Source: Candidatus Microgenomates bacterium (GTDB taxonomy: Bacteria; Patescibacteriota; Microgenomatia; UBA1400; UBA12108). Taken from it: a DNA stretch of 53,708 nt. The stretch is from the NCBI GenBank assembly GCA_003576945.1, contig QEVC01000004.1, positions 1 to 53,708 on the forward strand, read 5' to 3'. Positions 1 to 53,708 of the stretch are shown here, one piece after another. Position 1 is the first letter of the stretch. Each line of letters begins with the position of its first letter. The notes under the pieces are model-generated. The model was not told where the DNA came from. It searched no databases and saw only the letters and a list, made by a program, of their open reading frames with translations. Both the position numbers and the translations under genes were made by a program.

Positions 1-1143
1 TACAGCCAACACCTCGACACCTTTGGCAGATAGGACAGTTAAAAGAACCACAAAAATCGCGGAGCGAAAAGCAAAGGAAGTATTAGTGTGGAGCACGGTG
101 GCGAGAGGCGAGAGCAAGAACAGGACAAGCAATAGGAGATCACGACTTTTACCAGAAGTAACGAGACTGGCAAAACCAATCACAACAAAAGGCGCGAGAA
201 AAAGGTAGAGGTAACCGGTGCGACCAGTTGAAAAAACCCCGTTCTTCTCCCCTTTAGTAAAGAGCTGATCAGGGGAGAAAACTGAGAGGTATTTGTCGAC
301 AGCGAGACTAACAATCGCTTGGGGCTTATTACTAAAGACTTGAGTGAGTGAGTCGGGGAGGAGACTGAGCCGTCGATCATAATCAACGACTTGGCTAAAA
401 CGAGACTTATCCAAAAAGGCAATCTCGCCGCCACGACTTAAATAACTACTGGGGTTAGCCATAATCCGCAGATATAAACCACCAGTAATGAGCGCGACGA
501 TGAGTAAGGGTAGATAACGTTTTTGGCGGTAACTATGATAAAGACTGAGGATCACGGTCAGGAGGGGAAGCGCAAATTTGTAGCCATGGTAGGTATAGAA
601 GCCAATCGAGTAGAAAGTTAGAAAGGTGAAAGTAGAAAGGAGGATTGATTTTTTGTTTTTGGCTTTAAAGAGAGTAGAGAGTGATAACCACGAAAGCGTA
701 TAGAAAAAAAGACTGGTTGGCTGCTCGAGCGACGTGCGACTAAAGAGGATATGCCAGGGTGACAGGGCGAGGGCGTAGCCCGAAAACCAGCTTAGTCGCC
801 GTGAAAAACCAAGTGATAAGAGGACCAATACTAGGACTAGAGGGTAGAGTGAACTCAGGAGTGCCGAGGTTGCGTGGGCAGCAAAAAGTGAGTTGGGGAG
901 GAGGGAGAGAGTTGGGAGATTAACCGCCGGACCTAGCTCGGCCATCACGGCGTCGTTGGGGAGCAGGGACCAGGGTGACCAAGTCCCACTGAGGTCAGTA
1001 CCCGTTAGGCGCAAGCTATGTGCCTGAATAATCATATCAACCTCGTCATGGGCGAGAGATGTGGGGATAGTCCCGAGCGAGTAGAGGCGTGGGAGGAGGG
1101 AGAGGAAGAGGATCAACAGGTACGGGAAAATTAGTTTGAACAT
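1..1143 (-). CDS. GT-C fold membrane glycosyltransferase (ArnT/PMT-like), runs off left edge of window
   Basis: Not in ORF track. Manual translation from ATG at 1143 gives MFKLIFPYLLILFLSLLPRLYSLGTIPTSLAHDEVDMIIQA, with RLY...DE after TM1 and later SPWHILFSR, as in 5753..7399. Confidence 0.8.
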   Translation of the reverse strand, partial: MFKLIFPYLLILFLSLLPRLYSLGTIPTSLAHDEVDMIIQAHSLRLTGTDLSGTWSPWSLLPNDAVMAELGPAVNLPTLSLLPNSLFAAHATSALLSSLYPLVLVLVLLSLGFSRRLSWFSGYALALSPWHILFSRTSLEQPTSLFFYTLSWLSLSTLFKAKNKKSILLSTFTFLTFYSIGFYTYHGYKFALPLLTVILSLYHSYRQKRYLPLLIVALITGGLYLRIMANPSSYLSRGGEIAFLDKSRFSQVVDYDRRLSLLPDSLTQVFSNKPQAIVSLAVDKYLSVFSPDQLFTKGEKNGVFSTGRTGYLYLFLAPFVVIGFASLVTSGKSRDLLLLVLFLLSPLATVLHTNTSFAFRSAIFVVLLTVLSAKGVEVLAV

Positions 1144-1159
1144 AGATATAGTCTAGCTT

Positions 1160-2272
1160 TTACGAGACAAAAGTGCCATGAGCAAAGTGGGAGAAGAGAT
1201 AGAGCATTAAGAGAAAATTGAAAGTTAAAAGGAGGAAGAAATGAGTTCTTTTCATATTATGTGGCAAAAGAAAAGGAACCAGCACTAGGATATACCTAGG
1301 GATCGAGGATAAAGTCCCGGTTAAAGTCGGCAGGAGGAGTGAAAAAATAACATAGAGATTTATTTCGATAGTATTAGATTTGAAATTCTTAAACCAGACA
1401 TAGACTGCGAGCGCAAAAAAGACTAGCTCCAACCAAATTCTTTGATACAAAAAAGTAGTTGGGTCAACTGTAAAAATCATTTTTGCGTAGCGATACAGGA
1501 CCTGAGGCAAGAGGATGAGCTCTCCCCCACTCCGACCCGCGCCAAACATCTCCTGAACATGTAAGAACATGAGAGGATCACCAAATTTAGACCAGAGAAA
1601 ATAGGCATACAGCAAGAAGCCGCTCGCACTCAGAATAGACAAGGATAGAACATAAAGTGGCCGTGTATTCTGATGACGTTTAATTAAGTTCCAAACTAAT
1701 ACTAGTCCTAAAAATATCCCGACGAGGCGGGTGGCAGAGGCGAGGCCTGCCAAGAGACTAGCTAATATGTAGCGTTCTTTTTTGAGTGCTAGAAAGAAAG
1801 CAAGGGAGAGGAGGAGAAACAAACTCTCAGTGTAGAAGCTGACGAGAAAAAAACTAGTAGGAAAAAGCAGAAGCGCGCTAGTTTGGATGAACTTGCGTTT
1901 AGGATAGAGTTGCCAAAGCACAAGAAGCGAAGCCGATAACGCGATGAGTGAAATAGTGATCCCAGAAATATAAGCTTTCAAACCAGAGAAACTGGAAAAG
2001 GCGCGAACTAGCATTGGGTAGAGTGGGAAAAAGGCCTGTGTACCAGTATCGACGTAACCATTCTCGACTAAGCGAAGGTAGTGGACGCCGTCAAAGTAGC
2101 CCCAGAGAGCATAGGCGGCATCCTTAACATATGTTAAAAGCGAGTAATAGTAAGGGAACGTAGGACTAACTGATTGGGTGCGAAAGAACCAGACACCAAT
2201 AAGTGTCATGAGAACAGAGAAAGAGGAGACAACTCCGAAAGCACCGAACAATTTAGCGAGCGTATTTTTCAT
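1160..2272 (-). CDS. PIG-V/GT76-like mannosyltransferase (GT-C)
   Basis: DGVHYLRLVENGY...AFFPLYP, YTESLFL and PRY motifs; polytopic. Start moved to ATG 2272. Confidence 0.75.
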   Translation of the reverse strand: MKNTLAKLFGAFGVVSSFSVLMTLIGVWFFRTQSVSPTFPYYYSLLTYVKDAAYALWGYFDGVHYLRLVENGYVDTGTQAFFPLYPMLVRAFSSFSGLKAYISGITISLIALSASLLVLWQLYPKRKFIQTSALLLFPTSFFLVSFYTESLFLLLSLAFFLALKKERYILASLLAGLASATRLVGIFLGLVLVWNLIKRHQNTRPLYVLSLSILSASGFLLYAYFLWSKFGDPLMFLHVQEMFGAGRSGGELILLPQVLYRYAKMIFTVDPTTFLYQRIWLELVFFALAVYVWFKNFKSNTIEINLYVIFSLLLPTLTGTLSSIPRYILVLVPFLLPHNMKRTHFFLLLTFNFLLMLYLFSHFAHGTFVS

Positions 2273-3326
2273 AGACACGCAGAGTTTCCTCAGCAACATT
2301 CTTCCAAGTAAATTTTTTGGACCAAGCAATACCAGCTTCTTGGTACTTAGTGCGAAGTGTGTTGTTGCTGATTAGCTCTTGTAGCTTAGCGGTTAGTTCA
2401 TCTTGATTATTGGGATCAAAGTAGTGTGCATACTCTCCACCCACTTCGGGTAAACTGCCACAATTACTACTGAGCACGGAAGTTCCCTGGCTGAGTGCCT
2501 CGATGACCGGGAAACCAAAGCCTTCATACCAGGATGGTTGGACATATAAGGTCGCACCTTTGTAGATCGCACTGAGATGGTGCGTTGGCAAAAACCCGAG
2601 CCTCTTGATTAATTGCTTTTTGGGACTATTGTCGATTGCTTCATTAATCGCCTGGAGTTCTGGGGTTATCGCACTTCCAGTGAATGCTTTGCCAACTAAA
2701 ACTAGGGCAGTCTTATTATCTTTTATTTGAGAAAAAGCGTTAATCAGCCCGGCCACATTCTTATTCCAGTTAATGTCACCGACGTAGAGGATATATGAAC
2801 TAGGTAGGCTATATTCTTTGGCAATGGTTTTGCCGAGCGCGACAGTTGCTCCAATGCTACCGGCGGCGAGGGGGACAACGTGAATCCGCTCTTTGGGATA
2901 AGCGATATATTTGGCAATGTCCATGCGAGAAGCTTCGGAATCGGTAATGATGGCAGATGCTCTTTTGAGTGCGATTTTTTGAAGTTGGTACTTTAGTTTC
3001 CCGCGAATGCCACTTGGGAAATGCTCGGGAAAGCGAAGTGGGATCAAATCATGTACTGTAACTACGAATGGCGTATTCTTTGGAGCTTTGCCCCAGAGGG
3101 TTAAGAAAAAAGGATCAAAGAAGGTGTAATGAACGAGACTCACGGGGATTGTCCCCTTTTGGTCACGACTCACGATCAAGGATTCATGGGGGAGAGCTTT
3201 GGAGAGGTGTTCGCCTAATTTCCTGGTATAGACGTCGATCCCACGTGGACCTGAGCCGACATAAGGGCTTTTGCCGATTATTTCGACTTTGCCTTGGAAC
3301 TCGCGTTTTTTTTGTTTGTGTACCAT
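2253..3326 (-). CDS. GT4 glycosyltransferase (WbdB/RfaB-like)
   Basis: TVHDLIP, KNVAGLI and EGFGFPVIEA motifs. Confidence 0.9.
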   Translation of the reverse strand: MVHKQKKREFQGKVEIIGKSPYVGSGPRGIDVYTRKLGEHLSKALPHESLIVSRDQKGTIPVSLVHYTFFDPFFLTLWGKAPKNTPFVVTVHDLIPLRFPEHFPSGIRGKLKYQLQKIALKRASAIITDSEASRMDIAKYIAYPKERIHVVPLAAGSIGATVALGKTIAKEYSLPSSYILYVGDINWNKNVAGLINAFSQIKDNKTALVLVGKAFTGSAITPELQAINEAIDNSPKKQLIKRLGFLPTHHLSAIYKGATLYVQPSWYEGFGFPVIEALSQGTSVLSSNCGSLPEVGGEYAHYFDPNNQDELTAKLQELISNNTLRTKYQEAGIAWSKKFTWKNVAEETLRVYEKYAR

Positions 3327-4927
3327 AAATATCCTAGCGTTAAAACCGATAACAGTGAGACTGTATTACTTAGTAATTCAACTGGAGTACTACTCATTTT
3401 AATTTTGTAATTGTGAACGCCTAGCTCCGGCTTGAGCATAATCATACCATCCTCAGTTGGCTGAATCTCGATCTGCTTGGAATTATCTATTGTGACACGC
3501 CAGCCAGGATAATAATTACGAAGAATTGTGACCCTACCCTCACTACTATCAGGCTTATTGTTGATGGTAACATTAATTTTGAGCGGGTCATGGGAGAGTG
3601 CGTCGATCGTCATATTACCAGAATTAACGAGTAACTCGTCATTTTTGTAGCGTTCATGCGGGACACTCCATTTGGGCAATATTTCGGTGCGAAAAGTTGT
3701 ACTAGTTTTGTTGTAGTACAAACGATAGAGGTCTGTATACTCTTTGTTGTCGAGAAATTGTTGTGGGTTACGATAGTTACGAATATTGATGAAGGCTAGA
3801 ACCACAAAAAACAGCATGAGCAGGTAGCGGAATTTTTTTGATTGGAATGAGAGGAGTGCCTGACTCGCAAGTAGTGGAGTCAAGATAAGGGGCATGAAAA
3901 GAAACCGCCAAGGAAACTGGACGGATTGAAGAAGTGGCAAGCTATCCCAGATGAAATAACTCTTGGTGTGCATAAGAAAAATAGTGCCGAGGTAGGCTAG
4001 TATTAAATATAGATTGGAAAGCGTCGGAAATTTCCAAATAATTGCTAAAATTCCTAAGAGCGCCAGAGATAGCTGTGCTAACCCCAGCTGAAAGGACATC
4101 CCATCGTTGTCACCTGGCAAGGAATACCAGTAATCCCATTTACTATATAAAAGTTGCTTGAGGGCTATGAAATGTTGATCAAAGCGAAAAGTTAAATCCT
4201 TATATGCGAAAGAATAGAGTAAATTCTTTTGGGTGATCATCGGGATGATAAAGAACGCACCAATGCCAAATGAGATTAAGAGACTAGCGAGTGCGCGCTT
4301 GAGTGATGTTTTATTGGTTATCATGTATCCAAACATAAAGGCAGCAAAAAGAATACCTAGGAAGTTGTGAGCAAGTAAGACACCAGCGAGCGGGAGGGGG
4401 TGATACCACCTTAGTTTAGTATTATTTTTCTTTAAGTTCTGATAGCTATACAAGACCCATGGCATGAGACCAATGGCGAGAGTCTCACCAAGCGTACCAC
4501 GCACAAAAATGTTTAAAAATTGATAAGGAGTTAAGAGAAAGATGAGCGCGCCAAAAAGACCAAAGCTTCGCCCACGAGATGACAGTAGTAGATACATCCC
4601 GAGCCCTCCAAAAAGATAAGAGGCGATGGTAACTGCCTTGAGGGACCACATAGTGCCTATTACCACTGAAAGAAGGGAGCTTAGATAATAAGGTAGAGGG
4701 TAAACAAAGCTAAAGAGTGGGATACCAAAGCCTTGGTCAAAATTACCGGCCCAGCGGAGCGGGAAATGGCCGAGCTTGAGCATCGAAAGCGCCTCTTCGG
4801 TACGATAGATGTGAAAGATACCATCATGGGAGAGATACCAACCTGGTCTTAACAGGCTGGAGGCTAAAAATAAACCAACAACTAAGACAATAAGCTGGCA
4901 AGAATACTTTCTCAACCAAGTCTTCAT
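3278..4927 (-). CDS. PTPS-related/YfhO-like GT-C membrane protein
   Basis: HDGIFH, GFGIPLFSFVYPLPYY, VRGTLGE and QFPWRFL motifs. Start moved to ATG 4927. Confidence 0.75.
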   Translation of the reverse strand: MKTWLRKYSCQLIVLVVGLFLASSLLRPGWYLSHDGIFHIYRTEEALSMLKLGHFPLRWAGNFDQGFGIPLFSFVYPLPYYLSSLLSVVIGTMWSLKAVTIASYLFGGLGMYLLLSSRGRSFGLFGALIFLLTPYQFLNIFVRGTLGETLAIGLMPWVLYSYQNLKKNNTKLRWYHPLPLAGVLLAHNFLGILFAAFMFGYMITNKTSLKRALASLLISFGIGAFFIIPMITQKNLLYSFAYKDLTFRFDQHFIALKQLLYSKWDYWYSLPGDNDGMSFQLGLAQLSLALLGILAIIWKFPTLSNLYLILAYLGTIFLMHTKSYFIWDSLPLLQSVQFPWRFLFMPLILTPLLASQALLSFQSKKFRYLLMLFFVVLAFINIRNYRNPQQFLDNKEYTDLYRLYYNKTSTTFRTEILPKWSVPHERYKNDELLVNSGNMTIDALSHDPLKINVTINNKPDSSEGRVTILRNYYPGWRVTIDNSKQIEIQPTEDGMIMLKPELGVHNYKIKMSSTPVELLSNTVSLLSVLTLGYLWYTNKKNASSKAKSK

Positions 4928-4928
4928 A

Positions 4929-5738
4929 CTAGTTCCAATCATGTTTGAGCGTGGTTTGTTGATTAGTGGTCTTCTTTTCCCAGTATTTAACATAGGAGCT
5001 GGCGATGTGGAGCGCGGAGTAATAAGCAAAAACAAAGCCAGGGAAACCGTCTTGGAAACCTTTGTGCCTTATATAAATTTCGATAAAACGAATAAATGGC
5101 TTAAGTATCATATATTTAATAATCGTCCACGTATTGGCACCAAGACTGAGTGCTGCATAATCAGTCGCGGCAAGGGTGGTATAGCGATTGCTCCGAAGGA
5201 GGTAGCGCGTAAAAGTGGGGTCGGCGATGTGGAGTAGATCGTTTTGGAGCCAAGCCAGAGTGCCCTCGACCGTCATTAGCTCGTGGACACTGGCCTGAGG
5301 TAATTTTGCCTTCCCCTTTTTGAATAAGCGAATGACAGGATCGGGATACATCCCACCCTTGTTCATATAGCGACCAAGAAAATAGTTGCGGCGTTTGAGG
5401 TAGTAGGCGTCTGCGGCACTCGCATTCGAGATAACTTGTTTAATTTCGTTAGCCAACATCGTACTCACCCGTTCGTCGGCGTCTAGCTGCAGGATCCAGT
5501 CTCCAGTGCAGGCATCTATCGCGATTTGTTTATTGATATGAAAGTTTTGACGATTTTGTTCATGAATAATTTTGGCGCCATATTTACTTGCGACTTCAAC
5601 TGTTTTGTCGGTTGAAGAGCCATCGACAATGACGATTTCATCGGCGATAGATCTGATAGATTCTAGACATTCACTGAGCGTTGATTCTTCGTTATAAACG
5701 GCAAGAGCAATGCTTAGTTTGGGGTGGTTGTTGTCCAT
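4929..5738 (-). CDS. GT2 glycosyltransferase (WaaE/KdtX-like)
   Basis: VDGSSTD, LDADE, VHE and GFQDGFPG motifs. Confidence 0.9.
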   Translation of the reverse strand: MDNNHPKLSIALAVYNEESTLSECLESIRSIADEIVIVDGSSTDKTVEVASKYGAKIIHEQNRQNFHINKQIAIDACTGDWILQLDADERVSTMLANEIKQVISNASAADAYYLKRRNYFLGRYMNKGGMYPDPVIRLFKKGKAKLPQASVHELMTVEGTLAWLQNDLLHIADPTFTRYLLRSNRYTTLAATDYAALSLGANTWTIIKYMILKPFIRFIEIYIRHKGFQDGFPGFVFAYYSALHIASSYVKYWEKKTTNQQTTLKHDWN

Positions 5739-5752
5739 ATGTTTAGTATATC

Positions 5753-7399
5753 TTACTTCCCTTCTGAAACGTGGAAGGCTGGGGTACCATCGGGAAAGTA
5801 AATACTTAAGGGGTGGGGGGTGCCCTCCCAGAAATCATCGCCCTTGCCGATAAAGACCATTTCGTTTTTGCCGTTATCAACGGACCAGTTGATATCGCGA
5901 AAGGTATACTTGCCGAGTGAATACTCAGGGAGCTGATCGAGCCAAGGATAACCACGAGATTCGTACTCGATCAATTTCTTATTTTCACTTTGGTACCAAG
6001 TGGGATCCCACTTGTTATAGAAAGCCAAGAACAACTGTGGTTCACCATAGGCTTTCGTCATGTAAACTCGTTTATATTTTGATTCGTTATCTTTAATCCA
6101 ACTGGCAATCTCCTTGTGTCCATACTGCCAGTCGCGGGCAAAAGCTCTGGGATACCAGACAAAATAGCTATGTAAGTAGATAATTACTTCGACAGTAAGG
6201 AGGAGATAGATCGGTTTTAGATATTTGTACTTTTTTGAGATCAAATCAACGAGCGCGACTGCGGCAATGACTTGCCACCAAGGCAGAGTAAGAATACTCC
6301 TTAAAACGTGGTAGATATCTTTGGTTAAGGCGGGTGGGATAAATCCAACTAAGACCAAGTAGATGGGGAGGTAACGGAGCGGGTGAGCTGATTTCTGGAG
6401 TAAGAATAATCCATAAACAAAGAGTGTAAATTCTACAAAATATAAAACACCACGAAAAGGGATGCTGTGCTGCGCCCTTATACTACTACTCCCTAGCAAG
6501 AAGTGGGGCGAGAGGTAGGAAGTCCAGTTAGAAAAACCCTTGGTGAGAATAAAAGTATATTTATTAAAGACTAACTTGTTGCCAAGATCACCAAAGGGTG
6601 CAGTATTGCGATACCGGAAAAAACGTTCGGTTAGCTCAGCATCTGTGGTAATACCAACCTGGTTATAACGCGCCTGGGTCTTGCCGGTTACAACATCACT
6701 CGCAATTGGATACGCAAAAAATGAAAGAATTAGCACAGGATAAATTAGCATTTTGGGAGTGAAGACTTTGCGATAAACCCAAGCCAAATAGAGCAAGAGT
6801 AGCGGAACTACGATCTTGGCACTGTGGTAGGTGTGAACGGATAAGCCGAACAATAGTACTGAGTAGAAAGTATAAAGTTGAAAGTTTTTGGACTTTTTAT
6901 CAAGAGCGATCAATAACAGATTAATTGCTGCCAAAATTAAAGCGAGAGCGACGCCTGCCTCGAACGCGGGCCGACTAAGCATGAGATGCCAAGGAGAAAC
7001 AGCAAGGAGGAGAGCGGCAAATAACCCCACCCGACGGCTATATAATCGTGTTCCTAGTGCGTAAGTTAAGTAAACAGTTAAGACCCCAAAGAGTGCGGCA
7101 GGCAAGCGAACACCCCAGGCGTTCAACCCAAAGACATTAATAAATGGAATCAGCAAGTAAATATAGACTGGAGATTTCCATTCACCGTAGGAGCGAAAGA
7201 GAATAGGCCAGGGCTCGCCCCATTCGTCTCGCCCAGTCTCTGAGAGTGAATAGGCGGTGTAACCCATGCTAATTTCGTCCCAATTGAGTTCAGGAGGGTT
7301 AGTGGAAAGGTTAAAGAGCCTAAGACTTGTTGCTAAGATAATCACACTGACGAGTGCGTGTGTTTTGATAAAACTACTTATTTTTGTGATTATTTCCAT
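5753..7399 (-). CDS. ArnT/PMT-like GT-C glycosyltransferase
   Basis: NWDE after TM1, RLPAALFG, SPWHLMLSR; multi-TM. Confidence 0.85.
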   Translation of the reverse strand: MEIITKISSFIKTHALVSVIILATSLRLFNLSTNPPELNWDEISMGYTAYSLSETGRDEWGEPWPILFRSYGEWKSPVYIYLLIPFINVFGLNAWGVRLPAALFGVLTVYLTYALGTRLYSRRVGLFAALLLAVSPWHLMLSRPAFEAGVALALILAAINLLLIALDKKSKNFQLYTFYSVLLFGLSVHTYHSAKIVVPLLLLYLAWVYRKVFTPKMLIYPVLILSFFAYPIASDVVTGKTQARYNQVGITTDAELTERFFRYRNTAPFGDLGNKLVFNKYTFILTKGFSNWTSYLSPHFLLGSSSIRAQHSIPFRGVLYFVEFTLFVYGLFLLQKSAHPLRYLPIYLVLVGFIPPALTKDIYHVLRSILTLPWWQVIAAVALVDLISKKYKYLKPIYLLLTVEVIIYLHSYFVWYPRAFARDWQYGHKEIASWIKDNESKYKRVYMTKAYGEPQLFLAFYNKWDPTWYQSENKKLIEYESRGYPWLDQLPEYSLGKYTFRDINWSVDNGKNEMVFIGKGDDFWEGTPHPLSIYFPDGTPAFHVSEGK

Positions 7400-8262
7400 A
7401 ACCTTAGTATATCCTGATCTCGACGCTTCCAGTAGCGTTTATTTTTATACCGACTACGAAGGGCTATAGGAAGTTGCTGTAGTGCCTGAATGACAACCTT
7501 GGGATATCTGGCTAGATATAGTGGTAAATAGAAGAAATGAGAGATAAGTAGGGAGGGATCGCTAATGTTTTTCCAGATAAAAAGGAATTGGTTTCTCTGG
7601 GCAGTTGTATAAATAAAGTCTTTTGTAAAATTGCCTTTTATGACACTACTTTGGTGATCATGGACGCAGTGGCAATCTTGGCCCCAGACCACTTTCCAAC
7701 CACGTTTCCAGGCGTTATAACCAAGATCAGTATCTTCCCAATAAAAAGGTTTGTACATTGGATCCATACCACCCAACTCGAGATATTTCTTGCGATCAAA
7801 AACAGCTTGGCCACCGGAGGCCCAGAGACTAATCTCAGACCCCTCTCCTCTGAAGTGATGAAATAATCCTTTTTCCCAGTTAACTCGCATACTCCCCTCG
7901 TTACTATTAAAACCAACGGCAAAAACTTTGGGGTCTTCAAAGTAGCGCATGGCGTTTAAAAAACAATCCAGCTCGGGACGAACGTCGGTATTTAAGAGTA
8001 CTACCAGATCGCTATCAGCAGCCGCTACCCCGCGATTAACTGTCTCACCAAAGCCAAGGTTTTGGGGATTTGTGAGTAAAGTAAAATCAGCTTTAAGGCT
8101 CTTTAAATACTCAATGCTGTTGTCACTACTTTGATCATCAATAATAATGATTTTGGCAGACGCAGCTTTGGCTGCTTTTATCACGCTACTTAAATTTTTT
8201 TGCAGTAGCTCGGCGCTGTTCCAACATGGAATGACAATGGTGAGTGAGAGTTTTTTGCTCAT
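7390..8262 (-). CDS. GT2 glycosyltransferase (WbbL-like)
   Basis: DDQSSD, NLGFG, LLNTD and YWEDTDL motifs. Confidence 0.9.
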   Translation of the reverse strand: MSKKLSLTIVIPCWNSAELLQKNLSSVIKAAKAASAKIIIIDDQSSDNSIEYLKSLKADFTLLTNPQNLGFGETVNRGVAAADSDLVVLLNTDVRPELDCFLNAMRYFEDPKVFAVGFNSNEGSMRVNWEKGLFHHFRGEGSEISLWASGGQAVFDRKKYLELGGMDPMYKPFYWEDTDLGYNAWKRGWKVVWGQDCHCVHDHQSSVIKGNFTKDFIYTTAQRNQFLFIWKNISDPSLLISHFFYLPLYLARYPKVVIQALQQLPIALRSRYKNKRYWKRRDQDILRLWK

Positions 8263-8276
8263 AATTGTAGGTTGCT

Positions 8277-9626
8277 TTATTGTAACTCATGCTTCACGAG
8301 GCGATAGGCGCCAAAGTAACCCAACTCTGTCGCTAGTTCACCTTTGATAAATAAACTTGGATCATTCTTCTCACTGATCATCATAATAATGTTACTGCCC
8401 TCGACGATGTTTACACCTTCTCTTTTTAGCAGAATGGGGAGCCCACTCTCGCGGCCAAATGGTAGATCGTAGATGATACTAATCTCTCTAGATTCTTGGG
8501 CAATTCTACTTACGAGTTTTAGTTTATTTTCGAGACTGTAGGGAGTAGGAGAAAAACTTATTTTTGTTAAGAGATAGATGGCGAGTGCAGCTGCGAAGAA
8601 TATCCCCAATCGATGCTTTGAGAGAAAGTAGGAAAAAATAAGAACTGTTACAAGGGTGGCAACCAGTAAATAGTATTCAGGGAAGCCAACCGACCCTAAG
8701 AGTAGTACTAGCGCTAGGTTGATCAAAATCGTAAGAGAAGCGAGACGGATAAGACTAGGTTTCATAAAAAGCATAGCTATAGAGAGAGATGTGGCTACAA
8801 TCCCGAGTGGAAGATTGAGATCGCTTTTGCCGCCAAAAAACATTGCGAGGTTTTTGCCATAGCGAGAAAGTACCGAATGGGCAACCTCTAGTATGGGTTG
8901 CCTGACGGATTCTTGACCGATTATCAGCTCTTTGATGAGGTTGGACTGGAGACCCATGTGTCTTAGATCAAAGAGGATGAGTGGTGAGAGAGGGAGTAGG
9001 TAACCGATTAAAAGATAGAAAATTCGTGGAGAAAAAAGTGAAAGTGAACGAGTGCGGAAGAGCAGCAGGATCGGAGCAAGTGGGATAAGGGCCGCGTGGA
9101 TATGCCAAGAAAGAGATGCTAGAACACCAACTATAAGTAGCTCAAGATTAGAGTATTTGCGCTTACTTAAATAGTAGACCATGCCAATGTACCAAAGCGG
9201 AACGAAGATCACGTTCCAGGAGATACGTGACGCATCGACCGCGCTGGGGGAGACAGCCCAAAGAAGGGTAAAAATATAACCAAAACTTACATTCTTTAAG
9301 AAAAATCCTAATCCTAGAATTGAGACAATTGTGAGCGAGTCAATCATCACGCTTGTTGCTGGCAGCGAAATGGGATTACCGCCAGATAAAATATAGAACG
9401 GAGTTAAGAGATAATAATAGAGTGGACCCAAGAAGAAACCACCCTCCCCTCTGGCAACTGGGCCAATCAAAGTTGGCTTGCCTGAGACAATTTTCGTCAC
9501 TTCTTGGTAGTCACGATTTTGATCCCAATCAAAAGGAGCGTGGCTAGAGAGAGAATTGGTGCGTAGAAAGATGCCTAGTGCCAAGATTAATGCTGGAATG
9601 AGTGCTTTTTTTAGGAATATGATCAT
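8277..9626 (-). CDS. GT-C membrane glycosyltransferase
   Basis: DWDQNRD, LGPLYYY and SWN motifs; similar to 21074..22564. Confidence 0.75.
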   Translation of the reverse strand: MIIFLKKALIPALILALGIFLRTNSLSSHAPFDWDQNRDYQEVTKIVSGKPTLIGPVARGEGGFFLGPLYYYLLTPFYILSGGNPISLPATSVMIDSLTIVSILGLGFFLKNVSFGYIFTLLWAVSPSAVDASRISWNVIFVPLWYIGMVYYLSKRKYSNLELLIVGVLASLSWHIHAALIPLAPILLLFRTRSLSLFSPRIFYLLIGYLLPLSPLILFDLRHMGLQSNLIKELIIGQESVRQPILEVAHSVLSRYGKNLAMFFGGKSDLNLPLGIVATSLSIAMLFMKPSLIRLASLTILINLALVLLLGSVGFPEYYLLVATLVTVLIFSYFLSKHRLGIFFAAALAIYLLTKISFSPTPYSLENKLKLVSRIAQESREISIIYDLPFGRESGLPILLKREGVNIVEGSNIIMMISEKNDPSLFIKGELATELGYFGAYRLVKHELQ

Positions 9627-10660
9627 AGTAGCCTACTTAGCGAGTTTAGGAATGCTTGTTCAGTAAAGTCACTTATGTCTAGAAAACCTTCGTAGTCTTT
9701 GAAGTTCTTGGTGGTGAGGTTTTTAGTTTTAGTAATTAGCTCGTCCTCAGATTCCCATAAAAGTTCTTGATTTTTAACTATTTCGGTTTGTCCACCTGCT
9801 TTATAAACCAATGGAATCACGCGAGCGGCAATAGCCTCGACAGTGCTAATGCCAAAATGTTCAACTAGCTCGGGACTTTTGGTCTGATCAACAGCATAGC
9901 CGGCAGCGTGCCAATAAATGCTCGCCCGACCGTAGAGGTCTATTAGTTGCTGATATTCTGCGTTGGGTAAAAGCTCAATGTTATAGCCACTTGCCATGCC
10001 TCTTAATTTTTCGATCCAGGAATCTTCGACGCTCCCACCAACCAGAACAAGTTTCCAGTCTGGAATATCTTGGGATAATTTTTTAAATACATCAATTAAA
10101 ACATCTTGTTTTTTGACATTAAGGGAGGGTTCAAAGCGACCAACGGAGAGAATAATTTTTTCCTTAGCTTGAGTTTTTGCAATTTGAGGAACTGGAGGAT
10201 AAAGGACGTCAGAGTTAATCCCGTATTCATGGTCTACAATCGACTTGGTAAAGTTGGAATTGACGATAACATTTTTAATAGTATTAAGCTTTAGTTTATT
10301 CTTCCAATTTTTGCCGCCAACATTATGAAAAGGCACTTGCATGTGTAAGAGGTTAGTCTTTCCTCCAAGCATGGGGATAGAGCCATCAGAGAGGTAAACC
10401 ACGACATCGTAGGGACGGGTTGCCATAAACATAGCGAGCGGGCTTGCGCTATGGTACAAAGATTTAATTTTTGCATCTAGCACTGGATGCTTTAGATCGA
10501 TTGAGAGGAACTTGGTAATATTGCGAATGGATTCTAAATTATCCCAACCGATGTAGACTTCATAACCCAAAGTTTCTAAGGCTTGGCCACAGGTGAGCAT
10601 GTAGCGCTCTCCCCCACCCAAGTGATCTAAGTAGGGAGAGACAATTAATGCTTTTTTCAT
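9623..10660 (-). CDS. GT4 glycosyltransferase
   Basis: GGGER, SVGRF, KKQD and EHFGISTVEA motifs. Confidence 0.9.
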   Translation of the reverse strand: MKKALIVSPYLDHLGGGERYMLTCGQALETLGYEVYIGWDNLESIRNITKFLSIDLKHPVLDAKIKSLYHSASPLAMFMATRPYDVVVYLSDGSIPMLGGKTNLLHMQVPFHNVGGKNWKNKLKLNTIKNVIVNSNFTKSIVDHEYGINSDVLYPPVPQIAKTQAKEKIILSVGRFEPSLNVKKQDVLIDVFKKLSQDIPDWKLVLVGGSVEDSWIEKLRGMASGYNIELLPNAEYQQLIDLYGRASIYWHAAGYAVDQTKSPELVEHFGISTVEAIAARVIPLVYKAGGQTEIVKNQELLWESEDELITKTKNLTTKNFKDYEGFLDISDFTEQAFLNSLSRLL

Positions 10661-11427
10661 AAAATCCCTTTGTTTTTTTGGAGTTCGTAGAGCTTGGCGT
10701 ACCTTAAATAGATCGCGTAGCTTTGATAGAGTGCCTGGATCATGCCTATACGACCATCCAAGAAACCTGCTTTGAGAAAGTAGCGACGGATGAATTCCAT
10801 CAGCGTTTTGCGGATAAGGGTTGTTGTAGTTACCGCCTCCACTTTGGCTTGGAAGAATTGCAGTGCTTCAACATCGGTATAGCGATTGGTCTTATCTACC
10901 ATTTGGGCGAGACTCGCGTCTTTGTGATGCTCCATCGGACTTGATGCATAACCAAATTCTCCGCGGATTTTGGGCATACCATGGATCTCTTTTGACCAAC
11001 TAACAAAATTTTGCTTATAAAATAAGCGCGGCACTTGGTCGTCACCAAAACCACCATGGCGAAGTGGATAGCCGAGAGAAAAGTTGCGCCGAGTTAGATA
11101 ATAGGCACCAAATTCAGTAACTACCTCACTAGATATAGATTTAATCTCGCTGGCTAAAGCGTCTGGAATTACCTCATCGTAATCCATAATGAGCACCCAT
11201 TTATATTTACTCTCGACAATCTGTTGACCACGGATATACTCAACCACTTTGGGAGTTTTAATATTTATTACACGAGCCTTACATTTTTTGAATAATTGAA
11301 GAACTTCTTTATCTTCACGTTCCATATTAAAGATGATAATTTCGTCAGCAAAAGAAACACTGTTTAACATTCTAGTGAATGTAGGGAGGTCATCCCCCAC
11401 GGCGATTTGGGTGCTAACGGTTAGCAT
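10657..11427 (-). CDS. GT2 glycosyltransferase (WaaE-like, divergent N-terminus)
   Basis: MDYDE, RLF, IHG and GFLDGRIG motifs. Start moved to ATG 11427. Confidence 0.8.
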   Translation of the reverse strand: MLTVSTQIAVGDDLPTFTRMLNSVSFADEIIIFNMEREDKEVLQLFKKCKARVINIKTPKVVEYIRGQQIVESKYKWVLIMDYDEVIPDALASEIKSISSEVVTEFGAYYLTRRNFSLGYPLRHGGFGDDQVPRLFYKQNFVSWSKEIHGMPKIRGEFGYASSPMEHHKDASLAQMVDKTNRYTDVEALQFFQAKVEAVTTTTLIRKTLMEFIRRYFLKAGFLDGRIGMIQALYQSYAIYLRYAKLYELQKNKGIL

Positions 11428-12838
11428 AGAGACTATCTTTCTGGTATGCGTAGTAACTACCAACCTTAGCGATTAATAAATAACCAGGAGGAACTTTGTC
11501 TATGTCACCCTCGGTGACAATCGCGAGAGGATGGATATTACTACTTAGATCTCTCGCAAATTCATTGTAGTTGTAGTAGAAAGCAACGTGTTTTTTGCTA
11601 TAAAAAACAACAGAGGGGGCTCCGCCATACCTAAAACTACTACTAAGGCGCTGATCCTGGGGCAAAATTGCTTCGGCGGTTCTTTCACTGGAACTTACTA
11701 AATAAGCAATGCTTGAATCCGGCAACTCTGAGAGTATTGAGGCGATCTTAATGTGATCGGGGTAGGTTGTGATGCTACGACTGAATTCGGTGGTACGACT
11801 TAAATGGAGGAGAGATTGAAGTGCTGCACCAATAACTAGCACAATAACAGCCAAAGAATATTTCTTATTGACTCTACTAGCTAGATATGAAAAGAGATAA
11901 CCAATTCCGAGGGCAATCGCGGGATAAACAGGGAGTATGTACCAAGACAACCTAGTTTTGGCGAGAGTAAAGAGTGCAAGCGGAAAAAGAACCCACCACA
12001 AAGGTAAGTATTTCTTTTGCATTAAGGCTAAGATTAGGCCGATGGACGCTGTCAACAATATACCAACTCCTAGATCACGATAGAGGTGCTCAAAATAAAA
12101 CCACCTTGATTCAAGGTGAAACTCAATTGGGACAGTCGCACGCCTAATAACTTGTTCAAGTAGATATGGAGTATAGAAGTCTGCTCCATTCTCGAAAAAT
12201 TGGTAAGCATGCCAAGGGATGGTAAATAGTAAAAAGTAAAAAATAGAAAGTAGAAAGTATTTTTTTGATTTATTAAGAAAGAGTGGAGCGGCAATAATCA
12301 GTGCTAGCAAGCCTGCTGGACCTTTGGCAAAGATAGCGAGCGCGAGCGCGAGCGCTACCAAATATGGTTTGGCATTGTTGAGGAGCAAGGCTACAGCTGA
12401 CGTGATCCCGGCGAGCAGGAGTATATCTGTATTCACACTCCGACTGCGACCAATAAAGAGATCGAAATAGATGAGTATGATCGTGGCAACTGAAGCGGCA
12501 ACTGTACCGCCATAATGACCACCAATTACATAAACAGAAACCAAAGTAATAATGGTAAAAACCGGGATAAACAACCTTGCCCCTAGTTCGGGATCACTAC
12601 TTATTGAGCTACCAAGGGATGTAATATGAGCGATCAGGGGCGGTTTTTCGAGCCATAGACCACCATTCCAGGTTGGAGTAATAAACGTGCTGATACTTTG
12701 CTCAACCCCAAGCTGTGCATAGATACTCTCATCCCAATCATAGAGGTAATCACGCCCTAAGTTATGATAAAGCAGGATGGATACGACGAAGAGAAATAAT
12801 CCTGTTATGGTCTTAAGTAGGTTTAGTTTGAGCGTCAT
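11414..12838 (-). CDS. ArnT-like GT-C glycosyltransferase (GT83-like)
   Basis: DWDESIY, EKPPL, AKGPAG and YILPVYPA motifs. Confidence 0.85.
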   Translation of the reverse strand: MTLKLNLLKTITGLFLFVVSILLYHNLGRDYLYDWDESIYAQLGVEQSISTFITPTWNGGLWLEKPPLIAHITSLGSSISSDPELGARLFIPVFTIITLVSVYVIGGHYGGTVAASVATIILIYFDLFIGRSRSVNTDILLLAGITSAVALLLNNAKPYLVALALALAIFAKGPAGLLALIIAAPLFLNKSKKYFLLSIFYFLLFTIPWHAYQFFENGADFYTPYLLEQVIRRATVPIEFHLESRWFYFEHLYRDLGVGILLTASIGLILALMQKKYLPLWWVLFPLALFTLAKTRLSWYILPVYPAIALGIGYLFSYLASRVNKKYSLAVIVLVIGAALQSLLHLSRTTEFSRSITTYPDHIKIASILSELPDSSIAYLVSSSERTAEAILPQDQRLSSSFRYGGAPSVVFYSKKHVAFYYNYNEFARDLSSNIHPLAIVTEGDIDKVPPGYLLIAKVGSYYAYQKDSLYANR

Positions 12839-12840
12839 GT

Positions 12841-13761
12841 TTAAAGCTTATTGTTGATAATTTTAATTGCGTCGTTACGATTACCCATCCGACCAAAGAG
12901 ATAATCTAAATAGGCGAGATGCCTCATGGGGTTTGGCAAGTTTCTGAGTATTGCTTCTCGGTGTAAGGCAAGCCTTAGCCGCCAGCTACCGTAGCGCCGG
13001 GCAATCATGAATCGATTACGGGTCATATAGTAATCAACGAGAGTGCTCCCGGCTAATGTACTACCACCATTTAGGTGATATAGCACGAGATTGGGGTTGT
13101 AAATTAACTCGATCCCGGCTTTTTCGGCGCGGAGACAAAAATCGGTGTCTTCTAAGTAAAGGAAAAATGACTCGTCAAACATACCAATTTTCTTAAAAAC
13201 TGTCCTCGGAACTGCCATAAAGCAACCAGTAATAAAATCTACATTTTTTATAGTGTCATGTTGGCCAAGGTCAACTTCGTCGATACCATAGTGACGCGAG
13301 ACTGCCATGCGATAGTCAAAATAGCCGCCTGCGTACCAGAGGATGTTGCCTTGCCCTCTTTGGCTTTCGTGATATTCGTAACCTTTGGCATAATATATTT
13401 TTGCGCCAGCAATACGATTCTTTTTGGCTACGTAGCGATAACTTCGGAAAAACAAGTTTTCGTCGACGAGAGTGTCATTGTTGATAATGTAGACTACTTC
13501 GGCACCCAGACGCAGTGCTTTTTTAATGCCCACGTTATTGCCAGCAGAGAAACCGATGTTGGCGCCTGTTTCGATTAGATCGAGACCGGGACATAGACCC
13601 TTTAACTCATTAAGGCACTCCTCACTACTTCCATTGTCCACCACTATAATATGTGGGGCATCCTTAGATTTTTGGATAGACTTAACACAGGTTGCCGTAG
13701 TCTTGGCATCTCTAAAGTTGATAAGGATGGCAGCGTGTTTGATTTTTTTGGTCTTTTTCAT
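12841..13761 (-). CDS. GT2 glycosyltransferase (WbbL-like)
   Basis: VDNGS, NIGFSAGNN, NNDT and YLEDTDFC motifs. Confidence 0.9.
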   Translation of the reverse strand: MKKTKKIKHAAILINFRDAKTTATCVKSIQKSKDAPHIIVVDNGSSEECLNELKGLCPGLDLIETGANIGFSAGNNVGIKKALRLGAEVVYIINNDTLVDENLFFRSYRYVAKKNRIAGAKIYYAKGYEYHESQRGQGNILWYAGGYFDYRMAVSRHYGIDEVDLGQHDTIKNVDFITGCFMAVPRTVFKKIGMFDESFFLYLEDTDFCLRAEKAGIELIYNPNLVLYHLNGGSTLAGSTLVDYYMTRNRFMIARRYGSWRLRLALHREAILRNLPNPMRHLAYLDYLFGRMGNRNDAIKIINNKL

Positions 13762-14660
13762 GCAATTAATTTTCTAGTAAACTTGCCCTTAATTTTTTTG
13801 ATTAAACTATCATCTTTACCATCCCAATAGAGAATCTCAGACAAACCATGGGTAAACCAAGATCTTGGGAATGATTTTAGTTCTGTAGCACTCAGTGAGT
13901 TCTCGTACTTTTTGCCTTCCCAATAGTAAGCGTACACAAAGAAGTAATAGAAAGATTGAAGAATTGATAACATGAATCCATGCATGCCATCAGTGTAGCC
14001 TCCTCCAGCAAAAAAGCGACTCACTAGCTCAGAAATAGAAAGTTTCATCGCATCTTGTAGAGTAAAGCTCTGATTTGAATTTAACCGATCTAATGCATCG
14101 ACTTTTGCATAACGACGATTTTTATCAAACCATTCGTCAAGATTTTGATAGTTTAGATGGGTTATAGCAAGCTTGGGATCGGGATCCAAGGTTACTCCAG
14201 TTCCACGTGTAAGCGCCTCGCTGTGAAGTGTGGTTGGAAATGTAACCATTCCACGCTTAAAGAATCTTACCTGGTAATCTGGCCACCAACGACTAGCTTT
14301 AACCCAGGAATTAAAAATATAGTTAGCCCTCGGGATTTTGACAAAATCAACCCCTTCTTCTGCCAGACTTTTCAGCTTTGTGATTAGATCATCCCCTACT
14401 GATTCGTCTGCATCAAGGTAAAGTAGATAGTCCTCCTTACGACTGTTAAAGACTTGAGACCTAACGGGTTCGACAATACTAGCGTAGGGCAGCTTAGTGT
14501 ACGTTGCTCCCCATTTTTTGCAGACCGCAGCGATATCTTCGGTACTACTCAGATCAGCAACGTGTAGGTTAAAGCCAGATTTTGAGAGCTTCTCTAAGGA
14601 TTCGCTTAAAAGATTGGCTTGGTTGTAAACAATAAAAACAGCGCCAATATTACTGGTCAT
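13758..14660 (-). CDS. GT2 glycosyltransferase (WaaE-like)
   Basis: LDADE, WWPDYQVRFF and GYTDGMHG motifs. Confidence 0.85.
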   Translation of the reverse strand: MTSNIGAVFIVYNQANLLSESLEKLSKSGFNLHVADLSSTEDIAAVCKKWGATYTKLPYASIVEPVRSQVFNSRKEDYLLYLDADESVGDDLITKLKSLAEEGVDFVKIPRANYIFNSWVKASRWWPDYQVRFFKRGMVTFPTTLHSEALTRGTGVTLDPDPKLAITHLNYQNLDEWFDKNRRYAKVDALDRLNSNQSFTLQDAMKLSISELVSRFFAGGGYTDGMHGFMLSILQSFYYFFVYAYYWEGKKYENSLSATELKSFPRSWFTHGLSEILYWDGKDDSLIKKIKGKFTRKLIA

Positions 14661-16134
14661 ATGACCTAATTGTAGCTGAGTCCTTTAGAGTATGCCAGAC
14701 TTTGCCAAGTTCGGCCTTTAGCATCTTTTGATCAAAGAAGTAGATCAAAACACAGTAGAGAACGATCGCAAGAAGAATCGCTAAGACGAGCGACAGTAGC
14801 CCAGTAACATAAGTGGTCACGCCGAGATAGGTAACTACACCCATAATCAAACTGGCGATGAGCGGACGCTTAATCATTTCCCAGGTTTCCAATTTGACGA
14901 TTTTGTTGATTTCGTGGACTACCAAAGGAATTGTGATATAGGTGATGGCCGCGACCGTGATGGCGATACCGCTATAGCCAACCCACCTAATTAGGGGCAG
15001 GCCGATCGCCCAAGTCAGTGCTGTATAGAGCACCATTAGTCTCAAGACTACTTTAGGCCTACCGAGGGCGTAGAGCGCGTTCGTGTAGGTGGTGGTAATA
15101 AAGACTGGGACGGCGGAGAGTAAGAAGAAGATAAGGGTCGTAAGCGCGGGCAACCATTTATCGCTTTTATCGGCGTAGAGATACATAAGCAGTGGCTGGG
15201 CGGTTACGAGTAAACCGATGATGGCGGGGAAATATAGTACTGCCATTAAGTGAATTGATTTCTCGATCCAACTCTTAAGCCGTGCTGTATCACCCTGTAT
15301 ACGCGAGTACGTGGGAAAAGTAATGCGCGAGATGATGGTTGAGAGCTCTAAAGGACGACTACTAATATTCTGAGCGAGGTTGACGTAGGCGACAGCGGCT
15401 GGGCCATACCAAAGCGCGATCACGGTGGGAGCGAGATTATCTTTGAGGAGGGCCAGCACGGAGTTTAGCTGATAGGGAATGCCAAAGTGGAGGAGATCGT
15501 GGACACTCTTTTTGGCAAGTTTATAACCGATGGGCCAAGGCTTAATAAATGAGAGGGCGATGGCGCCTAGAGTAGTTCTAGCAACTACCGCCACGACCAA
15601 ACTCCAAACACCATAGCCATGTGTTGCCATAATAACAGCGACTGCATTGTAGGTAATAGTTTCGATAACTTCAGGAATGACGAGGAGTTCGAACCTTAGG
15701 TCCCGCTCGAGGAGGATGGAGGGGATGGTTTTGAAGGAAGTAATAAATAGTGAAAGACTGAGCATTCTGATCAACCATACTCCCTCAGTTCCAAGATTAT
15801 AGAAACTGGATAGTGGTCCGGCGGCCAAGAAGGCGAGAACAAGTAGGACAGTAACTAAAATTTGTTGGACGGTGAAGGTAGTTTTTAGATCATCTTCTTC
15901 GATTTTTTCCTTTTGAATTAAGGCTGCGCCGAGACCAACATCTGAAAAGAACGAGAGAAAGGTAAAAACAACAAAACTAATAATTGCAAAAACACCGAAA
16001 GACTCTTGTGGAAGTAGTCTAGCTAAATAAATAATACCGACTGTGTCGATGACCTTAAGGAGAAGTCGGCGAAAAGTAAGGGTAAAGACTCCACGCAGGG
16101 CTTTTTGTTTGATCACGGAGAATGCATCACTCAT
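14650..16134 (-). CDS. wzx: Wzx-type oligosaccharide flippase
   Basis: ARLLPQESFG, SDVGLGAALIQ and GYGVWSLV motifs; about 12-14 TM. Confidence 0.85.
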   Translation of the reverse strand: MSDAFSVIKQKALRGVFTLTFRRLLLKVIDTVGIIYLARLLPQESFGVFAIISFVVFTFLSFFSDVGLGAALIQKEKIEEDDLKTTFTVQQILVTVLLVLAFLAAGPLSSFYNLGTEGVWLIRMLSLSLFITSFKTIPSILLERDLRFELLVIPEVIETITYNAVAVIMATHGYGVWSLVVAVVARTTLGAIALSFIKPWPIGYKLAKKSVHDLLHFGIPYQLNSVLALLKDNLAPTVIALWYGPAAVAYVNLAQNISSRPLELSTIISRITFPTYSRIQGDTARLKSWIEKSIHLMAVLYFPAIIGLLVTAQPLLMYLYADKSDKWLPALTTLIFFLLSAVPVFITTTYTNALYALGRPKVVLRLMVLYTALTWAIGLPLIRWVGYSGIAITVAAITYITIPLVVHEINKIVKLETWEMIKRPLIASLIMGVVTYLGVTTYVTGLLSLVLAILLAIVLYCVLIYFFDQKMLKAELGKVWHTLKDSATIRSYDQ

Positions 16135-17708
16135 AGCGCTAATCCTAACACAACAATCAGGGTAACTAGACTTAAGACAACTCCCAACTTCTCAACTGGA
16201 GTCTGCTGCCAGGTTAAGTCGACGGCGTAGGTGCCTGGAGGAACTGGGGCATGAGTACGAATAGTGCCATCAGGATTTGGTACGATATCAGTTGGATAAC
16301 CATTTAAGTTTAGTTTCCAGTGTGGCATATACGCGGTTTGAATGGTGAGTGTTTGCACGAGCTTATTTTCGATTTGGCCCGTGACACGGGTACTGCTTCG
16401 AGTTAGACCATCACTAGACTCACTTTCGGGGAATTGAGGCATCCAAGTTGGCAAGTATTCTGGGATCTTATCTTTGGCGACAGTTGCAAGGGTAGGTTTA
16501 GAAAGGAAGGTTCTATCATCATAATTTCTAATTTCCTGTGGCTGAAAGAATGGAGAACTAAAGTAGATTAGCAAGATAGAAAGAATGACGGTTATTGTGC
16601 TACCTTTTAAATCTTCAATTTCTGATGGAAGTAACCATGCGACCATATAGGCAATCCCAAAAGTTGCGTAGAGAAGCAATCTCCAGGGGAATTGAATGAA
16701 CTCGGCGAGAGGGAAAATATTCCAGAGCCACTGACTATTGATGGTGGTTGCATAGGCAAAGCCAAAAGTTATTAAGAAAACTATAAATTTGTAGCGAGAG
16801 AGAGACCTGGTGGCGATAGTTCTGAAAAGTGAGAGTGCCAACAAGACAAGTGGAAACTTGCCAAGCATGAAGGACATTCCATCACTCTCGCCCATCGGGG
16901 CTGAACCACCATAGCCCCAGGCCGAATGCCAGAGCTGAGTAAAGTTTAAGAAGTGGTCGCTGAGTTTAGTCTGGGTTGCAACCCGCGCTACCTGGACGAA
17001 AGATTGTTCAAAGATGATTGGTAATGTAGCAAATGAGGTGAGAAGGAATGAAAGAGCGAGAGCTAGAACAGATCTTGGACGATCGACGCGCTTTTGCAAA
17101 AAGATGATAATCAAAATGAGAATGGGAAGAATAAACCAGACGACAGTATTATGAGAGAGTAAAAAAGCAGCAGTGATTAGTGAGGGAGCAAGAATTTGTT
17201 TGCGAGTGGAAATGGGATTAGTCCAGTAATAGATCACCCAGGGAAGGAGGGTCCAGACCATGACCTCAGCAAAGGCGCCACGAACGTAGATGGTTAGGGC
17301 GTGATATGGCAAAACTGCATAACAAACGGTTGCAAGTAGTGCGTTGTAACGGCCGTACTTTTTCGTCAAGGTGTACATACCCAGCAGTGAAAGGACTACG
17401 CAAGACAATAAAGTTAGTTTAATAGCTAAAATCAGAGTCGGAGTGGCGAGTGAAATGAGTGCAGAAAAATAGGTAAAGAGTGGAGCATAGTAGAGGAATA
17501 AGGGATAGCCAAAACCGTTGTTGAGCATGTTGTTCCAAGCGGCAGGAATTTGCCCCTCCCCTAGTGTACTTTTAAGCATCGAAAGTCTCGCGACAGCCGT
17601 AGGATCATGAACGTCAAACCATCCCTGTTGAGACAGTGGCAAGGTGACGAAGATGGTCGCAACAATTAGCGTTATTATGGGAATAAAACGAGAAAGATAC
17701 TTAATCAT
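16131..17708 (-). CDS. PTPS-related/YfhO-like GT-C membrane protein
   Basis: GFGYPLFLYYAPL, VRGAFAE and QFPWR motifs; paralog of 3278..4927. Confidence 0.75.
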   Translation of the reverse strand: MIKYLSRFIPIITLIVATIFVTLPLSQQGWFDVHDPTAVARLSMLKSTLGEGQIPAAWNNMLNNGFGYPLFLYYAPLFTYFSALISLATPTLILAIKLTLLSCVVLSLLGMYTLTKKYGRYNALLATVCYAVLPYHALTIYVRGAFAEVMVWTLLPWVIYYWTNPISTRKQILAPSLITAAFLLSHNTVVWFILPILILIIIFLQKRVDRPRSVLALALSFLLTSFATLPIIFEQSFVQVARVATQTKLSDHFLNFTQLWHSAWGYGGSAPMGESDGMSFMLGKFPLVLLALSLFRTIATRSLSRYKFIVFLITFGFAYATTINSQWLWNIFPLAEFIQFPWRLLLYATFGIAYMVAWLLPSEIEDLKGSTITVILSILLIYFSSPFFQPQEIRNYDDRTFLSKPTLATVAKDKIPEYLPTWMPQFPESESSDGLTRSSTRVTGQIENKLVQTLTIQTAYMPHWKLNLNGYPTDIVPNPDGTIRTHAPVPPGTYAVDLTWQQTPVEKLGVVLSLVTLIVVLGLAL

Positions 17709-19189
17709 GGACTAATCTGGTAGAGTCTAATATAACTCTCGTCGGCTTTTTTAAAAGACATAACCTCGGTGGAGTTTGGGGGGAGGGACGTTACTTGAGT
17801 ATTATTTAAGATGAAGTAGATTTCTTTGTTTTTTTCGGCATTTTGTCGAACAGCAAGTGGCAAGATGTCGCTAATTGGATAGAGACCAGTGATCTTGAGT
17901 TTTTTGGTAAGTCCATCACTATATAGCTCCAACCCATGTGGTAGCAGGCCAAATGTACCTTCGGTATATACTTCGACGTCACTTTTACTACTTCTAGCCC
18001 TAGTTACTAAGTACTCTGAGATCTCTTTAACTCCCCTACCCGCAGCCCAACCTGAGACGTAGTCGGAGTCTGCACGAACGAGTGGCATGTTGTCTGGATT
18101 AGTATAAGCAAGGTAATAAAATCTGATTGACATAATTGAGAGTATTGCGAGTGCAAGTAGCAGGCGACTAAACCTAAGTTTAGAGAGGGCAAAAGCAGCG
18201 TAAAGGAGGGCAAAGGGCGCAGAGAAGACGATGTAGCGTGGGCGGAATAACATGGCGGTAGTGACCGTGGCCATGAGTGGGCCCCAGAACCAAGCAGAGT
18301 AGATGAAAAAGTTCATAAGCTCAGCTTTTAGAAGAAGGTAAAGACCGGCTACCGCAAGGAGATAAATGGGTGGAGTGAGATATGCCCAAAGCCAGGACTG
18401 GGCATCGGTGAAATTTTGAACGATTCGATAAGGATTATCCTTAAGCATTGAAAATGGTGAAACCACGAAGTCATTATTTTTATCAGCAATCATGTGCATC
18501 CATGGAGAGAGGCGCTGAATGTTGTAGATGGCTGCCGTTAGTACAAATGCGATGCCAAGTAGAACTAGAAAGCGTGTGATTTTTTTAGCTTTAAATGGAT
18601 TGCTCGCAAGAAATGGATAGGTTAGAGGGATGAGGAGGAGGTAGACTAGTGCGGGTGATTTGGTGAGCATAGACAGACCACCAGCTAGTCCTAGAATAAG
18701 CGCGACATCGAGCCTTAGGGTTGTGATTAAGAGGATCCCCAAATTTAGTAACCAGATACCACTAGCGGTGAGCATGGATTCCATGGTGGCAAAACGGTCG
18801 TAGAAAAAGAGAAAGGGGGTAAGAAGATAGAGAGCCGATGCGATAAAGCCCAGGCGAATATTCTTTAATAGAAAGCCAGTATAAACTAAGCCGAGCATCC
18901 CGATTAGACCAGAAAGTACCGAGGTTAAGCGCGTGGCAAAAAGTGGGTCAGCGAGTAGTTTTAGAGGTACCATGCTGATCCAGACCCAGAGCGGCTGCTT
19001 GCCGTCGGTAAGGCTGATAAACCGCCAAGAAGCATCGTGGAGGGCAATCTGGCTCCAGCGCGAATAGATGGCTTCATCAACAAAAATGGGGAGACTTGTT
19101 AGGTTGTAGAGGCGAGTGGCAAGGTAGAGGATCACCAGTGCAACTAGATAGAGCTTCTGCCGGAGGGTAAAGGTTGGGAAAAATTGCAT
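17705..19189 (-). CDS. ArnT/PMT-like GT-C glycosyltransferase
   Basis: RLYNL...FVDEAIY, DGKQPL, LTKS and PRY motifs. Confidence 0.8.
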   Translation of the reverse strand: MQFFPTFTLRQKLYLVALVILYLATRLYNLTSLPIFVDEAIYSRWSQIALHDASWRFISLTDGKQPLWVWISMVPLKLLADPLFATRLTSVLSGLIGMLGLVYTGFLLKNIRLGFIASALYLLTPFLFFYDRFATMESMLTASGIWLLNLGILLITTLRLDVALILGLAGGLSMLTKSPALVYLLLIPLTYPFLASNPFKAKKITRFLVLLGIAFVLTAAIYNIQRLSPWMHMIADKNNDFVVSPFSMLKDNPYRIVQNFTDAQSWLWAYLTPPIYLLAVAGLYLLLKAELMNFFIYSAWFWGPLMATVTTAMLFRPRYIVFSAPFALLYAAFALSKLRFSRLLLALAILSIMSIRFYYLAYTNPDNMPLVRADSDYVSGWAAGRGVKEISEYLVTRARSSKSDVEVYTEGTFGLLPHGLELYSDGLTKKLKITGLYPISDILPLAVRQNAEKNKEIYFILNNTQVTSLPPNSTEVMSFKKADESYIRLYQISP

Positions 19190-19203
19190 AAAACCATTAT
19201 AGA

Positions 19204-20316
19204 CTAGATGCGCTTTTTGAGGTAAACAAAATATATGGCTGTGAGGGTAGTTGGCCCGTAAATTATTGACAGTCTATAAATGTCACTGAGATTCCAAAAA
19301 CCTGTAGCGATATACGGATTATAGTAAGCGATACCCACCATGCTTGTTAGGATAATCCATACTCTAGCCCAACCCGCGTTAACCAAAGCAGCGGGGATCA
19401 AGGGCCAGACTAGATACCAGGGTTGAAAACGACCAGGCGAAAATAGAATTGGGGCGAGGAGCGCGAGTGTCATGAGAGTAATTTTGAGATGGTTATTCTT
19501 GAGCAAAAAGAATGGGGTTGTAACTGCGGTTACATACTTTACGCCAATAGAGGAGGTAAGACTTAGAAAACTCAGAATTTTCTTGTTGCCCATTGATGTT
19601 TTTAGTGCGTAGAGTAGAAAAGCGATCATGACCGCATCATTATGAGCATTAACCACAAGTTCTAACCATAAAAATGGATTGAATGCCAATAACAACTGTG
19701 AGAATATCCTTACATTTTTACCTACTTTTAGCTGAGCGCCAATTTGGTCTACTAAGGATACACACCAAATATAAAAAAGAATCATAGTCGCTTTCATTAA
19801 ATATAGAACTGGAACAAATTTACCGAGACCTAGGAGGTAAGCAGGTGACTCGACAATGGTAAAAATTGGACCATAAGCCGAAGGAGTATGTACCCAGCGC
19901 ATAAAACGAAGCCAGAGGTCTCCCTCGAAAACTAGAGGAGCTAGCGTGTGTGGATTGGCCCCATATAACCACAATATTTTGCCGTGGAACATATAGTTAA
20001 AAACGTCATAACTGAGCATGGGGTATGCGAGCCAGAGGATAAACATAATTAAGAGGTAGATTTTCCAGGGGAAATGGGTAGGTCTATATTTTGGCAAAAT
20101 AATCAAGAGAGAGAGTGCAAAGAGAGATAAGAAGATAAACGCGTAAAACTGTACTGAGAGTGGACGATTAAAGTACACAAGGTGCTGAAGGGGAGCGACA
20201 AGTTTAAGAAACAAGGGGTGACTACTAAGGGTTAGGTTAAAGTCGAGATAACCATACGAATAAATGGTGAGTAAAATGGAGAAGATAAAAAATAGTGGAA
20301 AGAGTAGTTTAGACAT
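19204..20316 (-). CDS. MptA/MptB-like polyprenol-P-mannose-dependent mannosyltransferase (GT-C)
   Basis: SYDVFNY, SAYGP, AHNDAVM and QPWY motifs. Start moved to ATG 20316. Confidence 0.7.
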   Translation of the reverse strand: MSKLLFPLFFIFSILLTIYSYGYLDFNLTLSSHPLFLKLVAPLQHLVYFNRPLSVQFYAFIFLSLFALSLLIILPKYRPTHFPWKIYLLIMFILWLAYPMLSYDVFNYMFHGKILWLYGANPHTLAPLVFEGDLWLRFMRWVHTPSAYGPIFTIVESPAYLLGLGKFVPVLYLMKATMILFYIWCVSLVDQIGAQLKVGKNVRIFSQLLLAFNPFLWLELVVNAHNDAVMIAFLLYALKTSMGNKKILSFLSLTSSIGVKYVTAVTTPFFLLKNNHLKITLMTLALLAPILFSPGRFQPWYLVWPLIPAALVNAGWARVWIILTSMVGIAYYNPYIATGFWNLSDIYRLSIIYGPTTLTAIYFVYLKKRI

Positions 20317-21064
20317 TGTATTTGCCAAGCATGTCATTCACACGAACGCGAAGAATTTCGAAAAGCATCTCCAGACTCTCTTTAACAAAGTTGCGCGATT
20401 TACCGCTACTGGTATCTTCGTTTTTCCAGACGACACGAACTTCTTTAATCTGTGCGCCCATAATTTTGCCTAAATGCAGCATTTCGACGTCGTAGGCGGT
20501 AACTTTCCAACCTACCGCATTATTGGCTCTGCCAAAAATACGCATACGAGAAAATATTTTCTTGGCGAGATCTGTCTTTACCAACTTAAAACCGCATTGG
20601 GTGTCTTTTATTTCGGGTAAAAGGATGAAGCGCCTGACCATTAGAAAGATAATAGAGGCAAGTTGTCTGATAACCGTTGAGTCAGCTCGCCTTGCCCCGC
20701 GACTACCGATGACAATCTGGTATTTGGGGGTATGTGCGATTAGCTTAAGGAGTTCTTGGATCGGCGTACTTTGATCCATGTCGGTGAGTAGTAAGTACTT
20801 TCCCCGTGCGGCGTTAACGGCACTACGGAGGGCATAGGGCTTGCCAGCATGTGCGTTTATTAACAAGCGAACTCGCTCGTCTTTTTTTGTATAGCTTGCG
20901 ATAAGAGAAAGGCTATTATCGGTACTGCCATCATCACTAATTAAGACTTCCCAGGTAAACTTTTGCTTTTTGAGAAAGGATATGACTTCGGTTAAGACGC
21001 CACGAGAGATGTTCTCGTATTCGTTGTAGTTGGGGATGATGATAGAAATGTCTACTTTTTGCAT
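20309..21064 (-). CDS. Polyprenol-phosphate glycosyltransferase (DPG/DPM synthase-like GT2)
   Basis: DDGSTD, TDMDQS, GSR, DTQCGFK and DVE motifs. Confidence 0.85.
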   Translation of the reverse strand: MQKVDISIIIPNYNEYENISRGVLTEVISFLKKQKFTWEVLISDDGSTDNSLSLIASYTKKDERVRLLINAHAGKPYALRSAVNAARGKYLLLTDMDQSTPIQELLKLIAHTPKYQIVIGSRGARRADSTVIRQLASIIFLMVRRFILLPEIKDTQCGFKLVKTDLAKKIFSRMRIFGRANNAVGWKVTAYDVEMLHLGKIMGAQIKEVRVVWKNEDTSSGKSRNFVKESLEMLFEILRVRVNDMLGKYNV

Positions 21065-21073
21065 AAAGGTTGA

Positions 21074-22564
21074 TTACTGCCCTACTATAACACGAGCTAC
21101 CCAGACTCCATAGACTATGTGTGTTGAGCTAACGAGGGTTTTTGTGGTATCTGATGATGGGCGATATGGGTGTGCGAGATATGAAATTAGGCTGGGGTGA
21201 GCAGGTCCGCGATTATAGATGGCAGGACTATTAACATCCTCCTCGGTGCAAGGTCTATCCTCGCAAATAATATAAAGTAAGTCTGAAGCCTCATTGGTGG
21301 GAGGGTTATTTAACTTATGGAGATAGAATAAGTAGGTAGTTTCGCGAGAGTTATCATATGCGGCTACGACGTTATATTTATGATCCTTTGCATCACGCAT
21401 GATATAGCCTGCAACTTCCCTCCCCTTTAATTTTTGGTGGGAATCGCCGGCGGTCATATTGGCGTAGGTTACTGGCACACTGTGAATAAGCCAGACCACA
21501 AAGAAGATTACGCCGAAAATGCGGACAATTTTTGAACCTGAGGCAAAGACGGCTGCTATAGCTAGTGAAATGATCGGAAAGAGATAACCAATATAGTGAG
21601 GATGTATCGCGTCACGCAAAATTGAGGTACCAGCAACTGAGACGAGAATAATTATTAATAAGAAGTTGTAGGTCGACTTTGCAAGGCCTTTTTTGGGTAG
21701 CGTAAACTTTGTTAAAACGAGCAATATCGCGCTTAAGACTACCATAAAATTTGGTGTAGTATTGTTGGTTAGTGTTTTACTAGCAATAAGATCGGTAATT
21801 ATTTTTAATCCGTTTTGAATAAAGCGTGAAAGGTAGCTAGGAGTATTTGGATCTGAGCCTCGCTCGGAGATGATGAAATTGAAGAATGCTTGCAGATTAA
21901 TCCAATCGTGCCTAATTTCAAACACCCAAAATGGAAGTGAACTTATAAAAAATCCACCAATGATTGTAATTAGCCCCTTTACTGAGCGCGACTGGTAGAG
22001 AAGGGACAAAGTAAGTGTAGCGAAAAATAACATCGCGACGTAGTGGAGTTGGAAGAGAATCCCACCTAGTAGGCCTAAGAATAAATATTGTTTTTTGTCG
22101 TAGGTAAACAACATGAGAAGTGCGATAAAAGGAATTAGATTGGGATTCCATGAACTTTTGGTGTAGTGAATAAAAATTGGAGATAGTGACATAACTAAAG
22201 CAGCTGCAACGCCTACCCACGCTGAGAACATACGTCTGCCATAAAAATACAACCCTATACTAGTTAGGATCCCGCTTAGCGCGATCATAATCGCGGGCCC
22301 GACTGGATCTCCCCCGGCAAGGAGTAAGCCGGGAACCATAAAATAGTAATAGATCGGGCCGAGATACATATTGCCGACTGAGGTTTGCGGGCCGAGCAAA
22401 GTGGGTGAACCTGTCTCAATCATGGCGCTGGCAATCATCGCATCGCGACCCTCATCGTTATGAAAGGTATGAAGCTCGTTAATACGATATAGATGAGTAA
22501 TAGAGCTGATAATAAAAATCCCCAAAACTATGAATGATGTGCGTAGATTTAGTTTTGAAATCAT
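21074..22564 (-). CDS. GT-C membrane glycosyltransferase
   Basis: NDEGRD, LGPIYYY and SSWNPN motifs; ATGA overlap with the upstream gene. Confidence 0.8.
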   Translation of the reverse strand: MISKLNLRTSFIVLGIFIISSITHLYRINELHTFHNDEGRDAMIASAMIETGSPTLLGPQTSVGNMYLGPIYYYFMVPGLLLAGGDPVGPAIMIALSGILTSIGLYFYGRRMFSAWVGVAAALVMSLSPIFIHYTKSSWNPNLIPFIALLMLFTYDKKQYLFLGLLGGILFQLHYVAMLFFATLTLSLLYQSRSVKGLITIIGGFFISSLPFWVFEIRHDWINLQAFFNFIISERGSDPNTPSYLSRFIQNGLKIITDLIASKTLTNNTTPNFMVVLSAILLVLTKFTLPKKGLAKSTYNFLLIIILVSVAGTSILRDAIHPHYIGYLFPIISLAIAAVFASGSKIVRIFGVIFFVVWLIHSVPVTYANMTAGDSHQKLKGREVAGYIMRDAKDHKYNVVAAYDNSRETTYLFYLHKLNNPPTNEASDLLYIICEDRPCTEEDVNSPAIYNRGPAHPSLISYLAHPYRPSSDTTKTLVSSTHIVYGVWVARVIVGQ

Positions 22565-23256
22565 AAACTTTGCCATAAAGCGACACTTTCTCTTAGGGCT
22601 TTATACATTACACTTGGGTGGTTGCCAGTTTGATGACCATAGGGTCTTGGATAATGAGTAACTGGCACCTCTTTGTATTTGTATCCCTTCTTTATTAGCT
22701 TGTGGAGGAGTTCGGTTACAGTGATTGCACTTTCGGTGATCAAAGTTAGCTTGCTTAAACATTTTTTGGGAATTAATTTGTAGGCACAATCGACATCTTT
22801 GACTGTTAAGCCAAAGAGTAAGTAGTTCCAGACCCGAAGAAAACCTTGGGCAATGATTAGACGGATCAATGGGTCACGACGTTTCTTGCGATAGCCAATG
22901 ATAAAGTCGGCAGACTCGCGATGCGAGATAAAGGAGGACAGTTCTTCAAAACGAAATTGACGATCGGAGTCAGTAAAGAAAATCCAATCGTAACGAGATG
23001 ATTTGAGCCCAGTCTTGACGGCTGCACCATAGCCCCGATTACGCAAATGATTAATGAGTCTAATCTCCTTGTATCTTTCGGAGTATGTTTTGACAATCCT
23101 CGCAGTTTGGTCTGTTGAACCATCGTTAACCACAATGAGTTCCCATTTTTTTGCCAAGGGTGGGACATATTTTAAAACATCTTCGATAATCAGACTGATA
23201 TTGGCTTCTTCGTTATAGGTGGGAACGAAAATAGAGAGTGAGGAGAGTTTAGTCAT
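22561..23256 (-). CDS. Polyprenol-phosphate glycosyltransferase (DPM synthase-like GT2)
   Basis: NDGSTD, NRGYG, TDSD and DVDCAYK motifs. Confidence 0.85.
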   Translation of the reverse strand: MTKLSSLSIFVPTYNEEANISLIIEDVLKYVPPLAKKWELIVVNDGSTDQTARIVKTYSERYKEIRLINHLRNRGYGAAVKTGLKSSRYDWIFFTDSDRQFRFEELSSFISHRESADFIIGYRKKRRDPLIRLIIAQGFLRVWNYLLFGLTVKDVDCAYKLIPKKCLSKLTLITESAITVTELLHKLIKKGYKYKEVPVTHYPRPYGHQTGNHPSVMYKALRESVALWQSL

Positions 23257-25000
23257 TATTGCTTTCTTGCTCTATTTTTCTATTAATTAACATTATACGA
23301 TCACGTTCGTAGAGAATTATCTCATTGTTTTCATACAAAACTTTAAAGGCGGGGTCAGATTTGATTTTATCATTGATAATAGAGAAGTCCTCGTCACTCT
23401 TACGAAGATACCAATACCTCACATCTATATCTTGTGGAACTAGTAACCATGGTCTGATCACGATCTGCTCACGCTCGGTAGCACTCACCCGCGTCACGTC
23501 GAGTTGGTCAATATCAGTAAAATAGGTGGGTTTGCCACTAAAAGCAGAAATATAGGCATCTTTTTTGTGACTGTGAGTCACAAAAACATTGCCGCTCGGT
23601 AGACTTTCCAGATACTCAAGCGCCTCTAACTCAGCTTGAGTAGTAACCCTCTGTGGTTCAGACAAATATCTGAACTGATCAAAGTGCGTCGGAACTGTAG
23701 CTGCAACAATCAACATGATTAATATGTATGATAAAATCCGATTTTTAAATACGGTCAGCAGCCTAAAGAGCGCATCTGCAGCAAAGTATGAAGAGAGGAA
23801 GATGGCGTAATAAAGAAATTGCATTGTATTGTAAAAGCTACCGCGCTGGACAAAGAGAATTGGGAATAGAGTAAGTACAACGATTGTGATGAGGAGAGCA
23901 GTGTCGAAAAGGTTCCACTGTTTATTCTTTATTTTTGCAATGATGCTGTAAACCGCAATAATTCTAGTACCATAATTAACTAACAAAAATAGAATAATGT
24001 TTAGCGCTTCGATCGCTACTAACCTTGGGGAAACACCATGAGCCGTTAAAAAATAACGAGCATTGGTTAGGTACTGGTTGTAAAACAAATTAATGTCTTC
24101 TGTCATGTGGTGGGTAATCGCAAATGGATCGTAGGCAAAACCGGAATTAGCCAACTCCTTAAAGGGGTTGTAAAACCAAACAATGCTCAGGAGGACGCCT
24201 AGCGCAGTCGGAAGCAAAAGATCCCAAAACCTTTTAAGTGAAGCGGTTTTGAGAACTTGCCAAGTACCATAGACTCCGACGAGTAGAGTTAAAACGAAGA
24301 CAGCATAAAATTTGAGACTTACGGCAATGGCAGACAGAACCAACAGAGCTAATGCCTGTAATGGAGTACGAGATTTAAGCTGCATAAGGTAAATCACTAC
24401 AAGGAGAACAAGGAGGGAATAGGCGTACTGCATATTGAGAAATACAGTAGTTGGCTGAATACTCGTTACCACTGGAAAACCGGCGAGTGTTGAGTAATAT
24501 AGGCCGCGACCTATGTAGAGTGAGATTAAATAGGAGAATGAGGTTCCGAGCAAGGCAAAGAAAAGGAAGGAGTTGAGATAGATGTTACTCTTGTTATAGA
24601 GGCGACTATTTTTGAAAAGAAAGTAAAGATAAGGTGGGAAAAAGATCATGGGAAGGATTTTAAAGAACATATCGATCGGGGAGATGCCAATTTTTGAAAC
24701 AAGATAGACTAGATAGTCTAGTAAATAATTGTACCCATCGAGTACTGCCCCAGAGTAGTTGGGGTGCATTAGTGGAAATGAGTTAAATGACATTTTAATT
24801 AGTGCGAGGTGCCAGATGTAGTCATGCTTATGCCACTGCCCTATCCAGAGGCCACAGATATCTCCTTCACAGCGATAATTACCATTTGTCACAATAAAGG
24901 AAAGCGCGAGAAAAACGCCTGTAAGGACAATTAGCAGAGTAAGTTGGTGGGTCTTGAGCTTTTTGACAATAGATTTGAGCTTAGATGTATATTTCTCCAT
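23249..25000 (-). CDS. Polytopic membrane protein, probable GT-C
   Basis: C-x4-CG...HKHDYIWHLAL and GYNY motifs; paralog of 26173..27849. Start at 25000 chosen from -10 spacing. Confidence 0.65.
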   Translation of the reverse strand: MEKYTSKLKSIVKKLKTHQLTLLIVLTGVFLALSFIVTNGNYRCEGDICGLWIGQWHKHDYIWHLALIKMSFNSFPLMHPNYSGAVLDGYNYLLDYLVYLVSKIGISPIDMFFKILPMIFFPPYLYFLFKNSRLYNKSNIYLNSFLFFALLGTSFSYLISLYIGRGLYYSTLAGFPVVTSIQPTTVFLNMQYAYSLLVLLVVIYLMQLKSRTPLQALALLVLSAIAVSLKFYAVFVLTLLVGVYGTWQVLKTASLKRFWDLLLPTALGVLLSIVWFYNPFKELANSGFAYDPFAITHHMTEDINLFYNQYLTNARYFLTAHGVSPRLVAIEALNIILFLLVNYGTRIIAVYSIIAKIKNKQWNLFDTALLITIVVLTLFPILFVQRGSFYNTMQFLYYAIFLSSYFAADALFRLLTVFKNRILSYILIMLIVAATVPTHFDQFRYLSEPQRVTTQAELEALEYLESLPSGNVFVTHSHKKDAYISAFSGKPTYFTDIDQLDVTRVSATEREQIVIRPWLLVPQDIDVRYWYLRKSDEDFSIINDKIKSDPAFKVLYENNEIILYERDRIMLINRKIEQESNND

Positions 25001-25007
25001 CGGAATC

Positions 25008-25015
25008 ATTATAAT
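25008..25015. promoter_or_regulatory. Palindromic ATTATAAT: overlapping -10 boxes for two divergent leaderless genes
   Basis: TATAAT on + lies 6 nt before ATG 25022; TATAAT on - lies 7 nt before ATG 25000. Confidence 0.6.
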
Positions 25016-25021
25016 CTACTT

Positions 25022-26176
25022 ATGAGTGAGATTCGTAAATATCTTTTAGTGGTAATAATCGCATTAGCTAGTGTTTTTGTCATCTGGAGTCCGTTCGCTC
25101 TACGAATAGAGCAGTTTTGGGGTATTAATTTTAAAGACAAATCGATGTTAACTATTGCCCAGAATTATGATGCCATGAACTTCCTCGTAGTTGCTCGAAG
25201 TTGGTATGATCCAACAATAATCGAGCAGAACTATGGGACTTTGGTTGGAGAGCGTGGCACTAGATATTTTGCGGCACACTACCCACTGTATGCAGGAGTG
25301 ATTGCTTTTTTTGATCTCTTCTTGAGTGGACCCTACGCCATCTACGTGAGTATATTGCTAAGTAACATACTCTTTGCAATCAGTTTAATCATATTCTTTA
25401 GGCGGTTTGCCACGGATAAGCGGATGATTATTCCGCTTGCCATACTCGCCATATTCTTGCCACCTAGAATACTCCCCTTACGTGCGATTGGATCTAACGA
25501 GTTTTTATGCCTAACTTTTATACTATTATCAATAGTTTCACACGACCAGAAAAAACATAGTCTGAGTGCAATACTTGGTGCGCTGGCAGTGCTGACTAGA
25601 TCCCCGGCGATCTTATTGTTTGGAGCGTACGTGATAGAAATAGTCTGGAAGAGGGGTGGGAAGATAAAAGAGATTCTTGGGAATTTGTCTCCGTATCTAA
25701 TGATGCCACTAGCCCTGCTTGTCCTGTGGAGTTATTACGGGATTGTGTACGGAGACATGCTCGCCTACTTTAAGGTGGGAGGCAATCTTAACCTATATGT
25801 CCCACCCTTTATGGTGTTTGGATCGGAACTGCCATGGGTATCTGGATTCTGGCGAGAGGACATTATGTATTTGTACATTTTTATCATGATGGGAGTCGGG
25901 CTACTTTGGGAGAGAAGTCGAAGAGAACTTAATTTAAGGTTAATTGCAATATTTTCGAGCATTTATGCATTCTCACTGTTTTTTGTAGCCCACCGCGATG
26001 TTTCGAGATATAGCATCTTAATCGCGCCACTTTTGGTACTCGGTTATGGCCCGTATATTATTAAGTTCCGTTTCCACTGGTTATTATATGTCTTGTTGAT
26101 CCCTCTTGTTTTGTATAGTTGGAATTTTATTTTGGGCAATATCCAACCAATCGCTGATTGGACGCCTTTTCTATGA
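25022..26176 (+). CDS. PIG-V-like GT-C membrane glycosyltransferase
   Basis: NYDAMNF, AHYPLY, LTRSPA and RY motifs; multi-TM. Start moved to ATG 25022. Confidence 0.7.
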   Translation: MSEIRKYLLVVIIALASVFVIWSPFALRIEQFWGINFKDKSMLTIAQNYDAMNFLVVARSWYDPTIIEQNYGTLVGERGTRYFAAHYPLYAGVIAFFDLFLSGPYAIYVSILLSNILFAISLIIFFRRFATDKRMIIPLAILAIFLPPRILPLRAIGSNEFLCLTFILLSIVSHDQKKHSLSAILGALAVLTRSPAILLFGAYVIEIVWKRGGKIKEILGNLSPYLMMPLALLVLWSYYGIVYGDMLAYFKVGGNLNLYVPPFMVFGSELPWVSGFWREDIMYLYIFIMMGVGLLWERSRRELNLRLIAIFSSIYAFSLFFVAHRDVSRYSILIAPLLVLGYGPYIIKFRFHWLLYVLLIPLVLYSWNFILGNIQPIADWTPFL

Positions 26177-27849
26177 ACTATCGCAAAATATTGCTAGGCA
26201 TTTTTGCTCTTTTTTGTTTGATCATAAGCTTGATAGTAATAATGCCTAGCGGCATGAGTAGATGTGAAAATAACGCTTGTGGTGATTACTACTACGGCGC
26301 ACATGAGCATGACGGAGTTTGGCATATCGCAGTTTCAGAAATGCTTATTAACAGTGGCAACTGGCAAATGCCAACTTTTGCCGGTGAAAACCTAACAGGC
26401 TACAACTATGGAATTGATTTACTGGTCGCAGGATTGTCGCGCGCAACGACAATCAGTACAAAAGATTGGTACTTTAGAGGGTTGCCGCTCTTATGGGGAC
26501 TTGGAATTATTTATTATCTTTTCCAATTTGCAAAAAGATACAGGCCAACCCCGAGCTTCCCGTGGTTCTTGTTAATATTTAGCTTTTTTGGAAGCTCATT
26601 CTCGTATGCTTTAAATCTATTTCATAACGGAACCATCTGGGGATCGAGTGGACTATTATCGATGCAGGCATTACAGGTAATGACCAATCCTCAACTTGGT
26701 TTGTCATTACTACTCCTACTAGTGTACCTAAATAGATTGATGGGTAGTCATAAGACAAGCTATAAAGAGAGTCTAGTTTTGGGATTGCTAGTCGCTGCAT
26801 CTTTTGCACTCAAATTTTACACCGGGGTTATATTGGCATTTATAGTTTTTGTTAACTTTATTCTAGAGCTTAAATCTAATTCTAAAAATTGGTTTCAGGA
26901 AATTTCTCGGCATTTAGTTATGGCCATACCAGTTCTACTGGTTGCAGTCTGGTTATATCAACCAAGTGGGAAACCCTTCCCTCTCGTATGGAAACCTTTT
27001 GCGACAGTTGCCCCGCTCATCGAAGATTCACAGTTATTTTATATATCAATCTGGGCTCAGCGATTATATACAACAAGTGGAGTTGCATTATTTGGACTTA
27101 ACTTGCTAATTACCTTGATCTTTATTGTGATGAATTATGGAGTCAGATTTGTAGCCCTATTTGCTCCATTAATTAAGAAGAGGGCTGAGAGCAGTCGCAC
27201 ACTTACTTTACTAATTACTGGTTCGGTAGTAGGACTTTTAATTAGTGTGCTTTTTGTGCAAACTGGAATATGGTGGAATACCGTACAGTTTCTACACGTG
27301 TCGTTATTCTTAAGCGGCATTATCGCGGCAGAAGTTTTTGACCAGCTATATGTAGCAACAAAATGGAGATTTGCTAAAGCTTCATTGCTTATCTTACTTG
27401 TTGCCGCGTTACTTCCCAACAATCTGGATGTAATCAGAACCTTTACAAGCTCTAAAGGTACTAGCTATGTTTCAGAACAAGAAATCGAGGCACTAAATCA
27501 TTTAAGGGATCTTCCCGAGGGTATTGTATTTACATCTTTATTTAAACCTGGTGAGCAGACTTCAAACACTACCCCCCTGCTATCACATCGTTTTGATACG
27601 GCTTACGTTACAGCTTACTCTGGCAAGGTAACTTATTTTGCAGACTTAACTCAATTACAACTACTATCTATCCCCTACACGGAGCGCGAAAAAATGGTTG
27701 CGAGCTATGATTGTCAAATACTTAAAGAAGTAGATTATCTATACGAAGAACATCGGAACCGTTACTTACACCTATTTTCTGGTTGTAGTGCGGAACTAAG
27801 AGAGCGATTTAGGAACGAGTTTGTATCGATTCATGAGATTGTACAGTGA
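26173..27849 (+). CDS. Polytopic membrane protein, probable GT-C
   Basis: C-x4-CG...HEHDGVWHIA, GYNY, KFY and NTVQF motifs; ATGA overlap with the previous gene. Confidence 0.65.
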   Translation: MNYRKILLGIFALFCLIISLIVIMPSGMSRCENNACGDYYYGAHEHDGVWHIAVSEMLINSGNWQMPTFAGENLTGYNYGIDLLVAGLSRATTISTKDWYFRGLPLLWGLGIIYYLFQFAKRYRPTPSFPWFLLIFSFFGSSFSYALNLFHNGTIWGSSGLLSMQALQVMTNPQLGLSLLLLLVYLNRLMGSHKTSYKESLVLGLLVAASFALKFYTGVILAFIVFVNFILELKSNSKNWFQEISRHLVMAIPVLLVAVWLYQPSGKPFPLVWKPFATVAPLIEDSQLFYISIWAQRLYTTSGVALFGLNLLITLIFIVMNYGVRFVALFAPLIKKRAESSRTLTLLITGSVVGLLISVLFVQTGIWWNTVQFLHVSLFLSGIIAAEVFDQLYVATKWRFAKASLLILLVAALLPNNLDVIRTFTSSKGTSYVSEQEIEALNHLRDLPEGIVFTSLFKPGEQTSNTTPLLSHRFDTAYVTAYSGKVTYFADLTQLQLLSIPYTEREKMVASYDCQILKEVDYLYEEHRNRYLHLFSGCSAELRERFRNEFVSIHEIVQ

Positions 27850-28872
27850 TGACACAAGCACGAGATAAACAAAGGGAATAGCGATCATAAAGTATCTCGG
27901 AAAGGGAGCCTGTACCCCTAAATATAAGAGATAAGTAGCAGGAATAACACCCCAGAAGGATCGCTCAATAACTCCTAGAATTAATCCTAAGGGCCAGAGT
28001 GGTGTCCAGAGATTTGTGTGCAGCCAAGATAAATCTCCCCACCAAGTTTTCCACCAACCAGTAGTAAAGAGAATAGCGGAAGCGCCAAAAAAGCTAGCAG
28101 TACTGTGATCGACGAAAAATTTCCCCATTCGCAAAACATGCCAAAAAATGTTAAAGAAACCCCCCCTGAGAGCAAATGCCTGAATATAGGTAAGGGTAAA
28201 AACAACAAAGGCCACCAGGAGATGCTTGAAATATTGCCAGGAGAGTTCTTTGTTTAGCAAGAAGCGTAGCGTGATAATCCCAACAATAAATATCGCGGCG
28301 GCAGGAAACTTAAAAGATGCCAGTAATCCAAGAATAATACCACTTCCTAAACTGCCTGGTCTTTTGGTGAAATAATATAGATAGATTAGAAGAAGCGCGG
28401 ATTGTCCCAGATCTAGCAAAGTGACGCCCAAGACATCTTGGAAAAGCGGGTCGATTAGAAGGCCAAGGGCGGCGAGTAAGCCGAATAGACGGTGATGCGT
28501 TAGATCTGTCCCCAATTTTGCAGTATAGAGTAGGAGGAGAAAGCCCCAAATGAGTTGGATCACAAGTGGGTTGTTTGTTAATAGTGTACTTAAACCGAAA
28601 AAATACTTGCCGAGTGGTGGATGTTCAAAATTTTCGAAAGCAGGATCGCCTCCCCTAAAATATAGAACACCAGTGGCTGCATAGATATCTTGGTCTGAGA
28701 GAAAGAGCCTGTTCCCTGCGACTTCGTAGGGAATGTCCTGTGAGAGATAGAACTGGCGGGTTAAGTCTTCGTTAAAACGATGTGTCAGGATATCTCCACG
28801 AAAGGTGATTACGTATAGTAGATATATCGTTGTTAGAACTAAGAGATGCCAATTTTTGCTTATTGCCAACAT
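27796..28872 (-). CDS. PMT-like GT-C membrane glycosyltransferase
   Basis: SDQDIY, NFEHPPLGKY and FPRY motifs. Confidence 0.75.
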   Translation of the reverse strand: MLAISKNWHLLVLTTIYLLYVITFRGDILTHRFNEDLTRQFYLSQDIPYEVAGNRLFLSDQDIYAATGVLYFRGGDPAFENFEHPPLGKYFFGLSTLLTNNPLVIQLIWGFLLLLYTAKLGTDLTHHRLFGLLAALGLLIDPLFQDVLGVTLLDLGQSALLLIYLYYFTKRPGSLGSGIILGLLASFKFPAAAIFIVGIITLRFLLNKELSWQYFKHLLVAFVVFTLTYIQAFALRGGFFNIFWHVLRMGKFFVDHSTASFFGASAILFTTGWWKTWWGDLSWLHTNLWTPLWPLGLILGVIERSFWGVIPATYLLYLGVQAPFPRYFMIAIPFVYLVLVSSLYNLMNRYKLVPKSLS

Positions 28873-28877
28873 TTACC

Positions 28878-30050
28878 TTACTTCTTCTTCCAAACAATAT
28901 GGGAGTAGGCAAAAAAGTTCCAGAACATTCCTACGAGAATACCGGTTACGGCAAACATAGCCCCAGTATCTAAGGAAAAGTTGAAAGTAGAAAGTTGAAA
29001 GGTAAAAAGAGTATAAAGACCAATAAATTTTTCACCTAAGAAGGCAATGGTTTGTTGAATTAGGATGGAGCCGCCCGAAGCTAAGTTAAATTGAAAAAAC
29101 TTGCCAGGAATTTGAGTAGGTTTTAATTTGCGATCCTTGAAAGTCCAGGCATTGTTCCAAATAAAGTTGCTAAGAACCGCTGTTTCAATTGCGAGAAAAA
29201 AGGCTAGTTGAAATGAAGGTAGAGCCCTACGATAAAAGTGAAGCGCAATAAACTGAATGGCTGCGCCACTTCCGCCAACGATGACAAATTTTAAGAGTCG
29301 TGAATGGAGCAACTGGCTAAGCCTAACTTTCATAATATACCTCATGGTGTTAATAATGTATTCTGGACCCAACTTGGATGCCCCTTGCTCCCGATCACGG
29401 AAGTAAAATGGTACCTCGGTAACAGTATAGCCGCTTTGAAGAGTTTTAACCAGAAAGCCTATTTGCCAAGTGTATCCTTGGAAGGCGTGATGTGATAGCT
29501 CGGGAACGATCTTTTCGACCACGTCGCGAGTGATCGCGCGATAGCCTGTGGTCCAATCTCTGATTTTAAAGTTACCCATGAGAACCCTTATAAAAATATT
29601 ACCGATGACTGACAAAAACTTGCGATACCAGGGCCAGTTATTCGGTATTCCCCCACCCGTCATATAACGTGAGCCAAGCACCAGTTGACTACCTGATTCG
29701 ATTGCACTAAGCATGAGTGGGATCTTACTGGGATCGTGGGAGAGGTCGGCATCGAACTCAAAAACAATATCTGCTTTTAATTTATCTAATGCGTAGATCA
29801 TACCCTTTTTATAGGCATGGCCAAGTCCACCTTTGCGCTTGTTTTCGAGTAATTTAACATAACTATATTTTTTGATTAAGTTTTTGATGATTTTACTAGT
29901 TCCATCTGGACTTTGATCGTCAACAAAAAGAATGAGTGGATCGTACTGGGACTTTAGTGTGGCAAAGATCTTACCTAGGGCATGAGAGACTGGTGCGACG
30001 TTACCAGACTCGTTGTAGGTTGGGATAATAACAACAACTCGTTTAATCAT
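28878..30050 (-). CDS. Polyprenol-P-mannose synthase-like GT2 fused to a GtrA-like membrane domain
   Basis: PTYNE, DDQSPDGT, DADLSH and DWTTGYRA motifs; C-terminal KFVIVG...NFIWNNAWTF. Confidence 0.85.
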   Translation of the reverse strand: MIKRVVVIIPTYNESGNVAPVSHALGKIFATLKSQYDPLILFVDDQSPDGTSKIIKNLIKKYSYVKLLENKRKGGLGHAYKKGMIYALDKLKADIVFEFDADLSHDPSKIPLMLSAIESGSQLVLGSRYMTGGGIPNNWPWYRKFLSVIGNIFIRVLMGNFKIRDWTTGYRAITRDVVEKIVPELSHHAFQGYTWQIGFLVKTLQSGYTVTEVPFYFRDREQGASKLGPEYIINTMRYIMKVRLSQLLHSRLLKFVIVGGSGAAIQFIALHFYRRALPSFQLAFFLAIETAVLSNFIWNNAWTFKDRKLKPTQIPGKFFQFNLASGGSILIQQTIAFLGEKFIGLYTLFTFQLSTFNFSLDTGAMFAVTGILVGMFWNFFAYSHIVWKKK

Positions 30051-31006
30051 AAGGATAGGTAGTAATCTAGGGTATTTTTTATGCCTGTTTTAAAATCTAC
30101 TACTGGCTCCCAGTTTAAGATTTCTTTGGCTCGTGCAATGTCTGGTTTGCGTTTTTTAGGGTCATCACTTTGGACATCAACCTGTACAGTCGCGAGCTGA
30201 GCCCCGATTACAGATTCAAAAATACGAAGTGCCTCGGAGAGAGTGTGTTCGGTTGGGTTACCAAGATTGATAACATTGCCAATCATTGCATCTGATTCAT
30301 AAACTTTGGCGATGCCACCAACTAAATCGTCAATATAACAGAAAGAGCGAGTAATAAGGGCCATATCGCCGTGCAAGCGAAATGGAGTTTTATTGAGATA
30401 AGAGGCAACGAGATTAATGGTGAAGCGCCCATCATCGAGACGCATCCGGGGCCCATAAGTATTAAAGATGCGAATAATCTTGGTTTTAACACCATACTCG
30501 CGATGATAAACCATGGAGAGGGCTTCCATAAATCTTTTGCCTTCGTCATAGCAAGCGCGCACCCCCGTACAGCTCACATTGCCGCGGTAATCTTCGGTTT
30601 GAGGATGCACAAGTGGATCACCATAAACTTCGCTAGTACTCGCCAGGATGATCTGGCAATTATTGGCTCGGGCCAAATCAAGCAGGTGCTTGGTGCCCTG
30701 GGAAGTGACCATCATGGTTTCGACCGGGTGAGACATATAGGAGACAGGACTAAATGGATTGGGAGAAGCAGGGGTCGCGAAATGAAAGATAGCGTCGAGG
30801 TTAGAAATCTTATGTGGGAGAGGTAGGCTGCAGTCGTGCTCGATTAGCTGAAAATTAGAGTTTTCGAGGTAGGGTTTTATATTATCCCGGCTACCTGATA
30901 AGAAATTGTCGAGACAGATGACACTGTGCCCTGCGTTTAAAAAGTGTGCAACGAGGTGACTACCGATAAAACCAGCACCGCCGGTGATCAAGATTTTTTT
31001 AGTCAT
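30047..31006 (-). CDS. uxs: UDP-glucuronate decarboxylase (UDP-xylose synthase)-like SDR
   Basis: GGAGFIGSH, ASTSEVYGDP, CYDEGKR and RIFNTYGPRM motifs. Confidence 0.85.
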   Translation of the reverse strand: MTKKILITGGAGFIGSHLVAHFLNAGHSVICLDNFLSGSRDNIKPYLENSNFQLIEHDCSLPLPHKISNLDAIFHFATPASPNPFSPVSYMSHPVETMMVTSQGTKHLLDLARANNCQIILASTSEVYGDPLVHPQTEDYRGNVSCTGVRACYDEGKRFMEALSMVYHREYGVKTKIIRIFNTYGPRMRLDDGRFTINLVASYLNKTPFRLHGDMALITRSFCYIDDLVGGIAKVYESDAMIGNVINLGNPTEHTLSEALRIFESVIGAQLATVQVDVQSDDPKKRKPDIARAKEILNWEPVVDFKTGIKNTLDYYLSL

Positions 31007-31019
31007 AAGTACCGAGTAC

Positions 31020-31988
31020 CTAGTTTTTTTCAAGTTCTAGGTCAGATTCGACCATGAGTCTAACTAGTTCGTCAAAACTGGTTTTGGGGACCCAGCCTAG
31101 TTTGGCTTTGGCTTTGCTAGGGTCTCCAATCAAATGATCTACCTCAGCCGGACGATTGAACCTTGGATCATTCCAGACGACCCTACTTTCCCAGTCTTTA
31201 ATACCGGCAACAGCAAAGGCCTTCTCGACAAACTCTCTCACTTCATGAGTTTCACCGGTTGCGATAACATAGTCGTCAGGGGTGTCCTGCTGAAGCATTA
31301 GGTGCATCATTTCAACATAATCTTTGGCGTATCCCCAGTCACGTTTGGCATCGGGGTTTCCGAGATATAATTTGTCGACTTTGCCGTACTTAATTTTGGC
31401 GACAGTATTACTAATCTTGCGGGTTACAAACTCGAGTCCACGGCGAGGAGACTCATGGTTAAAGAGGATGCCTGAGACAGCGAAAAGATCATAACTCTCG
31501 CGGTAGTTAACCGTAATCCAGTGTCCATAAACCTTAGCTACCCCATAAGGTGAGCGAGGATAAAAGGGTGTACTTTCTTTTTGGGGGATTTCGACAACTT
31601 TGCCAAACATCTCACTGCTACTGGCCTGATAAAACTTGGCTGTCGGCTTACTCATGCGCATCGCATCAAGCATCCGAGTCACACCGAGGGCGGTAGACTC
31701 ACCCGTAAACATGGGTTGCTCCCAACTCGCTTTGACAAAACTCTGGGCCGCAAGGTTATAAATCTCGTCGGGATCTGACTCCTGAATGGCTTTAAACAGG
31801 GAGTATTGATCAAGTAGATCACCGGAGATCATATGAAGAGAGTCAACGATGTGGCTGATGCGCGAGTGATTGGGGGTACTGGTCCTTCTGGTTAGACCAT
31901 AAACCTCATAACCTTTTTCGAGGAGGAGCTCGGCTAAGTAAGAACCGTCTTGCCCGGTAATACCGGTAATAAGTGCGCGCTTTGTCAT
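31020..31988 (-). CDS. gmd: GDP-mannose 4,6-dehydratase
   Basis: [31 protein letters not shown] and RDWG motifs. Confidence 0.95.
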
Positions 31989-32938
31989 GATTTATTCCTT
32001 TCGTACTCTAGTATATCTGAAATAGTCCTCTCAAGCGAGATTAAGGGGAAGTAACCTGTTAATTCTTTAAATTTAGTGATATCAGCAACCAGCACAGGAA
32101 CGTCAGAAGAGCGAGAAAGCTCAGGTTTCTCGACAATCTTGAAGGGTTTTTTTGAGAAGGTGGAAAAAATTTCGGCAACTGCTCTTATGCTCGTACCAAC
32201 GCCAGATCCGATATTGTATATTTCACCACTCTGACCCATGGCCGCGGCTAGAACGTAGGCTTTGACCATGTCACGAACGTCGGTAAAGTCCCTAATCGCC
32301 TCACCGCTACCTAGTTCAAGTACAGGGAGTTTGGATTCTTTTTCGATGGCAACTACAGACTGTGCAAGTTTGGGTAGAACAAAATCGGCGGTCTGTCCTG
32401 GTCCACTGTGATTAAAGGGGCGAACAATCACTACATCTAGACCGTAAGAAAGGCCAGCCTGCAAAGCGATCATTTCTTGGGTAATTTTACTAACGGCATA
32501 AGGATTAAGTGGTCTAAGGGGAGCTGATTCATCGATTGGGATGTTGCTTGCTAGTACTGAACCGTAGACATTGGCAGAACAAACTGCGAGAGTACGTGCG
32601 CGAGGACAGTGGTTGCGAATCGCCTCAAAAAGGTTATAGGAAATGGCAGTATTCCCCTGTAGCGTAGCTAGAGCATTTACCGTGCTATTGTGGACCACGG
32701 ATAAGGCTGCAAGGTGGTAGATTACATCAGGATTGGCAGTTTTGACATGGTTATTAGCAATATCCTGCTTTGTTAGATCGCCAGTTAGAATGTGATCTTT
32801 GGGTAGGAGGGGTTTAATATCACTAGTTGATTTGTAGACTGAACCATAAATCTCATTATTCTCGTCTTTCTTTAATTCTTTGATTAAGTAGCTACCAACA
32901 AATCCACCAGCACCGGTAATTAAAATTCGTTTTGTCAT
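31985..32938 (-). CDS. GDP-4-keto-6-deoxy-mannose reductase-like SDR (Rmd-like)
   Basis: [23 protein letters not shown] and RDFTDVRD motifs; adjacent to gmd. Confidence 0.75.
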
Positions 32939-32943
32939 AGGCA

Positions 32944-34233
32944 CTACCTACCTACACCAATGTATTTAAAACCTGCATTTATAACTGTCTTTGGCTCATA
33001 TTGATTGCGAGTGTCAATAAACACTGGATTTGCTTTCATGAGTTTTGCGAGTCTTGAAAGGTCGAGATTGGTATAGTCGTCCCATTCAACTAGCAAGATA
33101 ATAATATCTGAGTTGGTAGCGGCCGCATAAGCATCTTTAGCATAGACAACTTCTTTGGGTAAAAGTGCTTTTGCCTCATCCACCGCCTGAGGATCAGTGG
33201 CACGAACTGTTGCCCCCTGACTTATTAGCCATGGGATTACAGCCAGGGATGGAGCGACGCGAGTGTCATTGGTATTCTTTTTGAAAGATAGTCCTAACAC
33301 AGCCACTGTTTTATTACTAAATGTTCCGGTCTCTTTTTTAAATTGTTCTAGTTTGCGGCTCACGCGTGCTTCATTGAGTGCATTAATCTTAATAAAGAGA
33401 CTATCTGGTTCGCCGACTTTTTTGGCATACGCCGCGATTTCTTTGACATCTTTAGGAAAACATGAACCACCATAACCGAGACCTGGATACCAATACCCTG
33501 GTCCAATACGACGATCCGCGCCAATTCCCTTAATCACCTCTTCGATGTCGGCACCATTATATTCACAGAGATCGGCGATCTGGTTAATGAAGGTAATACG
33601 GGTTGCTAAATAGTTGTTGGCAGCGTATTTGGTCATCTGAGCACTCTCGGGATTCATGACCAGGATGTTACTAGTTAGTGGCTCGTGCAACTTGGTTAAG
33701 ACTTCTTTAGAAAATTCGTCCTCTACTCCGATTACGACGCGGTCAGGATGGAGGGTATCCTCGACTGCTGTCCCCTCTTTAAGAAATTCGGGAACAGAGG
33801 CCAGATGGAAGACTTTTGTTGTTTTACTGCCAATCAAATCACGAATGTGCTTGTTGGTTCCAGGTGGGACGGTACTCTTAATTACGACAACCGCATTTTC
33901 TTTTAAGTGAGGGGCAATGCTCTCGGCAACACTCTCGACAAAGCGAAGATCAGCAGAGCCATCGGGAGCGCTAGGGGTGCCCACCATGATCATGACAACG
34001 TCAGAGTCGGGCACTGCGAGGTGGTAGTCGGTTGTAAAAGTAAGATTGCCACTCTTTTGAGTATTGATGAGGAGCTCAGATAGACCAGGTTCAAAAAAGG
34101 GTACGACTCCCTCTTTTAATTTGGCGATTTTGTCTTCGTCTATATCTAGGCCGATAACCTTGTTCCCTAGTTTGGCTAAGACTGCGGTCGTTACTACACC
34201 GACAAAACCAGTTCCAATACAGGTAATTTTCAT
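32944..34233 (-). CDS. ugd: UDP-glucose 6-dehydrogenase
   Basis: GTGFVG, VGTP, KSTVPPGT, PEFLKEG and GGSCFPKD motifs. Start moved to ATG 34233. Confidence 0.9.
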   Translation of the reverse strand: MKITCIGTGFVGVVTTAVLAKLGNKVIGLDIDEDKIAKLKEGVVPFFEPGLSELLINTQKSGNLTFTTDYHLAVPDSDVVMIMVGTPSAPDGSADLRFVESVAESIAPHLKENAVVVIKSTVPPGTNKHIRDLIGSKTTKVFHLASVPEFLKEGTAVEDTLHPDRVVIGVEDEFSKEVLTKLHEPLTSNILVMNPESAQMTKYAANNYLATRITFINQIADLCEYNGADIEEVIKGIGADRRIGPGYWYPGLGYGGSCFPKDVKEIAAYAKKVGEPDSLFIKINALNEARVSRKLEQFKKETGTFSNKTVAVLGLSFKKNTNDTRVAPSLAVIPWLISQGATVRATDPQAVDEAKALLPKEVVYAKDAYAAATNSDIIILLVEWDDYTNLDLSRLAKLMKANPVFIDTRNQYEPKTVINAGFKYIGVGR

Positions 34234-34341
34234 ACTCCGATTATGATAGCACCCGAGGCTGTTATTGGCTACGCTTGCCGAAAGCAAATTTCTGTTGATC
34301 CCTATATCGCCTAACGTATGGTGTGTATGCGAGGTTTTGCT

Positions 34342-34560
34342 TTAAATTTTGAGAAATTCCTCGACTGTCATCTCACATTGTCTGAGAATTGCGCGTAAGG
34401 CACCTTTCGGGATATCTCGGCTATGCAAAGCTACCGTAGACGCACGACCATCCGGATGAATAAGTCTAGCGTGACTACCAGTTTGCCGTGAAATCTTAAA
34501 TCCAGCTTTTTCTAACTTCTTGACTACTGCCAGTGGTTTGAGAACTGGGAGTTTGGGCAT
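34342..34560 (-). CDS. hicA: HicA-family toxin (mRNA interferase)
   Basis: LEKAGF..RQTGSH...H..DIPKGALRAILRQ; 72 aa. Confidence 0.9.
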   Translation of the reverse strand: MPKLPVLKPLAVVKKLEKAGFKISRQTGSHARLIHPDGRASTVALHSRDIPKGALRAILRQCEMTVEEFLKI

Positions 34561-34561
34561 A

Positions 34562-34849
34562 CTAAACGGCAAATCTGGTATAGGGAGTAACCTGGAAAGG
34601 TACCTGGGTATTAGTCACCAATTCTTCGTTAGGCTTATCAACGGGAATTTCTTTATGTTCTTTTTGCAAACACTCGACATGAAAGGCGATAGTGCTCTGG
34701 ATATTATCGAGTGCTTCTTGAGGGGTAGGCCCATCGTCGACCACACCTAGAGTGGGACAATATGCAACATAGCACGCTTTTTTGCTACCCAGGCTTTTAT
34801 CAAGGCGTAATATTACACGATAGTCGAGAACGGTCTTTTGTTGTTTCAT
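34562..34849 (-). CDS. hicB: HicB-family antitoxin (short form)
   Basis: YVAYCPTLGVVDDGPTPQEALDNIQSTI...EIP. Start moved to ATG 34849, behind extended -10 TGCTATACT. Confidence 0.85.
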   Translation of the reverse strand: MKQQKTVLDYRVILRLDKSLGSKKACYVAYCPTLGVVDDGPTPQEALDNIQSTIAFHVECLQKEHKEIPVDKPNEELVTNTQVPFQVTPYTRFAV

Positions 34850-35029
34850 AGTACTTGGAGTATAGCAAAAATCGGGAAAATATAAAGGCAAATTGTGGGC
34901 GAACGACTGCAAGGAGTGGAGCCGCATACACGCTAGTTAGGTGACCCGAGCGGAATGTGGCAAAATGCTCCCCTGCCACACGAAGTGAGAGTGCAACGGG
35001 GTGCGAGTGAAACGAGCAAGTTACAAACT

Positions 35030-35488
35030 TTACGATCTATTTATTAGCTCGGACAATGGCGGAACGCCATAGTCCTTTCGTTCTTGGTCTGATGTTTTGG
35101 GATCGTAGTCGCAGATTATTCCTGTGGCATTATTAAATTGGGTTCCGAATTTCTGTTTTTTACCTTGAGATACGAGCCACCTATCCAGACTGGCGGCATA
35201 CAACCACTTCGTTACGTTGGAACCCAATTTAATTGCCTTTTGAGCGTACTCATGCGCCAGTTTGTATGTGGCGGGAACATCAGACCATGAATGCATGAGC
35301 AATAAACAGGCATAATGACAATTCCATATTTCATTTTCATCTAGTGTTGGAAGAATTGTATTTAACACCTCTTGCCGATGAATATCGTTTTGTTTGAGTT
35401 GATCCTCGGATAATTTGCCTTCGTCAAATAGCTGACGATCACTTTTATCACTTAAATACAATTCTTCCAACTGTAAATGGATTGTCAT
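35030..35488 (-). CDS. Hypothetical helical protein (DUF6624-like C-terminal motif), cassette gene
   Basis: 152-aa ORF with LYAASLDRWLVSQGKKQKFGTQF...ERKDYGVPPL; family recalled, not verified. Confidence 0.6.
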   Translation of the reverse strand: MTIHLQLEELYLSDKSDRQLFDEGKLSEDQLKQNDIHRQEVLNTILPTLDENEIWNCHYACLLLMHSWSDVPATYKLAHEYAQKAIKLGSNVTKWLYAASLDRWLVSQGKKQKFGTQFNNATGIICDYDPKTSDQERKDYGVPPLSELINRS

Positions 35489-35510
35489 TATGAGTAAATT
35501 TTGTAATTAC

Positions 35511-35627
35511 GTCTAACGTATGGTGTGTATCTGATGTTTGGCGGACTTATAATGGATTATACTCACAAATCCGCCTGATATGGGAGAACGAGTGCAACGA
35601 AGTGAACCAGATACACGCTAGTTCTAC
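35511..35627 (-). repeat. attC-like site (117 bp, no gene in loop)
   Basis: GTCTAAC-gta-TGGTGTGTATCTG ... CAGATACACGCTA-GTTCTAC; inner GGCGGA/TCCGCC stem. Confidence 0.75.
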
Positions 35628-35722
35628 GACCCGAATGGAGCGAAGTATAATCTGAAAGCTCTTAATACTCCGCGGAATGAGAGTGCAACGCGATCGAGGA
35701 GCGTAGCGACGAAGACGTAATG

Positions 35723-35935
35723 CTACTCTGAGGAAGAACCTTCTTCATGCTCTAGCCAAGGGCCATCTACAATTATCTTGCGAAGGATCCTCATTTTATC
35801 TACGGAGAGTCTTTCTAACTGTTTCAGTTGAGATTTAAACTCCTCGTTAGTCGCTTCACCTTGGTATCTAACATAATCCTGAGCAAGTCTTCCCTCCTTG
35901 GCTAGAGACTCAGCTATGTCCATTAAGTTTGCCAT
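35723..35935 (-). CDS. Small hypothetical helical protein, cassette gene
   Basis: 70-aa ORF with upstream AAAGGAG; fills the space between two sites. Confidence 0.7.
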   Translation of the reverse strand: MANLMDIAESLAKEGRLAQDYVRYQGEATNEEFKSQLKQLERLSVDKMRILRKIIVDGPWLEHEEGSSSE

Positions 35936-35967
35936 ATTTCTTACTCCTTTCTGAGTAGCATTATGTC

Positions 35968-36409
35968 GCCTAACGTACAGCGTGTATGCGAGGTTATTAA
36001 GTTTTTGATACCTCCTCTAATATTTGCCTAAGTTTTCTAGATTCTTTCATGGCCTCCTCCACTTTTTCTTGAGTTATGGATTTGCTAAGCAGGATTGGAA
36101 TAATGCGAGACTGGTGAGCGATGAAACTATCGAGAGGCATAAGGGCACCGCCATGTTTTGACCAAGCCTCCTTTGCACCCTCCCAATTTTTGATTGAGGC
36201 ATCGATCACCAAAGTCTCTCGCAACTTCTTAAATTCATAATGCTTAGAAATCCATACCGTGATAATTGAGGCCATGAAACCTATGAGCGAACCTCCCAAT
36301 CCTGCGATTAATGTAGTAAGCTCTGGTGTCATGATGATAATTGTATCAAAAACTAAATAATCTGGGCGAACGACTGCAAGGAGTGGAGCCGCATACACGC
36401 TAGTTAGAT
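35968..36409 (-). repeat. Expanded attC-like site (442 bp) enclosing a 111-aa ORF
   Basis: GCCTAAC-gta-CAGCGTGTATGCG (35968-35990) pairs with CGCATACACGCTA-GTTAGAT (36390-36409). Confidence 0.7.
35997..36332 (-). CDS. Hypothetical protein with N-terminal TM helix
   Basis: MTPELTTLIAGLGGSLIGFMASIITVWI. Start moved to ATG 36332, 7 nt after extended -10 TGATACAAT. Confidence 0.7.
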   Translation of the reverse strand: MTPELTTLIAGLGGSLIGFMASIITVWISKHYEFKKLRETLVIDASIKNWEGAKEAWSKHGGALMPLDSFIAHQSRIIPILLSKSITQEKVEEAMKESRKLRQILEEVSKT

Positions 36410-36507
36410 GACCTGAGCGCGAGGTGATATGATCCCCCGATCACCTCGAGCGAGAGTGCAACGCGGTGCGGAGTGAAACGGAGCAAGTTAGCAACTCTCA
36501 CTAAAAA

Positions 36508-36852
36508 TTAGTTAATCTTTTCGAAGCCGTTGAAGTGAGGCTTATCGTCGTTGAATACTTCTATAACTTTATATCTTCCTTTTGTCCAGACCTCGCCAGC
36601 TTCTAGATAGTGAGTAGCGTCGAGGATGATAATACTAGCTTTGGGACGGGATAAAACTTGATTGCCTTGTGTCTCTAGGAGCGGAAGTTCGCCGTGCAAC
36701 CAATACAACCTCTGATCTTTTTTGAGAAAGGAATAGGTTTGGCCAACCTCTAACTTTTCGGGGATACATTCCTCTATTTTTCGGTTGCCGGCATGAAATT
36801 CCGCGACATTGCGTAAAGCGAGGTCTGGATTGTATTCAACGACGATACCCAT
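36508..36852 (-). CDS. Hypothetical protein, cassette gene
   Basis: 114-aa ORF; TATAAT just upstream; enclosed by a perfect 14-bp inverted repeat. Confidence 0.75.
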   Translation of the reverse strand: MGIVVEYNPDLALRNVAEFHAGNRKIEECIPEKLEVGQTYSFLKKDQRLYWLHGELPLLETQGNQVLSRPKASIIILDATHYLEAGEVWTKGRYKVIEVFNDDKPHFNGFEKIN

Positions 36853-36898
36853 ATATGTTGATTATAACCCTTCCTTGATTGTGAGAGTTGCTAATTTC

Positions 36899-37018
36899 AT
36901 CTAACGGGCACTGTATATCTGACGTTGGACGGGTTGATAATTGAGTTTATTGTACCCTAACCCGTCCAATGTGGGTCGAAGGAGTGCAACGACTGAGCCA
37001 GATATACAGTAGTTGTAC
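36899..37018 (-). repeat. attC-like site (120 bp, no gene in loop)
   Basis: ATCTAAC-ggg-CACTGTATATCTG ... CAGATATACAGTA-GTTGTAC; inner 14-bp stem at 36922-36935/36959-36972. Confidence 0.75.
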
Positions 37019-37248
37019 GACCCGAAGCCCACACGCTAAAATCACTCAACTTAAAGCGGGTGGGCTGAGAGTGCAACGAGGTCGAACGACTGCAAGGAGT
37101 GAGATGTCTATTTGTTCCTTAATTCAGTTCGCGCGCGCTTTTACATGTACCCTGTATTCATTTTCAGCTCAGTGTAGAGGGGTTAGGGGTGAATACACTG
37201 AGCTGAATGCTCCCCTAGTCTCCAACTCTGGTGGATATGTCCTATAAC

Positions 37249-37277
37249 TTGACAAAAAGCTATATATCTGGTATGCT
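37249..37277 (+). promoter_or_regulatory. Sigma70 promoter TTGACA-17-TATGCT with extended TG
   Basis: Consensus -35 and 17-bp spacer; both boxes are conserved in copy 2 while the spacer varies. Confidence 0.8.
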
Positions 37278-37284
37278 ACCAAAT

Positions 37285-37475
37285 GTTGTAGTAGTCTGCC
37301 ATGCTGCAAATAGATTGCTATTTCCCAGCGTGAATGAACCAACTATAACTGCACCTTAAAATGCGGAAGTTATCTCCTTTGCCAAGTGGGTAATTTTGTG
37401 GATATTGTCGTGTCTACAAAAATACCCATTTGGGTAGAAAAACGTTTTTCTATTCTGTTCTACAAAAGGAGATAT
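37285..37475 (+). ncRNA. Putative structured leader RNA, copy 1
   Basis: Nested stems GTTGTAGT/ACTATAAC, CATGCTG/CAGCGTG and AAATAG/CTATTT; long hairpin 37382-37433; anti-SD TATCTCCTTT. Confidence 0.55.
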
Positions 37476-37478
37476 ACC

Positions 37479-38063
37479 ATGTTCAAGAAAGCCCCCCGTA
37501 AGGAAGATGGATTGGATCTGTTTGCTCGCGCACTCGGAGCCAAATCCGGATCGGACGCCATTCTCAGACAAGAAGCTGACGGTCAACGCTCGTTCGTAGG
37601 TAGCGACACGCTCCCAACCGAAATGAGTGCTGATGATCGCACTGCTCTCGAAGCCGCAGGCGTTGTGTTCGGCGAAGTTGTGCCAGGCGATGACTTGTTC
37701 CAGTATGTTCAGCTCCCCGCTGGATGGACCAAGCGTAGCACGAGCCACTCGATGCACAATGACCTTCTCGATGAGAAAGGTCGCAAGCGTGCAGGCATTT
37801 TCTACAAAGCCGCGTTCTACGACCGCAACGCTCACCTCTACTGTGTGCGCCGCTTCGGCATCAACCTGGACTATGACCAGCTCGAGAATGGGATTGTGCT
37901 TGTGCAGGTGACTGACTGCGATGAAGTGGTTTACTCCACTAATCCTGTTCCGTTCGAAAAGAGCGAAGAGCGCCTTGCACGTGAACAGGCATTCGAAGTC
38001 GCCAAGTCCTGGCTGAACAGCAACTATCCCGAATGGGAAAACGCCGCCGCCTACTGGGACTAA
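37479..38063 (+). CDS. Hypothetical, probably phage-type protein (cargo 1, 194 aa)
   Basis: Strong SD AAAAGGAG. LPAGW...HSMH..LLDEKGRKRAGIFYKAAFYDR is recalled from phage hypothetical proteins (unverified). GC is higher than in the flanks. Confidence 0.75.
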   Translation: MFKKAPRKEDGLDLFARALGAKSGSDAILRQEADGQRSFVGSDTLPTEMSADDRTALEAAGVVFGEVVPGDDLFQYVQLPAGWTKRSTSHSMHNDLLDEKGRKRAGIFYKAAFYDRNAHLYCVRRFGINLDYDQLENGIVLVQVTDCDEVVYSTNPVPFEKSEERLAREQAFEVAKSWLNSNYPEWENAAAYWD

Positions 38064-38095
38064 TTCCTCACCTTCCGCAAGGTGCAAAACGCTCG

Positions 38096-38148
38096 ACCCC
38101 TCCGGTCACGTCCACGTAAGTGGAAAGATTGGAGGGGTGTTTTGTATC
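38096..38148 (+). terminator. Terminator-like hairpin, copy 1
   Basis: ACCCCTCC...GGAGGGGT followed by GTTTTGTAT. Confidence 0.55.
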
Positions 38149-38352
38149 TATTAACTTTCGCTATACAAAGTGGCAATTTTAGCGCTTTAATTAACAAAAG
38201 TCGCCGTAGGCGACACCTCATCCCCCTCTAAAAATAATATACCTTTACATGTACTCTGTATTCCATTTCAGCTCAGTGTAGAGGGGTTAGGGGTGAATAC
38301 ACTGAGCTGAATGCTACCCATACCATCACCTCTGGTGGATATGTCCTATAAC

Positions 38353-38381
38353 TTGACAAATGACTACATATCTGGTATGCT
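38353..38381 (+). promoter_or_regulatory. Sigma70 promoter TTGACA-17-TATGCT
   Basis: Same as 37249-37277, offset by 1104 bp. Confidence 0.8.
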
Positions 38382-38388
38382 ACGAGAT

Positions 38389-38570
38389 GTTGTAGTAGTC
38401 TGCCATGCTGCAAATAGTTTGCTATTTCCCAGCGTGAAAGAACCCACTATAACTGCACATTAAAATGCGGAAGTTATCTCCTTCTATTGTGGGTAGCACT
38501 TTTGGTATCAAAAGTGGTACTAAGTGTGCTACTCACAAGTAGTGAAACCCCAACCCACCCAAAAGGAGTA
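38389..38570 (+). ncRNA. Putative structured leader RNA, copy 2
   Basis: Same stems as copy 1; a hairpin of different sequence at the equivalent place (38487-38538); CTCCTT anti-SD. Confidence 0.55.
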
Positions 38571-38577
38571 CTGAAAA

Positions 38578-38886
38578 ATGAACGATAAAGTTATTACCCT
38601 CCCGAGCGCTGATGAAATGATTGCTCGCCTGATGAAAGTTCAGGATGATGAACTCGCCCAGTCACTGTACAGGAACGTTGCGCAGCGTGCTGGCGAGGAG
38701 AAGGTTGCGGCTGGCATCATTATGATGTTCAGTCTTGGCATCTACGATGTCTGCCAGGGATACCCTCCCATGATGCAGAACCTTCTCTCCTACAACATCC
38801 CCGCGTGGGTCGACGCCCTTGTTGATGACAAGGAAGTTGCCGATGCGGCTAAGGCTTTCTGGAAGGAAGCTACGAGCAAGAAATAA
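38578..38886 (+). CDS. Hypothetical protein (cargo 2, 102 aa)
   Basis: SD AAAAGGAG at 38561-38568; no similarity to cargo 1. Confidence 0.75.
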   Translation: MNDKVITLPSADEMIARLMKVQDDELAQSLYRNVAQRAGEEKVAAGIIMMFSLGIYDVCQGYPPMMQNLLSYNIPAWVDALVDDKEVADAAKAFWKEATSKK

Positions 38887-38984
38887 GTCTTCGCGAGGTC
38901 AAATATTGAAACCACTAGCTGGGCGACGTAAGTCGACGGGTTACTCCGTTATCAGTTATACTTCCGCAAAAGAAGTGCAGACAT

Positions 38985-39054
38985 CCCCTCCGAATAGTCG
39001 GAAATTGTTGCGTAAGTTGCAACGTTTTTGATTATAGGAGGGGTGTTTTGTATC
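38985..39054 (+). terminator. Terminator-like hairpin, copy 2
   Basis: CCCCTCC...GGAGGGG followed by TGTTTTGTATC. Confidence 0.55.
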
Positions 39055-39168
39055 ACTTTAGTTAATGAAAGTCGCCGTAGGCGACACCTCATCCCCCTCT
39101 AAAAATAATATACCTTTACATGTAATGTAAAAGCGCGCGCGAACATATAAATAGTACAAATAGATATC

Positions 39169-39207
39169 GTACAACTAGTGTGTATGCGAATAATGTTCGC
39201 ATACACA
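39169..39207 (-). other. attI-like recombination site
   Basis: Core GTTGTAC on - strand, next to a perfect 12-bp hairpin TGTGTATGCGAA-taatg-TTCGCATACACA, 21 bp upstream of the integrase start. Confidence 0.65.
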
Positions 39208-39228
39208 GACATTTGGTAGAATATTAGC

Positions 39229-40035
39229 ATGTGGAAAGAACGATTACAACTATATATGCAGGCTCGTGCATACAGCAGACGAACCATATCTGCGTATATT
39301 GATTCTGTCGATCGGATAGTCAAGAAAACGAGAAAAGATCCAGCTAATATAGATGAGCAAACGCTAGAAAAATACCTGAGCCAACTATACAGCTCTGGCA
39401 TGTCGCCCTATACCCTCAACCAGCACCACATGGCGTTAAAATTACTTAAGACTGCGGTACTTGGTCAGTCGTGGGACCCTAAGTTTGGCTATGCCAAAAG
39501 ACCAAAGAAAATCCCCGTTACACTAACTAAGAATGAGATCTCAAAATTAATAGATTCGACTGCTAATCCAAAACATCAGTTAATACTGGCTCTCGCATAT
39601 GGCGCAGGCCTACGGGTCAGCGAAATAATCGCCCTTAAAGTAATGGATATCGATTTTGAGAACATGCGGGTTGTAGTACGGAGTGGCAAAGGACAAAAAG
39701 ATCGAACGACAGTCCTCCCTGATAAGTTAGTCACCACTCTCAATTCGTATCTCGCAGGACGCAAAAAAGACGACCATGTCTTTTTGAGTGAGCGAGGTGG
39801 GACACTAACTACCAGGACGCTACAAGCGATATTTGCTAAATCGCTAAATCGTGCCGCGATTAATAAGGCCGCCACCTTTCACAGTCTCAGACACAGTTTT
39901 GCCACTCACCTCCTTGAGCAGGGTGTAGATATTAGGTATATCCAGACACTGCTCGGCCATGCTAGTATTACGACAACTCAGATTTATACTCATGTTGCGA
40001 GTACTGCACTACATAATATCAGGAGCCCATTATGA
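39229..40035 (+). CDS. IntI-like tyrosine recombinase (268 aa) lacking the integron-specific insert
   Basis: YGAGLRVSE (R), GKGQKDR (K), HSLRHSFATHLLE (HxxR), LLGH, TTQIYTHV (Y); C-terminal RSPL as in IntI. Confidence 0.9.
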   Translation: MWKERLQLYMQARAYSRRTISAYIDSVDRIVKKTRKDPANIDEQTLEKYLSQLYSSGMSPYTLNQHHMALKLLKTAVLGQSWDPKFGYAKRPKKIPVTLTKNEISKLIDSTANPKHQLILALAYGAGLRVSEIIALKVMDIDFENMRVVVRSGKGQKDRTTVLPDKLVTTLNSYLAGRKKDDHVFLSERGGTLTTRTLQAIFAKSLNRAAINKAATFHSLRHSFATHLLEQGVDIRYIQTLLGHASITTTQIYTHVASTALHNIRSPL

Positions 40036-40715
40036 GGATCGACATTATTACCCTTTTTCCAGAATTTTTTGATGGCCTAAAAAAACACAGCATTGTGGGT
40101 CGCGCGATTGATAATGAGAAAGTTGAGCTACACACACACAACTTACGTGAGTGGGCGGTAGATAGCTATGGAACAGTAGATGATCACCCCTATGGTGGTG
40201 GGCCAGGAATGGTTTTGAAAGTAGATGTCATGCATGCGGCAATAAAAGCAGTAAAAGAGAAAGTTAAAGATTTTGATGGGAAAGTCATCCTGCTTACACC
40301 ACAAGGCAAAGTCTATAAACAAAAAAAGGCACTAGAGCTGGCGAAAGAAAAAAATATAATCTTGATTTGTGGACACTACGAAGGATTTGACGAGCGGATC
40401 AGAGAGTACGTGGACTTAGAAATATCGGTTGGAGATTATGTACTGACAGGTGGGGAAATCCCTGCGATGATCCTAGTTGATTCAGTATCGAGATTATTAC
40501 CAGGAGTACTTGGAGATGATGCTAGTAGCCATGATGAATCACATAGTGAAGGACTATTAGAATACCCACAATATACGAGGCCAGCCAAATATGATAATAA
40601 GGGAGTGCCAGAAATACTATTATCTGGCGATCATCCAAAAATTGATGCCTGGAGAAAAGAGCAAGCGATAATTAAAACTCAAAAAAGAAGGCCAGACTTA
40701 CTTAAAACGAAGTGA
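40032..40715 (+). CDS. trmD: tRNA (guanine37-N1)-methyltransferase
   Basis: VDDHPYGGGPGMVL, CGHYEGFDER, GDYVLTGGE and LLEYPQYTRP motifs. Confidence 0.97.
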   Translation: MRIDIITLFPEFFDGLKKHSIVGRAIDNEKVELHTHNLREWAVDSYGTVDDHPYGGGPGMVLKVDVMHAAIKAVKEKVKDFDGKVILLTPQGKVYKQKKALELAKEKNIILICGHYEGFDERIREYVDLEISVGDYVLTGGEIPAMILVDSVSRLLPGVLGDDASSHDESHSEGLLEYPQYTRPAKYDNKGVPEILLSGDHPKIDAWRKEQAIIKTQKRRPDLLKTK

Positions 40716-41312
40716 GTTTAACATCGAATTTACAACTACCTGATACTCTAACTTTGCTTGATCACTACCGAAAGCCATGATAATTAGGCGATATAGGGTA
40801 TCGGCCAGCATAAGGTAGTGATAGTCACCTTCGCCTAAGCAACCGCCGTAAAACGTAATAGTTTCATAGTCGCCAACTTTACCTGATTTGATAGGTGTTG
40901 CATTTTCTTCACTACAGGCATCGATAATCCCCTTGCGATCTACCTCCGCTTGCAACTTGTCCGGATCATCACCCACCGTCTCGAAACGAGTTATTGCAAG
41001 AACGTATCCATCCCAGAGTTCTGTTTGAGTACGCCCAGACTTCTTTTGTTCTTCGCCCATGTAGCTAATTACCCATTCTCGCGAATCGGGAGCACGTGAG
41101 GCACTAGTGGTCGCGCTAGAGCTATGTGATATGGTGAAATATTCATTATTAATGGTTTCAGACAATGAAACCTTGGGGCTTGGACTTGGTGTACTAACCA
41201 TACTGGTTGGGGATACTACTGGAGCAACTGTAGTTGAGCCACCATAACTAAAACGCAGATAGATTAAAATAATTGCAACTAAAGACAAGACTATGTAGAG
41301 CGCGGTCTTCAT
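40698..41312 (-). CDS. Hypothetical exported or membrane-anchored protein
   Basis: N-terminal TM, S/T/P-rich linker and a small domain with two Cys. Confidence 0.65.
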   Translation of the reverse strand: MKTALYIVLSLVAIILIYLRFSYGGSTTVAPVVSPTSMVSTPSPSPKVSLSETINNEYFTISHSSSATTSASRAPDSREWVISYMGEEQKKSGRTQTELWDGYVLAITRFETVGDDPDKLQAEVDRKGIIDACSEENATPIKSGKVGDYETITFYGGCLGEGDYHYLMLADTLYRLIIMAFGSDQAKLEYQVVVNSMLNSLRFK

Positions 41313-42193
41313 GATATTTGCTGCTTTTTAATTTCGAATAAACCCGCCTCTAAGGATGCAAAGCTTAGTCCAAGCTCACTGGTTGCCTTAACGTTACTCA
41401 TCGCCACATATCTTGCAAATGGTCTAGTTGCAGTCTTTAGATACTCAGTGAGTGAGCCTTCTTTAACGACCGAAGGATCAAAGCCATAGATTGTTGCCAC
41501 TTTTTTAGCTAAATCGTAAGGCGAAAGACTAGTGGAACCCACGACATGATAAATGCCCGTTAGCTGACGGTCTACTAATACTGCAAATGCTCGTGCGATA
41601 TCATCTATGAGAGTGGGTGTAATTATGGTGTCGGTAAACTGCGGATATAGTTTGCCAGACTCAAGGCCAGCACGAATTTTGCCGATAATATCTGGTTTTA
41701 AGTTGTAGTTGGCACGGTATGGATAACTTATTCTTACTATTGAGTAATTTAGTTTTGAGTTAGTAACCACATCTTCAGCCATCGCTTTAGTTTCACCATA
41801 CCACTCTATTGGACTCTTTAAGTCTTCTTCGGTATAGGGGTTTGATTTGTTGCCATCAAAGACGAAATCGGTGGAGACATGAATTAAATAGAGCGAGTGC
41901 TTTTGACAAGCCTCTACAATGTTTTTAGTACCTAAAACATTGACCCGGTAACAGATCCCCTCTTTATCCCCTGCTTCACTCTCGGCACGTGCTGTATCGG
42001 TAAAGGCGGCCAAGTGGATGAGTGCAGTTGCGGAGTGAGCGCTAATAAATGCCTCGACTTGCTCGGCATTAGTTATATCGACACCGGTTGCGAGGTCAAG
42101 GTTATATATCTCAAACTGGTCACGATAGAGCTCGACAAAACGAGAGCCAACGAGTCCGGTTGCTCCCGTTAGAATGAGACTTAGTTTTTGCAT
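41309..42193 (-). CDS. rmlD: dTDP-4-dehydrorhamnose reductase-like
   Basis: GATGLVG, HLAAFT, STDFVFDG and YGETK motifs. Confidence 0.85.
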   Translation of the reverse strand: MQKLSLILTGATGLVGSRFVELYRDQFEIYNLDLATGVDITNAEQVEAFISAHSATALIHLAAFTDTARAESEAGDKEGICYRVNVLGTKNIVEACQKHSLYLIHVSTDFVFDGNKSNPYTEEDLKSPIEWYGETKAMAEDVVTNSKLNYSIVRISYPYRANYNLKPDIIGKIRAGLESGKLYPQFTDTIITPTLIDDIARAFAVLVDRQLTGIYHVVGSTSLSPYDLAKKVATIYGFDPSVVKEGSLTEYLKTATRPFARYVAMSNVKATSELGLSFASLEAGLFEIKKQQIS

Positions 42194-42582
42194 AGCTGTT
42201 TAAACTCCAGGTAGTCTTCGACGTAGTCGGCGCGGGTGGGATCATAGTTGGTGCTAGTTAGCGCGAGGATAATACAGTCGCTACTTAAATCTTTAAACCC
42301 ATGCCAAACCATATGTGGAACATAGATCGCATTTTTGGGACCACTTAAGAGGATCTCCTGCATACCACTACCATCATCGACACAGATCGTGCTAGATCCC
42401 TGGATCTGGACAAAGAGTTCATCTTCTTCGGCTCTATGGGCATGGTTGCCGGTGTCACCTGTGGGGTTAGAGATAAAGTAAACTCGCTTGACCTCAAAAT
42501 CTAAGTAATCTTTGAGCTCCAAGGGGGTCATGAGAAAGTTGGCCGCCTGGATGTTGTTGAGGGTAAAGAGTTTGTAGCTCAT
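42181..42582 (-). CDS. FdtA/QdtA (WxcM)-like cupin, sugar 3,4-ketoisomerase family
   Basis: FEVKRVYFI, GNHAH, VWH and YDPTRADYVEDY motifs. Start moved to ATG 42582. Confidence 0.75.
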   Translation of the reverse strand: MSYKLFTLNNIQAANFLMTPLELKDYLDFEVKRVYFISNPTGDTGNHAHRAEEDELFVQIQGSSTICVDDGSGMQEILLSGPKNAIYVPHMVWHGFKDLSSDCIILALTSTNYDPTRADYVEDYLEFKQLCKN

Positions 42583-42583
42583 C

Positions 42584-43597
42584 TTATTTAATATGTTGAT
42601 TAATTTCACTCATCCTAGCACGAATCTTTTCGACCCACTCGGTGTTATCTAGGTACCACTGAACTGTTTCTTTGAGTCCAGTCTCAAACATATCTCTCGT
42701 ATATTTAGGCTTCCAGCCGAGCTTCATGATTTTACTCGCGTCGATAGCATAGCGGCGGTCATGACCAGGGCGGTCCGCGACATAAGTCATGAGAGACTCG
42801 GGTTTGCCGAGGATGCCGAGCACCATTTTGGTGATCTCTAGATTATTTCGCTCGTTGTCGACCCCAATGTTGTAGACCTCACCATCGACTCCCTGGTGTA
42901 GTAGCAGGTCGAGAGCACTACTATGGTCTAGTGCATGGATCCAGTCGCGGACATTTAAACCGTCACCATACACAGGTACTGGCTCGTCTTTCATCGCTTT
43001 AAAAATAAAGAAGGGGATCAATTTTTCGGGGAACTGGTAGGGGCCGTAGTTATTACTACAGTGAGTAACTATTACTGGAGTTTTGTGGGTAACATAATAA
43101 GCATGACACATGAGGTCTCCCCCGGCCTTCGCTGCGGCATAGGGCATGTTGGGCATAATGGGAGTATCTTCGGTAAAGAAAGTGTTCTCCCCGAGCTTGA
43201 GGGCGCCATAAACTTCGTCGGTGCTGACGTTGATCATCCGTTCTATCTTGTTGGCACGTACAGCGTCGAGGAGCATCTGCACACCGAGACTATTAGTTAA
43301 GACAAAGTCTTTAATACCACCGTGGATTGAGCGGTCGACGTGGGTTTCCGCAGCAAAATTGATTAAGTGTGTGACCTGATGTTTCTGCATCACCTCATTG
43401 ATACGTACTAGATCAGTAATATCCCCTTGTTCAAAATGATAGTGTGGATTGTTTTCAATATCCTTTAAGTTATCGAGGTTGCCTGCGTAGGTTAGCTTGT
43501 CGTAGTTGATGATCTCGTAGTCCGGATGAGACTCCAACATGTAATGGATAAAATTGCTCCCGATAAAACCTGCACCACCTGCGACCATGAGCTTCAT
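42584..43597 (-). CDS. rmlB: dTDP-glucose 4,6-dehydratase
   Basis: GGAGFIGSNF, DKLTYAGN, AAETHVDRSI, STDEVYG and DRPGHDRRYA motifs. Confidence 0.95.
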   Translation of the reverse strand: MKLMVAGGAGFIGSNFIHYMLESHPDYEIINYDKLTYAGNLDNLKDIENNPHYHFEQGDITDLVRINEVMQKHQVTHLINFAAETHVDRSIHGGIKDFVLTNSLGVQMLLDAVRANKIERMINVSTDEVYGALKLGENTFFTEDTPIMPNMPYAAAKAGGDLMCHAYYVTHKTPVIVTHCSNNYGPYQFPEKLIPFFIFKAMKDEPVPVYGDGLNVRDWIHALDHSSALDLLLHQGVDGEVYNIGVDNERNNLEITKMVLGILGKPESLMTYVADRPGHDRRYAIDASKIMKLGWKPKYTRDMFETGLKETVQWYLDNTEWVEKIRARMSEINQHIK

Positions 43598-43601
43598 AAA
43601 A

Positions 43602-44303
43602 CTATCTCCTTATTACTTTTTTACCGAGTATTTTCTCTATTATACGACGAAGGCCGTATGAGATACCGATAATAACAAGAATTGCCCCTACTGTCACGAA
43701 CAGAACCTGGTTTAGAGCCATGAGCAAATCGGTGGCACCAAATATAAACGAAGTAGGAATGGTAAATGGCAAAACGTAGTAAAAGACAGTTAGGATAACC
43801 ATGAGGATCGCGACAAAGGGCCAGGCCCGTCGATCTTCTTTGGAGAGTAGCATGCTACTACCAACAACAATGATCCCATAGAGAATTAGAGCATACTGCC
43901 ACAATAACCAGCCGCCGCTCAGCAGTAAATTACCGAGAATCCAGAGGATGAATAGGCCAGTAAAAAAGGGCGCGGCACCGATCAGGAAGCTCCGGATTGG
44001 ACCAGTTTTTGCGGTCTGGACACTACCTAGGCGCTCTCGATTATCCTCCGGATCAACCTCAAAATCTGGGAGGATGCTAATCTCGCCTGTTCTTACCCCT
44101 AAGAGTTCGGCCACGATCCAGTGAGAGAGCTCATGCAATATTGTGCCTGGCAAAAAGATGAGGGTGTATAGCCACTTACCGATCAGATTAGTCCGAAAGA
44201 CTAAGAGTGAGAGAGCGACAAACTCAAAGTGTAGTCTAGCGCGCAGGACGCTAAGCGTGATGATCGCGAGTATTATGAGGAGAGTCGCTCCCAAGAGGCC
44301 CAT
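43602..44303 (-). CDS. Membrane zinc metalloprotease-like protein (M50-like)
   Basis: PGTILHELSH (HExxH), IGAAP and LSKED motifs; multi-TM. Confidence 0.7.
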   Translation of the reverse strand: MGLLGATLLIILAIITLSVLRARLHFEFVALSLLVFRTNLIGKWLYTLIFLPGTILHELSHWIVAELLGVRTGEISILPDFEVDPEDNRERLGSVQTAKTGPIRSFLIGAAPFFTGLFILWILGNLLLSGGWLLWQYALILYGIIVVGSSMLLSKEDRRAWPFVAILMVILTVFYYVLPFTIPTSFIFGATDLLMALNQVLFVTVGAILVIIGISYGLRRIIEKILGKKVIRR

Positions 44304-44309
44304 TGGCTC

Positions 44310-45023
44310 TTAAAGTCCAAAGTTTTTAAGTTTGGCCTCGGCTTTAACCATCTCAAACCAGTCGCGGAAGGCTTCGACCAATTTGGCTTGGACTAGCTCG
44401 TCCCTGACCTGGTCTTTGACGTCATCAAATTTTTTGTCTTTGTATGTTGTTGCAGATGCCTCGTCGAAAGCTTTTTTGACTTCTTCGTCGGTTGGATTAA
44501 CTTTATCTTTGAGGATTTCCTCAACAGAGAGTTGAGTCTTAACCTGCTTGACTAGCTCGTCTCTGGTCATCCCACGCTGTTCAAGCGCAGCGTCGAGCCC
44601 CCCGAGTGACTCAAACTGAGACTCTAGACTCTTGATCTGATCATCAACCTTAGATTGATCGACCTTGACACCAGACTTTGCGATCGCACTATCTAAGATC
44701 TTCTCGTTAACCACGTCATCTAGTGTCTGGGCGCCATAACCCTTTTCCATTCTGTTCCAAATCTCAAAGCGAGTGATTGGAGTAGTGTCAACGATCGCTG
44801 GAACAAAGTAAGGACCAGCCTTATAAATTAATAGGGCGATACCAATTACAATTAGCGAGAGTGGGAGAATGCGAGAAGAAAGCTTTGATGTTTTTGGGGG
44901 TTGAACCATGACAGGAGTATCCATGGCTGGTGCACTATTGACCATAACTAGCTCTGGTTTTACAGTTTTGACTGCCTTCTTAACTGTTTTCTTGGTTGTT
45001 TTTGCTGCTACTTTTTTAGCCAT
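44310..45023 (-). CDS. SurA N-terminal/PrsA-like membrane-anchored chaperone
   Basis: K/A-rich tail, TM, then AIVDTTPITRFE...LDDVVNEKIL. Start moved to ATG 45023, with SD AAGGAG. Confidence 0.7.
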   Translation of the reverse strand: MAKKVAAKTTKKTVKKAVKTVKPELVMVNSAPAMDTPVMVQPPKTSKLSSRILPLSLIVIGIALLIYKAGPYFVPAIVDTTPITRFEIWNRMEKGYGAQTLDDVVNEKILDSAIAKSGVKVDQSKVDDQIKSLESQFESLGGLDAALEQRGMTRDELVKQVKTQLSVEEILKDKVNPTDEEVKKAFDEASATTYKDKKFDDVKDQVRDELVQAKLVEAFRDWFEMVKAEAKLKNFGL

Positions 45024-45114
45024 AAAAGATCTCCTTAAATATATGTAACTTACGTACGAATCAGTATACCATCCTGGAGTACTGTGTCTAGTGTTCTTAA
45101 AATTAACAGATCCA

Positions 45115-45732
45115 CTATTTTGTGTCGAGCGAATGCCACAGCGCAATCGAACCATAGGACTCGTATGGCGACCAACGAGAGACTACCATTTTAATTTTAT
45201 CTGGACTAGGTGAGCTAATGCCGTAGAGTTTTGCAAAGCCATTTTTGAGACCGAGATCGCCATAACTAAAGATGTTCTCTCTGTGGAGCGTAAAGAGTAA
45301 AAACATCTCGGCAGTCCAGCGGCCGATCCCTTTGACTTTGACTAGTTCGGTGATTACTGCCTCGTTATCCAGAGATTCTAGGTGAGACAAACTAACTTCT
45401 TGACTCTCAACTTTGGTTGCCAAATCTTTGACATAACTTACTTTGGCCCACGAAAGTCCCGCATCTCTTAGTTTTTGGTCGTCGACTGCTAAAACATTGA
45501 CTGGAGTTACGTTAGTCACAAGTTTTTCAAAGCGACCAAAGATGGTGCTTGCCACCTTGCCTGCGAGCTGTTGGTAGATAATGTTACGTGTGAGGTTGTA
45601 AAAGTGGTCACTGCTAGGGCGATCCTCAAACCAATCTACCCAGTTAATCTGGGGTAAGACCTGAGCGATCTTTGGGTCCACTCGCTCGTAGTGGCTAATG
45701 ACTGTACTGAAACTAGTGAGGTCAGCAATCAT
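45115..45732 (-). CDS. alkA: DNA-3-methyladenine glycosylase II (HhH-GPD)
   Basis: IIYQQL, VKGIGRWTAEMFLLF, GDLG and WSPY motifs. Confidence 0.9.
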   Translation of the reverse strand: MIADLTSFSTVISHYERVDPKIAQVLPQINWVDWFEDRPSSDHFYNLTRNIIYQQLAGKVASTIFGRFEKLVTNVTPVNVLAVDDQKLRDAGLSWAKVSYVKDLATKVESQEVSLSHLESLDNEAVITELVKVKGIGRWTAEMFLLFTLHRENIFSYGDLGLKNGFAKLYGISSPSPDKIKMVVSRWSPYESYGSIALWHSLDTK

Positions 45733-46328
45733 AGCGTGTCGAGTGAATAAGTATTACCATCTTTAGTGAGGACAAAAATGGAACCGTTACCGACCATCCG
45801 AAAACCCTCCATACTCTCTTTGAGCCCATAAAATTCGAGGATCCGGTTAATAGTGCCGCAGTGAGTGACGATGCCAACGGATTGATCAGGGTGAATATTT
45901 GGCAAATTAGATAAAAAGCCATTTACTCTCTTTAACATCTCCCCTATCGACTCACCCTGGTGGGCGCTCCAGTCTAAAATATGGTTATCACGAGCGTACT
46001 CAAACTCTATCCAGAGTTTGTCTTTTTCTTCATCACGCTCTTTCTCCCATGCCCAACCGGCAAAGATGCCCATATCAGTCTCACGGAGAGCTGGAGCATG
46101 CCTAATCTCGATATTCAATGTTTCGGAGACATACGTCGCTGTCTCTTTTGCGCGCACGAGGTCTGAGCTGTAGAGTGCATGGAGCTCGTGACCTACGAGT
46201 TTTTTGGCAGCTTCTTTGGCTTGTTTGTGACCAGTCTCGTTTAGCGGGATGTCGAGCCATCCCTGCATACGACGTTTTAGGTTATAGTCCGTCTCGCCGT
46301 GTCTAATTAGGTATATTTTTTTCGGCAT
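45729..46328 (-). CDS. Histidine phosphatase (PGM family)
   Basis: RHGET, SSDLVRA, LRE and VTH motifs. Confidence 0.9.
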   Translation of the reverse strand: MPKKIYLIRHGETDYNLKRRMQGWLDIPLNETGHKQAKEAAKKLVGHELHALYSSDLVRAKETATYVSETLNIEIRHAPALRETDMGIFAGWAWEKERDEEKDKLWIEFEYARDNHILDWSAHQGESIGEMLKRVNGFLSNLPNIHPDQSVGIVTHCGTINRILEFYGLKESMEGFRMVGNGSIFVLTKDGNTYSLDTL

Positions 46329-46329
46329 A

Positions 46330-47496
46330 TCAGCCTTCCATAAAATATTTTTTATTTTTTATTTTATCTGGGAGAAATGATTCTTGATCGCGCATATCAT
46401 AGCCCTTTCCGTAACCTAGATTTTTCATAAGTTTGGTTGGCGCATTCCTTACCTTGAGTGGAATTGGGAGATTGCCGTATTTTTTGACATCATCTAGTGC
46501 AGCGAAAAAGCCATCATTAACTGCTCGACTCTTCTTGCAACTTGCGAGATAGACGACTCCTTCGGCGAGGTTTAGTTGACACTCGGGATAGCCTATTGTT
46601 TCACAAGCTCTAAAAACAGCATTGGCCACAACCAGCGCGGTCGGAACAGCAATCCCAATATCCTCGGAGGCAAAGATGACCATACGCCGAGCAATAAAGA
46701 GCGGATCCTCCCCAGCTGCGACCATCCGGGCGAGGTAGTAGAGGGCGCTGTCGACCTGACTCGCGCGCATACTCTTAATAAAGGCGCTGATTGTGTCGTA
46801 GTGTTCTTCGCCAGCCTGGTCATAGCGCAGGTAAGGTGATTGTAGTGTGCTCAGGATATGATCCTTGGTTAGCTTACTCCCATATAGACTATGGGCAGAT
46901 TCTAGTACGTTAATCGCTTTACGGCCGTCGCCACTGGCATAGGTCGATAAGAATTCGAGGGCAGCTTTGTCGAGCTTTACTTTCAGTTCTTTGGCAGCTT
47001 GGGTTAGGAGATAAGAGAGCTCAGACACATCTAATGGTTTTAGCACGTAGACATGACAACGAGAGAGGAGTGGGCCAATGACCTCGAAACTAGGATTTTC
47101 GGTGGTGGCACCGATTAGGATCAAGGTACCATCCTCGACATAAGGGAGGAGAAAATCTTGCTGGGATTTGTTAAAACGATGAATTTCGTCGAGGAATAAG
47201 ACGGTTTTAGCGTTATTCCGTGAATCCGTAGATCCGTGAACCCGTTCTACGATGGCTCTAATATCTTCTTTTTTGGCAGAGACGGCTGAGAGGATATGAA
47301 AGTCGGCGCCCACGCTTCTAGCGAGGATCTTGGCTAGCGTAGTCTTGCCACAGCCGGGTGGACCCCAGAAGATTAAAGAGTGAAGGTCGCCTGTTTCGAT
47401 GACTTTTTTAAGTGGAGCGTTGTCCCCGACTAAATGAGCTTGACCAATATACGAATCGAGAGTGGTTGGTCGGATGAGATCAGCAAGCGGTTGCAT
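46330..47496 (-). CDS. rarA: Replication-associated recombination protein A (MgsA)
   Basis: GPPGCGKTT, DEIHRFNKSQQD, ATTENPSF, SAFIKSMR and ASEDIG motifs. Confidence 0.95.
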   Translation of the reverse strand: MQPLADLIRPTTLDSYIGQAHLVGDNAPLKKVIETGDLHSLIFWGPPGCGKTTLAKILARSVGADFHILSAVSAKKEDIRAIVERVHGSTDSRNNAKTVLFLDEIHRFNKSQQDFLLPYVEDGTLILIGATTENPSFEVIGPLLSRCHVYVLKPLDVSELSYLLTQAAKELKVKLDKAALEFLSTYASGDGRKAINVLESAHSLYGSKLTKDHILSTLQSPYLRYDQAGEEHYDTISAFIKSMRASQVDSALYYLARMVAAGEDPLFIARRMVIFASEDIGIAVPTALVVANAVFRACETIGYPECQLNLAEGVVYLASCKKSRAVNDGFFAALDDVKKYGNLPIPLKVRNAPTKLMKNLGYGKGYDMRDQESFLPDKIKNKKYFMEG

Positions 47497-47536
47497 GAAC
47501 TAATCTTCGCCCTTTTTTCGGAAAAAATCAAGAAGA

Positions 47537-48268
47537 TTAGATTTCGCCGAGTGATTTTTTGGCCCAATAGGCGTTGGTCCTAAAGAGTGATTCAAAGGTC
47601 CCAGCATCCGACCAAAAACCATCAAGGATTGCCCAGGTTAGTTTGCCCTCTTTGATATAGGCATTATTAAGATCGGTCACCTCAAGCTCTCCTCTACCAC
47701 TTGGTTTGAGTGTCCTAATTTTGTCAAAAACCGTGTTGTCATAGAGATAGAGACCGGTAACTGCCTTATTGCTAGGGGGTTCTTTTGGTTTTTCGAGGAT
47801 TTCTTCGATGACGCTCGGGTCACTCTCACTAAAGCGTGGAATACCAAACCTTTGTGGATCAGTTACTTCTTTGAGAAAAACCATCGCACCGCTATTAAAA
47901 TTTTTAATTGCACCACTAATATCAGCGTCGGTAGTGTTATCACCCAAAATTACAGCAATATTGTCCCCATCGGCAAAATCCTCGGCATATTTTAAGGCAT
48001 CAGAAATTCCGGCACTGCCCCCTTCTTGATAGGCGTATTCGACGTGAGTTAGACCTAGCTCATGACCGTTTTTTATAACATTGATAAAGTCGCCAGCGTG
48101 GACGTCACCAGTCACTATTAAGACTTCGGTGATCCCGGCATTCATTAGAGTCTGGATGGGATAGTAGACCATGGGACGATCATAAACAGGCAAGAGATGT
48201 TTGTTGGTGGCATGTGTCAGGGGATAGAGCCTAGTACCTTTACCGCCGGCTAAAATGACACCTTTCAT
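47537..48268 (-). CDS. rmlA: Glucose-1-phosphate thymidylyltransferase (short, SpsI/RmlA-like)
   Basis: LAGGKGTRLYPLT, KHLLPVYD, EKP, RGELEVTD and WSDAGT motifs. Confidence 0.85.
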   Translation of the reverse strand: MKGVILAGGKGTRLYPLTHATNKHLLPVYDRPMVYYPIQTLMNAGITEVLIVTGDVHAGDFINVIKNGHELGLTHVEYAYQEGGSAGISDALKYAEDFADGDNIAVILGDNTTDADISGAIKNFNSGAMVFLKEVTDPQRFGIPRFSESDPSVIEEILEKPKEPPSNKAVTGLYLYDNTVFDKIRTLKPSGRGELEVTDLNNAYIKEGKLTWAILDGFWSDAGTFESLFRTNAYWAKKSLGEI

Positions 48269-48283
48269 AGAATACTCCTTCTT

Positions 48284-48541
48284 TTAGAGTACGAGCGTAC
48301 TCATAACTGCTATACCTAGGGCAGTGACCAGAAAATATTCTAACATGATTCGGCTCGTTAGGTTTTTCTCATAAAGATGATGGATTATGCCCCAGAAAAA
48401 ATAGAGTACCCCAAACGAAATAGTAGCAATTAATAATACCTGAGGAATGTTGCGCAGTAAAAAAACTAAGCCGAGATAGACGATCGCAAATGCTGCGAGG
48501 AGACTATAGGCGATTTTGTGTTTGGCGACGTCTTGCATCAT
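48284..48541 (-). CDS. Small 3-TM hypothetical protein
   Basis: 85-aa hydrophobic ORF (WGIIHH...LEY) in operon orientation. Confidence 0.7.
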   Translation of the reverse strand: MMQDVAKHKIAYSLLAAFAIVYLGLVFLLRNIPQVLLIATISFGVLYFFWGIIHHLYEKNLTSRIMLEYFLVTALGIAVMSTLVL

Positions 48542-48550
48542 AGATATCCT

Positions 48551-49501
48551 TTATAAAATAGATCCGGCGTTAACGATAGTGGTGGCGAGGAGAATGACGT
48601 TAATAAAGATAATGTGTGCCCAGTTCTTGCCAACCCGACGGGAGAGAACACGAGACTCGGCGAGAGCTAGATCAACTACCAATACCAACATAAATAGGAG
48701 AGTCGTTGCGAGACTCATGGTCTTTTTGAGAGTAAATTCGTTTAACTTAGGTTGAGGTTGAATCTCTGCAACGAGGGCTTCGACGCTCTCGGGAGTGGCC
48801 GACTGCACCTCGGGCTCCGGCTCATCAACTATGGAGACCGTCGGAACGACAGTGGGCGCAGGAGTCTTAGCTGGGACCACTGCTTTTTCGGCGACTGTAC
48901 TGTTGCCACCGCCTGTTGTAGCTACAGTGCCATTTGCTGGTGCACCAAAGAGCTGGACCACGAGCATAGTATCTTTGCCCTGGAGAGTGCCCGGAACTAC
49001 TGCGACACCTATCTCCGTATACTTGGCGTTTACGATGTTGTCGCGATGGGTGGGTGAAGCCATCCAGGCTGCAACCATACGATCGGTACTACCAAAGTCT
49101 TTGGCTAGATTCTCACCTGCATAGAGATAACTGTAGCCAGCGGCTTTAAACCATACCCAGGGAGTTTTGCCTGAGGGAGAGTTGTGGGCCCAGTAATCTT
49201 CTTCGAGCATGTTGGCGGCTTTGCGACGGGCGGCATCGGCTAGTTTTTCAGAGTAGGTAAGGGTGGGCAGACCGGCGCGGGTACGCTCGCTATTGGTGTT
49301 AGTTACTACCTCGTTGATGGTGATACTACTAGTAAAACCGAGGATGTGATAGGGAGTCGCGTCGAGGAGGCGGACAAAGAGGTTCCCAGTTAATAGTACT
49401 CCAATAAAGAAAAAGATTCCCGAATTGTGTAAGAGTTTGGCACGGAAATTATTGGTGTGGTGTGGAGTAAAATAATGCCTAATTTTGGCGCTAAAAGACA
49501 T
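48551..49501 (-). CDS. CAP (SCP) domain membrane protein
   Basis: TNSER, YWAH, AGENLA, WMASPTHRDNI and VVQLFG motifs. Confidence 0.9.
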   Translation of the reverse strand: MSFSAKIRHYFTPHHTNNFRAKLLHNSGIFFFIGVLLTGNLFVRLLDATPYHILGFTSSITINEVVTNTNSERTRAGLPTLTYSEKLADAARRKAANMLEEDYWAHNSPSGKTPWVWFKAAGYSYLYAGENLAKDFGSTDRMVAAWMASPTHRDNIVNAKYTEIGVAVVPGTLQGKDTMLVVQLFGAPANGTVATTGGGNSTVAEKAVVPAKTPAPTVVPTVSIVDEPEPEVQSATPESVEALVAEIQPQPKLNEFTLKKTMSLATTLLFMLVLVVDLALAESRVLSRRVGKNWAHIIFINVILLATTIVNAGSIL

Positions 49502-49610
49502 GCCTTTATTATGGTCACAAAAGAGTCGTTACGGCAAGTGTCTATTTGAGCAAAATTACGTCGGGGTATAAACCCCAGATGAGAGCGATAGTTGAAGCGA
49601 GAAAGCTCAA

Positions 49611-52600
49611 CTACTTATTGTGTGAACGCAAGTATCGATAAATAGCATAGAGGATAATCAAAAGAAATAGTAATAACCACCAGTAGTTAAAGTAACTCTC
49701 ACTCTCACCTAAAACTGATCCTTCGATCTGTTCGGGAGTAATCTGTGTTGATTCGTTCTGAGCGGCAGTCTCATCGCCGAGAACGGCTGGTGCAAACCCC
49801 TCGGCTGGAGTCTCGGGAGCGACACCGGGTGCACCAGTGATGTTACCCGTATTTACCTCGTTAGAAAAAGGACTTCCGTTTGAGACTGCGTCTGTTGCCT
49901 GAACTACAAAATAGTAACTGCCTGCACCTAGACCTTGGACAGTATAGCTATTAATATTGCCAACATTTGCGGCGAACGGATAGATTCCTGTGCTAGTACC
50001 ATACCAGATTAGGTAGCTGGTAGCGCCAGCAACTGAGCTCCAGCTCAGGCTCGCTGTGCCAACACCAGTCGAAGTTAGGGTTAGGGTGGGTGAGCTAGGT
50101 GGTGTGCGATCTACAGTCAGCGTGGTGGATGCCGATTTATTGTGTCCGGCAGAATCATAGGCTCGCACAATAATATCCCATTCGCCTTCGGTTAGTTGAT
50201 CGATCTCCAACTCAGTTTCATTTGAACCCAGATTTTTAGTATAGGTAGTACCACCTAGTTTCCATTGGATTTCGTAGTAGTCGATACCAATGTTATCGAG
50301 TGCTGGGTCCCACGAAACGGTTGACACAGTACCACTAGTAGGATTAGGGTTGACTGCAACATTTTGTGGACCTTCCTCAAGCTCTGTCTGGTCGTAACGA
50401 ATGGTTTTTACCCCAACATCACTAGTATTGCCTGCAGTGTCATGAGCGCGGTAATACAGGGTGTGAGAACCCTCACCAACTATATCAAAGGGAGCGCTAT
50501 AGCTCGTCCATAACCCAGTCTGGCTATCCCACTGGTATTCTATGGAGTCAATGTGGGAATCCGTTGCAGTTAGAGTAACCACTGGTTTGGTGAGGTACCA
50601 ACTATTGCTCCCATCGGGGGTGGTGGGACTAAGTGATATTCCGACTTCGGGGATAGTCTTATCGAGAATGATAGTGAGTTGGTAAGAATCCTCCGTGTTA
50701 GTTGCGAGATCTGTAGCGTGCGAAGTGAGGGTGTAGGTGTCTTCTGTGGGAACAAAGCCTAAGTCGTAGCTCCAGGAGTTGGTTCCTGCAGCGAGTACTC
50801 TAGTTGCTAGCTCAGTCCCAACTACCCAGTCTGTCCCATTCCAATACAGATTGTCGGATTCACGCTTAATAGAGAGACTTACTGAGGCGACATCACTAAT
50901 ACTGTCGCTTGCAGTACCCTCAATGATCCCATCCCAAGCATTAGTGATCAGGACAGTATTGTCTCCTAGGTTAACAGGACTAGTTATGGTACTATCTGGG
51001 TCACTCCAGTCCAGGTTAGCCGGGTGCGAGGTAACAAGAGTGGTATTAGTGTTACCTGCATTGTCTACTACATTTGGGGTCACACTACAGGTCTGAGATG
51101 TTCCTTCGGTTGCGATAGTACAGCTAGCGGGGTTACCAGAAGCAATTCCATATGCATCCGTGTAGGTAAACTCTGAAAGCTGAGGAGTGTTATACCAGCC
51201 AGAATACTCGGTTTGGTCTACTAAAGTGGGGGCGGTATTGTCGATAATCAGTTCCCTAGACTCACTCCATGAACTAATATTCCCTGCAGCGTCCCGGGCG
51301 CGGACTCTCCACCAAAAATGACTATTGGGCTGGCCAGCGGTGACCAACTTGGTGGGTGAGGAATACGAACTAGTAAATTTTGGTGAAGAACAGACTGTAC
51401 TAATATCTCCTGGATCGACGTTACAGCTCTCGTAGTCGTAGGATATAGCACCTGGCACTAAACCCCATGACTGGGAAAAGGCTACACCCTTGGTAATAAA
51501 TCCATCAATTGGACTAATGATACTAGGAGTGCTAGGGGCAATGGTATCTATTGTGACTTGCTCAGCCTCGCTCCAGTCGCTTTGGTTACCCGCATTATCT
51601 TGAGACCTGACTTGCCACAGATATGTTCCATCTGAGGTAGTACCTGCCTGAAGTTCGGAGGTAGTTCGCCAGAGCCCAGTAGTGTTGGGGTAGATCGAGA
51701 GACATGTAGCTAGAGAGGATGGGTCGCTACAGTTGTAATAAACTCTGTAGAGATACCCTGCGACTCCATAGGTATCTATTGAATCTTCCCACTGCATGAA
51801 TGGAGTGTTGTCATTAGTAAATAAATTGTTGATAGGCCAAGTCAAAACAGGTACTGATGGTGGGGTAGCATCGTAATAATAATGTCGCCACCCACTCCAA
51901 TCCCCATAATTGCCAGCGTTATCTATTGCCTGTACACGAAAACGGACTCCTCCTTGCTCGGTGATCCCGGGTGCGTGGCTGCGTGAGTTAGTCGTTGTGT
52001 AACGATATGGAGCATCATAGAAAGAATGACCATCGTCGTAAACATACTCTATGCGGTATTGTTCAATACCAGAGATATCAGAGATTGTAGTCCACTCGTT
52101 GGAGATTGGGGTAGTTTTAAAGTACTGTGCCTCAGCTGGATAACTGATCGTCGGGGCTATGGGGCGTGACTTATCTAGTTTAATAGTGACACTCATGGAT
52201 GAAGGTCCTCCTGCACTAGTGGCGGAACAGGTTAAAGTAGTAGCATCCTCCGCAGTGACTATTGTGGGATCGCAACCATCAGTCGTGTAAGGTGATTCTG
52301 GTTCGTTTACAATCCAGGTAACTGTGACGTCTGTATTATGCCAACCATGAGCATTTGCCGGGTGACTAAGTGAATAGTGGATTACAGGAGGAGTAGAGTC
52401 TCCGAGGTTAGTATAACCAGGTGTGGGTGTATCATAACTAGTCCAATCGCTACCACCATCAGGCGAGCGTCCTATTGATTTATCCTGCATGATGTTGTCA
52501 CTAGAGACTAAATCACCGCCTAGTAAGATCCCCAATAATAGGGATCTAGTATAAGTCAGTCTGTCGACAATATTTAGGATTGGGTAAGATAAGGTGATCG

Positions 52601-53624
52601 TCTCTGTCGAAGAACTACTGCCAGTGTTATTGAGAAAATTAACATTTACTAGTTTGTACCCCATTGCAGGGATCGTGCCAGACAATACTACGTAATTGAG
52701 GCTAGTATCTGACAAGCGCCAGTTAGTTAGATCGACTTCAGTGGTTTCGGTGTTATATAGCTCGATCCATTCACTACCAGAGCTCGGGTTGTAAACAAAT
52801 TCATTAATCCTAACTCCTGGACTATTTTGAATACCTGTAATAACAAAAATGGTAAAGTGATCCAGCTCTGAGACTGTAACCTCACTGTTGGTTGCCGCAA
52901 CTTCTGTTATGGGATAAAAATTGGCACCATCCTCAGAATATTGAATCGCAACGGATTGAGTATCAGTTGGGTTGGGGAGAGTGAGCGAATAAGAAAATGT
53001 ACCGTCTGTCATTGATGAGGTAACCTCGTAAGCAACCTCGTCTAGTGCCCCGCTCTGGGCTATCTGTTCTTTTGTTAACGTTATCTGGTTAAATGTAATG
53101 CTGCCGGGATTAGATGGGAGAGTGTCAAAAGTTAGTGAAAAATCTGGGTTAAAAGGTGCAGAATAGATAACTCCTGTACGGAGGTCTGCGTAAGTATTAG
53201 GGTTTAGTAGCCATCCTTGCTCAGCGGCGGTAATCTCTTTGCTGAGAGTGGGTAGTGCTAAAACAATCTCAATATCTTGATTATCGACTACAAAGTAATA
53301 GGTATCAGAATTAATTTTGAGAATTCCTCTTAGGAGATTGTCTGGACTGATGCCGTCTGTTGAGGCGCTACCAACAAAAATAGTACTACCAGTACCAAAT
53401 ACTGCTTCGGTAGAACTTTCTGTCTGGTAATAAAGTGAGTAAGTGTGAGTAGAACCTAGAGAGAGGATGTGGTTGTTCTGATTATAATTCAACTCGAGAG
53501 TGCCAGATTCTTGAGCATGGATCGGTTGGGGGTGAACTAAGAGATAGGCTATGACTACAGGTTGAATGATCGTGGATAAAATCGAGAAAAATGATAAAAA
53601 GCTAAAGAGTGTCAAGTCCCCCAT
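49611..53624 (-). CDS. Large surface protein: lamin-tail domain plus Ig/FN3-like repeats and C-terminal TM anchor
   Basis: INEFVYNP..SEWIELYN (LTD); repeated W/F-x-VRA-x-D-x-AGN...D-x-T-x-P modules; C-terminal WWLLLFLLIILY followed by a basic tail. Confidence 0.85.
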   Translation of the reverse strand: MGDLTLFSFLSFFSILSTIIQPVVIAYLLVHPQPIHAQESGTLELNYNQNNHILSLGSTHTYSLYYQTESSTEAVFGTGSTIFVGSASTDGISPDNLLRGILKINSDTYYFVVDNQDIEIVLALPTLSKEITAAEQGWLLNPNTYADLRTGVIYSAPFNPDFSLTFDTLPSNPGSITFNQITLTKEQIAQSGALDEVAYEVTSSMTDGTFSYSLTLPNPTDTQSVAIQYSEDGANFYPITEVAATNSEVTVSELDHFTIFVITGIQNSPGVRINEFVYNPSSGSEWIELYNTETTEVDLTNWRLSDTSLNYVVLSGTIPAMGYKLVNVNFLNNTGSSSSTETITLSYPILNIVDRLTYTRSLLLGILLGGDLVSSDNIMQDKSIGRSPDGGSDWTSYDTPTPGYTNLGDSTPPVIHYSLSHPANAHGWHNTDVTVTWIVNEPESPYTTDGCDPTIVTAEDATTLTCSATSAGGPSSMSVTIKLDKSRPIAPTISYPAEAQYFKTTPISNEWTTISDISGIEQYRIEYVYDDGHSFYDAPYRYTTTNSRSHAPGITEQGGVRFRVQAIDNAGNYGDWSGWRHYYYDATPPSVPVLTWPINNLFTNDNTPFMQWEDSIDTYGVAGYLYRVYYNCSDPSSLATCLSIYPNTTGLWRTTSELQAGTTSDGTYLWQVRSQDNAGNQSDWSEAEQVTIDTIAPSTPSIISPIDGFITKGVAFSQSWGLVPGAISYDYESCNVDPGDISTVCSSPKFTSSYSSPTKLVTAGQPNSHFWWRVRARDAAGNISSWSESRELIIDNTAPTLVDQTEYSGWYNTPQLSEFTYTDAYGIASGNPASCTIATEGTSQTCSVTPNVVDNAGNTNTTLVTSHPANLDWSDPDSTITSPVNLGDNTVLITNAWDGIIEGTASDSISDVASVSLSIKRESDNLYWNGTDWVVGTELATRVLAAGTNSWSYDLGFVPTEDTYTLTSHATDLATNTEDSYQLTIILDKTIPEVGISLSPTTPDGSNSWYLTKPVVTLTATDSHIDSIEYQWDSQTGLWTSYSAPFDIVGEGSHTLYYRAHDTAGNTSDVGVKTIRYDQTELEEGPQNVAVNPNPTSGTVSTVSWDPALDNIGIDYYEIQWKLGGTTYTKNLGSNETELEIDQLTEGEWDIIVRAYDSAGHNKSASTTLTVDRTPPSSPTLTLTSTGVGTASLSWSSVAGATSYLIWYGTSTGIYPFAANVGNINSYTVQGLGAGSYYFVVQATDAVSNGSPFSNEVNTGNITGAPGVAPETPAEGFAPAVLGDETAAQNESTQITPEQIEGSVLGESESYFNYWWLLLFLLIILYAIYRYLRSHNK

Positions 53625-53708
53625 TTTTGCTACACGCTCCGAAGTAGTTGTTGGGCATAGGTAACAGGCGACATGTTAAGGCTTGTATGGATGCGGTCGT
53701 AGTTGTAG

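Follow-up and report, generated by a model that had tools for sequence, protein, structure and literature searches.

A gene-cassette array that resembles an integron lies beside a short tyrosine recombinase in a tiny-genome (CPR) bacterium of the Microgenomates type. The recombinase resembles an integron integrase but lacks the extra domain thought essential for integrons, so that the locus may show how integrons work, or began, without that domain. The array was examined in a window of 53,708 nt, the whole stretch of contig QEVC01000004.1 that was analysed (positions 1 to 53,708, forward strand). Literature searches found no description of this system.

The recombinase is encoded at 39229-40035 on the plus strand (268 aa) and matches PF00589 (4.5e-45) and PF13495. 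It possesses the full catalytic set, R129, K154, H218, R221, H244, and Y253, but lacks the approximately 42-aa insert specific to IntI. In the alignments, 15 aa stand where VchIntIA has 58, IntI1 needs 299 aa to span 254 residues of the query, and the segment from KDR to HSLRH is 64 aa, compared to 106 in IntI1 and 78 in the XerC/D-like protein of the same genome. The best curated model was NF040815 (recomb_XerA_Arch), at 225.7 bits against a cut-off of 220, whereas the integron-integrase model TIGR02249 was matched in two stretches at 215.3 bits, below its cut-off of 265; IntegronFinder and its intI_Cterm model were not run. NCBI's own name for NF040815 is "site-specific tyrosine recombinase/integron integrase". 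Against PDB sequences, the scores were 146.7 bits for XerA, 145.6 for IntI4, and 90.8 for XerD.

In a tree of 27 rows built by a quick method, IntI1, the CPR clade (support 100), and other short recombinases shared a group (SH-aLRT 96) apart from the XerC/D-like protein of this genome, whereas relations inside that group were unresolved. The tree holds a single IntI, because a plasmid search listed only IntI1, and a search of the class around genome G151, a small-genome group, gave 0 of 301 at E 1e-70 with no signal in the controls either and is uninformative. A search for related loci with the integrase returned 63 loci, 62 of them relatives at 34-76% identity over the best segment (full-length matches 35-42%), from Bacteroidota, Spirochaetota, DPANN archaea, and other groups; these were not examined for arrays.

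The recombinase gene is divergent from an array with four AAC...GTT palindromes. A script scan found pairs of AAC, 3 nt, and a 12-13-nt arm, followed by the arm and GTT, at 34313/34936, 35515/35621, 35972/36403, and 36903/37012, each with at most 1 mismatch and at most 2 G-T wobbles. Only two of the four are compact hairpins of about 120 nt: g-h (36896-37020; AAC 36903, GTT 37012; 109 nt from AAC to GTT; z -5.0; 100.8 bits with the covariance model), which belongs to cassette 1, and c-d (35508-35629; AAC 35515, GTT 35621; 106 nt; 107.4 bits). The other two have the same ends but span 431 and 623 nt and hold genes in their apex. The long site e-f (35972-36405; a weak covariance-model hit at 36303-36411) has a 112-aa ORF (35997-36335, minus strand) flanked by a 21-nt inverted repeat in place of the apical hairpin. 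The long site a-b (34313-34938), the last of the array and next to ugd, encloses hicA (34342-34572; HicA, 3.8e-18) and a hicB-like gene (34562-34852; 8.6e-5), both on the minus strand.

The observation made in the first-pass annotation is confirmed: the 268-aa recombinase, the four palindromes, and the exact matches of cassettes 1 and 2 to their own inverse cores are all in the sequence. These matches, GTTAGATGA...TCATCTAAC (36403/36903) and GTTGTACGA...TCGTACAAC (37012/39173), are complementary at 6 of 6 positions beyond the triplet, whereas cassettes 3 and 4 do not match (3 of 6 each). Its statement that the arms pair fully apart from one bulge is only roughly right, since the 13-bp stem is followed by further stems, a one-sided bulge of about 26 nt, and an apical hairpin, and it did not mention that two of the palindromes carry genes inside.

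An attI-like site lies at 39167-39207, 22 nt before the integrase start codon. It consists of a cassette-derived TCGTAC, then AAC (39173-39175), TAG, and a perfect 12-5-12 palindrome with arms at 39179-39190 and 39196-39207 (z -4.5). A homologous site lies directly upstream of the integrase on the same contig in the window and 8 other genomes, 9 in all. The exact 37-nt attI stretch had 0 matches in the metagenome contigs searched. The left flank of the site differs between the genome of the window (G000) and a congeneric genome (G004), and matches the far end of cassette 1 in each.

After each GTT, a structured module of about 90 nt, M2 (+M1), follows at 37012-37106, with other copies at 34936-35030, 35621-35715, and 36403-36497; it reads GACC, a hairpin with TAAAAT and GAGAGTGCAACG, and GGTC. 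The motifs are not chance: GAGAGTGCAACG occurs 4 times exactly here, against 0.13 expected, and all module motifs occur only at this locus in the 825-kb genome. RNAalifold gave no consensus for M2. With a structure drawn by eye, 68.4% of cells pair compared to 48.6% in shuffles, which is suggestive only, because the structure was derived from these same sequences. Rfam gave no family at gathering thresholds over the window, and only one chance-level miRNA hit over the array at E up to 1.

The body of cassette 1 (37015-39172) has 44-nt terminal inverted repeats (37103-37146/39125-39168) and two tandem units, each with a promoter-like site, a leader hairpin, and a plus-strand orphan ORF (37479-38063, 194 aa; 38578-38886, 102 aa). 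The remaining cassette genes are on the minus strand. Cassette 2 (36508-36852) encodes a 114-aa orphan flanked by a 17-nt inverted repeat, with a 93% identical copy in another genus; cassette 3 (35723-35935) encodes a 70-aa orphan flanked by an 18-nt inverted repeat; and cassette 4 (35030-35488) encodes 152 aa with a weak DUF6624 match below cut-off. PHROGs and PADLOC gave nothing beyond the HicB-like match for the 7 window cassette ORFs scanned. The cargo is typical of cassettes: HicAB, NUDIX, GNAT, cupin, isochorismatase, methyltransferase, and many orphans.

The hairpin stems covary. In 15 hairpins from 9 genomes, 95.2% of cells pair and 12 of 22 pairs show compensatory changes, which was reached by 0 of 500 shuffles, and slid registers gave at most 1. 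In 66 hits of the covariance model, 92.8% pair and 14 of 22 pairs are compensatory. The genomes compared are relatives, so these counts overstate independence. The sites are also strongly conserved in sequence, longer, and carry extra modules, and the canonical attC covariance model was not applied; whether they are conserved as an attC is, in structure rather than in sequence, is therefore left undecided. A 3-nt excess on the AAC side was found in all four window sites and was seen by eye in the 15 aligned sites, and the pair tables contain 23 G-T cells against 5 A-C cells, which favours the plus strand. The function of this asymmetry was not examined, and these observations do not settle whether it marks a recombined strand. 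The covariance model (R1) hit 32 of 151 genomes of the order and 18 of 23 in the family. Of the 19 relatives with the integrase, 16 also have hits, and in 14 of 19 the contig stops within 2 kb upstream of the integrase.

The cassette ends are complementary more often than in all-against-all pairings: 14 of 27 cassettes have 6 of 6 complementary bases and 18 of 27 have at least 5 of 6, against 8.6% and 31% of 2352 all-against-all pairs. Both cassettes nearest the integrase match exactly, in G000 and in G004. One orthologous cassette shows a compensatory change, GTTagTcga/tcgActAAC against GTTagGcga/tcgCctAAC. Conversely, 13 of 27 cassettes lack exact end complementarity.

Fixed gene order in related genomes had been named in advance as the result that would count against a cassette system, and the opposite was seen. 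The syntenic locus of G004 has the same flanks, ugd and trmD (76-80% nucleotide identity; integrase 88% identical), but entirely different cassettes. The same cassettes recur in other genera at other array positions, 83-93% identical, with identity ending at GTT and AAC. In addition, one public metagenome contig (run X16) joins 36902 to 39173, skipping 2270 nt, and thus lacks exactly the hairpin plus cassette 1 (36903-39172) from AAC to AAC. This joint rests on one contig of depth 3 with 27 letters on its shorter side, and could come from a sister strain rather than from an excision event. Loose ends in run X19 at 39175 and 36906 run into other hairpin types. The junction expected of a cassette circle, 36904 joined to 35974, had likewise been proposed as evidence to look for; no circle junction was among the joints listed, although only contigs were compared, so that its absence means nothing.

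The interpretation in the first-pass annotation, a distinct integron-like cassette system driven by an integrase without the IntI insert, is supported by these comparisons, with the further correction that the hairpin core does not stay linked to its cassette between genomes. Where the same cassette occurs in two genera (genomes G005/G018 and G001/G005), the hairpin cores on both sides differ in type, whereas a canonical attC would travel with its cassette. In one case, identity runs only between the inner inverted repeats. Two sites carry genes in their apex and one hairpin is a hybrid of two types, which points to homologous recombination among the conserved modules as a second, perhaps major, route of exchange.

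We consider it probable that the locus is a sedentary chromosomal gene-cassette platform that works like an integron, at a fixed place between ugd and trmD. We propose that the recombinase, which is as close to integron integrases as to archaeal XerA, inserts circular cassettes at the attI-like site beside its own gene and excises them again, with strand exchange falling at the conserved AAC (G|TT on the other strand). In this view, each cassette ends in a folded site of about 120 nt, comprising an R box AAC/GTT, a 3-nt asymmetry, a 13-bp L stem, further stems, and an apical hairpin, followed by M2, and in the circular form the two ends of the cassette pair and complete the R box. The anatomy, the missing insert, the structural covariation, the complementarity of cassette ends, the cassette turnover between species, and the AAC-to-AAC presence/absence variant were observed. 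In contrast, it is only inferred that this enzyme is the catalyst, that the site reacts as a folded single strand (the plus strand, i.e., the bottom strand relative to most cassette genes), and that resolution is replicative as in integrons; recombination of attI with these sites was not assayed, and the variant contig is indirect evidence for it. The absence of the I2 helix and the XerA model as the best curated match also count against this reading.

Two alternatives are unlikely but deserve consideration. The recombinase could be the XerA-type chromosome-dimer resolvase of the cell and the 12-5-12 palindrome its dif site, the array then being a pile-up of elements that exploit Xer (IMEX-like), or modules flanked by dif-like sites in alternating orientation, which would recombine as duplex DNA, not as an integron. 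The best NCBIfam and PDB matches are to XerA, the palindrome is perfect and of dif-like size, and AAC-type and GTT-type half-sites alternate along the array; moreover, XerS and XerH have dif next to the xer gene, and the CTX phage uses a folded single strand with Xer. However, the genome has two further tyrosine recombinases, one of them a more XerC/D-like protein of 320 aa, and the palindrome abuts a variable cassette array, so that the enzyme does not appear as a dedicated Xer acting at a single dif site without cargo. The DNA immediately left of AAC differs between species and matches the far end of the first cassette, so the crossover lies outside the palindrome, the stem covariation fits structure rather than a fixed protein-binding sequence, and the recombinase family co-occurs with the hairpin family. 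Alternatively, the cassettes could be exchanged mainly by homologous recombination after DNA uptake, with the hairpin, M1, and M2 modules as homology arms and the recombinase playing little or no part today. This would fit the decay of identity inside the conserved modules, the unlinked hairpin cores, the hybrid hairpin in genome G023, a fusion of M1' to the M2 core in genome G013, and joints inside M2 and between tandem units in runs X19 and X20, but it does not explain the end complementarity in 14 of 27 cassettes, the compensatory change, the exact AAC-to-AAC variant, or the attI-like site conserved beside the intact integrase gene in 9 genomes.

It is very unlikely that the palindromes are structured intergenic repeats with no role in mobility, such as RNA elements, terminators, or promoters (REP/MITE-like), beside a coincidental recombinase. 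The sites are unusually conserved in sequence, their loops carry -10-like motifs (AGTATAAT on the minus strand and TAAAAT in M2), and G-T wobbles would also fit an RNA, whereas the motifs are confined to one locus per genome, next to the recombinase, no Rfam family matches, and gene content turns over at AAC/GTT. A shufflon-type inversion switch was rejected, because the genes are complete and free-standing and the GTT-M2...AAC frame keeps one orientation in every hairpin-plus-module copy extracted from the window and relatives, whatever the strand of the gene.

A further reading, which is possible but tentative, is that a natural integron analogue runs folded-hairpin cassette recombination without the I2 domain, either surviving from the pre-I2 stage of integron evolution or representing an independent solution in CPR bacteria. 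The near-symmetric site, read by an enzyme with no I2 strand-selection device, may be cut on either strand, which would explain why cassettes are conserved only from GTT to AAC while hairpin cores circulate as separate modules, and how genes come to sit in either loop of the structure.

Integron integrases are held to have become able to recombine folded single-stranded sites by gaining the I2 helix (PMC4792948, PMC7790495), which is held to be needed for reading attC extrahelical bases, and detection tools require that domain (PMC9024848, PMC9668308). A working cassette platform without it would make directly testable whether I2 is necessary and what it adds. It would also mean that integron surveys miss a whole class of gene-capture systems in CPR bacteria, whose tiny genomes are thought to have little accessory content, and would offer a compact recombinase and site pair for engineering.

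Among known systems, the closest are integrons (general features in PMC4889954 and PMC9024848), especially sedentary chromosomal integrons. The Vibrio superintegron, with its near-identical VCR sites, is an example. Shared with these are a tyrosine recombinase divergent from an array, an attI next to the gene, cassettes ending in imperfect palindromes bounded by RYYYAAC...GTTRRRY-like cores, first bases of each cassette complementary to its own inverse core, sites that are alike within a lineage, a cargo of toxin-antitoxin modules and orphan genes, and assemblies that break at the array. In contrast, the present recombinase lacks the IntI additional domain and is below the TIGR02249 cut-off, the sites are larger (about 120 + 90 nt), sequence-conserved, and carry an extra structured module, hairpin cores are not linked to cassettes, genes can sit in the hairpin apex, and some cassettes are on the opposite strand with their own promoter.

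In the rAID-1 clusters of Bacteroidales (Ross et al., bioRxiv 10.1101/471110), which are defined by a 5' XerD-like recombinase with at least 2 co-directional downstream genes of low GC, the rAID genes encode immunity proteins. Homologues of the present enzyme at 35-42% identity occur in Bacteroidota; identity to the B. fragilis recombinase, and whether the rAID recombinase is in the same clade, were not examined. Here the array is upstream and divergent, the downstream gene is trmD, and no immunity family was found among the 25 cassette ORFs scanned against Pfam. Archaeal XerA/dif and the "Cand" subgroup of simple tyrosine recombinases (Smyshlyaev et al., bioRxiv 10.1101/542381) agree with the present enzyme in length, domain layout, and best HMM. 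That paper places recombinases from candidate phyla next to Xer and notes that the IntI insert is absent from the closest homologues of IntI. It groups the "Cand" subgroup with putative dimer resolvases and, in the parts consulted, describes no cassette array, whereas the present enzyme sits beside a variable array in a genome with a second Xer-like gene. Finally, experimental work on the I2 helix as the innovation for single-strand recombination (Escudero et al., PMC4792948 and PMC7790495) addresses the same transition, from Xer-like duplex recombination to integron-type hairpin recombination; those studies engineer IntI1, whereas this locus is a natural system that appears to run cassettes without I2.

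The array lies in an 825-kb genome of 98% completeness, and homologues of its recombinase are named from Woesebacteria, Beckwithbacteria and other Microgenomates. The ORF at 39229-40035 (+) encodes 268 aa and carries PF00589 and the SAM_4 N-domain, and the array lies upstream of it and divergent from it. A script scan for AAC, 2-4 nt and a 12-nt arm, followed by the complementary arm and GTT, recovered the four palindromes reported in the first-pass annotation, at 34313/34936, 35515/35621, 35972/36403 and 36903/37012, all with a 3-nt excess on the AAC side. Two of these sites are compact: as single-stranded DNA, the hairpin g-h (36903/37012) folds at z -5.0 and the hairpin c-d (35515/35621) at z -1.3. 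In contrast, the sites at 34313/34936 and 35972/36403 are 623 and 431 nt long and enclose hicA/hicB and a 112-aa ORF, respectively, each flanked by its own inverted repeat. A fifth AAC site (39173) begins an attI-like element 22 nt before the integrase start, which consists of AAC, TAG and then a perfect 12-5-12 palindrome. The exact matches between the two ends of a cassette, which had been claimed for cassettes 1 and 2, are correct for these two cassettes nearest the integrase, whereas the other two cassettes show no such match.

Each GTT is followed by a ~90-nt module (M2, then M1), at 34936-35030, 35621-35715, 36403-36497 and 37012-37106, with the invariant GAGAGTGCAACG, which occurs 4 times here against 0.13 expected. 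All these motifs occur nowhere else in the genome. In M2, an outer stem (GACC/GGTC, switching to GGG/CCC in some relatives) encloses a covarying hairpin with TAAAAT in its loop, followed by GAGAGTGCAACG. A structure drawn for M2 pairs in 68.4% of cells, against 48.6% in shuffles; its function is unknown, and no Rfam family matches. In addition, the apical loops of the compact hairpins (35550-35570 and 36945-36960, and the compact hairpins extracted from relatives) carry a conserved GATTATACT, which reads AGTATAAT on the gene-sense strand, a -10-like motif pointing at the next cassette gene, for which a simple scan found no -35. A further hairpin, with a covarying stem and a conserved purine-rich loop (GAGGGGTTAGGGGTGAA), sits just inside the left inverted repeat of the cassette, whichever strand the cassette gene is on (37163-37207 and 38267-38311, and near 4920, 6085, 7258 and 9120 of L024, the array locus of the relative G004).

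The catalytic residues of the recombinase are complete (R129, K154, H218, R221, H244 and Y253). In the alignment with VchIntIA, residues 7-180 and 196-268 of the recombinase correspond to residues 10-186 and 245-317, so that 15 aa stand where IntI has 58. IntI1 needs 299 aa to span 254 residues of the query, and the spacing from the catalytic K to HxxR is 64 aa, compared to 106 in IntI1 and 78 in the XerC/D-like protein of the same genome. Among the curated models, the recombinase scored 225.7 bits with XerA (cut-off 220), 215.3 bits with the integron integrase TIGR02249 (cut-off 265, in two stretches), 182.9 bits with XerD and 182.3 bits with XerC. Among solved structures, the scores were 146.7 bits for XerA, 145.6 bits for IntI4 and 90.8 bits for XerD. 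The genome has two other tyrosine recombinases, one of them XerC/D-like. An integrase phylogeny had been called for in the first-pass annotation. A quick tree of 27 rows, in which only one IntI was included, placed IntI1, the CPR clade (support 100) and other short recombinases in one group (SH-aLRT 96), apart from the XerC/D-like protein, with nothing resolved inside that group.

Short recombinases that match query residues about 3-268 with no insert, at 35-42% identity, also occur in Bacteroidota, Spirochaetota, DPANN archaea and Clostridium plasmids. The open frames extracted from the chromosomal loci are 273-389 aa; whether any of these recombinases head cassette arrays was not examined. 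One Bacteroidota genome gave 30 matches to TIGR02249, all below its cut-off.

Of 60 relatives, 19 have a homologue of the recombinase at E below 1e-30, and in 14 of these 19 the contig stops within 2 kb upstream of it, which is the usual fate of repeat-rich, variable arrays. Fixed gene order in related genomes had been named beforehand as an outcome that would count against a cassette system, and the reverse was observed in G004, whose integrase is 88% identical. This genome shares the flanks (76% nt identity on the ugd side and 78% on the integrase-trmD side), but every gene between them differs. Its array has five compact hairpins, one truncated site and one collapsed site, with the same M2, M1 and inverted-repeat design. 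In the collapsed site (L024:4353-4370), AAC is followed directly by the last ten bases of an arm and then GTT, between a NUDIX gene and the next cassette.

A covariance model built from 15 hairpins of 9 genomes hit 32 of 151 genomes of the order, including 18 of 23 in the family, all 4 genomes of the genus that were scored and all 11 of a second genus. Of the 19 integrase-bearing relatives, 16 have hits, whereas 8 genomes have hits without a detected integrase. Among the latter is G001, whose 10-hit array runs off a contig start and ends at ugd, and in which an IS3-family transposase pair (rve, HTH_Tnp_1) sits inside the cassette array (locus L126:4413-5508). In the relative G003, a solitary hairpin site (locus L139:3225-3347, contig C14 near 96.2 kb) lies about 95 kb from the integrase of that genome, and the DNA beside it is 85% identical to part of the array region of the relative G002. 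The attI-like site lies directly upstream of the integrase on the same contig in 9 genomes, and its arms covary.

On the 15-row hairpin alignment, 95.2% of cells pair, compared to 82.8% in shuffles, and 12 of 22 pairs show compensatory changes, which were reached by 0 of 500 shuffles, whereas slid registers gave at most 1. On 66 model hits, 92.8% of cells pair and 14 of 22 pairs are compensatory, although that alignment is fitted to the model and the genomes are related. One G-T pair is invariant on the plus strand, and 23 G-T cells against 5 A-C cells were counted in the pair tables of the hairpin alignment. These counts indicate that the plus strand, which is the bottom strand relative to most cassette genes, folds better, as in integrons.

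The six bases after GTT and the six before the next AAC are fully complementary in 14 of 27 cassettes, against 8.6% of 2352 all-against-all pairs. In addition, cassettes are shared between genomes. The 114-aa cassette gene is 93% identical in G013, a genome of a different genus whose integrase is 56% identical. A 1.1-kb cassette is shared by the relatives G005 and G018 at 89%, with identity starting at GTT and ending at AAC. A methyltransferase cassette sits mid-array in G001 but next to attI in G005, and its two ends carry a compensatory change.

In public metagenomes, 20 runs of 9 studies hold at least 81% of the words of the array, and contigs from four of these runs (among them X16, X19 and X20) were compared with it. 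One contig of X16 joins 36902 to 39173, removing exactly the hairpin g-h plus cassette 1; it has a depth of 3, 27 letters on its shorter side and 3 letters (AAC) shared at the joint. The main X16 contig starts exactly at 39173. Loose ends in X19 at 39175 and 36906 continue into other hairpin types. A contig of X20 (depth 16.5) joins the two 1.1-kb tandem units of cassette 1 into one (37182-38288), so the copy number of these units varies in nature.

Overall, the features described in the first-pass annotation are real, and its interpretation of the locus as a distinct, integron-like cassette system is supported by the comparative and population evidence, whereas catalysis by this recombinase and the single-strand mechanism are inferred. 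Several features do not fit a canonical integron. The I2 domain is absent, and the sites are conserved in sequence and carry M2. Hairpin cores differ on both sides of the same cassette in two genus pairs. One hairpin, in the relative G023 (locus L026:322-444), is a hybrid whose AAC-side arm is of the 'GCG' type and whose GTT-side arm is of the 'CTG' type, so that the L stem cannot form, and it looks like a product of exchange between two sites. One copy has lost its L' arm and GTT by fusion of two repeats. Homologous exchange among the modules therefore probably acts alongside site-specific events. Furthermore, cassette 1 in the source genome (G000) and in G004, and about half of the G001 cassettes, carry genes on the other strand. 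In G000, these genes have strong promoter-like sites, the best of the region (TTGACA, 17 nt, TG-extended TATGCT; 10 of 12), which lie one in each of the two tandem units of cassette 1 (37249-37277 and 38353-38381), so these plus-strand orphan genes appear self-promoted.

Ghaly et al. 2022 define IntI by the additional domain and do not mention CPR, and the IntegronFinder 2.0 paper does not mention Patescibacteria. Literature searches, in which supplements were not consulted, found no paper describing integron-like arrays in CPR bacteria. Smyshlyaev et al. name a 'Cand' recombinase subgroup next to Xer and note that the insert of IntI is missing from its closest homologues, and Ross et al. describe rAID-1 arrays, which are headed by a XerD-like recombinase and have integron-like repeats.

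Follow-up and report, generated by a model that had tools for sequence, protein, structure and literature searches.

Genes enclosed by two attC-like sites in a cassette array of a Candidatus Microgenomates bacterium

Integron attC sites are taken to be short non-coding hairpins, and site finders assume likewise. The stretch of DNA analysed here (53,708 nt from a Candidatus Microgenomates bacterium, GenBank contig QEVC01000004.1, hereafter the window) holds four attC-like sites, two of which enclose whole genes in the place of a small terminal hairpin. This raises the question of whether the tip of such a hairpin is a regular position for cargo, as proposed in the first-pass annotation of this DNA, or whether the genes within it are an occasional addition. 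In our analysis gene-bearing loops look like a rare addition rather than a standard second place for cargo. The best reading, to which we give an even chance, is that the loop genes are rare secondary acquisitions, which are carried as passengers of the cassette and probably slow its folding.

The setting is a family of ~0.8-Mb genomes in which attC-like covariation and integron-type R-box boundaries occur beside a recombinase without an I2-bearing insert. In the literature searched, no such arrays were described for Patescibacteria, Saccharibacteria or CPR genomes.

The cassette array, its sites and its recombinase

The region may represent the distal portion of an integron-like cassette array, with minus-strand cassettes beside a recombinase gene and an attI-like site (Table 1). 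Its four attC-like sites, two compact (A2 and A4) and two long (A1 and A3), have the positions and sizes reported in the first-pass annotation. We also recovered the other features described there: the long sites share the arms and the 26-nt module of the compact ones, yet enclose hicBA and a 111-aa ORF, and their right 45 nt are identical (34896-34940 versus 36363-36407, 45/45), the next base being G in one and A in the other. The left arms of A1 and A3, 28 nt long, have 25 positions in common. The core of the module, GARNGANTGCAANG, is present in six copies in the window, against 0.07 expected, and six copies were reached in none of 100 shuffles. Folding as ssDNA gave z-scores of -5.1 and -4.1 for the two strands of A4 and weak values for A2 by itself (-1.2 and -0.9). 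In other variants the 26-nt module resembles a small separate hairpin, an observation made by eye in the alignment and uncounted.

Table 1 Features of the array and of the adjacent recombinase gene.
Feature	Position	Strand	Remarks
A1, whole long site (634 nt)	34309-34942	+	encloses hicA and hicB
A1 left arm	34309-34336	+	R'' (GCCTAAC), unpaired spacer, L'' (GTGTATGCG)
A1 loop insert	34337-34895	-	hicA and hicB; inner stem ~34337-34352 with 34880-34896 (fold)
hicA	34342-34572	-	Pfam HicA_toxin, E 3.8e-18
hicB (candidate)	34562-34852, or from 34927	-	HicB_lk_antitox, E 0.021, below cut-off
A1 right half	34896-34942	+	26-nt module, L' (CGCATACAC), GCTA, R' (GTTAGGT)
B1 module	34943-35030	+	GACCCGA, hairpin, GAGAGTGCAACG...
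152-aa cassette ORF	35030-35488	-	between B1 and A2; weak DUF6624 match
A2, compact site (117 nt)	35511-35627	+	fold, site scan, alignment
B2 module	35630-35720	+	direct repeat
70-aa cassette ORF	35723-35935	-	18-nt inverted repeat around ORF: 35714-35731 with 35950-35967
A3, whole long site (442 nt)	35968-36409	+	encloses 111-aa ORF
A3 left arm	35968-35995	+	direct repeat with A1 arm
A3 loop insert	35996-36362	-	111-aa ORF (35997-36332), N-terminal hydrophobic stretch
A3 right half	36363-36409	+	first 45 nt as in A1 right half
B3 module	36410-36496	+	repeat; fold z = -3.6
114-aa cassette ORF	36508-36852	-	17-nt inverted repeat around ORF: 36485-36501 with 36881-36897
A4, compact site (120 nt)	36899-37018	+	fold z = -5.1, site scan
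B4 module	37020-37101	+	repeat, fold
First cassette, adjoining attI-like site	37103-39168	+	44-nt inverted repeat as bounds
attI-like site	39167-39210	+	GTACAAC, TAG, palindrome TGTGTATGCGA-7-TCGCATACACA (39178-39206); z = -4.4
268-aa tyrosine recombinase	39229-40035	+	Xer/IntI-like, without IntI insert

The comparative set comprised 67 distinct compact sites of 115-129 nt. Over these sites 92.6% of cells were paired, and the observed values were reached in none of 500 shuffles; compensatory change was seen in 18 of 27 pairs, which were altered on both sides. The L-box helix was 97.2% and the inner stem 99.1% paired, against 20-47% in slid controls. AAC and GTT are invariant in 67/67 sites, while the spacers are asymmetric (5-8 nt on the left, and 4 nt, GCTA or AGTA, on the right), and single extrahelical bases are not visible in the L box, one strand instead having a 26-28-nt bulge. 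The 26-nt module lies on the same side in all 67 sites, each locus has a single orientation with no unit inverted, and the inner hairpin occurs in ~8 sequence types combined with the same module. Compact loops contain -10-like hexamers on both strands (TAnAAT on the plus strand, often TATAAT on the minus strand); a sigma-70 scan flagged none of these hexamers, so that a loop promoter is conjectural.

Compared with R'' of the next site, the outer seven bases of R' are complementary at 5.2 of 7 positions on average, with at least 6 in 35 of 55 pairs; for R'' of the same site the mean is 3.99 (at least 6 in 10/67; all-against-all, 3.97). In the window this R-box rule holds from A3 to A4 and from A4 to the attI-like site, and fails from A1 to A2 (3/7) and from A2 to A3 (4/7). 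We tried to read a rearrangement history from the R boxes, A3-left fitting A1-right at 6/7, but no single scenario emerged. Of 92 pairs of sites with equal interior, 56 are unlike at both R ends, and therefore exchange is not confined to one crossover point. Covariation and the R-box rule support, at the level of sequence, the identification of the four sites as attC-like folded sites. The A part of each unit would then be a hairpin made of an R box (..AAC/GTT..), an unpaired spacer, an L box and a terminal hairpin with the bulged 26-nt module, with strand exchange most plausibly placed in the R box.

A second conserved module, B (~90 nt), comes after every site and keeps company with the site on its left (10 versus 2 pairs). 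A search of Rfam with positions 33500-40500, both strands, at E <= 1 gave zero matches, so that modules A and B correspond to no described RNA family. The attI-like element recurs in another genome of the family (G004), and its boundary lies at AA|C both there and in G000. Because B travels with the site on its left, and given the AA|C boundary, a cassette on the minus strand is made of cargo, B and site. Each would contain a gene with its own promoter, enclosed by an inverted repeat of its own and followed by a conserved composite of ~210 nt (B and A). Two units lie in tandem in the first cassette, and each combines a 240-nt leader with a plus-strand ORF (225 aa and 102 aa). The make-up of the cassettes bears out the earlier suggestion that one cassette carries two genes, one ahead of its site (152 aa or 114 aa) and one within it. 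A1 is the final site, ahead of a truncated cassette remnant and ugd, and A3 is internal to the array.

The recombinase scored 215 bits, in two stretches, against TIGR02249 (cut-off 265), and the IntI-specific additional domain (intI_Cterm, I2 helix) is absent from it. In the alignment to IntI4 (2a3v) residues 187-244 are without counterpart, and XerA (4a8e) aligns end to end. Two further XerC/D-like genes are present in the genome and the array-linked gene is restricted to the family and a few other families; on these grounds, and as there is no GC-skew switch at the site, we rejected the palindrome as a housekeeping Xer/dif site. According to an excerpt of PMC7790495, IntI uses the I2-bearing insert for single-stranded sites. 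The insert is thought to have enabled single-strand recombination. We infer that the 268-aa enzyme recombines the hairpins described here, and would do so without this insert; if it does act on them, this bears on the origin of integron integrases from Xer-type enzymes.

A Xer-like enzyme without the IntI insert could also act without any hairpin chemistry. The arms would then be double-stranded core sites in an inverse chain with modules in both phases, as on Acinetobacter plasmids with their Xer-dependent pdif modules, where toxin-antitoxin pairs are frequent cargo. The proximal arms are complementary (L around loop segments, R around cargo segments), L arms form a perfect 11-7-11 palindrome in the attI-like site, and the reassortment of both R ends against the same interior (the 56 of 92 pairs) fits as well. 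However, left and right spacers are unlike in length and sequence, hence the arms are not equivalent double-stranded core sites, and the inner stems are free in sequence yet almost always paired, a pattern indicative of selection for folding within the strand. Inverted sites, moreover, should flip segments when they recombine, whereas the module keeps its side and each locus its orientation, and B stays with its adjacent site. We therefore consider this explanation improbable, and give the same low credence to its corollary, that the segments with hicBA and the 111-aa ORF are normal modules occupying the phase in which a ~75-bp mini-module is usual.

The gene-bearing loops

In A1 and A3 the native terminal hairpin (~40 nt) is replaced, not interrupted, by what is predicted to be an expressed gene module, hicBA in one case and a gene for a 111-aa membrane-type protein in the other. 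The hicB candidate lies upstream of hicA with an 11-nt overlap, its homologues adjoin hicA in two other genomes (G010 and G021), and a promoter scan placed a promoter-like site at 34886-34859. An inverted repeat (35991-36011 with 36343-36363) encloses the A3 insert. Immediately within the arms the match is 18 of 20 positions without gaps, which is significant (maximum of 14 in 2000 random pairs). The equivalent repeat of A1, at 13/20 gapless, is non-significant; a stem is nonetheless present there in the MFE fold. The 111-aa ORF matched zero Pfam or NCBIfam families, none of the enclosed ORFs had a Pfam or NCBIfam match to a reverse transcriptase or transposase, and no target duplication is visible at either insert.

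Two origins of the inserts were rejected. The 18/20 repeat of A3 would suit a transposon or MITE insertion, but the insert is single-copy with no clear duplication, and a genome search for a second terminal-repeat pair, as expected of a MITE-family member, gave none. Descent from a pre-existing long AT-rich inner stem was discarded since no compact site with the inner-stem sequence of A1 or A3 was present in any fetched locus.

The folding proposed in the first-pass annotation gave the predicted outcome: in both the MFE and the centroid structures modelled for each long site the arms remain paired. These arms retain the invariant columns of the family, and arms, module and spacer are without sequence decay. 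The gap between the L boxes is 589 nt in A1 and 397 nt in A3, versus 72-80 nt in all other sites. That the two sites keep all conserved elements around 0.4-0.6 kb of genes, predicted to be expressed, suggests that the loop can tolerate cargo, probably because R box, spacer, L box and module stay untouched.

Long sites of this kind could also have arisen by mis-joining of the assembly at the repeated arms, given that the right halves are identical over 45 nt. We examined four public runs (X17-X20), which are represented by contigs only, so that uncovered parts and the low share of X20 carry no information. Filled forms were found on independent contigs in X17, X18 and X19. At A1, contigs from these three runs cover ugd, the left arm and hicBA without a break and enter the module, as far as 34925; at A3, those of X17 and X19 cover the 70-aa cassette, the left arm and the ORF and likewise enter the module, as far as 36388-36392. 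In the four runs no contig extends from hicB across the 45-nt repeat into B1, and none crosses that repeat; the link between insert and following B consequently rests on the original assembly alone. For the structure of left arm, gene and module the artefact reading is largely refuted, and as an account of the long sites as a whole it is hardly credible.

Array variants are present among the public contigs. One contig each of X19 and X18 joins 35995 to 36359, omitting 363 nt, that is, the ORF with its inverted repeat. This joint is weak, as its short side has 21 and 27 letters, the likeness was set at 90 and the intervening sequence is not given; joints of such kind between contigs often stem from repeats or other organisms.

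Rare acquisition, second cargo position or dead site

The right-arm and B pattern was found in 16 of 23 other family genomes and a close recombinase homologue (E <= 1e-70) likewise in 16, with both present in 14, neither in 5, the array only in 2 and the recombinase only in 2. In 8 of these genomes the recombinase gene lies within ~1.5 kb of the sites on the same contig. Array content differs at one locus between G000 and G004, both arrays being placed between ugd and a recombinase-trmD pair; the host genome is of ~0.8 Mb.

Gene-bearing sites with two arms were found in this one genome only, both with the same right half. The general second cargo slot proposed earlier found no support in this comparison, as none of the 67 distinct compact sites contains a gene in its loop, and the same is true of the 18 copies from metagenomes in which the 28-nt module is identical, all of them compact. 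A search of related genomes for filled and empty alleles of one site had also been proposed. There is a compact counterpart of A1 (locus L078), matching 42 nt of its left flank at 95% and having the module and R' GTTAGGT, and a compact one in G001 with an A3-type module and a B3-like B. A search through the cargo genes yielded no filled or empty alleles: only hicA and hicB of the eight cassette ORFs matched the fetched loci, the hicBA homologues of G010 and G021 sit outside arrays, and the 111-aa ORF has zero homologues in the 23 family genomes.

Other sites are altered at the same place. One (L081/L086) has a ~290-nt non-coding, MITE-like insert whose terminal repeats are 14 nt long and whose target duplication is 7 nt; here the hairpin is interrupted, unlike in A1 and A3. 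Another is without any inner hairpin, and four right-half sites abut genes with the left arm gone, three at the far array end (G001, G004 and G023) and one at a contig end (G018). In three other genomes a minus-strand gene begins directly behind the loop or the inner-right stem. From the MITE-like insert, the missing hairpin and the lost left arms, the hairpin tip is, judging by sequence, a hot spot.

A true second cargo position, in which modules bounded by inverted repeats are loaded and lost as units while the long sites still recombine, would account for several of these observations. The loop genes are built like normal cargo, with their own promoter and closing inverted repeat, and their arms are intact and paired in silico. 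The inner hairpin of the compact sites looks optional (~8 types, one site without it), the X19 and X18 contigs omit exactly the 363-nt ORF with its repeat, and the minus-strand genes behind the loop in three other genomes fit as well. Nevertheless, the absence of genes from the 67 compact sites and the 18 same-module copies, the weakness of the 35995/36359 joint, the uniqueness of the A3 terminal repeats within the genome and the distribution of the cargo homologues just described all speak against it. B travels with its adjacent site, moreover, which fits a single crossover per site and none at the loop. We hold such a position to be unlikely; and a reversible position at the hairpin tip operated by a recombinase without the I2 insert, with the skipped 363-nt unit as one such event, is a possibility of the same low order. 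Were it true, a cassette could hold an addiction module, or another gene, within the site at which it recombines, and this would tune the ease of folding.

The long sites may instead be dead, the hairpin halves lying too far apart to form in the cell, with arms intact through recency and adjacent cassettes fixed. In classical integrons, according to an excerpt of PMC8946536, recombination of attC sites with a long VTS is up to 4 logs lower in replicative conditions and cruciform extrusion requires a short VTS; the L-box gaps of A1 and A3 far exceed those elsewhere. Far-end array sites are often truncated (G001, G004 and G023), and A1 is the last before the cassette remnant and ugd. On the other hand, A3 is internal, no decay is visible in arms, module or spacer, the arms stay paired in the thermodynamic fold, and the same excerpt gives VTS length little weight when DNA arrives single-stranded in classical systems. 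Death of both sites appears distinctly unlikely to us.

We return to rare secondary acquisition. The genes would have entered at the fragile hairpin tip and would since have moved, as passengers, with the cassette to which the site belongs. By analogy with attC sites whose loops are long, the hairpin should then form far less often from duplex or replicating DNA; the cassette would tend to stay where it is, and hicBA would contribute addiction. A toxin-antitoxin pair within a site could in this way pin an array. Some observations count against this reading. Random insertion should carry no inverted repeats, yet the A3 insert has one of 18/20, and ordinary cassette genes in this array are likewise closed by their own 17-18-nt inverted repeats; because both kinds are so closed, the loop genes look like modules of normal cargo, which fits regular loading. 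Two filled sites with undecayed arms in one array of four are many for a rare accident, the native hairpin was replaced without target duplication, and the failures of the R-box rule from A1 to A2 and from A2 to A3 indicate that part of the array was rearranged. The absence of the I2-bearing insert from the recombinase and the differing R ends around equal interiors weigh in the same direction. Whichever reading holds, the long sites offer a natural test of loop length against folding and cassette mobility.

Comparison with known systems

Coding DNA within an attC-type site is known from IS1111-attC insertion sequences. It is likewise found in group IIC-attC introns, where the ends of the site are kept (excerpt of PMC3001079). 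The inserts described here differ from both in having no reverse transcriptase, transposase or target duplication, in replacing the loop rather than interrupting the stem, and in being single-copy. As in type II HicAB systems, the A1 pair has a HicA_toxin match (E 3.8e-18), an 11-nt overlap and a neighbourhood kept in G010 and G021; unlike in these systems, its HicB candidate falls below the cut-off for HicB_lk_antitox (E 0.021).

With Xer dif/pdif modules and IMEX elements the array shares a Xer-like enzyme, inverted recombinase-binding arms and toxin-antitoxin cargo, here putative. It departs from them in its unequal spacers, folding covariation, fixed unit orientation and two housekeeping XerC/D-like genes; instead of equivalent core sites it has arms of alternating orientation with differing spacers, and no unit is inverted.

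In architecture the array resembles sedentary chromosomal integrons, which have IntI, attI and an array of homogeneous attC sites such as the Vibrio VCRs. The recombinase reads away from an array that starts at the attI-like site, its repeated sites, 115-129 nt in length, follow the order R''-spacer-L''...L'-spacer-R' with invariant AAC/GTT and a paired L box, and, over the compact-site set, R' and the next R'' are complementary in their outer bases across the intervening cassette. Array content varies between close relatives at the same locus, and a putative toxin-antitoxin pair is part of the array. The VTS of attC sites is 20-100 nt according to an excerpt of PMC4889954, a range that includes the compact sites (72-80 nt) and excludes A1 (589 nt) and A3 (397 nt), both with ORFs. 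Unlike chromosomal integrons, the system described here has a host genome of ~0.8 Mb, a recombinase without the IntI-specific insert, a bulged 26-nt module in the place of single extrahelical bases together with module B, cassette genes that seem self-promoted and closed by their own inverted repeats, and, in two of its sites, genes in the terminal loop.

The repeat array and its folded sites

The host genome (825 kb in 33 contigs, 98% complete) carries a 5-kb stretch of repeats and small genes between ugd, the UDP-glucose dehydrogenase gene, and a tyrosine recombinase gene. Four attC-like elements of this stretch, A1 to A4, which are copies of one repeat family, were located exactly where the first-pass annotation had placed them. 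The left arm of each reads yyTAAC, 5-7 nt and then GTGTATGCG or a variant, and in the right half a 26-nt module is joined by a sequence complementary to the left L element, by GCTA or AGTA, and by GTTrrry; the module core occurs six times in the window, against 0.07 expected. A1 and A3 do share an identical stretch of 45 nt at their right ends, and their left arms differ at only 3 of 28 positions. A conserved module B (B1 to B4), which contains GACCCGA, a hairpin and a segment starting with GAGAGTGCAACG and is absent from the earlier description, follows every A.

Features of the array and of far array ends in related loci
Feature	Position	Strand	Remarks
ugd	32944-34287	-	UDP-glucose dehydrogenase
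A1	34309-34942		loop space holds hicA and hicB
A2	35511-35627		short stem-loop between halves
A3	35968-36409		loop space holds 111-aa ORF
A4	36899-37018		short stem-loop between halves
First cassette	37103-39168		adjoins attI-like site; bounded by 44-nt inverted repeat
Tyrosine recombinase gene	39229-40035	+	268 aa; trmD next
Far-end region, L017	6050-6700	-	
Far-end region, L016	3809-4780		
Far-end region, L018	6883-7800		

The right arm and the start of B were found in 16 of the 23 other genomes of the family, and a longer site pattern in 7 of the 23 and in none of 37 that belong to different families of the same order. A total of 67 distinct compact sites of 115-129 nt, gathered from metagenome contigs (17) and from loci of the family (21), were aligned, and covariation was assessed by RNAalifold and a pair count. 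The L-box helix was paired at 97.2% and the inner stem at 99.1%, with changes on both sides in 18 of 27 pairs; none of 500 shuffles reached these values, and pairing dropped to 20-47% in a control with slid partners. The inner stem varies freely in sequence while retaining its pairing, which favours selection for intrastrand folding over selection for a sequence bound by protein.

The four outer R-box positions are unpaired within their own site in 19-39% of sequences. The outer R' bases match the R'' of the next site at a mean of 5.2 of 7 positions (at least 6 in 35 of 55 pairs), versus 3.99 of 7 for the R'' of their own site and 3.97 in an all-against-all comparison. Judging from these alignments, the match to the next site is the signature of integron cassettes with the crossover in the R box and, together with the covariation of the L box and inner stem, it bears out the view of the A elements as attC-like folded sites. 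The two cassettes between A1 and A3 do not follow this rule, so this segment has been rearranged.

The loops of compact sites and B hairpins start with TAnAAT on the + strand (35540-35575 and 36930-36965; alignment columns 38-75). AAT is invariant in all 67 sites, most loops read TATAAT on the - strand, and in two family genomes, G004 and G018, the hexamer is followed after 15-25 nt by the start of a - strand ORF. The motif may serve as a promoter or mark a loop bound by protein; a consensus promoter scan did not flag it.

The recombinase and the cassettes

The recombinase scored 225.7 against the NCBIfam model 'XerA / integron integrase' (cut-off 220), and 215, in two stretches, against the integron integrase model, below the cut-off of 265. 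It aligns end to end with XerA, and residues 187-244 of IntI4 (2a3v) have no counterpart in the alignment, so the protein lacks the IntI-specific insert. According to the account in PMC7790495, single-strand recombination was gained by IntI through the I2 helix, which is part of this insert. Two further XerC/D-like genes are present in the genome, so the array-linked recombinase is an extra paralogue. Close homologues (E <= 1e-70) were found in 16 of the 23 family genomes: gene and sites occur together in 14, sites only in 2, gene only in 2 and neither in 5, a pattern that is not a test given that relatives are non-independent. In 8 genomes the gene lies near sites on the same contig. Homologues with 45-47% identity were seen in three other families of the order (G024, G044 and G049).

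Just upstream of the recombinase gene, the attI-like site consists of GTACAAC-TAG followed by a perfect 11-7-11 palindrome of the L element. G004, from the same genus, has the same layout of ugd, array and recombinase-trmD with different cassettes; its palindrome is identical, and conservation begins with the C of AAC. By 10 pairs to 2, B is linked to the left-hand site; 14 pairs differ on both sides. Taken with the boundary in G004, this association suggests the order cargo, B, A for a cassette when the - strand is read starting at the recombinase side.

The first cassette comprises two tandem units with 240-nt leaders that are 91% identical. Each leader contains a hairpin and a TTGACA-17-TATGCT promoter and precedes a variable + strand ORF (225 aa and 102 aa), and a conserved terminator tail closes each unit; in G004 the same leader and tail enclose other ORFs (L016 6010-6550 and 9050-10320). 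Public contigs skip one unit (37182 to 38288) or carry 439 other letters in place of the second ORF (38539 to 38985). Contigs from runs X19 and X18 skip 669 nt (36426-37096), a segment made up of the rest of B3, the cassette with the 114-aa ORF, A4 and most of B4, and other letters may lie between the two sides; array content therefore varies between samples.

Genes in the hairpins of A1 and A3

The inserts in A1 and A3 begin directly after GCGAGGTT and stop directly before the TGGG of the module, so the terminal hairpin is precisely replaced, as expected from the earlier proposal that whole genes take the place of the inner loop while arms and module are kept. The enclosed genes lie on the - strand, as the remaining cassette genes do. 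For hicA there is a Pfam match, HicA_toxin (E 3.8e-18); the candidate hicB, preceded by a promoter-like site, is below threshold (E 0.021) and has homologues that adjoin hicA elsewhere. The A3 insert is bounded by an inverted repeat matching at 18 of 20 positions (maximum 14 in 2000 random pairs); that of A1 is less marked, its gapless 13 of 20 falling within chance, and forms in the fold. When A1 and A3 were folded as ssDNA, pairing of the R box, L box and inner stem was seen in the MFE structure as well as in the centroid (z = -2.0 and -5.2); the arms are thus predicted to pair, and thermodynamics gave no support to the possibility that the long sites do not fold, though kinetics in the cell may differ.

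The left arm-gene-module structure is present on public contigs of three further runs (X17, X18 and X19 for A1; X17 and X19 for A3), which rules out an assembly artefact for this structure; the 45-nt repeat is crossed by no public contig, so which B follows which insert is taken from the original assembly. In several cassette and loop genes a -10-like hexamer lies just 7-10 nt ahead of the ATG, and a Shine-Dalgarno sequence is absent (36853-36870, 34859-34864, 36336-36341), which suggests leaderless or near-leaderless messages.

Loop genes would be ordinary modules if the array were a double-stranded, pdif-module-like chain of inverted sites. This is argued against by left and right spacers that are unequal in length and sequence, by variable inner stems that keep their pairing, and by the fact that no flipped unit was ever found.

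Rarity of gene-bearing loops and comparison with known systems

Gene-bearing loops are missing from all 67 distinct compact sites. Metagenome contigs scanned for the exact 28-nt module common to A1 and A3 gave 18 copies on 17 contigs; in all of them the module is immediately preceded by a compact hairpin, and none has a gene-bearing loop (a contig end cuts two copies before the left arm). One of these contigs, L078, which has 42 nt of the left flank of A1 at 95%, the module and the R' GTTAGGT, comes closest to an empty A1, and a compact site in family genome G001 combines an A3-type module with a B3-like B. On one contig each of X19 and X18, 35995 is joined to 36359, skipping exactly the 363-nt A3 insert and continuing into B1, and in X20 compact-hairpin letters precede 36359. 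These joints are only a hint, as they come from contigs at likeness 90, with short sides of 21 and 27 letters and possible intervening letters, and as joints of this kind often represent repeats or other organisms.

Other sites are irregular in different ways. An insert of ~290 nt, non-coding, lies in the inner stem of a site on L081 (- strand, 4395-4820; identical to L086 1-330) and looks MITE-like: 14-nt inverted repeats (GGATCATGCGCAAA) form its termini, and the 7-nt sequence AAATCCG is duplicated. One site is devoid of any inner hairpin, and three (L081, - strand, ~4420; G016; G018) contain, at differing points, a small GC-rich palindrome (CCTGCCTGCGCAGGCAGG and variants) that may be a tiny mobile repeat. 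At the far array end of G001, G004 and G023, and in G018 at a contig end, a right half-site with no left arm abuts a gene; in the first three it adjoins a conserved NUDIX-like gene of ~177 aa, beside ugd. The window's genome lacks this gene and has instead a 32-nt cassette-start remnant (34277-34308) homologous to L078. Stem insert, missing hairpin, palindromes and half-sites point to a fragile hairpin tip.

The first-pass annotation had regarded the terminal loop as a second cargo slot. Two findings tell against a regular slot of this kind: gene-bearing loops are rare, and there is no second crossover signal, B staying with its site. More regular loading is in line with the design shared by ordinary cargo and loop genes (own promoter, closing inverted repeat), with two cases within one array showing no decay, with the absence of target duplication from both inserts, and with R ends that reassort freely on both sides of the same interior (56 of 92 pairs). 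A transposon origin of the inserts was rejected, as there is no duplication and there are no further copies.

From anatomy and comparison we infer that the most economical account is an integron-like array in which A serves as the folded recombination site, a gene module having been acquired at the hairpin tip in A1 and A3. Arms and module are untouched, so both sites may still work. In a limited collection of main texts on integrons in Patescibacteria, Saccharibacteria and the candidate phyla radiation we found no description of such arrays, and a similar search for ORFs in the variable terminal structure gave only work on classical sites. In classical integrons, as reported in PMC8946536, long terminal structures lower recombination by up to four logs unless DNA arrives single-stranded, and prevent cruciform extrusion. 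By analogy, the cassette would likely be held where it is by the loop genes, and hicBA would further select against loss through post-segregational pressure. Sites occupied by an intron or IS are known among attC sites (PMC3001079); the inserts in A1 and A3 lack the corresponding enzymes, which speaks against such occupancy.

Follow-up and report, generated by a model that had tools for sequence, protein, structure and literature searches.

Among described systems, the closest to the locus reported here are integrons, which combine the integrase IntI, an attI site and attC-bounded cassettes; our comparison covered class 1 mobile integrons and the chromosomal integron of Vibrio cholerae. In CTX phage, XerCD recombines attP, where the single-stranded genome folds into a forked hairpin. 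This system shares with our locus an Xer-type recombinase without the IntI domain and a site made of folded single-stranded DNA, but consists of one phage genome with one dif-like site and has no array, cassettes or private stems. The viroid-like 'Obelisk' RNAs, rod-like coding RNA replicons, likewise hold an ORF within a nucleic acid that is paired from end to end; since they are RNA replicons, the analogy is one of form only. ORF-bearing intervening sequences of 23S rRNA place a single small gene within a ~20-bp inverted repeat, and one such unit (C17) occurs in the genome studied here, but their arms have no link to recombination boxes or arrays. In the pdif (Xer) modules of Acinetobacter plasmids, genes, often toxin-antitoxin pairs, are also bracketed by Xer-type sites. 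Those sites are double-stranded, dif-like and 28 bp long and alternate in orientation, whereas here the sites are one-way, long and folded and the bracketing repeats are private. A source on these modules is PMC9771954. As for integrons, one report describes how cassettes are excised from linear single-stranded DNA after its uptake by transformation (PMC12614218), and in another excision drops as cassette length grows, with bottom strands on the lagging-strand template (PMC5371416).

The window, by which we mean the whole 53,708-nt stretch of Candidatus Microgenomates DNA that was analysed (contig QEVC01000004.1), carries an integron-like array whose cassettes are separated by ~200-nt two-hairpin attC-like sites (Table 1). 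As in integrons, a one-way array of short genes, most of them orphan or of toxin-antitoxin type, lies beside a tyrosine recombinase gene that diverges from it. Also shared are sites that combine RYYYAAC/GTTRRRY boxes with a second inverted pair, a variable hairpin and an unpaired spacer, cassette limits at a conserved AAC/GTT and, by analogy, a folded single strand as the presumed substrate. The locus differs from integrons in that the site is ~200 nt long and has a second conserved hairpin domain, each cassette has a private clamp growing from a conserved helix that touches the crossover box, genes can sit inside a site hairpin, and the coding part of the cargo is self-complementary. Our search of the integron literature found none of these cassette features. 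The recombinase also differs, in that it lacks the IntI-specific domain. It matches Pfam Phage_integrase (4.5e-45) and scores 225.7 bits on the NCBIfam XerA/integron-integrase model (cut-off 220); against the IntI model TIGR02249 it reaches 215 (cut-off 265), with the match split in two stretches, and in comparison with VchIntIA (2a3v) its residues 181-195 occupy the place of IntI4 residues 187-244. The term integron, used in an earlier note on this DNA, needs a qualifier for a recombinase without the IntI-defining domain. Messier and Roy reportedly found in 2001 that this domain is necessary for integron recombination, so the activity of the recombinase on folded sites is put forward here as a proposal only. 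The array occurs in one family of Microgenomates (CPR) genomes: of 23 further genomes from this family 16 have the element, against 0 of 37 from the order's other families.

Table 1. Features of the cassette array and adjoining recombinase (window positions; identities of recomputed repeat pairs in brackets)
Feature	Position	Strand	Basis or remark
Terminal split attC-like element A/B	34309..35020	+	left half 34309-34336, right half ~34894-35020; partial nhmmer match, model positions 70-181
hicBA gapped arms	34332-34350/34877-34896		genes and arms take the place of the element A/B V2 hairpin
hicA	34342-34572	-	HicA 3.8e-18
hicB	34562-34852 or 34562-34927	-	depends on start chosen; HicB-like 8.6e-5
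ORF35030 cassette body	35021..35506	-	ORF 35030-35488; clamp 35021-35033/35494-35506 (12/13)
ORF35030 internal stems	35081-35096/35276-35291; 35132-35146/35219-35233; 35338-35365/35452-35479		second 15/15, third 25/28
attC-like element C, complete	35511..35713	+	nhmmer model positions 2-200; fold; alignment
ORF35723 cassette body	35714..35967	-	ORF 35723-35935; clamp 35714-35731/35950-35967; recomputed pair 35714-35728/35953-35967 (14/15)
Split attC-like element D/E	35968..36484	+	
Element D/E left half	35968-35995		pattern match
Element D/E right half	36359-36484		partial nhmmer match, model positions 56-186
ORF35997	35997-36332	-	with arms 35991-36011/36343-36363 (19/21) takes the place of the element D/E V2 hairpin
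ORF36508 cassette body	36485..36897	-	ORF 36508-36852; clamp 36485-36501/36881-36897; recomputed pair 36488-36501/36881-36894 (14/14)
ORF36508 second stem, within ORF	36543-36558/36832-36847		16/16
attC-like element F, complete	36899..37102	+	nhmmer model positions 2-200; alignment and covariation; single-stranded DNA fold z -5.9
Element F domain I			R box, L box, V2 hairpin
Element F domain II			GACCCGA, V1 hairpin, unpaired GAGTGCAACG; then linker
Cassette 1 ('type 2')	37103..39168	+	repeat search, recomputed pairs, motif scan
Cassette 1 outer stem	37103-37115/39156-39168		conserved internal loop follows; recomputed pair 37103-37114/39157-39168 (11/12)
Cassette 1 inner stem	37127-37146/39125-39144		(20/20)
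Cassette 1 modules			two in tandem, each promoter-bearing; bounded by 10-nt direct repeat at 37140, 38244, 39115
Cassette 1 genes	37479-38063; 38578-38886	+	
attI-like site	39169..39206		7-mer box (GTACAAC on +), 4-nt spacer, L-box hairpin; L-box motifs at 39180 and 39199
Xer-like tyrosine recombinase, 268 aa	39229..40035	+	transcription directed away from array

The earlier note had reported that the cassettes are bracketed by inverted repeats, and these repeats are real, private and far beyond chance. All seven pairs were found again when recomputed on the window, including the hicBA pair that had been called imperfect, in which arms of 19 nt and 20 nt pair only with a gap. An independent repeat search recovered the same pairs, several of them longer (17 nt at 94%, 18 nt at 89%, 44 nt at 80%). 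Four arms do contain a stop codon, as had been stated (hicA 34342-34344, ORF35030 35030-35032, ORF35723 35723-35725 and ORF35997 35997-35999), and the ORF36508 arm ends 7 nt before the stop codon of that gene. Similar repeats are not equally common at non-array genes: among 868 greedily chosen ORFs of at least 60 aa across the genome, 10 had a flank-to-flank repeat score of at least 10, and 4 of the 10 are array ORFs, namely all 4 single-gene ones. The other six include an ORF (C2) with ~44-nt terminal repeats, IS-like by reading of its flanks, and an intervening-sequence-like gene (C17, 18396-18791) bracketed by a 21-nt repeat. Repeats of at least 15 nt at 90% or more number eight in the array stretch and are absent from three ordinary 5.1-kb stretches of the window. 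In the neighbourhood of 62 distant recombinase relatives, the ORFs listed number 945, and 7 of them score at least 12.

As to privacy, own ends match far above non-own ends, scoring at least 11 in 20 of 26 cassettes (the remaining 6 slots are without a good clamp) compared with 6 of 650 non-own pairs. All 6 non-own matches fall among type-2 units. The claim does not fully hold for cassette 1, whose arms are members of a related-arm family, within which the differences between cassettes are paired and compensating. Homologous arrays, the check that the earlier note had proposed, have the same feature: end-to-end repeats scoring at least 11 occur in 16 of 20 inter-element cassettes of related genomes, with sequences and cargo all different, although such counts overstate independence because the genomes are kin.

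Based on these data and on the site architecture, we propose that the private repeats are the outermost stems ('clamps') of a cassette-wide fold through which a single strand brings recombination sites together, and we put the probability of this reading at roughly 0.6. The geometry and pairing of the repeats are conserved, with compensating changes. At its base each clamp has a conserved 4-5-bp helix (left G-A-N-G-T, right A-T-N'-T-C) with a G·T fixed on the plus strand. This helix lies directly against the next site's crossover 7-mer, so the clamp belongs to the architecture of the site; the right arm meets the RYYYAAC box without a linker. The presence in every clamp of such a base helix next to the crossover box is, as far as our literature searches show, new. 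In a manual reading of 23 clamp rows, G faces T beside the private stem in 22, and the pair that follows is C:G in 6, T:A in 4, A:T in 10, non-Watson-Crick in 2 and unclear in 1. Outside the fixed position, the private stems are almost free of G·T. In the sites themselves, domain I is attC-like, with an R box (RYYYAAC ... GTTRRRY), an L box, the variable hairpin V2 and an unpaired spacer of unequal length (7 nt vs 4 nt), and domain II is a stem with the conserved unpaired GAGTGCAACG and the variable hairpin V1. RNAalifold on 30 elements from 12 genomes gave 32 pairs, and in 22 of these both partners change; single elements fold at z -4.6 and -5.9. The consensus folds of the two strands are nearly equal (-20.0 vs -19.3), and the plus strand is favoured only by the two fixed G·T positions (22 of 23 clamps; 29 of 30 elements, columns 37-98). 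Also new is the location of hicBA and ORF35997 inside the hairpin of a site. At the position of ORF35997, the same element type in a related contig (L001, the same contig as L084) has a ~40-nt V2 hairpin, and metagenome contigs have a V2-type hairpin between 35995 and 36359.

Natural variants place the cassette limits at AAC. In contigs of the DNA runs X9 and X10, identity to the window stops at the AAC within 39169-39175. There the attI-like site gives way to an attC-like element on one side, and on the other the arm of another cassette, together with its own four box letters, replaces cassette 1. One metagenome contig is without the ORF36508 cassette and element F together, and X10 has a cassette 1 variant with module 2 only. 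In L001, the attI-like site is kept beside an 88%-identical recombinase, and two cassettes persist though their ends belong to different cassettes. The natural variants show that the arm beside the crossover box travels with its cassette. Together with the compensating double changes in related arms, where pairing is kept and sequence is not, this supports by inference the earlier suggestion that the single strand loops the gene out, one repeat pair per cassette.

The coding sequence shares in the self-complementarity. With the clamps removed, the z values of 14 cargo interiors folded as single-stranded DNA were -9.0, -8.8, -8.2, -5.8, -4.9, -4.4, -3.9, -3.5, -3.2, -2.3, -1.4, -1.4, -0.4 and -0.3. 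In other words, 9 of the 14 are strongly self-complementary (-3.2 to -9.0), whereas 4 (-0.3 to -1.4) are no more structured than four ordinary genes used as controls (+1.1, -0.2, +0.2 and +0.9). ORF36508 (-3.5) and ORF35997 (-3.2) belong to the former, ORF35723 and hicBA (-1.4 each) to the latter. The interiors fold about equally on both strands, that of ORF35030 at -9.0 on plus and -11.5 on minus, and nested stems are found inside ORFs both in the window and in relatives. For an element-cassette-element stretch the predicted fold was obtained, with z -10.4. ORF35030 belongs to a DUF6624-like family, for which we collected 50 homologues. A 64%-identical homologue that is not cassette-borne, with ordinary chromosomal surroundings, lacks such repeats and folds at shuffle level (z -0.01; two other non-cassette homologues, -2.0 and +0.2), and the same residues are encoded by different codons in the two genes. 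Complementarity has therefore been imposed on a pre-existing gene, partly by codon choice, which argues for selection rather than a scar of birth.

Single-stranded DNA would be the working form. Exposed as a single strand during replication or DNA uptake, the cargo would fold into a stem-closed loop, mostly a rod, so that a single junction could bring together the crossover box, from one cassette end, and the cassette's own site, from the opposite end. Within the array, the clamp would hold together the two sites due to exchange strands for excision, and in the freed circle it would close the weak 7-bp R box into a three-way junction. Clamps may in this way help synapsis or stabilise the site. 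Strand exchange would occur at AAC, carried out by the adjoining Xer-like recombinase without the IntI-specific domain, which presumably acts on the array's sites.

Alternatively, the stems might act in RNA, pairing the 5' and 3' ends of each cassette transcript. They would then provide RNase III with processing sites, much as happens in ORF-bearing intervening sequences of rRNA, or else protect against exonucleases or keep stored cassettes untranslated. We consider an RNA role unlikely, although the same genome does carry the intervening-sequence-like C17 and a start codon lies under several 5' arms (L087, L088). RNA abundance is also in line with it: both cassette 1 genes are covered by RNA contigs from two studies (depth 61-346), and type-1 cassettes by low-depth ones (3.5-4.6 in X15, none in X18). 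Low RNA from strongly folded type-1 cassettes and high RNA from weakly folded type-2 genes (one tested, z -1.4) would fit folding that goes with silence. However, clamp geometry and the fixed G·T follow array polarity whether the cargo is on the minus (type 1) or the plus strand (type 2), and in type-1 sense RNA the fixed position would become an A·C mismatch. The near-absence of G·T from the private stems is unusual for selected RNA helices, and both the adjacency of the base helix to the crossover box and the movement of arms with cassettes at breakpoints speak against a role in RNA. Moreover, the sole RNA contig across a type-1 clamp (35589-35976), which is of low depth and may be DNA, passes through both arms.

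Still more doubtful is the idea, raised in the earlier note, that the arms are a footprint of how cassettes are made; as a pure scar they would be an inverted copy of the other end or of the gene end, with no present function. In one source cassette genesis is said to be without a reliable model (PMC4792948), so nothing known forbids such an origin. Near-perfect Watson-Crick stems (up to 28/28, 21/21 and 20/20) are what templated copying would give, their lack of G·T being also compatible with recent copying, and the arms hug the ORF, often with a stop or start codon inside. All 5 homologues compared keep the C-terminal residues V-S-K-T beneath the ORF35997 arm, and at least two of these homologues are also cassette-borne. 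Copying from the gene end is nevertheless not supported, as arm bases are mostly non-coding and the clamp grows from a conserved site helix. A scar would also leave unexplained the covarying third pair of that helix, the compensating differences among related type-2 arms, the nested coding-region stems in several genomes and the difference in folding that separates cassette-borne ORF35030 (z -9.0) from its unstructured homologue. We therefore read the repeats as selected folding of the single-stranded cassette and not as a scar of its birth.

That small non-autonomous transposable elements lie between recombination sites and have these repeats as their terminal inverted repeats, above all in type-2 units, which have conserved ends and a conserved inner hairpin across genomes, promoter-like signals of their own, opposite-strand genes and module gain and loss at the 10-nt direct repeat, in a genome that also holds the IS-like C2, is very improbable, because type-1 arms have no sequence in common and could not be recognised by a single transposase, the arms adjoin the crossover box at a fixed distance, and no target-site duplications were seen in the flanks of the clamps inspected. 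Elsewhere in the genome the type-2 end motifs GTTCCTTAA and AATAGTACAA occur three times and once, respectively, never paired on one contig, and the inner-hairpin motifs are confined to cassette 1.

All seven inverted-repeat pairs that the earlier note had placed around the cassettes left of the Xer-like recombinase were recovered when recomputed, and an independent repeat search returned the same pairs, several of them longer (see the table). Its statement that four of the arms, as we call the two halves of a pair, contain a stop codon is borne out as well; the ORF36508 arm is without one. Chance as the source of the repeats is ruled out by three controls. For the first, ORFs were called by a simple greedy rule and each received a flank score, that of the best repeat without gaps shared by its two ends. 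In the 825-kb genome holding the window the score reached at least 10 in 10 of 868 ORFs, and four of these ten are the four single-gene ORFs of the array, so such repeats are clearly not borne equally often by non-array genes. Among the other six high scorers, terminal repeats of ~44 nt occur in one, another is a small gene bracketed by a 21-nt repeat, and the rest are weak or lie at a contig end. For the second control, the two ends of a cassette were compared with each other and with the ends of different cassettes, in the window and its relatives. Own ends scored at least 11 in 20 of 26 slots (median 14.5), as against 6 of 650 combinations of ends of different cassettes (median 6), all 6 within one related cassette type. 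Finally, three ordinary 5.1-kb stretches of the window hold no repeat of at least 15 nt at 90% or better. The surroundings of 62 recombinases distantly related to this one (identity 34-76% across the segment matched) were scored as well; of the 945 ORFs listed there, 7 reached at least 12.

Inverted-repeat pairs, recombinase and attI-like site of the array (positions in the window)
Feature	Positions	Strand	Remarks
hicBA pair	34332-34350 / 34877-34896		pairing needs a gap
ORF35030 pair	35021-35033 / 35494-35506		match 12/13
ORF35723 pair	35714-35728 / 35953-35967		match 14/15
ORF35997 pair	35991-36011 / 36343-36363		match 19/21
ORF36508 pair	36488-36501 / 36881-36894		match 14/14
Cassette 1 outer pair	37103-37114 / 39157-39168		match 11/12
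Cassette 1 inner pair	37127-37146 / 39125-39144		match 20/20
attI-like site	39169-39206		box + L-box; conserved in L001
Tyrosine recombinase	39229-40035	+	transcribed away from array

The stretches between the genes left of the recombinase are copies of one element, each ~200 nt long and all in one orientation, whose conserved words are absent from the rest of the genome. On the + strand the element starts with the 7-mer RYYYAAC, a 7-nt spacer and an L-box word. After these come V2, which is a variable hairpin, and a conserved side stretch; the complementary L-box word, 4 nt of spacer and GTTRRRY complete this attC-like Domain I. Domain II comprises GACCCGA, a second variable hairpin (V1), the unpaired GAGTGCAACG and closing bases, after which comes a variable linker of ~20 nt. 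The attC features present are thus the RYYYAAC/GTTRRRY boxes, an L''/L' pair, the unpaired 7-nt versus 4-nt spacer and a variable terminal structure. Three single elements folded with z-scores of -5.9, -4.6 and -1.7 relative to shuffles, and the consensus fold of 30 complete elements from 12 genomes has 32 pairs, 22 of them with changes on both sides. The consensus fold energies of the two strands are nearly equal, only two fixed G·T positions favouring the + strand, and paired folds of five cargo stretches on both strands displayed no consistent strand preference. A DNA search found the element in 16 of the family's 23 other genomes and in none of 37 genomes of the order's other families; Rfam at gathering thresholds gave no match across the whole window.

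Several minor features of the elements may be recorded here. The conserved loop word of V2 (e.g. window 35555-35570) reads TATAAT on the strand of the cassette genes and TATACT on the other, and the V1 loop (e.g. 35650-35660) has TAAAAT-like words on the + strand. Either -10 elements of promoters or contact points for proteins on single-stranded DNA are conceivable roles for these words; no usable -35 was found, and the TATAAT-like word on the gene strand is recorded as an observation. GC skew is positive on the + strand across the window and amounts to only 0.014-0.05 near the array, too weak a signal for a leading/lagging assignment; a genuine skew would make the + strand of the sites the template of the lagging strand. 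The arrays of relatives end in an element without the left R-box and L-box half, and in three of them (L085, L089 and L093) this truncated element adjoins apparently the same chromosomal gene. The array of the window ends with a complete element filled by hicBA, beside a UDP-glucose dehydrogenase gene.

The array adjoins a recombinase gene divergent from the genes of the type-1 cassettes, which are on the minus strand, with an attI-type site in between. The protein passes the NCBIfam XerA/integron-integrase model and scores 215 with TIGR02249, the IntI model, against a cut-off of 265. Its alignment to VchIntIA (2a3v) splits, and since 15 of its residues stand for 58 in IntI4, the recombinase is without the IntI-specific domain around patch III. 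This additional domain is used as the definition of IntI in a preprint (10.1101/2022.02.06.479319).

Related loci carry the same kind of closing stem. In L001 (one contig with L084) the recombinase is 88% identical and the array homologous, and the cargo is entirely different. Arrays in 15 further stretches were mapped with a profile of seven elements. Among the relatives, whose genomes are kin, end-to-end repeats score at least 11 in 16 of 20 inter-element cassettes, each with a sequence of its own, the best being 28/28, 21/21 and 20/20. The arms lie close to the ORF; several overlap the stop codon and, in L087 and L088, the start codon too. We aligned 23 slots between sites, reading base-pair counts by hand. 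The private stem always extends from a short conserved helix, the left side of which, G-A-N-G-T, directly follows the linker, while the right side, A-T-N'-T-C, adjoins the next RYYYAAC without a spacer. In 22 of the 23 rows, a G faces a T (+ strand) at the position beside the private stem; the next pair outward is A:T in 10, C:G in 6, T:A in 4, non-Watson-Crick in 2 and unclear in 1. Since private stems grow from a conserved helix that touches the crossover box, the clamp, i.e. the stem closing a cassette, is an extension of the site and not an appendage of the gene.

For two genes the relation to the site is different. hicBA and ORF35997 each lie between the left and the right half of one element (34309-35020 and 35968-36484, respectively), at the place of V2: partial profile matches start at model positions 70 and 56, and the left halves were located by pattern at 34309 and 35968. 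The placement is also backed by the comparison with L001 and by an empty V2-type variant. Therefore, the 'private repeats' of these two genes are the closing stem of the site's variable hairpin. Two protein homologues of ORF35997 have N- or C-terminal extensions that are read-through of the same flanking element words, further support for the placement and a sign that genes are arranged in this way elsewhere too. The V-S-K-T covered by the ORF35997 arm is invariant in all five homologues, of which at least two are cassette-borne too. A search for orthologous DNA of ORF35997 was negative in 24 genomes of the family and in 286 of the order, its own genome included, and a scan of metagenomes gave one match (32%). 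Among the 30 complete elements of relatives there was no gene-filled hairpin.

Natural variants, taken from contigs of two DNA runs of different studies, delimit the cassettes. In loose ends and joints of these contigs, identity to the window ends at the AAC of 39169-39175. Downstream of this AAC an attC-like element replaces the attI-like site, and upstream of it the arm of another cassette, with its own four box letters, replaces cassette 1. In one contig element E is joined to cassette 1 with 19 other letters between them, the ORF36508 cassette and element F being absent; one contig has cassette 1 with its second module only. A contig joint and matching loose ends have a short ordinary V2-type hairpin in place of 35996-36358, that is, of ORF35997 and the private part of its arms. 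In integrons the crossover falls at the conserved G|TT (AA|C on the bottom strand), and the remainder of the box goes with the next cassette. These natural variants, an indirect kind of evidence, put the exchange point at the corresponding position, the conserved AAC, with the four preceding letters changing together with the cassette, and show an arm moving along with its cassette.

Repeats are also found inside the cargo. The interior of ORF36508 has a 16/16 repeat near both ends, and that of ORF35030 three further repeats (15/15, 15/16 and 25/28); in relatives the L096 clamp encloses a 16/16 repeat, a cassette of L087 has 18/18 and 25/28 repeats, and further ones occur in L088 and L085. Cargo interiors stripped of their clamps were folded in single-stranded form and compared with shuffles, the resulting z-scores being statistics of single folds and not genome-wide distributions. 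The 14 interiors gave -9.0, -8.8, -8.2, -5.8, -4.9, -4.4, -3.9, -3.5, -3.2, -2.3, -1.4, -1.4, -0.4 and -0.3. For the nine at or below -3.2, not one shuffle folded as well. One type-2 gene (on the + strand) gave -1.4, and four ordinary genes of the window +1.1, -0.2, +0.2 and +0.9. A whole stretch of element, cassette and element has a z-score of -10.4 and folds into two site hairpins, a cassette rod rising from the clamp, and the next site. Scans of ten cargo proteins with PHROGs and PADLOC returned a weak HicB-like match only.

Based on these observations, we propose, with a probability of about 0.6, that a single-stranded fold brings the crossover box of a cassette and the cassette's own site to one junction. 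The cargo of the single-stranded cassette would be folded away, so that the box at one end and the site at the other would come together. In the array, such a fold would keep together two sites due for strand exchange in excision; in the freed circle, it would close the short R box so that a three-way junction forms. In classical integrons only the bottom strand recombines, in folded form; extrahelical bases, which the IntI-specific domain contacts, set the choice of strand. Because the recombinase studied here is without the domain making these contacts, a clamp in cis could supply the missing stabilisation. In integrons, excision frequency is reported to drop with cassette length when the bottom strands lie on the template of the lagging strand (PMC5371416), and cassette excision from linear single-stranded DNA acquired by transformation is reported too (PMC12614218). 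The stems might instead act in RNA and not in DNA, which we regard as unlikely; in an intervening-sequence cassette processed by RNase III, RNA ends would be expected inside the bracketing stem. In RNA runs, likewise used as contigs, the type-1 cassettes are represented by low-depth contigs in one run only, and parts of the array are without RNA cover.

The earlier note had also read the repeats as a possible footprint of cassette birth, and here the evidence from ORF35030 points the other way. Its family comprises 50 homologues of ~152 residues, with identity down to 45% and many invariant positions; by this pattern of conservation ORF35030 is a real protein. A 64%-identical homologue from another family of the class resides in an ordinary context, starting 5 nt past the upstream stop codon and followed 3' by a terminator-like hairpin. 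This non-cassette gene has no notable repeats and folds like its shuffles (z -0.01); two distant homologues gave -2.0 and +0.2. Read by hand, conserved residues near the N-terminus and at positions ~40-60 are encoded in the cassette gene by mutually complementary codons, whereas the free homologue encodes the same residues with other codons. Self-complementarity has therefore been imposed on a pre-existing gene. Such an imposed property favours selection for the fold over a scar left when the cassette was born, an origin of the arms that we consider improbable. Nor is either clamp arm of ORF35030 native to the gene, both being almost wholly outside the coding sequence.

A separate detail concerns 35300-35488 of the window, within ORF35030. 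In the cassette gene, the opening codons (M-T-I, the start codon included) are complementary to those encoding N-C-H within an I-W-N-C-H-Y motif; across 12 aligned homologues, C of this motif is nearly invariant and the other five residues are invariant. Functional positions of the protein have been recruited into a stem.

That the repeats are transposon ends is very improbable, since transposons and MITEs have the same terminal repeats in all copies together with target-site duplications, whereas the arms here are private (the 6 cross matches in 650) and the flanks of the 23 aligned slots have no such duplications; the terminal-repeat test is less clear for type-2 units, because these share end sequences. 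The array also differs from pdif (Xer/dif) modules, whose dif-like sites measure 28 bp, have XerC and XerD arms and alternate in orientation around each module, whereas its ~200-nt elements all point one way; no dif-like 11-6-11 site was seen at its module limits. In site, layout and crossover the array agrees with an integron, but its recombinase fails the defining integrase criterion, the IntI-specific domain, and for this reason we do not class it among integrons proper.

Bacteria exchange gene cassettes mainly by way of integrons, which are defined by one protein domain and a hairpin site of 60-140 nt. The present locus has integron logic without the IntI-specific domain, a far larger folded site and cassettes with private closing stems, and in many of these cassettes the coding sequence is biased towards self-pairing. 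In the main texts of the literature searched, we found neither private clamps attached to the crossover box nor a second hairpin domain in such sites, and no genes within a site hairpin or self-complementary cargo. If the proposed fold is functional, selection acting on DNA in its single-stranded form can prevail over codon choice in real genes, a whole class of CPR arrays escapes standard integron finders, and there is a testable handle on how two recombination sites meet on one strand. It is tempting to go further and suggest, tentatively and with more doubt than confidence, that the cassettes are adapted to a single-stranded stage, that selection for the rod fold reaches into codon choice, and that the clamp substitutes for the IntI domain in stabilising the synapsis. 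If so, an ordinary Xer-like recombinase would suffice for an integron; this would be a second solution to cassette recombination, based on DNA architecture, and may hint at an origin of integrons from Xer systems.

The type-2 units, of which cassette 1 is one, carry + strand genes. Their outer stem is 13 bp long and covaries, their internal loop is conserved and their inner stem measures 19-28 bp; inner stems of different units are related and set apart by compensating double changes. Two L001 units pair poorly because their left and right ends come from different lineages. These mixed-end cassettes, with unpaired inner stems, lie at L001 5640-6155 and 4480-5440 (L084 6024-6553 and 4862-5824), and one of their right ends matches the partner of an L085 cassette, which, from such matches, looks like recombination inside cassettes.

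Cassette 1 (window 37140-39125) consists of two tandem modules, with a 10-nt direct repeat at their limits (37140, 38244 and 39115). Besides a conserved hairpin and a terminator-like one, both modules contain a TTGACA/TATGCT promoter-like pair, a common leader of ~100 nt and an orphan gene on the + strand; they may amount to a nested, second layer at which modules are exchanged. Their genes are present in RNA contigs of two studies at a depth of 61-346, compared with at most ~4 for the remaining cassettes. Every type-2 module has at its left a conserved perfect hairpin with a 14-bp stem and a G-rich 17-nt loop (window 37163-37207 and 38267-38311; L001 ~5705-5750 and 8747-8790), whose stem changes compensate between genomes. 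The loop is nearly complementary to a C-rich tail by the right end of the module (38215-38230 and 39086-39101), which suggests a further long-range contact between the two.

Outside the array, a 131-aa gene on contig C17 of the same genome (18396-18791) is bracketed by a 21-nt repeat of a TCAGA-periodic type, and a 1959-nt ORF on contig C2 (126-2084) with terminal repeats of ~44 nt is probably an insertion sequence.

Follow-up and report, generated by a model that had tools for sequence, protein, structure and literature searches.

The window, a stretch of 53,708 nucleotides from a bacterium with a small genome, contains an integron-like cassette array (Table 1). The array consists of four attC sites read on the minus strand, the ORFs of the cassettes and an attI-like site, and is accompanied by a gene for a tyrosine recombinase. 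The attC sites share with canonical ones the R''/L''/L'/R' boxes, an unpaired spacer, a foldable bottom strand and a position 3' of ORFs; the bottom strand is the one that folds in integron recombination. All four R' boxes on the minus strand (GTTAGGC, GTTAGAC, GTTAGGC and GTTAGAT) match GTTRRRY, and two of the four R'' boxes (ACCTAAC, GTAGAAC, ATCTAAC and GTACAAC) match RYYYAAC in full, these being the consensus sequences that PMC11014356 gives for the two inverse core sites. Folded as DNA, attC a and attC c reach -41.5 and -20.1 kcal/mol on the plus strand and -34.6 and -17.9 kcal/mol on the minus strand, with the L boxes paired. Unlike canonical attC sites, those of the array carry an extension outside R'' (GACCCGA, a hairpin, GAGAGTGCAACG and a tail) and a one-sided inner box of 27 nt, and unlike in canonical integrons two of the four attC loops enclose whole genes. 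One of these is attC b, within which one public run has a joint from 35995 to 36359.

As in canonical integrons, the cassettes stand in tandem beside a divergently read tyrosine recombinase gene, and their presence or absence falls at the AAC/GTT core. In one contig of one public run, 36902 is followed directly by 39173 and the 2270 bases between them are missing; the three letters AAC are common to both sides of the joint, and one end is the attI-like site. The recombinase differs from those of canonical integrons in being a 268-aa XerA-like protein under the IntI cut-off. It scores 225.7 against NF040815 (XerA / 'integron integrase'), over the cut-off of 220, and 215.3 bits against TIGR02249, under the cut-off of 265, with the match in two stretches. 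The additional domain specific to IntI is not found in this protein, as judged by its TIGR02249 score. Its ATG is preceded by TGgTAGAAT (39214-39222) and a further 6 nt. In the window the recombinase gene and the hairpin hexamers described below are on one strand, the plus strand, and the recombinase lies on the hexamer-strand side in this genome and in three of five others.

Table 1. Features of the cassette array, in window coordinates
Feature	Position	Strand	Description
Cassette array	34309-39208		integron-like
attC d, long	34309..34942	-	L''/L' around hicA (34342-34572) and a hicB-like ORF (34562-34927); R' GTTAGGC forms the array end, adjoining the UDP-glucose dehydrogenase gene
Unit 1	34936..34998	+	core GTTAGGT 34936-34942, GACCCGA, hairpin Y1 34956-34980, GAGAGTGCAACG at 34987
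Unit 1 hexamer	34961-34966	+	CAAAAT, TGg before; predicted start near 34973
Cassette ORF	35030-35488	-	antisense to hexamers
attC c, compact	35511..35627	-	R'' GTAGAAC, L'', 27-nt box with GTTGCAC, hairpin X 35540-35575, L', R' GTTAGAC
Hairpin X loop of attC c	35548-35553	+	TATAAT
Hairpin X loop of attC c	35556-35561	-	TATAAT (ATTATA on +)
Unit 2	35621..35690	+	core GTTCTAC 35621-35627, GACCCGA, hairpin Y2 35640-35673, GAGAGTGCAACG at 35679
Unit 2 hexamer	35646-35651	+	TATAAT; predicted start near 35658
Cassette ORF	35723-35935	-	antisense to hexamers
attC b, long	35968..36409	-	L'' near 36391-36399, L' near 35978-35990, whole ORF between
ORF inside attC b	35997-36398		likely start ATG 36333, preceded by TGaTACAAT
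Inverted repeat in attC b	35991-36011 / 36343-36363		additional, 21 nt
Unit 3	36403..36463	+	core GTTAGAT 36403-36409, GACCTGA, hairpin Y3 36417-36451, GAGAGTGCAACG at 36452
Unit 3 hexamer	36428-36433	+	TATGAT, TGa before; predicted start near 36440
Cassette ORF	36508-36852	-	antisense to hexamers; TATAAT, 6 nt, ATG (leaderless-type)
attC a, compact	36899..37018	-	R'' GTACAAC, L'', box, hairpin X 36927-36967, L', R' GTTAGAT
Hairpin X of attC a	36936-36941	+	GATAAT
Unit 4	37012..37078	+	core GTTGTAC 37012-37018, GACCCGA, hairpin Y4 37026-37066, GAGAGTGCAACG at 37067
Unit 4 hexamer	37037-37042	+	TAAAAT; predicted start near 37049
attI-like site	39169..39208	+	GTACAAC core and short hairpin GTGTATGCG / CGCATACAC
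Tyrosine recombinase	39214..40035	+	268 aa, ATG at 39229

The initial annotation had described a -10-like hexamer 18 nt past each GTT core, set at the stem/loop edge of a hairpin whose stem differs in every copy, and an invariant GAGAGTGCAACG after each hairpin. These observations are borne out in the four units of the window. The spacing is exact in all of them, coordinates and folds agree with the edge position in four hairpins with different stems, and GAGAGTGCAACG follows each hairpin exactly, always on the plus strand, with no other occurrence in the 825,322-base genome. In hairpin Y2 the predicted stem reaches 3 nt into the hexamer. The 18-nt spacing is fixed because the geometry is fixed, with the 7 nt of GACCCGA, a 5-nt linker and a 6-nt arm. 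Under the base composition of the window, nAnnnT has a probability of 0.0785 of standing at a given position, and four in four one of ~4e-5. A2 and T6 are kept in all four hexamers; CAAAAT is without T1, so TAnnnT is present in three. TG at -15/-14 precedes two of the four. The plus-strand linkers are purine-rich (acgga / ggagt), and in the fold of unit 4 the core pairs with GTGCAAC. A small ORF beginning at the GTG of GAGAGTGCAACG was considered and rejected, the frames having only 6-18 codons and no conservation.

The homologous set consists of at least 125 unique units from public genomes and metagenomes, which form 55 hairpin clusters. Collection of a unit demanded both flanks, GACCnGA and GAGnGTGCAAn, so the conservation of the flanks cannot be judged from these units. 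The spacing claimed for the window also holds in these arrays: among 125 units listed, 54 have TAnnnT at offset 18 and 15 have it at offset 17, with 7, 9 and 12 units at offsets 19, 20 and 23. At offsets 17-20 it is present in 31 of the 55 clusters of listed units, whereas 2000 shuffles averaged 4.84 (sd 2.03) and never exceeded 12. The signal is strand-specific, as a single plus-strand offset holds 22 of the 55 listed clusters and no minus-strand offset more than 4. The conserved design of a hexamer in an attC-side hairpin is thus confirmed to extend beyond the window to related arrays. TAnnnT is entirely absent from 17 of the 55 listed clusters, and the hexamer is therefore not essential to the site. 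Some sub-families keep other loop sequences, such as TTTATTATATGTAAAA. The idea that the hairpin is a slot that occasionally holds a gene was rejected; it had a single candidate among all loci, in a unit with a diverged right flank.

With its upstream bases the hexamer has the form of an extended -10 element (TGnTAnAAT), and its conservation follows the pattern of a sigma-70 -10. A2 and T6 are the positions that were used for site selection; at unselected positions of the hexamer, 27 cluster representatives have A4 in 19 and A5 in 18, and upstream of it 20 have G at -14 and 14 have T at -15. The same arrangement is found before genes of this organism, where TAnnnT has a sharp peak 6 nt before the ATG, with 118 of 747 ORFs of at least 120 aa at this distance and 12-49 at neighbouring distances. 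The profile of 120 genome sites of the form TAnnnT-6 nt-ATG, all from this genome, was compared with that of 31 hairpins, which come from many organisms. Genome and hairpin sites have T at -15 in 51 vs 48%, G at -14 in 57 vs 74%, A4 in 62 vs 74%, A5 in 63 vs 68% and C5 in 25 vs 23%. At the unselected positions the hexamer profile is closely similar to the organism's own promoter profile. Among the units listed, TG suggestively precedes eight weaker hexamer types (TAAAGT, TACAGT, TATCAT, TAAACT, TAAGAT, TATTCT, TAGGAT and TATGAT) in all of their 14 units, and the weak hexamers TATCCT, TACACT and TATTGT are without it. An offsetting of weak hexamers by TG is not significant among the listed clusters (6/11 vs 7/20).

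No -35 element is seen in the 120 promoter sites of the genome, the composition of which is flat from -30 to -9. This bears on an antisense promoter with the core as its -35, which the initial annotation had put forward and which survives only in part. The promoter is favoured by the sequence evidence and the genome profile. The core was rejected as a -35, since it matches TTGACA in only ~3-4 of 6 positions, the genome's own promoters have no such element and a promoter scan listed none of the four window sites. There is a close likeness to extended -10 (TGnTATAAT) leaderless promoters without a -35, and the hairpins share with those before 118-120 genes here the motif, A2/T6 and T/G at -15/-14. 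Unlike these promoters, the hairpin motif has no ATG at +7, so that a product would be non-coding, and its upstream half is locked in a stem. Nothing on leaderless promoters in Patescibacteria was found in the open-access literature searched.

The distribution of the hexamer differs between bacterial and archaeal-labelled genomes. In five CPR-sized bacterial genomes a hexamer is present at 17-18 in 10 of 11 units, whereas TAnnnT occurs there in only one of 12 units of archaeal-labelled genomes, and as a poor match (TATTGT). The archaeal-labelled units were found by a 12-mer anchor; the exact pattern gave one unit each in five genomes. In these units the flanks are kept, and the hairpin and the hexamer are mostly both absent. 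The hairpin position is taken, there and in one bacterial unit, by a short linker or a small AT-rich hairpin, both promoterless, and GCGAAGC occupies it in two of the 12 units with archaeal labels and in one from a bacterium. As arrays include units without the hairpin, the loop is dispensable for the site. This distribution fits a bacterial sigma-factor signal. The archaeal-labelled flanks, mostly without hairpin, provide a natural contrast between a recombination part and a transcription part of the element.

As read from the sequence, the chances are about even that the element is a true promoter that works without a -35 and directs transcription against the cassettes, in the direction of the XerA-like recombinase gene. 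The attC bottom (plus) strand carries an extension composed of the core, GACCCGA, the hairpin and GAGAGTGCAACG, the hairpin position itself belonging to the recombination-site extension. The 5' arm, which ends in (T)GnT, and the loop, which begins with AnnnT, together make up an extended -10 of the organism's own type with no -35. RNA polymerase would open the loop region in duplex DNA and start ~7 nt after the hexamer (Table 1), and the plus-strand transcript would run antisense through the cassette's own ORF in the direction of the recombinase gene; both initiation and this direction of use we infer. Convergent transcription may then damp or insulate cassette expression (an 'array silencer'), and the promoter of the first cassette could add transcription towards the recombinase. 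An antisense promoter of a gene-less integron cassette is known to silence an upstream cassette (PMC11014356). If the promoter fires, each cassette carries its own backward-facing promoter, and the reading of expression and silencing in such arrays changes, in organisms with little-known gene control.

RNA contigs from two runs of one sample, which carry no information on strand or transcript ends, cover the cassette of ORF 35723-35935 and begin at 35589 and 35630. Their extents, 35589-35976 and 35630-35953, take in hairpin Y2 and its core. Both starts lie to the left of the predicted start near 35658, and a plus-strand start there is therefore insufficient alone to account for them. In the same runs the flanking housekeeping genes have no cover.

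The stem of the hairpin shows clear covariation and an exact register with the hexamer. Each of its seven positions forms a pair in 16-21 of 22 representatives, and 1-5 kinds of pair occur at each. The last stem pair involves the T of the hexamer, such that -12 is paired and -11 is not, and positions 2-6 fall in the loop. In 21 of the 22 representatives this T has an A as its partner, and A2 is paired in 6 of 22, equal to the permuted expectation; among 29 cases, the innermost enclosing pair falls on T in 17 and on A in 9. Complementarity of at least 6/7 in this register is found in 24 of 31 hairpins vs 2 of 120 ordinary genome promoters. The exact stem end at -12 is unneeded by a duplex promoter and better explained by structure-dependent use, and it offers a testable link from DNA folding to polymerase binding. 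Because the stem ends exactly at -12/-11, a role on single-stranded DNA keeps some probability. Polymerase would in that case bind the folded bottom-strand attC extension, which we consider doubtful. In the stem TGnT (-18 to -12) would be double-stranded, whereas A-11 to T-7 would be single-stranded, a ready fork junction for sigma, and polymerase could either make RNA on the single strand, as a primer or in the sense direction, or keep the structure folded. A structure-gated site of this kind, where sigma finds a pre-melted promoter on the folded strand of a cassette that has been excised, is replicating or has been imported, is an equally tentative proposal. Folding of attC would then be coupled to RNA synthesis, whether the RNA primes the second strand or is a sense transcript of a single-stranded cassette; in the reverse direction, hairpin extrusion would be nucleated when polymerase opens the site. 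Besides the register, the folded-strand reading is favoured by the placement of the hexamer on the attC bottom strand, the one that folds, and by GCGAAGC at the same place, which points to a fold at the DNA level, GCGNAGC mini-hairpins being extraordinarily stable as DNA (PMC13037366). Against it, a loop of ~10-20 nt would have to be non-template and template at once. The strand asymmetry of folding is also weak, with a mean dG difference of -0.35 and the plus strand more stable in 37 of 55 and the minus strand in 14 of 55; G-T pairs number 3 on plus vs 9 on minus, a wobble test that is weak or uninformative. The integron insertion model, furthermore, is not known to require priming of the cassette strand. 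The initial annotation had likened the hairpins to Frpo and ssoA, the latter of which has conserved RS-B and CS-6 elements. As in Frpo of conjugative plasmids, a promoter-like signal is tied to a hairpin on potentially single-stranded DNA. However, the stem-loop of Frpo rebuilds both the -35 and the -10 box (PMC9849209, and Masai and Arai 1997 therein), and the likeness fails on these defining features, as the hairpins here have a 7-bp stem, no -35 and a -10 that is mostly part of the loop.

It is unlikely that the start of the loop is what the XerA-like recombinase or an accessory protein recognises, within an enlarged attC, and that its likeness to a -10 is a by-product. The hairpin does lie between two strongly conserved flanks, GTGCAAC resembles the bottom-strand R' box and pairs with the core in unit 4, a second copy, GAGTGCAAC, follows hairpin X in the manner of accessory binding sites, and the other kept loops such as TTTATTATATGTAAAA would agree with such a role. 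However, the organism's promoter profile is matched even in minor preferences (C5 at 23-25%, T/G at -15/-14), and the hairpinless units of the arrays show the loop to be dispensable. An element acting as RNA, either a 3' stabiliser or terminator in the sense mRNA or part of a plus-strand small RNA started upstream, for example at TAyAAT of inner hairpin X, is improbable. The RNA contigs that pass through Y2 and its core, the purine-rich plus-strand linkers, as in many structured RNAs, and the plus-strand hexamer of hairpin X upstream would suit it; it leaves TAnnnT with its preceding TG unaccounted for, there is no T-run after the hairpin on either strand, and there is no informative excess of wobble pairs. 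A search of Rfam over 33500-40000 returned no family, the best E-value being 1.3 for miRNA models. Chance is hardly credible as the source of the motif. The loops are AT-rich, such loops often hold -10-like words, and some TAnnnT is present on the opposite strand in 28 of the 55 listed clusters, but fixed position and strand (22/55 vs at most 4) and the shuffles (maximum 12 vs 31) contradict it among the listed clusters.

The usual description of integron cassettes is that they have no promoter, and that of attC sites is that their role in recombination is purely structural. Here, a whole attC family of small-genome bacteria has a promoter-like element in a set position next to the core. If this element is an antisense promoter, its nearest counterparts are the 'array silencers' of Vibrionaceae (PMC11014356) and the ORF-less cassettes of Treponema (PMC8876359), which likewise have a sigma-70-type promoter facing the cassette ORFs and directed towards intI. 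However, theirs is found within the body of certain gene-less cassettes, without a set position (PMC11014356, PMC8876359), whereas here the position is fixed in a conserved accessory hairpin by the attC core, the cassettes bear ORFs and the whole attC family is concerned. Group IIC-attC introns with outward promoters also bring promoters to attC, but those promoters are intron-borne (PMC3001079), and no intron is present here. In the open-access literature searched, including PMC8876359 and PMC11014356, no prior description of a conserved promoter in an attC hairpin was found; cassette-borne and intron-borne promoters were the only kinds encountered there.

The inner hairpin X of the attC sites also contains hexamers. 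Among the 29 clusters parsed of 65, a plus-strand hexamer is present in 21 and a minus-strand hexamer in 23, and in 11 both lie within 0-4 nt. The offsets of the hexamers in these 29 clusters are broad. The plus-strand hexamer is similar to that of the outer hairpins and stands at the 5' edge of the loop, and GAGTGCAAC, a second copy of the GTGCAAC-type flank, is located after this hairpin.

The array lies on contig C26 of G000, the 825,322-base, 33-contig genome that contains it. It is bounded by a UDP-glucose dehydrogenase gene and a tyrosine recombinase gene, and the six array ORFs from hicA to 36508-36852 are all on the - strand. Read on the - strand, the repeats between ORFs are built like integron attC sites, with R'' (xxxxAAC), an unpaired spacer, L'', a variable middle, L' and R' in turn, which makes the + strand the bottom strand. 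The four R' sequences read GTTAGGC, GTTAGAC, GTTAGGC and GTTAGAT on the - strand. The recombinase (268 aa) scores 225.7 bits against NCBIfam NF040815 (XerA / 'integron integrase'), above the cut-off of 220. Against the integron-integrase family TIGR02249 it falls below the cut-off (215.3 bits versus 265) with the match split in two, which suggests that the IntI-specific insert is missing. In a contig of one public run, 36902 is joined directly to 39173 with AAC common to both sides, which means that a form of the array exists from which the first cassette is missing, the cut being at the cores.

Features of the array, with positions on the contig
Feature	Position	Strand
UDP-glucose dehydrogenase gene	32944-34287	
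hicA	34342-34572	-
hicB-like ORF	34562-34927	-
Hairpin hexamer CAAAAT	34961	+
Cassette ORF	35030-35488	-
Hairpin X	35540-35575	
Hairpin X hexamer TATAAT	35548	+
Hairpin hexamer TATAAT	35646	+
ORF-bracketing inverted repeat	35714-35731/35950-35967	
Cassette ORF	35723-35935	-
ORF-bracketing inverted repeat	35991-36011/36343-36363	
Cassette ORF	35997-36398	-
Hairpin hexamer TATGAT	36428	+
ORF-bracketing inverted repeat	36485-36501/36881-36897	
Cassette ORF	36508-36852	-
Hairpin X	36927-36967	
Hairpin X hexamer GATAAT	36936	+
Hairpin hexamer TAAAAT	37037	+
First-cassette inverted repeats, 44 nt	37103-37146/39125-39168	
First-cassette direct repeats, 240 nt	37140-37379; 38244-38483	
First-cassette ORFs	37386-38063; 38578-38886	+
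attI-like site	39169-39208	
Tyrosine recombinase gene	39229-40035	+

Two of the four attC sites hold whole genes between L'' and L' (35968-36409, with one ORF, and 34309-34942, with hicA and the hicB-like ORF). A contig in one public run skips from 35995 to 36359, so a form lacking the inner ORF of the first of these may exist. Three cassette ORFs each lie within their own inverted repeat of 17-21 nt, with arms 89-94% complementary and one arm directly adjoining the R' core. These arms carry core-like words (TTAGCAAC on the + strand, GTTGCTAA on the - strand).

Each repeat unit consists of a 7-nt GTT core, GACCnGA, a hairpin and a conserved right flank. As the initial annotation had it, the hexamer lies exactly 18 nt past the core in all four units of the window, each hairpin is followed by GAGAGTGCAACG, and the four stems are unrelated in sequence; this 12-mer is unique to the four units in the whole genome. 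The annotation proposed a check of the spacing in homologous arrays, and here too it was borne out. Public genomes and metagenomes were scanned for both flanks with a free gap, many genome matches being due to chance. Among the matches listed, at least 254 loci and the window gave at least 125 unique units with core, GACCnGA and GAGnGTGCAAn, a set conditioned on the presence of both flanks. TAnnnT occurs at offset 18 in 54 of these 125, and at offsets 17, 19, 20 and 23 in 15, 7, 9 and 12. Clustering of the hairpins at 0.75 similarity gave 55 clusters, which are not independent lineages; TAnnnT is at 17-20 in 31 of them, solely at 23 in 2 and at other places in 5, and 17 lack it. Judged by depositors' record titles, most listed units belong to Patescibacteria groups (e.g. 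Shapirobacteria, Woesebacteria, Gottesmanbacteria, Roizmanbacteria, Peribacteria) and some to DPANN-type archaea. MAGs at L002, L044, L055 and L097 (genomes G007 and G010) are titled 'uncultured Pseudomonadales' or 'Gammaproteobacteria', yet are only ~0.8 Mb, and these titles are therefore probably wrong.

These hairpins are genuine, and their register is exact. Of the seven positions up to and including the first T of the hexamer, each is mirror-paired in 16-21 of the 22 representatives whose offset is 18, with 1-5 pair types per position, and four positions far exceed permuted partners (e.g. 18 versus 7.9). This T pairs with A in 21 of 22. For A2, the next base, pairing drops to 6 of 22, as many as with permuted partners, which places the end of the stem between -12 and -11. 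Complementarity of 6/7 is reached by 24 of 31 hairpins, as against 2 of 120 ordinary promoters of the genome.

Those ordinary promoters were recognised from a sharp peak of TAnnnT 6 nt before ATG (118 of 747 ORFs of at least 120 aa; 12-49 at neighbouring distances), the pattern that marks leaderless genes transcribed from a -10 element. TG often precedes this TAnnnT genome-wide. A search of open-access papers found none on leaderless promoters in Patescibacteria. At positions not used in selection, the hairpin hexamers have the same frequencies as 120 genomic sites: T at -15 (51% genomic, 48% hairpin), G at -14 (57%, 74%), A at hexamer positions 4 (62%, 74%) and 5 (63%, 68%), and C at position 5 (25%, 23%). 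A separate position weight matrix of the hairpins, from 27 of 31 representatives, four lying outside the 41-nt frame, has A at position 4 in 19 and at position 5 in 18, G at -14 in 20 and T at -15 in 14. The recombinase gene itself has TGgTAGAAT, then 6 nt and ATG, and since the ATG follows so closely its mRNA is probably leaderless. About 20 nt upstream of this element is the attI-like site, GTACAAC with a hairpin of 9 bp and a 9-nt loop.

The initial annotation offered either an antisense promoter with the core as its -35 or a single-stranded priming signal of the Frpo/ssoA type. The promoter half gains support from sequence in altered form: the hexamer looks like a -10 element and matches the genome's own profile, and we rate a genuine extended -10 promoter in duplex DNA as the most likely reading, with middling confidence. 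The role given to the core is not supported. No -35 signal is seen at the 120 genomic sites of TAnnnT, 6 nt and ATG, and the fixed 18 nt needs none, being the sum of GACCCGA (7), a 5-nt linker and a 6-nt arm. A duplex promoter does not need the exact register of stem and -10, which fits instead a use that depends on the bottom strand being folded. That reading, which we regard as unlikely, takes up the annotation's other idea in altered form, since the defining build of Frpo, as far as described in PMC9849209, is absent from these hairpins. Recognition of the loop by the recombinase or an accessory protein is somewhat less probable again, and an element acting at the RNA level is improbable. 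Coincidence is scarcely credible: shuffled hairpin letters gave a mean of 4.84 clusters (sd 2.03, maximum 12 in 2000) versus the 31 observed at 17-20, and on the - strand at most 4 of the 55 listed clusters share any one offset.

In a crude count at loci with at least two units, cassette ORFs are mostly opposite to the hexamer strand (55 '-' versus 28 '+', several of the latter being 60-80-aa frames spanning repeats). In G000, G007 (88% identity), G008 and G006, the gene for the recombinase ortholog is downstream of the units and shares the strand of the hexamer; in G009 it is on a different contig from the units, and none was found in G010. Given these orientations, transcripts begun at the hairpins would cross the ORF of their own cassette in the antisense sense and head towards the recombinase gene. 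The effect of the putative promoter would resemble that of the antisense 'array silencer' promoter demonstrated in a gene-less Vibrio cassette (PMC11014356). Two metatranscriptome runs of one sample gave low-depth, strandless RNA contigs over hicA, 35589-35976 / 35630-35953 and 36553-36736, and none over the flanking housekeeping genes. At cassette 35723-35935 both contigs start to the left of 35658, where + transcription is predicted to begin, so this start alone is insufficient to explain them; sense mRNA through the hairpin, or + RNA begun further left, would do so.

Five archaeal-labelled genomes, searched with GAGAGTGCAACG as sole anchor, gave 12 unique units. The flanks are only 7-17 nt apart in seven of these (e.g. 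with GCGAAGC between), and TAnnnT occurs at 17-20 in only one, as the poor match TATTGT. Five CPR-sized bacterial genomes, by contrast, carry the hexamer at 17-18 in 10 of 11 units, the eleventh having GCGAAGC. GCGNAGC is known as an extraordinarily stable DNA mini-hairpin (PMC13037366). In these few units, from lineages that are not independent, the flanks with a short linker or small hairpin thus seem to be the common part, and the longer stem, with the putative promoter in its loop, appears to have been added within one bacterial lineage. MAGs with archaeal labels, titled Nanoarchaeota, Woesearchaeota or 'Methanosarcinales', carry flanks of the form core-GACCCGA ... GAGAGTGCAACG at L014, L015, L031, L122 and L255-L280, and thus one attC family is common to both domains. 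Archaeal integrons in general are reported to show such sharing across domains (PMC9668308).

The first cassette, 2.3 kb long, lies between inverted repeats. Its two direct repeats are 91% identical, and each has TTGACA, 17 nt and TATGCT preceded by TG, upstream of a + strand ORF. These two ORFs have no Pfam or NCBIfam match and are by far the best RNA-covered (contig depths 155.7/86.4 and 121.3/67; at most 4.6 on other cassettes). A further, inner hairpin of the attC sites, hairpin X, has a loop that begins with a + strand hexamer. Two nt past it are words of the ATTATA/ATTGTA type; read on the - strand these give TAnAAT, directed at the next cassette. A second GAGTGCAAC box comes after hairpin X, whose pattern recurs less sharply in relatives (29 of 65 clusters parsed).

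Follow-up and report, generated by a model that had tools for sequence, protein, structure and literature searches.

The window, by which we mean the whole stretch of DNA that was analysed (53,708 nucleotides), contains an array of gene cassettes that ends at a gene encoding a tyrosine recombinase. The cassette next to that gene encloses two units in tandem, with ORFs on the plus strand, whereas the remaining cassette ORFs lie on the minus strand. The features of the region are the following:

34289-36898, minus strand: rest of the array, plain cassettes with minus-strand ORFs and attC-like palindromes between them
34342-34927, minus strand: HicA/HicB-like toxin-antitoxin pair
35030-35488, 35723-35935, 35997-36398 and 36508-36852, minus strand: other plain-cassette ORFs
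36899-37018, plus strand: attC-like palindrome of the tandem-bearing cassette itself (repeat families D2-D5, inverted pairs I7 and I24, direct reading)
36899-36905 and 37012-37018, plus strand: boxes of that site, ATCTAAC and GTTGTAC
36910-36921 and 36999-37010, plus strand: inner repeats of that site, ACTGTATATCTG and CAGATATACAGT
37064-37101, plus strand: conserved box, GAGAGTGCAACG and GGTCGAACGACTGCAAGGAGTG (families D7, four copies, and D4, five copies)
37103-37146, plus strand: left outer arm (inverted pair I1; perfect part 37127-37146)
37140-37149, plus strand: core copy 1, TTTACATGTA (tip of the left arm and a 3-nt loop)
37150-38243, plus strand: unit 1, cargo compartment (reading, inverted pair I17)
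37163-37207: boundary hairpin of unit 1 (14-bp stem, loop GAGGGGTTAGGGGTGAA of 17 nt)
37249-37277, plus strand: promoter-like site of unit 1, TTGACA-17-TATGCT, followed by a conserved leader
37479-38063, plus strand: ORF of unit 1, 194 aa
38097-38145: terminator-like hairpin of unit 1
38200-38214, minus strand: terminator-like hairpin of unit 1
38214-38230: right box of unit 1, CACCTCATCCCCCTCTA
38244-38253, plus strand: core copy 2, at the junction of units 1 and 2
38254-39114, plus strand: unit 2, cargo compartment (reading, inverted pair I19)
38267-38311: boundary hairpin of unit 2
38353-38381, plus strand: promoter-like site of unit 2, followed by the leader
38578-38886, plus strand: ORF of unit 2, 102 aa
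38985-39051: terminator-like hairpin of unit 2
39071-39085, minus strand: terminator-like hairpin of unit 2
39085-39101: right box of unit 2
39115-39124, plus strand: core copy 3, with the right arm directly 3' of it
39125-39168, plus strand: right outer arm (inverted pair I1; perfect part 39125-39144)
39169-39175, plus strand: cassette boundary box GTACAAC, the R box (direct reading)
within 39169-39228, plus strand: attI-like stretch 3' of GTACAAC, with the half palindrome GTGTGTATGCG/CGCATACACA (direct reading)
39229-40035, plus strand: tyrosine recombinase, 268 aa, XerA-like/IntI-like, without the IntI extra domain

The recombinase matched the Pfam family Phage_integrase at 4.5e-45. It passed the cut-off (220) of NF040815, an archaeal XerA-type model entitled 'site-specific tyrosine recombinase/integron integrase', with 225.7 bits, and with 215 bits stayed below the cut-off of TIGR02249 (265). 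Its alignment to VchIntIA (2a3v) splits in two, with query residues 7-180 on chain residues 10-186 and query residues 196-268 on chain residues 245-317, so that some 58 residues of the chain stand opposite 15 of the query; according to this alignment the IntI-specific additional domain around patch III is absent from the 268-aa protein. The genome also encodes two other tyrosine and three serine recombinases.

As in classical integrons, the array consists of cassettes between palindromes with RYYYAAC...GTTRRRY boxes, the attC-like sites having been assigned by reading. The box pairs are GCCTAAC...GTTAGGT, GTCTAAC...GTTCTAC, GCCTAAC...GTTAGAT and ATCTAAC...GTTGTAC, and they surround complementary inner repeats (D2, D3, D5). 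The GAGAGTGCAACG/GGTCGAACGACTGCAAGGAGTG box stands after every attC-like site of the array. The arms of the plain cassettes were assigned from the inverted pairs I8 and I9 together with reading; an automatic arm and repeat finder had picked chance inverted repeats inside ORFs and its output was discarded.

A first-pass annotation of this DNA, made from the sequence alone, had described three copies of a short repeat bounding two units of 1104 and 871 bp, common blocks around unrelated and oppositely oriented ORFs, and a 20-bp perfect hairpin whose arms surround both units, and all of these were confirmed. The window contains TTTACATGTA, hereafter the core, only at 37140, 38244 and 39115, compared with 0.14 expected copies in shuffled sequence (three copies were reached in 0 of 100 shuffles). 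The left blocks 37140-37379 and 38244-38483 match at 219 of 240 ungapped positions (91%), and the 57 nt of the right block 38197-38253 recur unchanged at 39068-39124, the similarity reaching 77 nt at 92%. The segment 37127-37146 is the exact reverse complement of 39125-39144 (20/20), the inverted repeat extends to 44 nt at 80% (37103-37146 and 39125-39168), and just beyond it GTACAAC (39169-39175) is the exact complement of the GTTGTAC (37012-37018) of the same cassette. The outer arms in this way form the outermost stem of a long palindrome that belongs to the cassette itself and encloses both units, while the junction between the units has one core, without an arm and without an attC. The hairpins at the two ends of a unit are unrelated, the left one having a 14-bp stem and a 17-nt loop and the right one reading GTCGCC-GTAG-GCGAC, and as inverted repeats the ends are weak and imperfect.

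Classical cassettes are promoterless and rely on one shared promoter beside the integrase, whereas both units have promoter-like sites of their own that read against the direction of the array; these sites are consensus matches only (10/12, with TG). Terminator-like hairpins occur on both strands in both units. From such matches each compartment is predicted to be an insulated expression module with a sigma-70-like promoter, a leader, an ORF directed against the array and a terminator, and the second terminator of each module would face transcription arriving from the integrase side. No similarity was found between the two unit ORFs, and neither of them matched any family, transposases included, in Pfam, NCBIfam, PADLOC or PHROGs, in line with the earlier statement that the units contain no transposase; the protein atlas gave no usable match either. 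The 194-aa product has 518 homologues at E ≤ 0.001 but was not found in 23 genomes of the host family or in 400 sampled genomes of the phylum, and the 102-aa product has 6 homologues and was not found in the 23 family genomes. Rfam 15 gave no match at the gathering score across the whole window, and at E ≤ 1 within 36850-39250 gave only a chance-level miRNA match (20.5 bits versus a threshold of 90); no intron was found at the locus.

The locus recurs in independent metagenome runs: 78-94% of the sampled words of 36900-39300 were present in 20 runs from 9 studies. The public runs contribute short Logan contigs at 90% likeness, with several joints whose sides are shorter than 30 nt. Contigs span, without differences, the left junction (X1, X7 and X16, the last ending at 37191), the junction of units 1 and 2 (X7, 38224-38295) and the right junction (X1 and X7), and the X7 contigs tile 36932-39175 in overlapping pieces with zero differences, all three unit junctions included. 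One short contig each of X7 and X10 departs from the window immediately 3' of GTACAAC (39175), where an attC-like GTGAAGCATATCTGATGT... follows instead of the attI side, and this suggests that the cassette also adjoins a different attC; whole cassettes would then move at the R box. A contig of X10 joins 38539 to 38985 and one of X16 leaves the window at 38539, i.e. common flanks with other cargo. Two further observations were set aside: the gaps in X7 coverage (34000-34843, most of 35055-36742, 39275-40300) are not valid evidence for absent flanks, and a loose end CGCGCGCGCT before 38244 in X10, considered as a left arm joined to another unit, has only 10 letters in one contig.

A hairpin with the loop AGAGGGGNNRGGGGTGAAT, together with a CCCCCTCT box, is the usual boundary of cassette cargo in many CPR lineages. 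The loop is almost invariant, recurs in these lineages and in a few other MAGs, and gave at least 126 matches in at least 120 loci in a scan of species genomes. Among the matches listed, 89 have stems with at least 11 of 14 pairs, and in the 114 distinct sequences the stem is 79.3% paired versus 51.2% when shuffled (reached in 0 of 500 shuffles) and 32-54% when slid, both sides changing in 13 of the 14 pairs. Among the same matches, the cargo ends at a partner arm in 59 of 96 cases, and all 10 loci that contain a recombinase homologue have it downstream on the same strand. Eight loci were read (L179, L202, L233, L248, L204, L226, L170, L237) and each has an attC-like site, the box, an arm, the hairpin and cargo, with a CCCCTCT box and a second arm in the three that were read onward (L179, L202, L248); in distant CPR genomes, 9 loci have a GAGAGTGCAACG-like box some 80-125 nt 5' of the boundary hairpin. 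Viral contigs contained 8 loop matches, 3 of them with stems and none with a recombinase, and show no sign of a phage vehicle. This hairpin-and-box signal is widespread and apparently undescribed: a search limited to openly available article text found no paper on such a boundary signal or on core-bounded compartments in tandem. Pairing between the loop and the right box showed no convincing covariation when variants were compared by eye.

A cassette of this kind is composed of an attC-like palindrome (..YTAAC / GTT..), the GAGAGTGCAACG box and two complementary outer arms with a cargo compartment between them. The compartment opens with the AGAGGGGNNRGGGGTGAAT hairpin and closes with an inverted copy of the G-rich motif of that loop, read as the CCCCCTCT box on the plus strand; the role of this motif is inferred. 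In relatives the sequence of the arms varies by cassette while complementarity is kept within each pair; this is explained if excision as a circle places the attC between the two arms, which would then extend its stem. The earlier picture of an otherwise ORF-less cassette serving as a landing pad does not survive this comparison, since many CPR lineages normally build their cassettes from arms, hairpin and CCCCTCT box, which makes the units cargo compartments of the cassette and not parasites. In the reading that we favour, at even chances when taken together with the core mechanism proposed below, 36899-39175 is one cassette of an integron-like array in a tiny CPR-type genome, and the array is served by the adjoining XerA-like tyrosine recombinase.

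Within the host family the left block as a query matched 14 of 23 other genomes, compared with none of 77 genomes from 18 other families of the order. The hairpin loop pattern is present in 13 of 24 family genomes, where, as the first-pass annotation had anticipated, copies with the same boundaries and other cargo were found; the window genome has two unit copies, both inside the array. By reading of the junctions, 15 of 22 units have a direct repeat of 9-12 nt at both ends that equals the tip of the left arm of their own cassette. Five core types were distinguished (TTTACATGTA, TTTTTATCT[AT], ACTTTCTGTTAC, CTTTTTGTTCC and ACTCTGCACTTG), the length varying by type and a loose T-rich pattern being the common feature; the first type is constant in 7 genomes despite changes of the outer arm on both sides, and in G021A the right core is closer to the right arm than to the left core. 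Tandem junctions (right box, core, hairpin, without arm or attC between) occur in three genomes (G000, G016 and G014), those of G014 in a decayed array without arms. Chimeric arms, with two origins joined across a unit, were found in G004b, G004a and G006; in G004b the left arm GCGCGCGCC and the right arm GCCGCCTACAAAC have one core type between them, which fits recombination at the core. Among most of the 59 arm-closed CPR cassettes in the matches listed, the direct repeat at the cargo ends is at most 2 nt, so that the core is a peculiarity of the host family and of L248.

The empty sites that had been expected did not appear: each of the 7 TTTAYATGTAATRTAAA tips that the 24 family genomes contain is preceded by a right box, and no cargo-less cassette was seen among about 35 mapped cassettes. 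A metagenome scan with the degenerate 17-mer TTTAYATGTAATRTAAA matched random AT-rich DNA, and a right box or hairpin was present in 0 of the 80 loci listed. Two of the loci listed in that scan (L058 and L099) are other long palindromes with the same centre and have no array features.

The locus is a real integron-like system, and what we infer is the mechanism at the level of the units. In the host family, compartments are exchanged or stacked, on a judgement that inclines to neither side, by recombination within the core of 10-12 nt formed by arm tip and loop. With such a core at either end of every compartment, a released circle would carry one core and could enter any hairpin tip or resident compartment end with a matching core, and entry at a resident compartment end is proposed to give tandems. 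The array recombinase is the nearest candidate for the enzyme. No circle was found, the junction of such a circle being indistinguishable in the available sequence from a tandem junction, and the core could also have a structural cause, such as a small hairpin at the right junction. A bolder version, which we put forward tentatively and hold to be less probable than its opposite, is that the compartments are a second, smaller mobile tier that loads into the palindrome tip by core-specific recombination, on a widespread CPR integron-like platform whose Xer-like enzyme never acquired the IntI domain. The original notion of site-specific elements that accumulate in tandem was upheld as far as the repeats of the own arm tip, the tandems in three genomes and the chimeric arms are concerned; against it, all 22 unit cargos differ, except for one protein family at about 50% identity, so that no unit was seen at two sites.

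Tandems could also arise without any mobility of units, if two neighbouring cassettes with the same core fused and the palindrome between them was lost precisely, either because replication slipped across the hairpin or because a cruciform was processed, like the precise excision of inverted-repeat transposons that are flanked by short direct repeats. Long palindromes between short direct repeats are unstable, and the junction in the window retains exactly one core and nothing else. The tandem junctions of G014 in its armless, decayed array agree with fusion, as does the single hairpin outside the family with a right box directly 5' of it (L269, 1 of 93 among the matches listed), which has no repeat, as plain loss of a palindrome would leave. 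Fusion is nevertheless unlikely in our view: it leaves the core at both ends of single units (15 of 22) unexplained, and because the outer arms of the window tandem are complementary at 20 of 20 positions it requires two parent cassettes with identical arms, whereas the four hairpin-bearing cassettes of G004 all differ in their arms.

If homologous recombination or gene conversion acted on the long conserved flanks (hairpin, promoter/leader, terminator and right box), ORFs would be shuffled between cassettes without any site-specific step for the units, and the repeat at the ends would be inherited structure. Flanks are indeed common to units with unrelated ORFs: units 1 and 2 of G000 and the unit of G023 have a common left block (88-93%), several units have a common 35-nt stretch 5' of the right box, the promoter/leader block also precedes other ORFs in G012, and the X10 and X16 contigs show the same flanks with other cargo. 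Cargo swaps are explained in this manner, but tandems of different cargo with one core per junction are not, nor is the agreement of each of the five core types with its own arm tip, nor the joining of chimeric arms at the core; we rate this explanation as quite improbable.

Non-autonomous transposable elements of a MITE- or PATE-like kind, unrelated to the integron-like machinery, might target hairpin tips and be mobilised in trans by an HUH enzyme (IS200/IS605 TnpA), an IS110/IS1111 enzyme or another transposase, as the first-pass annotation had allowed. The genome has three to four Y1_Tnp genes, at the left end a TTAC lies about 18 nt before the hairpin foot, a spacing that we take to be close to the geometry of IS608, and the unit ends are imperfect inverted repeats. 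Against this explanation, an IS110-type DEDD gene (PF01548) gave no match in the 98%-complete genome, while control genomes responded, and the Y1 genes are three different single genes and not repeated insertion sequences. Only two copies of the unit exist in the genome, both in the array, and the boundary hairpin and box are fixed in cassettes beside recombinase genes across CPR. The ends do not follow the rules of IS200/IS605 either, as the two hairpins of a unit are unrelated, TTAC is missing from the other core types, and a direct repeat of 10-12 nt is unexpected for that family; the explanation as a whole is very improbable. A cut-and-paste transposon or MITE with target-site duplication was rejected as well: such a duplication would have a fixed length and an arbitrary sequence, whereas the repeat is 10, 11 or 12 nt by type, T-rich and always the tip of its own palindrome. 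An assembly artefact or one-off duplication, of which the first-pass annotation had warned, has next to no chance of being correct. Repeats of 240 and 57 nt are capable of misleading an assembler, but the stretch recurs in the 20 runs from 9 studies, each of the three junctions is crossed by contigs of other runs, units 1 and 2 carry unrelated cargo, and related genomes have the same build.

Of the platforms for gene capture integrons are known best, and the locus bears on the origin of IntI from Xer-like recombinases, as an integron-like array with an enzyme that is still Xer-like. It bears also on how genes become cassettes, for the core-bounded, tandem compartments suggest a separate step in which cargo is loaded or stacked. 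If the compartments were a second mobile tier, they would provide a natural route for loading, stacking and swapping promoter-bearing ORFs between attC cassettes, with direct bearing on how integron cassettes are made. The boundary hairpin motif can in addition serve in practice to locate such cassettes in metagenomes when the organisms cannot be cultured.

Several known systems resemble the locus in part. IS1111-attC insertion sequences, group IIC-attC introns, and IS200/IS605 elements with their PATE derivatives target attC sites or other hairpins, and like the units they are inserted at a defined place of a hairpin, with non-autonomous copies mobilised in trans. Unlike them, the locus has no IS110-type gene and no intron or known RNA family, the end hairpins are dissimilar, there is a direct repeat of 10-12 nt, and copies occur only inside arrays. 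PATEs have similar subterminal hairpins, insert 3' of a tetra- or pentanucleotide without duplicating the target and occur in many dispersed copies, a pattern that the units do not follow. Xer-dependent modules, such as the pdif modules of Acinetobacter plasmids and IMEX elements, are exchangeable between replicons and resemble the units as discrete gene modules with short palindromic sites of an Xer-type recombinase at their ends. The unit ends, however, show no 28-bp dif-like site (11-6-11), the sites are hairpin tips with a 1-3-nt centre, and the modules lie inside an attC-bearing cassette. The archaeal integrons extend integron-like platforms beyond classical bacteria, and archaeal IntIs retain the IntI-specific additional domain that the recombinase described here lacks, according to an article whose text does not mention CPR or Patescibacteria (Ghaly et al. 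2022, PMC9668308). With chromosomal (sedentary) integrons the locus shares i) a tyrosine recombinase gene at the end of the array and divergent from it; ii) cassettes whose genes are sporadic and mostly unknown, a toxin-antitoxin pair among them; and iii) palindromic sites with ..YTAAC and GTT.. boxes. The short contigs of other samples that leave at the box would be expected if the cassette had a different attC neighbour there, and would be consistent with the integron rule of recombination at the G/TT of the box. The locus differs from these integrons in its recombinase, which has no IntI extra domain and whose best score is as a XerA-like protein, in a much longer palindrome (box, outer arms, boundary motifs), in units with promoter-like sites that read against the array, and in two cargo compartments on one attC.

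The window contains the core TTTACATGTA exactly three times, at positions 37140, 38244 and 39115 (0.14 copies expected from shuffles; three copies reached in 0 of 100 shuffles). Its successive copies bound two tandem units of 1104 bp (unit 1) and 871 bp (unit 2), which have in common a left block of 240 nt (219/240 identical) and a right block whose final 57 nt are identical, and which are unrelated in the interior between these blocks. At the outer ends, 39125-39144 is the exact reverse complement of 37127-37146, and this inverted repeat extends outward (44 nt at 80%). The features of the region are:

34289-37101, minus strand: array of short ORFs, left of the tandem units
34342-34927: HicA/HicB-like pair of that array, inside an attC-like palindrome
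35997-36398: 133-aa ORF inside an attC-like palindrome, with its own 21-nt inverted arms (inverted pair I4)
37479-38063, plus strand: unit 1 ORF, 194 aa
38578-38886, plus strand: unit 2 ORF, 102 aa
39229-40035: tyrosine recombinase, 268 aa, directly right of the tandem units and followed by trmD

The two unit ORFs, which had no family match in Pfam, NCBIfam, PADLOC or PHROGs, lie on the plus strand and all remaining short ORFs of the array on the minus strand. The first-pass annotation had described the three repeats, the unit lengths, the shared blocks around unrelated ORFs, the opposite orientation and the 20-nt arms correctly.

The array ORFs are set apart by imperfect palindromes with the ends ..YTAAC and GTT..., every one of which has a conserved box, GAGAGTGCAACG..., after it (repeat families D2-D7). 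Array and recombinase are arranged as in an integron, but the enzyme is no classical IntI: with 225.7 bits it clears the cut-off (220) of the NCBIfam model for archaeal-type XerA 'recombinase/integron integrase', with 215 bits it falls short of the model for integron integrases (cut-off 265), and its alignment to the Vibrio IntI structure (2a3v) breaks at the IntI-specific domain, where 15 residues stand opposite about 58. The genome (825 kb, 33 contigs) encodes two further tyrosine and three serine recombinases. It also holds three to four Y1 (IS200/IS605-type) transposase-like genes (C23:35772-36450, C9:88859-89221 and C2:6907-7266; loci L166-L168), single and mutually unlike at the DNA level, which look like domesticated copies rather than insertion sequences; two are adjacent and directly follow ORFs that, from their N-termini, look like the ribosomal protein genes S12 and S7. 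Among the relatives, the recombinase homologue of G005 (G005:C10:32456-33064) matches from residue 66 onward only and has an in-frame TAG, and is probably a broken gene; in G002 and G006 a unit adjoins trmD and the recombinase is absent.

The extent of the cassette can be read from its boxes. GTTGTAC (37012-37018), which forms the right box of the attC-like site preceding the units, is the exact complement of GTACAAC (39169-39175), which lies immediately beyond the right arm, and ATCTAAC (36899) likewise complements GTTAGAT of the preceding attC-like site; the cassette therefore spans about 36905 to 39175, and the attC-like site on its left belongs to it. Once excised as a circle, the cassette would have this site between its two outer arms, which would lengthen the site's stem. 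Since the plain cassettes of the window also have arms around their ORFs (I8, I9), shorter and by eye without a junction repeat, the 'perfect hairpin in an ORF-less cassette', which had been taken for the landing pad of the units, is instead the outer stem of the cassette's own long palindrome. In agreement with this boundary, in two public sequencing runs (X7 and X10) one short contig each follows the window to 39175 and then continues into an attC-like sequence, GTGAAGCATATCTGATGT..., instead of the recombinase side, and overlapping X7 contigs cover 36932-39175 without difference. This points to a further array context for the entire cassette, both units included. The centre of an attC-like site can also house cargo: genes lie between the two palindrome halves at 35948-36426 and 34289-34959, an X10 contig joins 35995 to 36359, and contigs of a third run (X16) have an ordinary short loop, GCCACACGCTAAAATGAATTATACTCTAAGCGTGTGAGC, in the place of the 133-aa ORF.

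Both units open with a hairpin (14-bp stem, 17-nt loop GAGGGGTTAGGGGTGAA) and close with CACCTCATCCCCCTCTA, the opposite strand of which reads nearly the same G-rich motif as the loop. A search with the left block gave matches in 14 of the 23 other family genomes, mostly of arm, core and hairpin only, and in none of 77 genomes from 18 other families of the order. The loop pattern was present in 13 of the 24 family genomes, and a scan with one genome per species returned at least 126 matches at 120 loci or more, those listed being mostly from CPR lineages of many classes, plus some otherwise-labelled MAGs. The pattern is short, with some hundreds of chance matches estimated for the scanned collection, and therefore the flanks were tested. 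At least 11 of the 14 stem pairs are formed in 89 of the 126 loop matches listed; over all 114 distinct sequences among the 126, picked by loop alone, stem pairing is 79.3% (shuffles 51.2%, with 0/500 reaching 79.3%; slid partners 32-54%), and 13 of the 14 pairs change on both sides. At eight loci (L179, L202, L233, L248, L204, L226, L170 and L237) the hairpin stands 100-250 nt past an attC-like palindrome and a GTGCAACG box and is followed by cargo; L179, L202 and L248, when read onward, show a CCCCTCT box and an arm that is the complement of the arm preceding the hairpin. Such a partner arm was located for 59 of the 96 stem-bearing hairpins among the matches listed. A recombinase homologue was found at 10 of the 120 loci listed, every time downstream of the hairpin and on the same strand, like in the window. 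Given this conserved context of hairpin, box and arms in CPR loci, the units make up the cargo compartments of a kind of cassette common among CPR genomes. Neither the boundary hairpin nor the leader (see below) has an Rfam family. Two side observations concern the labels of the contigs. Contigs labelled Thermoplasmata and other archaea carry this loop motif as well, on stems of 7-8 bp (L194 at 4586 and 4685, 100 nt apart; L212, 55; L264, 4124; L177). Identical hairpins with stem TTTTTCTTTTTCCA were found in MAGs assigned to various CPR classes and to Gammaproteobacteria (L188, L191, L193, L204, L226, L231), either because cassettes have spread horizontally or because of faulty binning.

Each window unit looks like an insulated expression module, as predicted from its signals. 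Both contain a promoter-like site (TTGACA-17-TATGCT with TG, 10/12), followed by a conserved leader with a stem-loop (CATGCTG...CAGCGTG), a Shine-Dalgarno sequence, the ORF and a G+C-rich hairpin with T run; a second hairpin, likewise with a T run, is on the opposite strand and faces transcription from the recombinase side. The promoter-like site and parts of the leader (37241-37469, 38345-38577) also precede other G+C-rich small ORFs in the family genome G012 (L030 150-400; L031 about 4316-4390, minus strand), in which both the boundary hairpin and a match to the array recombinase are absent; variable genes of the family seem to share this expression signal. The ORF regions of the units (37500-38100, 38550-39000) have a G+C content of 0.51-0.56 vs 0.38-0.46 around them, and two cargo ORFs in relatives have 0.51-0.52. 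Among the cargo of relatives are a small-domain methyltransferase and an alpha/beta hydrolase, along with many proteins without family, a mix that is usual for cassettes. The cargo reads from hairpin to box in 17 of 22 family units, as in the window's two, and lies on the opposite strand at the distant loci L179, L202 and L248; the boundary motifs are thus not tied to gene direction and are taken to act on DNA. In X10 and X16 contigs the flanks of unit 2 (to 38539, from 38985) enclose different cargo, and homologous exchange on conserved flanks therefore occurs as well.

Junctions were read for these 22 family units. In 15 a direct repeat of 9-12 nt at both ends equals the unit's own left-arm tip plus loop, in three (G004a, G006, G002) the two ends differ in kind, and the others are truncated by contig ends or belong to a decayed array (G014). 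Further copies with other cargo had been expected and were found; the expected 10-bp boundary proved variable, with five repeat types in the family (TTTACATGTA, TTTTTATCT[AT], ACTTTCTGTTAC, CTTTTTGTTCC and ACTCTGCACTTG). The arm-tip rule also holds, with ACTTTTTATTT, at L248, in a distant genome with a 45% identical recombinase; in most of the 59 CPR cassettes with a partner arm among the matches listed the direct repeat at the cargo ends is at most 2 nt. The type-1 core is unchanged across seven genomes and the outer arm around it varies on both sides (GCGCGCGCT, GCGCGCAAT, GCCGGCAAC, GGGCGGC ...); G004b has left and right arms of different kinds around one core. Right box, core and hairpin directly adjoin, without intervening arm or attC, in G000 (the window's own genome), G016 and G014, and a right box directly before the hairpin was found outside the family for 1 of 93 hairpins among the matches listed. 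Arm-tip repeat, constant core, tandems and chimeric arms would be the predicted products of recombination within the core: integration at a hairpin tip, integration beside a resident unit (tandem) and exchange between cassettes (chimeric arms).

The expected empty allele of the hairpin tip was not found: the 24 family genomes contain seven type-1 tips, each of them occupied, and none of about 35 mapped cassettes is without cargo. The cargos of the 22 units are all different, bar one protein family at about 50% identity, and the 194-aa protein, which has 518 homologues in metagenomes, is absent from 23 family genomes and from 400 sampled genomes of the phylum; hence no unit is known from two sites. 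The right core of G021A agrees with the right arm and not with the left core, as would also be the case if the right junction formed a small functional hairpin. A tandem could arise without unit mobility if the palindrome between two neighbouring, core-sharing cassettes were precisely lost, but this leaves the repeat around single units unexplained and requires that both parent cassettes had identical arms, whereas in G004 no two of the four hairpin-bearing cassettes have the same arms. An assembly artefact, which had been named as a possible refutation, is ruled out: 78-94% of sampled words from 36900-39300 are present in 20 runs of 9 studies, and in other runs contigs extend across the arm/unit 1, unit 1/unit 2 (X7, 38224-38295) and unit 2/arm junctions without difference. 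The proposal of stackable, site-specific cargo units is plausible and has partial support; the units are compartments of an integron-like cassette with a widespread boundary signal, and their movement, through recombination within the core, is what we infer.

In the literature search, which covered articles without supplements or subscription journals, no paper on CPR integron-like arrays or on the motif was found: CPR do not occur in the available text of Ghaly et al. (2022; PMC9668308), nor CPR names in that of the IntegronFinder 2.0 paper, nor the terms integron, integrase and cassette in that of one paper on CPR gene exchange. The arrays may already be listed somewhere as attC clusters. 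On two metagenome contigs (L058 1-65, L099 35-100) a long perfect palindrome with centre TTTATATGTAATATAAA lies at or near the contig end, array features are absent, and a relation to the system is improbable. The units were rejected as PATEs or MITEs on the membership criteria of these, and as IS110-type passengers, the window's genome having no IS110-type gene. Archaeal IntIs retain the extra domain, according to the available text of Ghaly et al. (2022; PMC9668308). The system works like an integron and has the array and the attC boxes of one; it differs in the defining IntI domain, which is lacking, and in the promoter-like sites of its units, where integron cassettes are promoterless, and we therefore do not class it as an integron proper.
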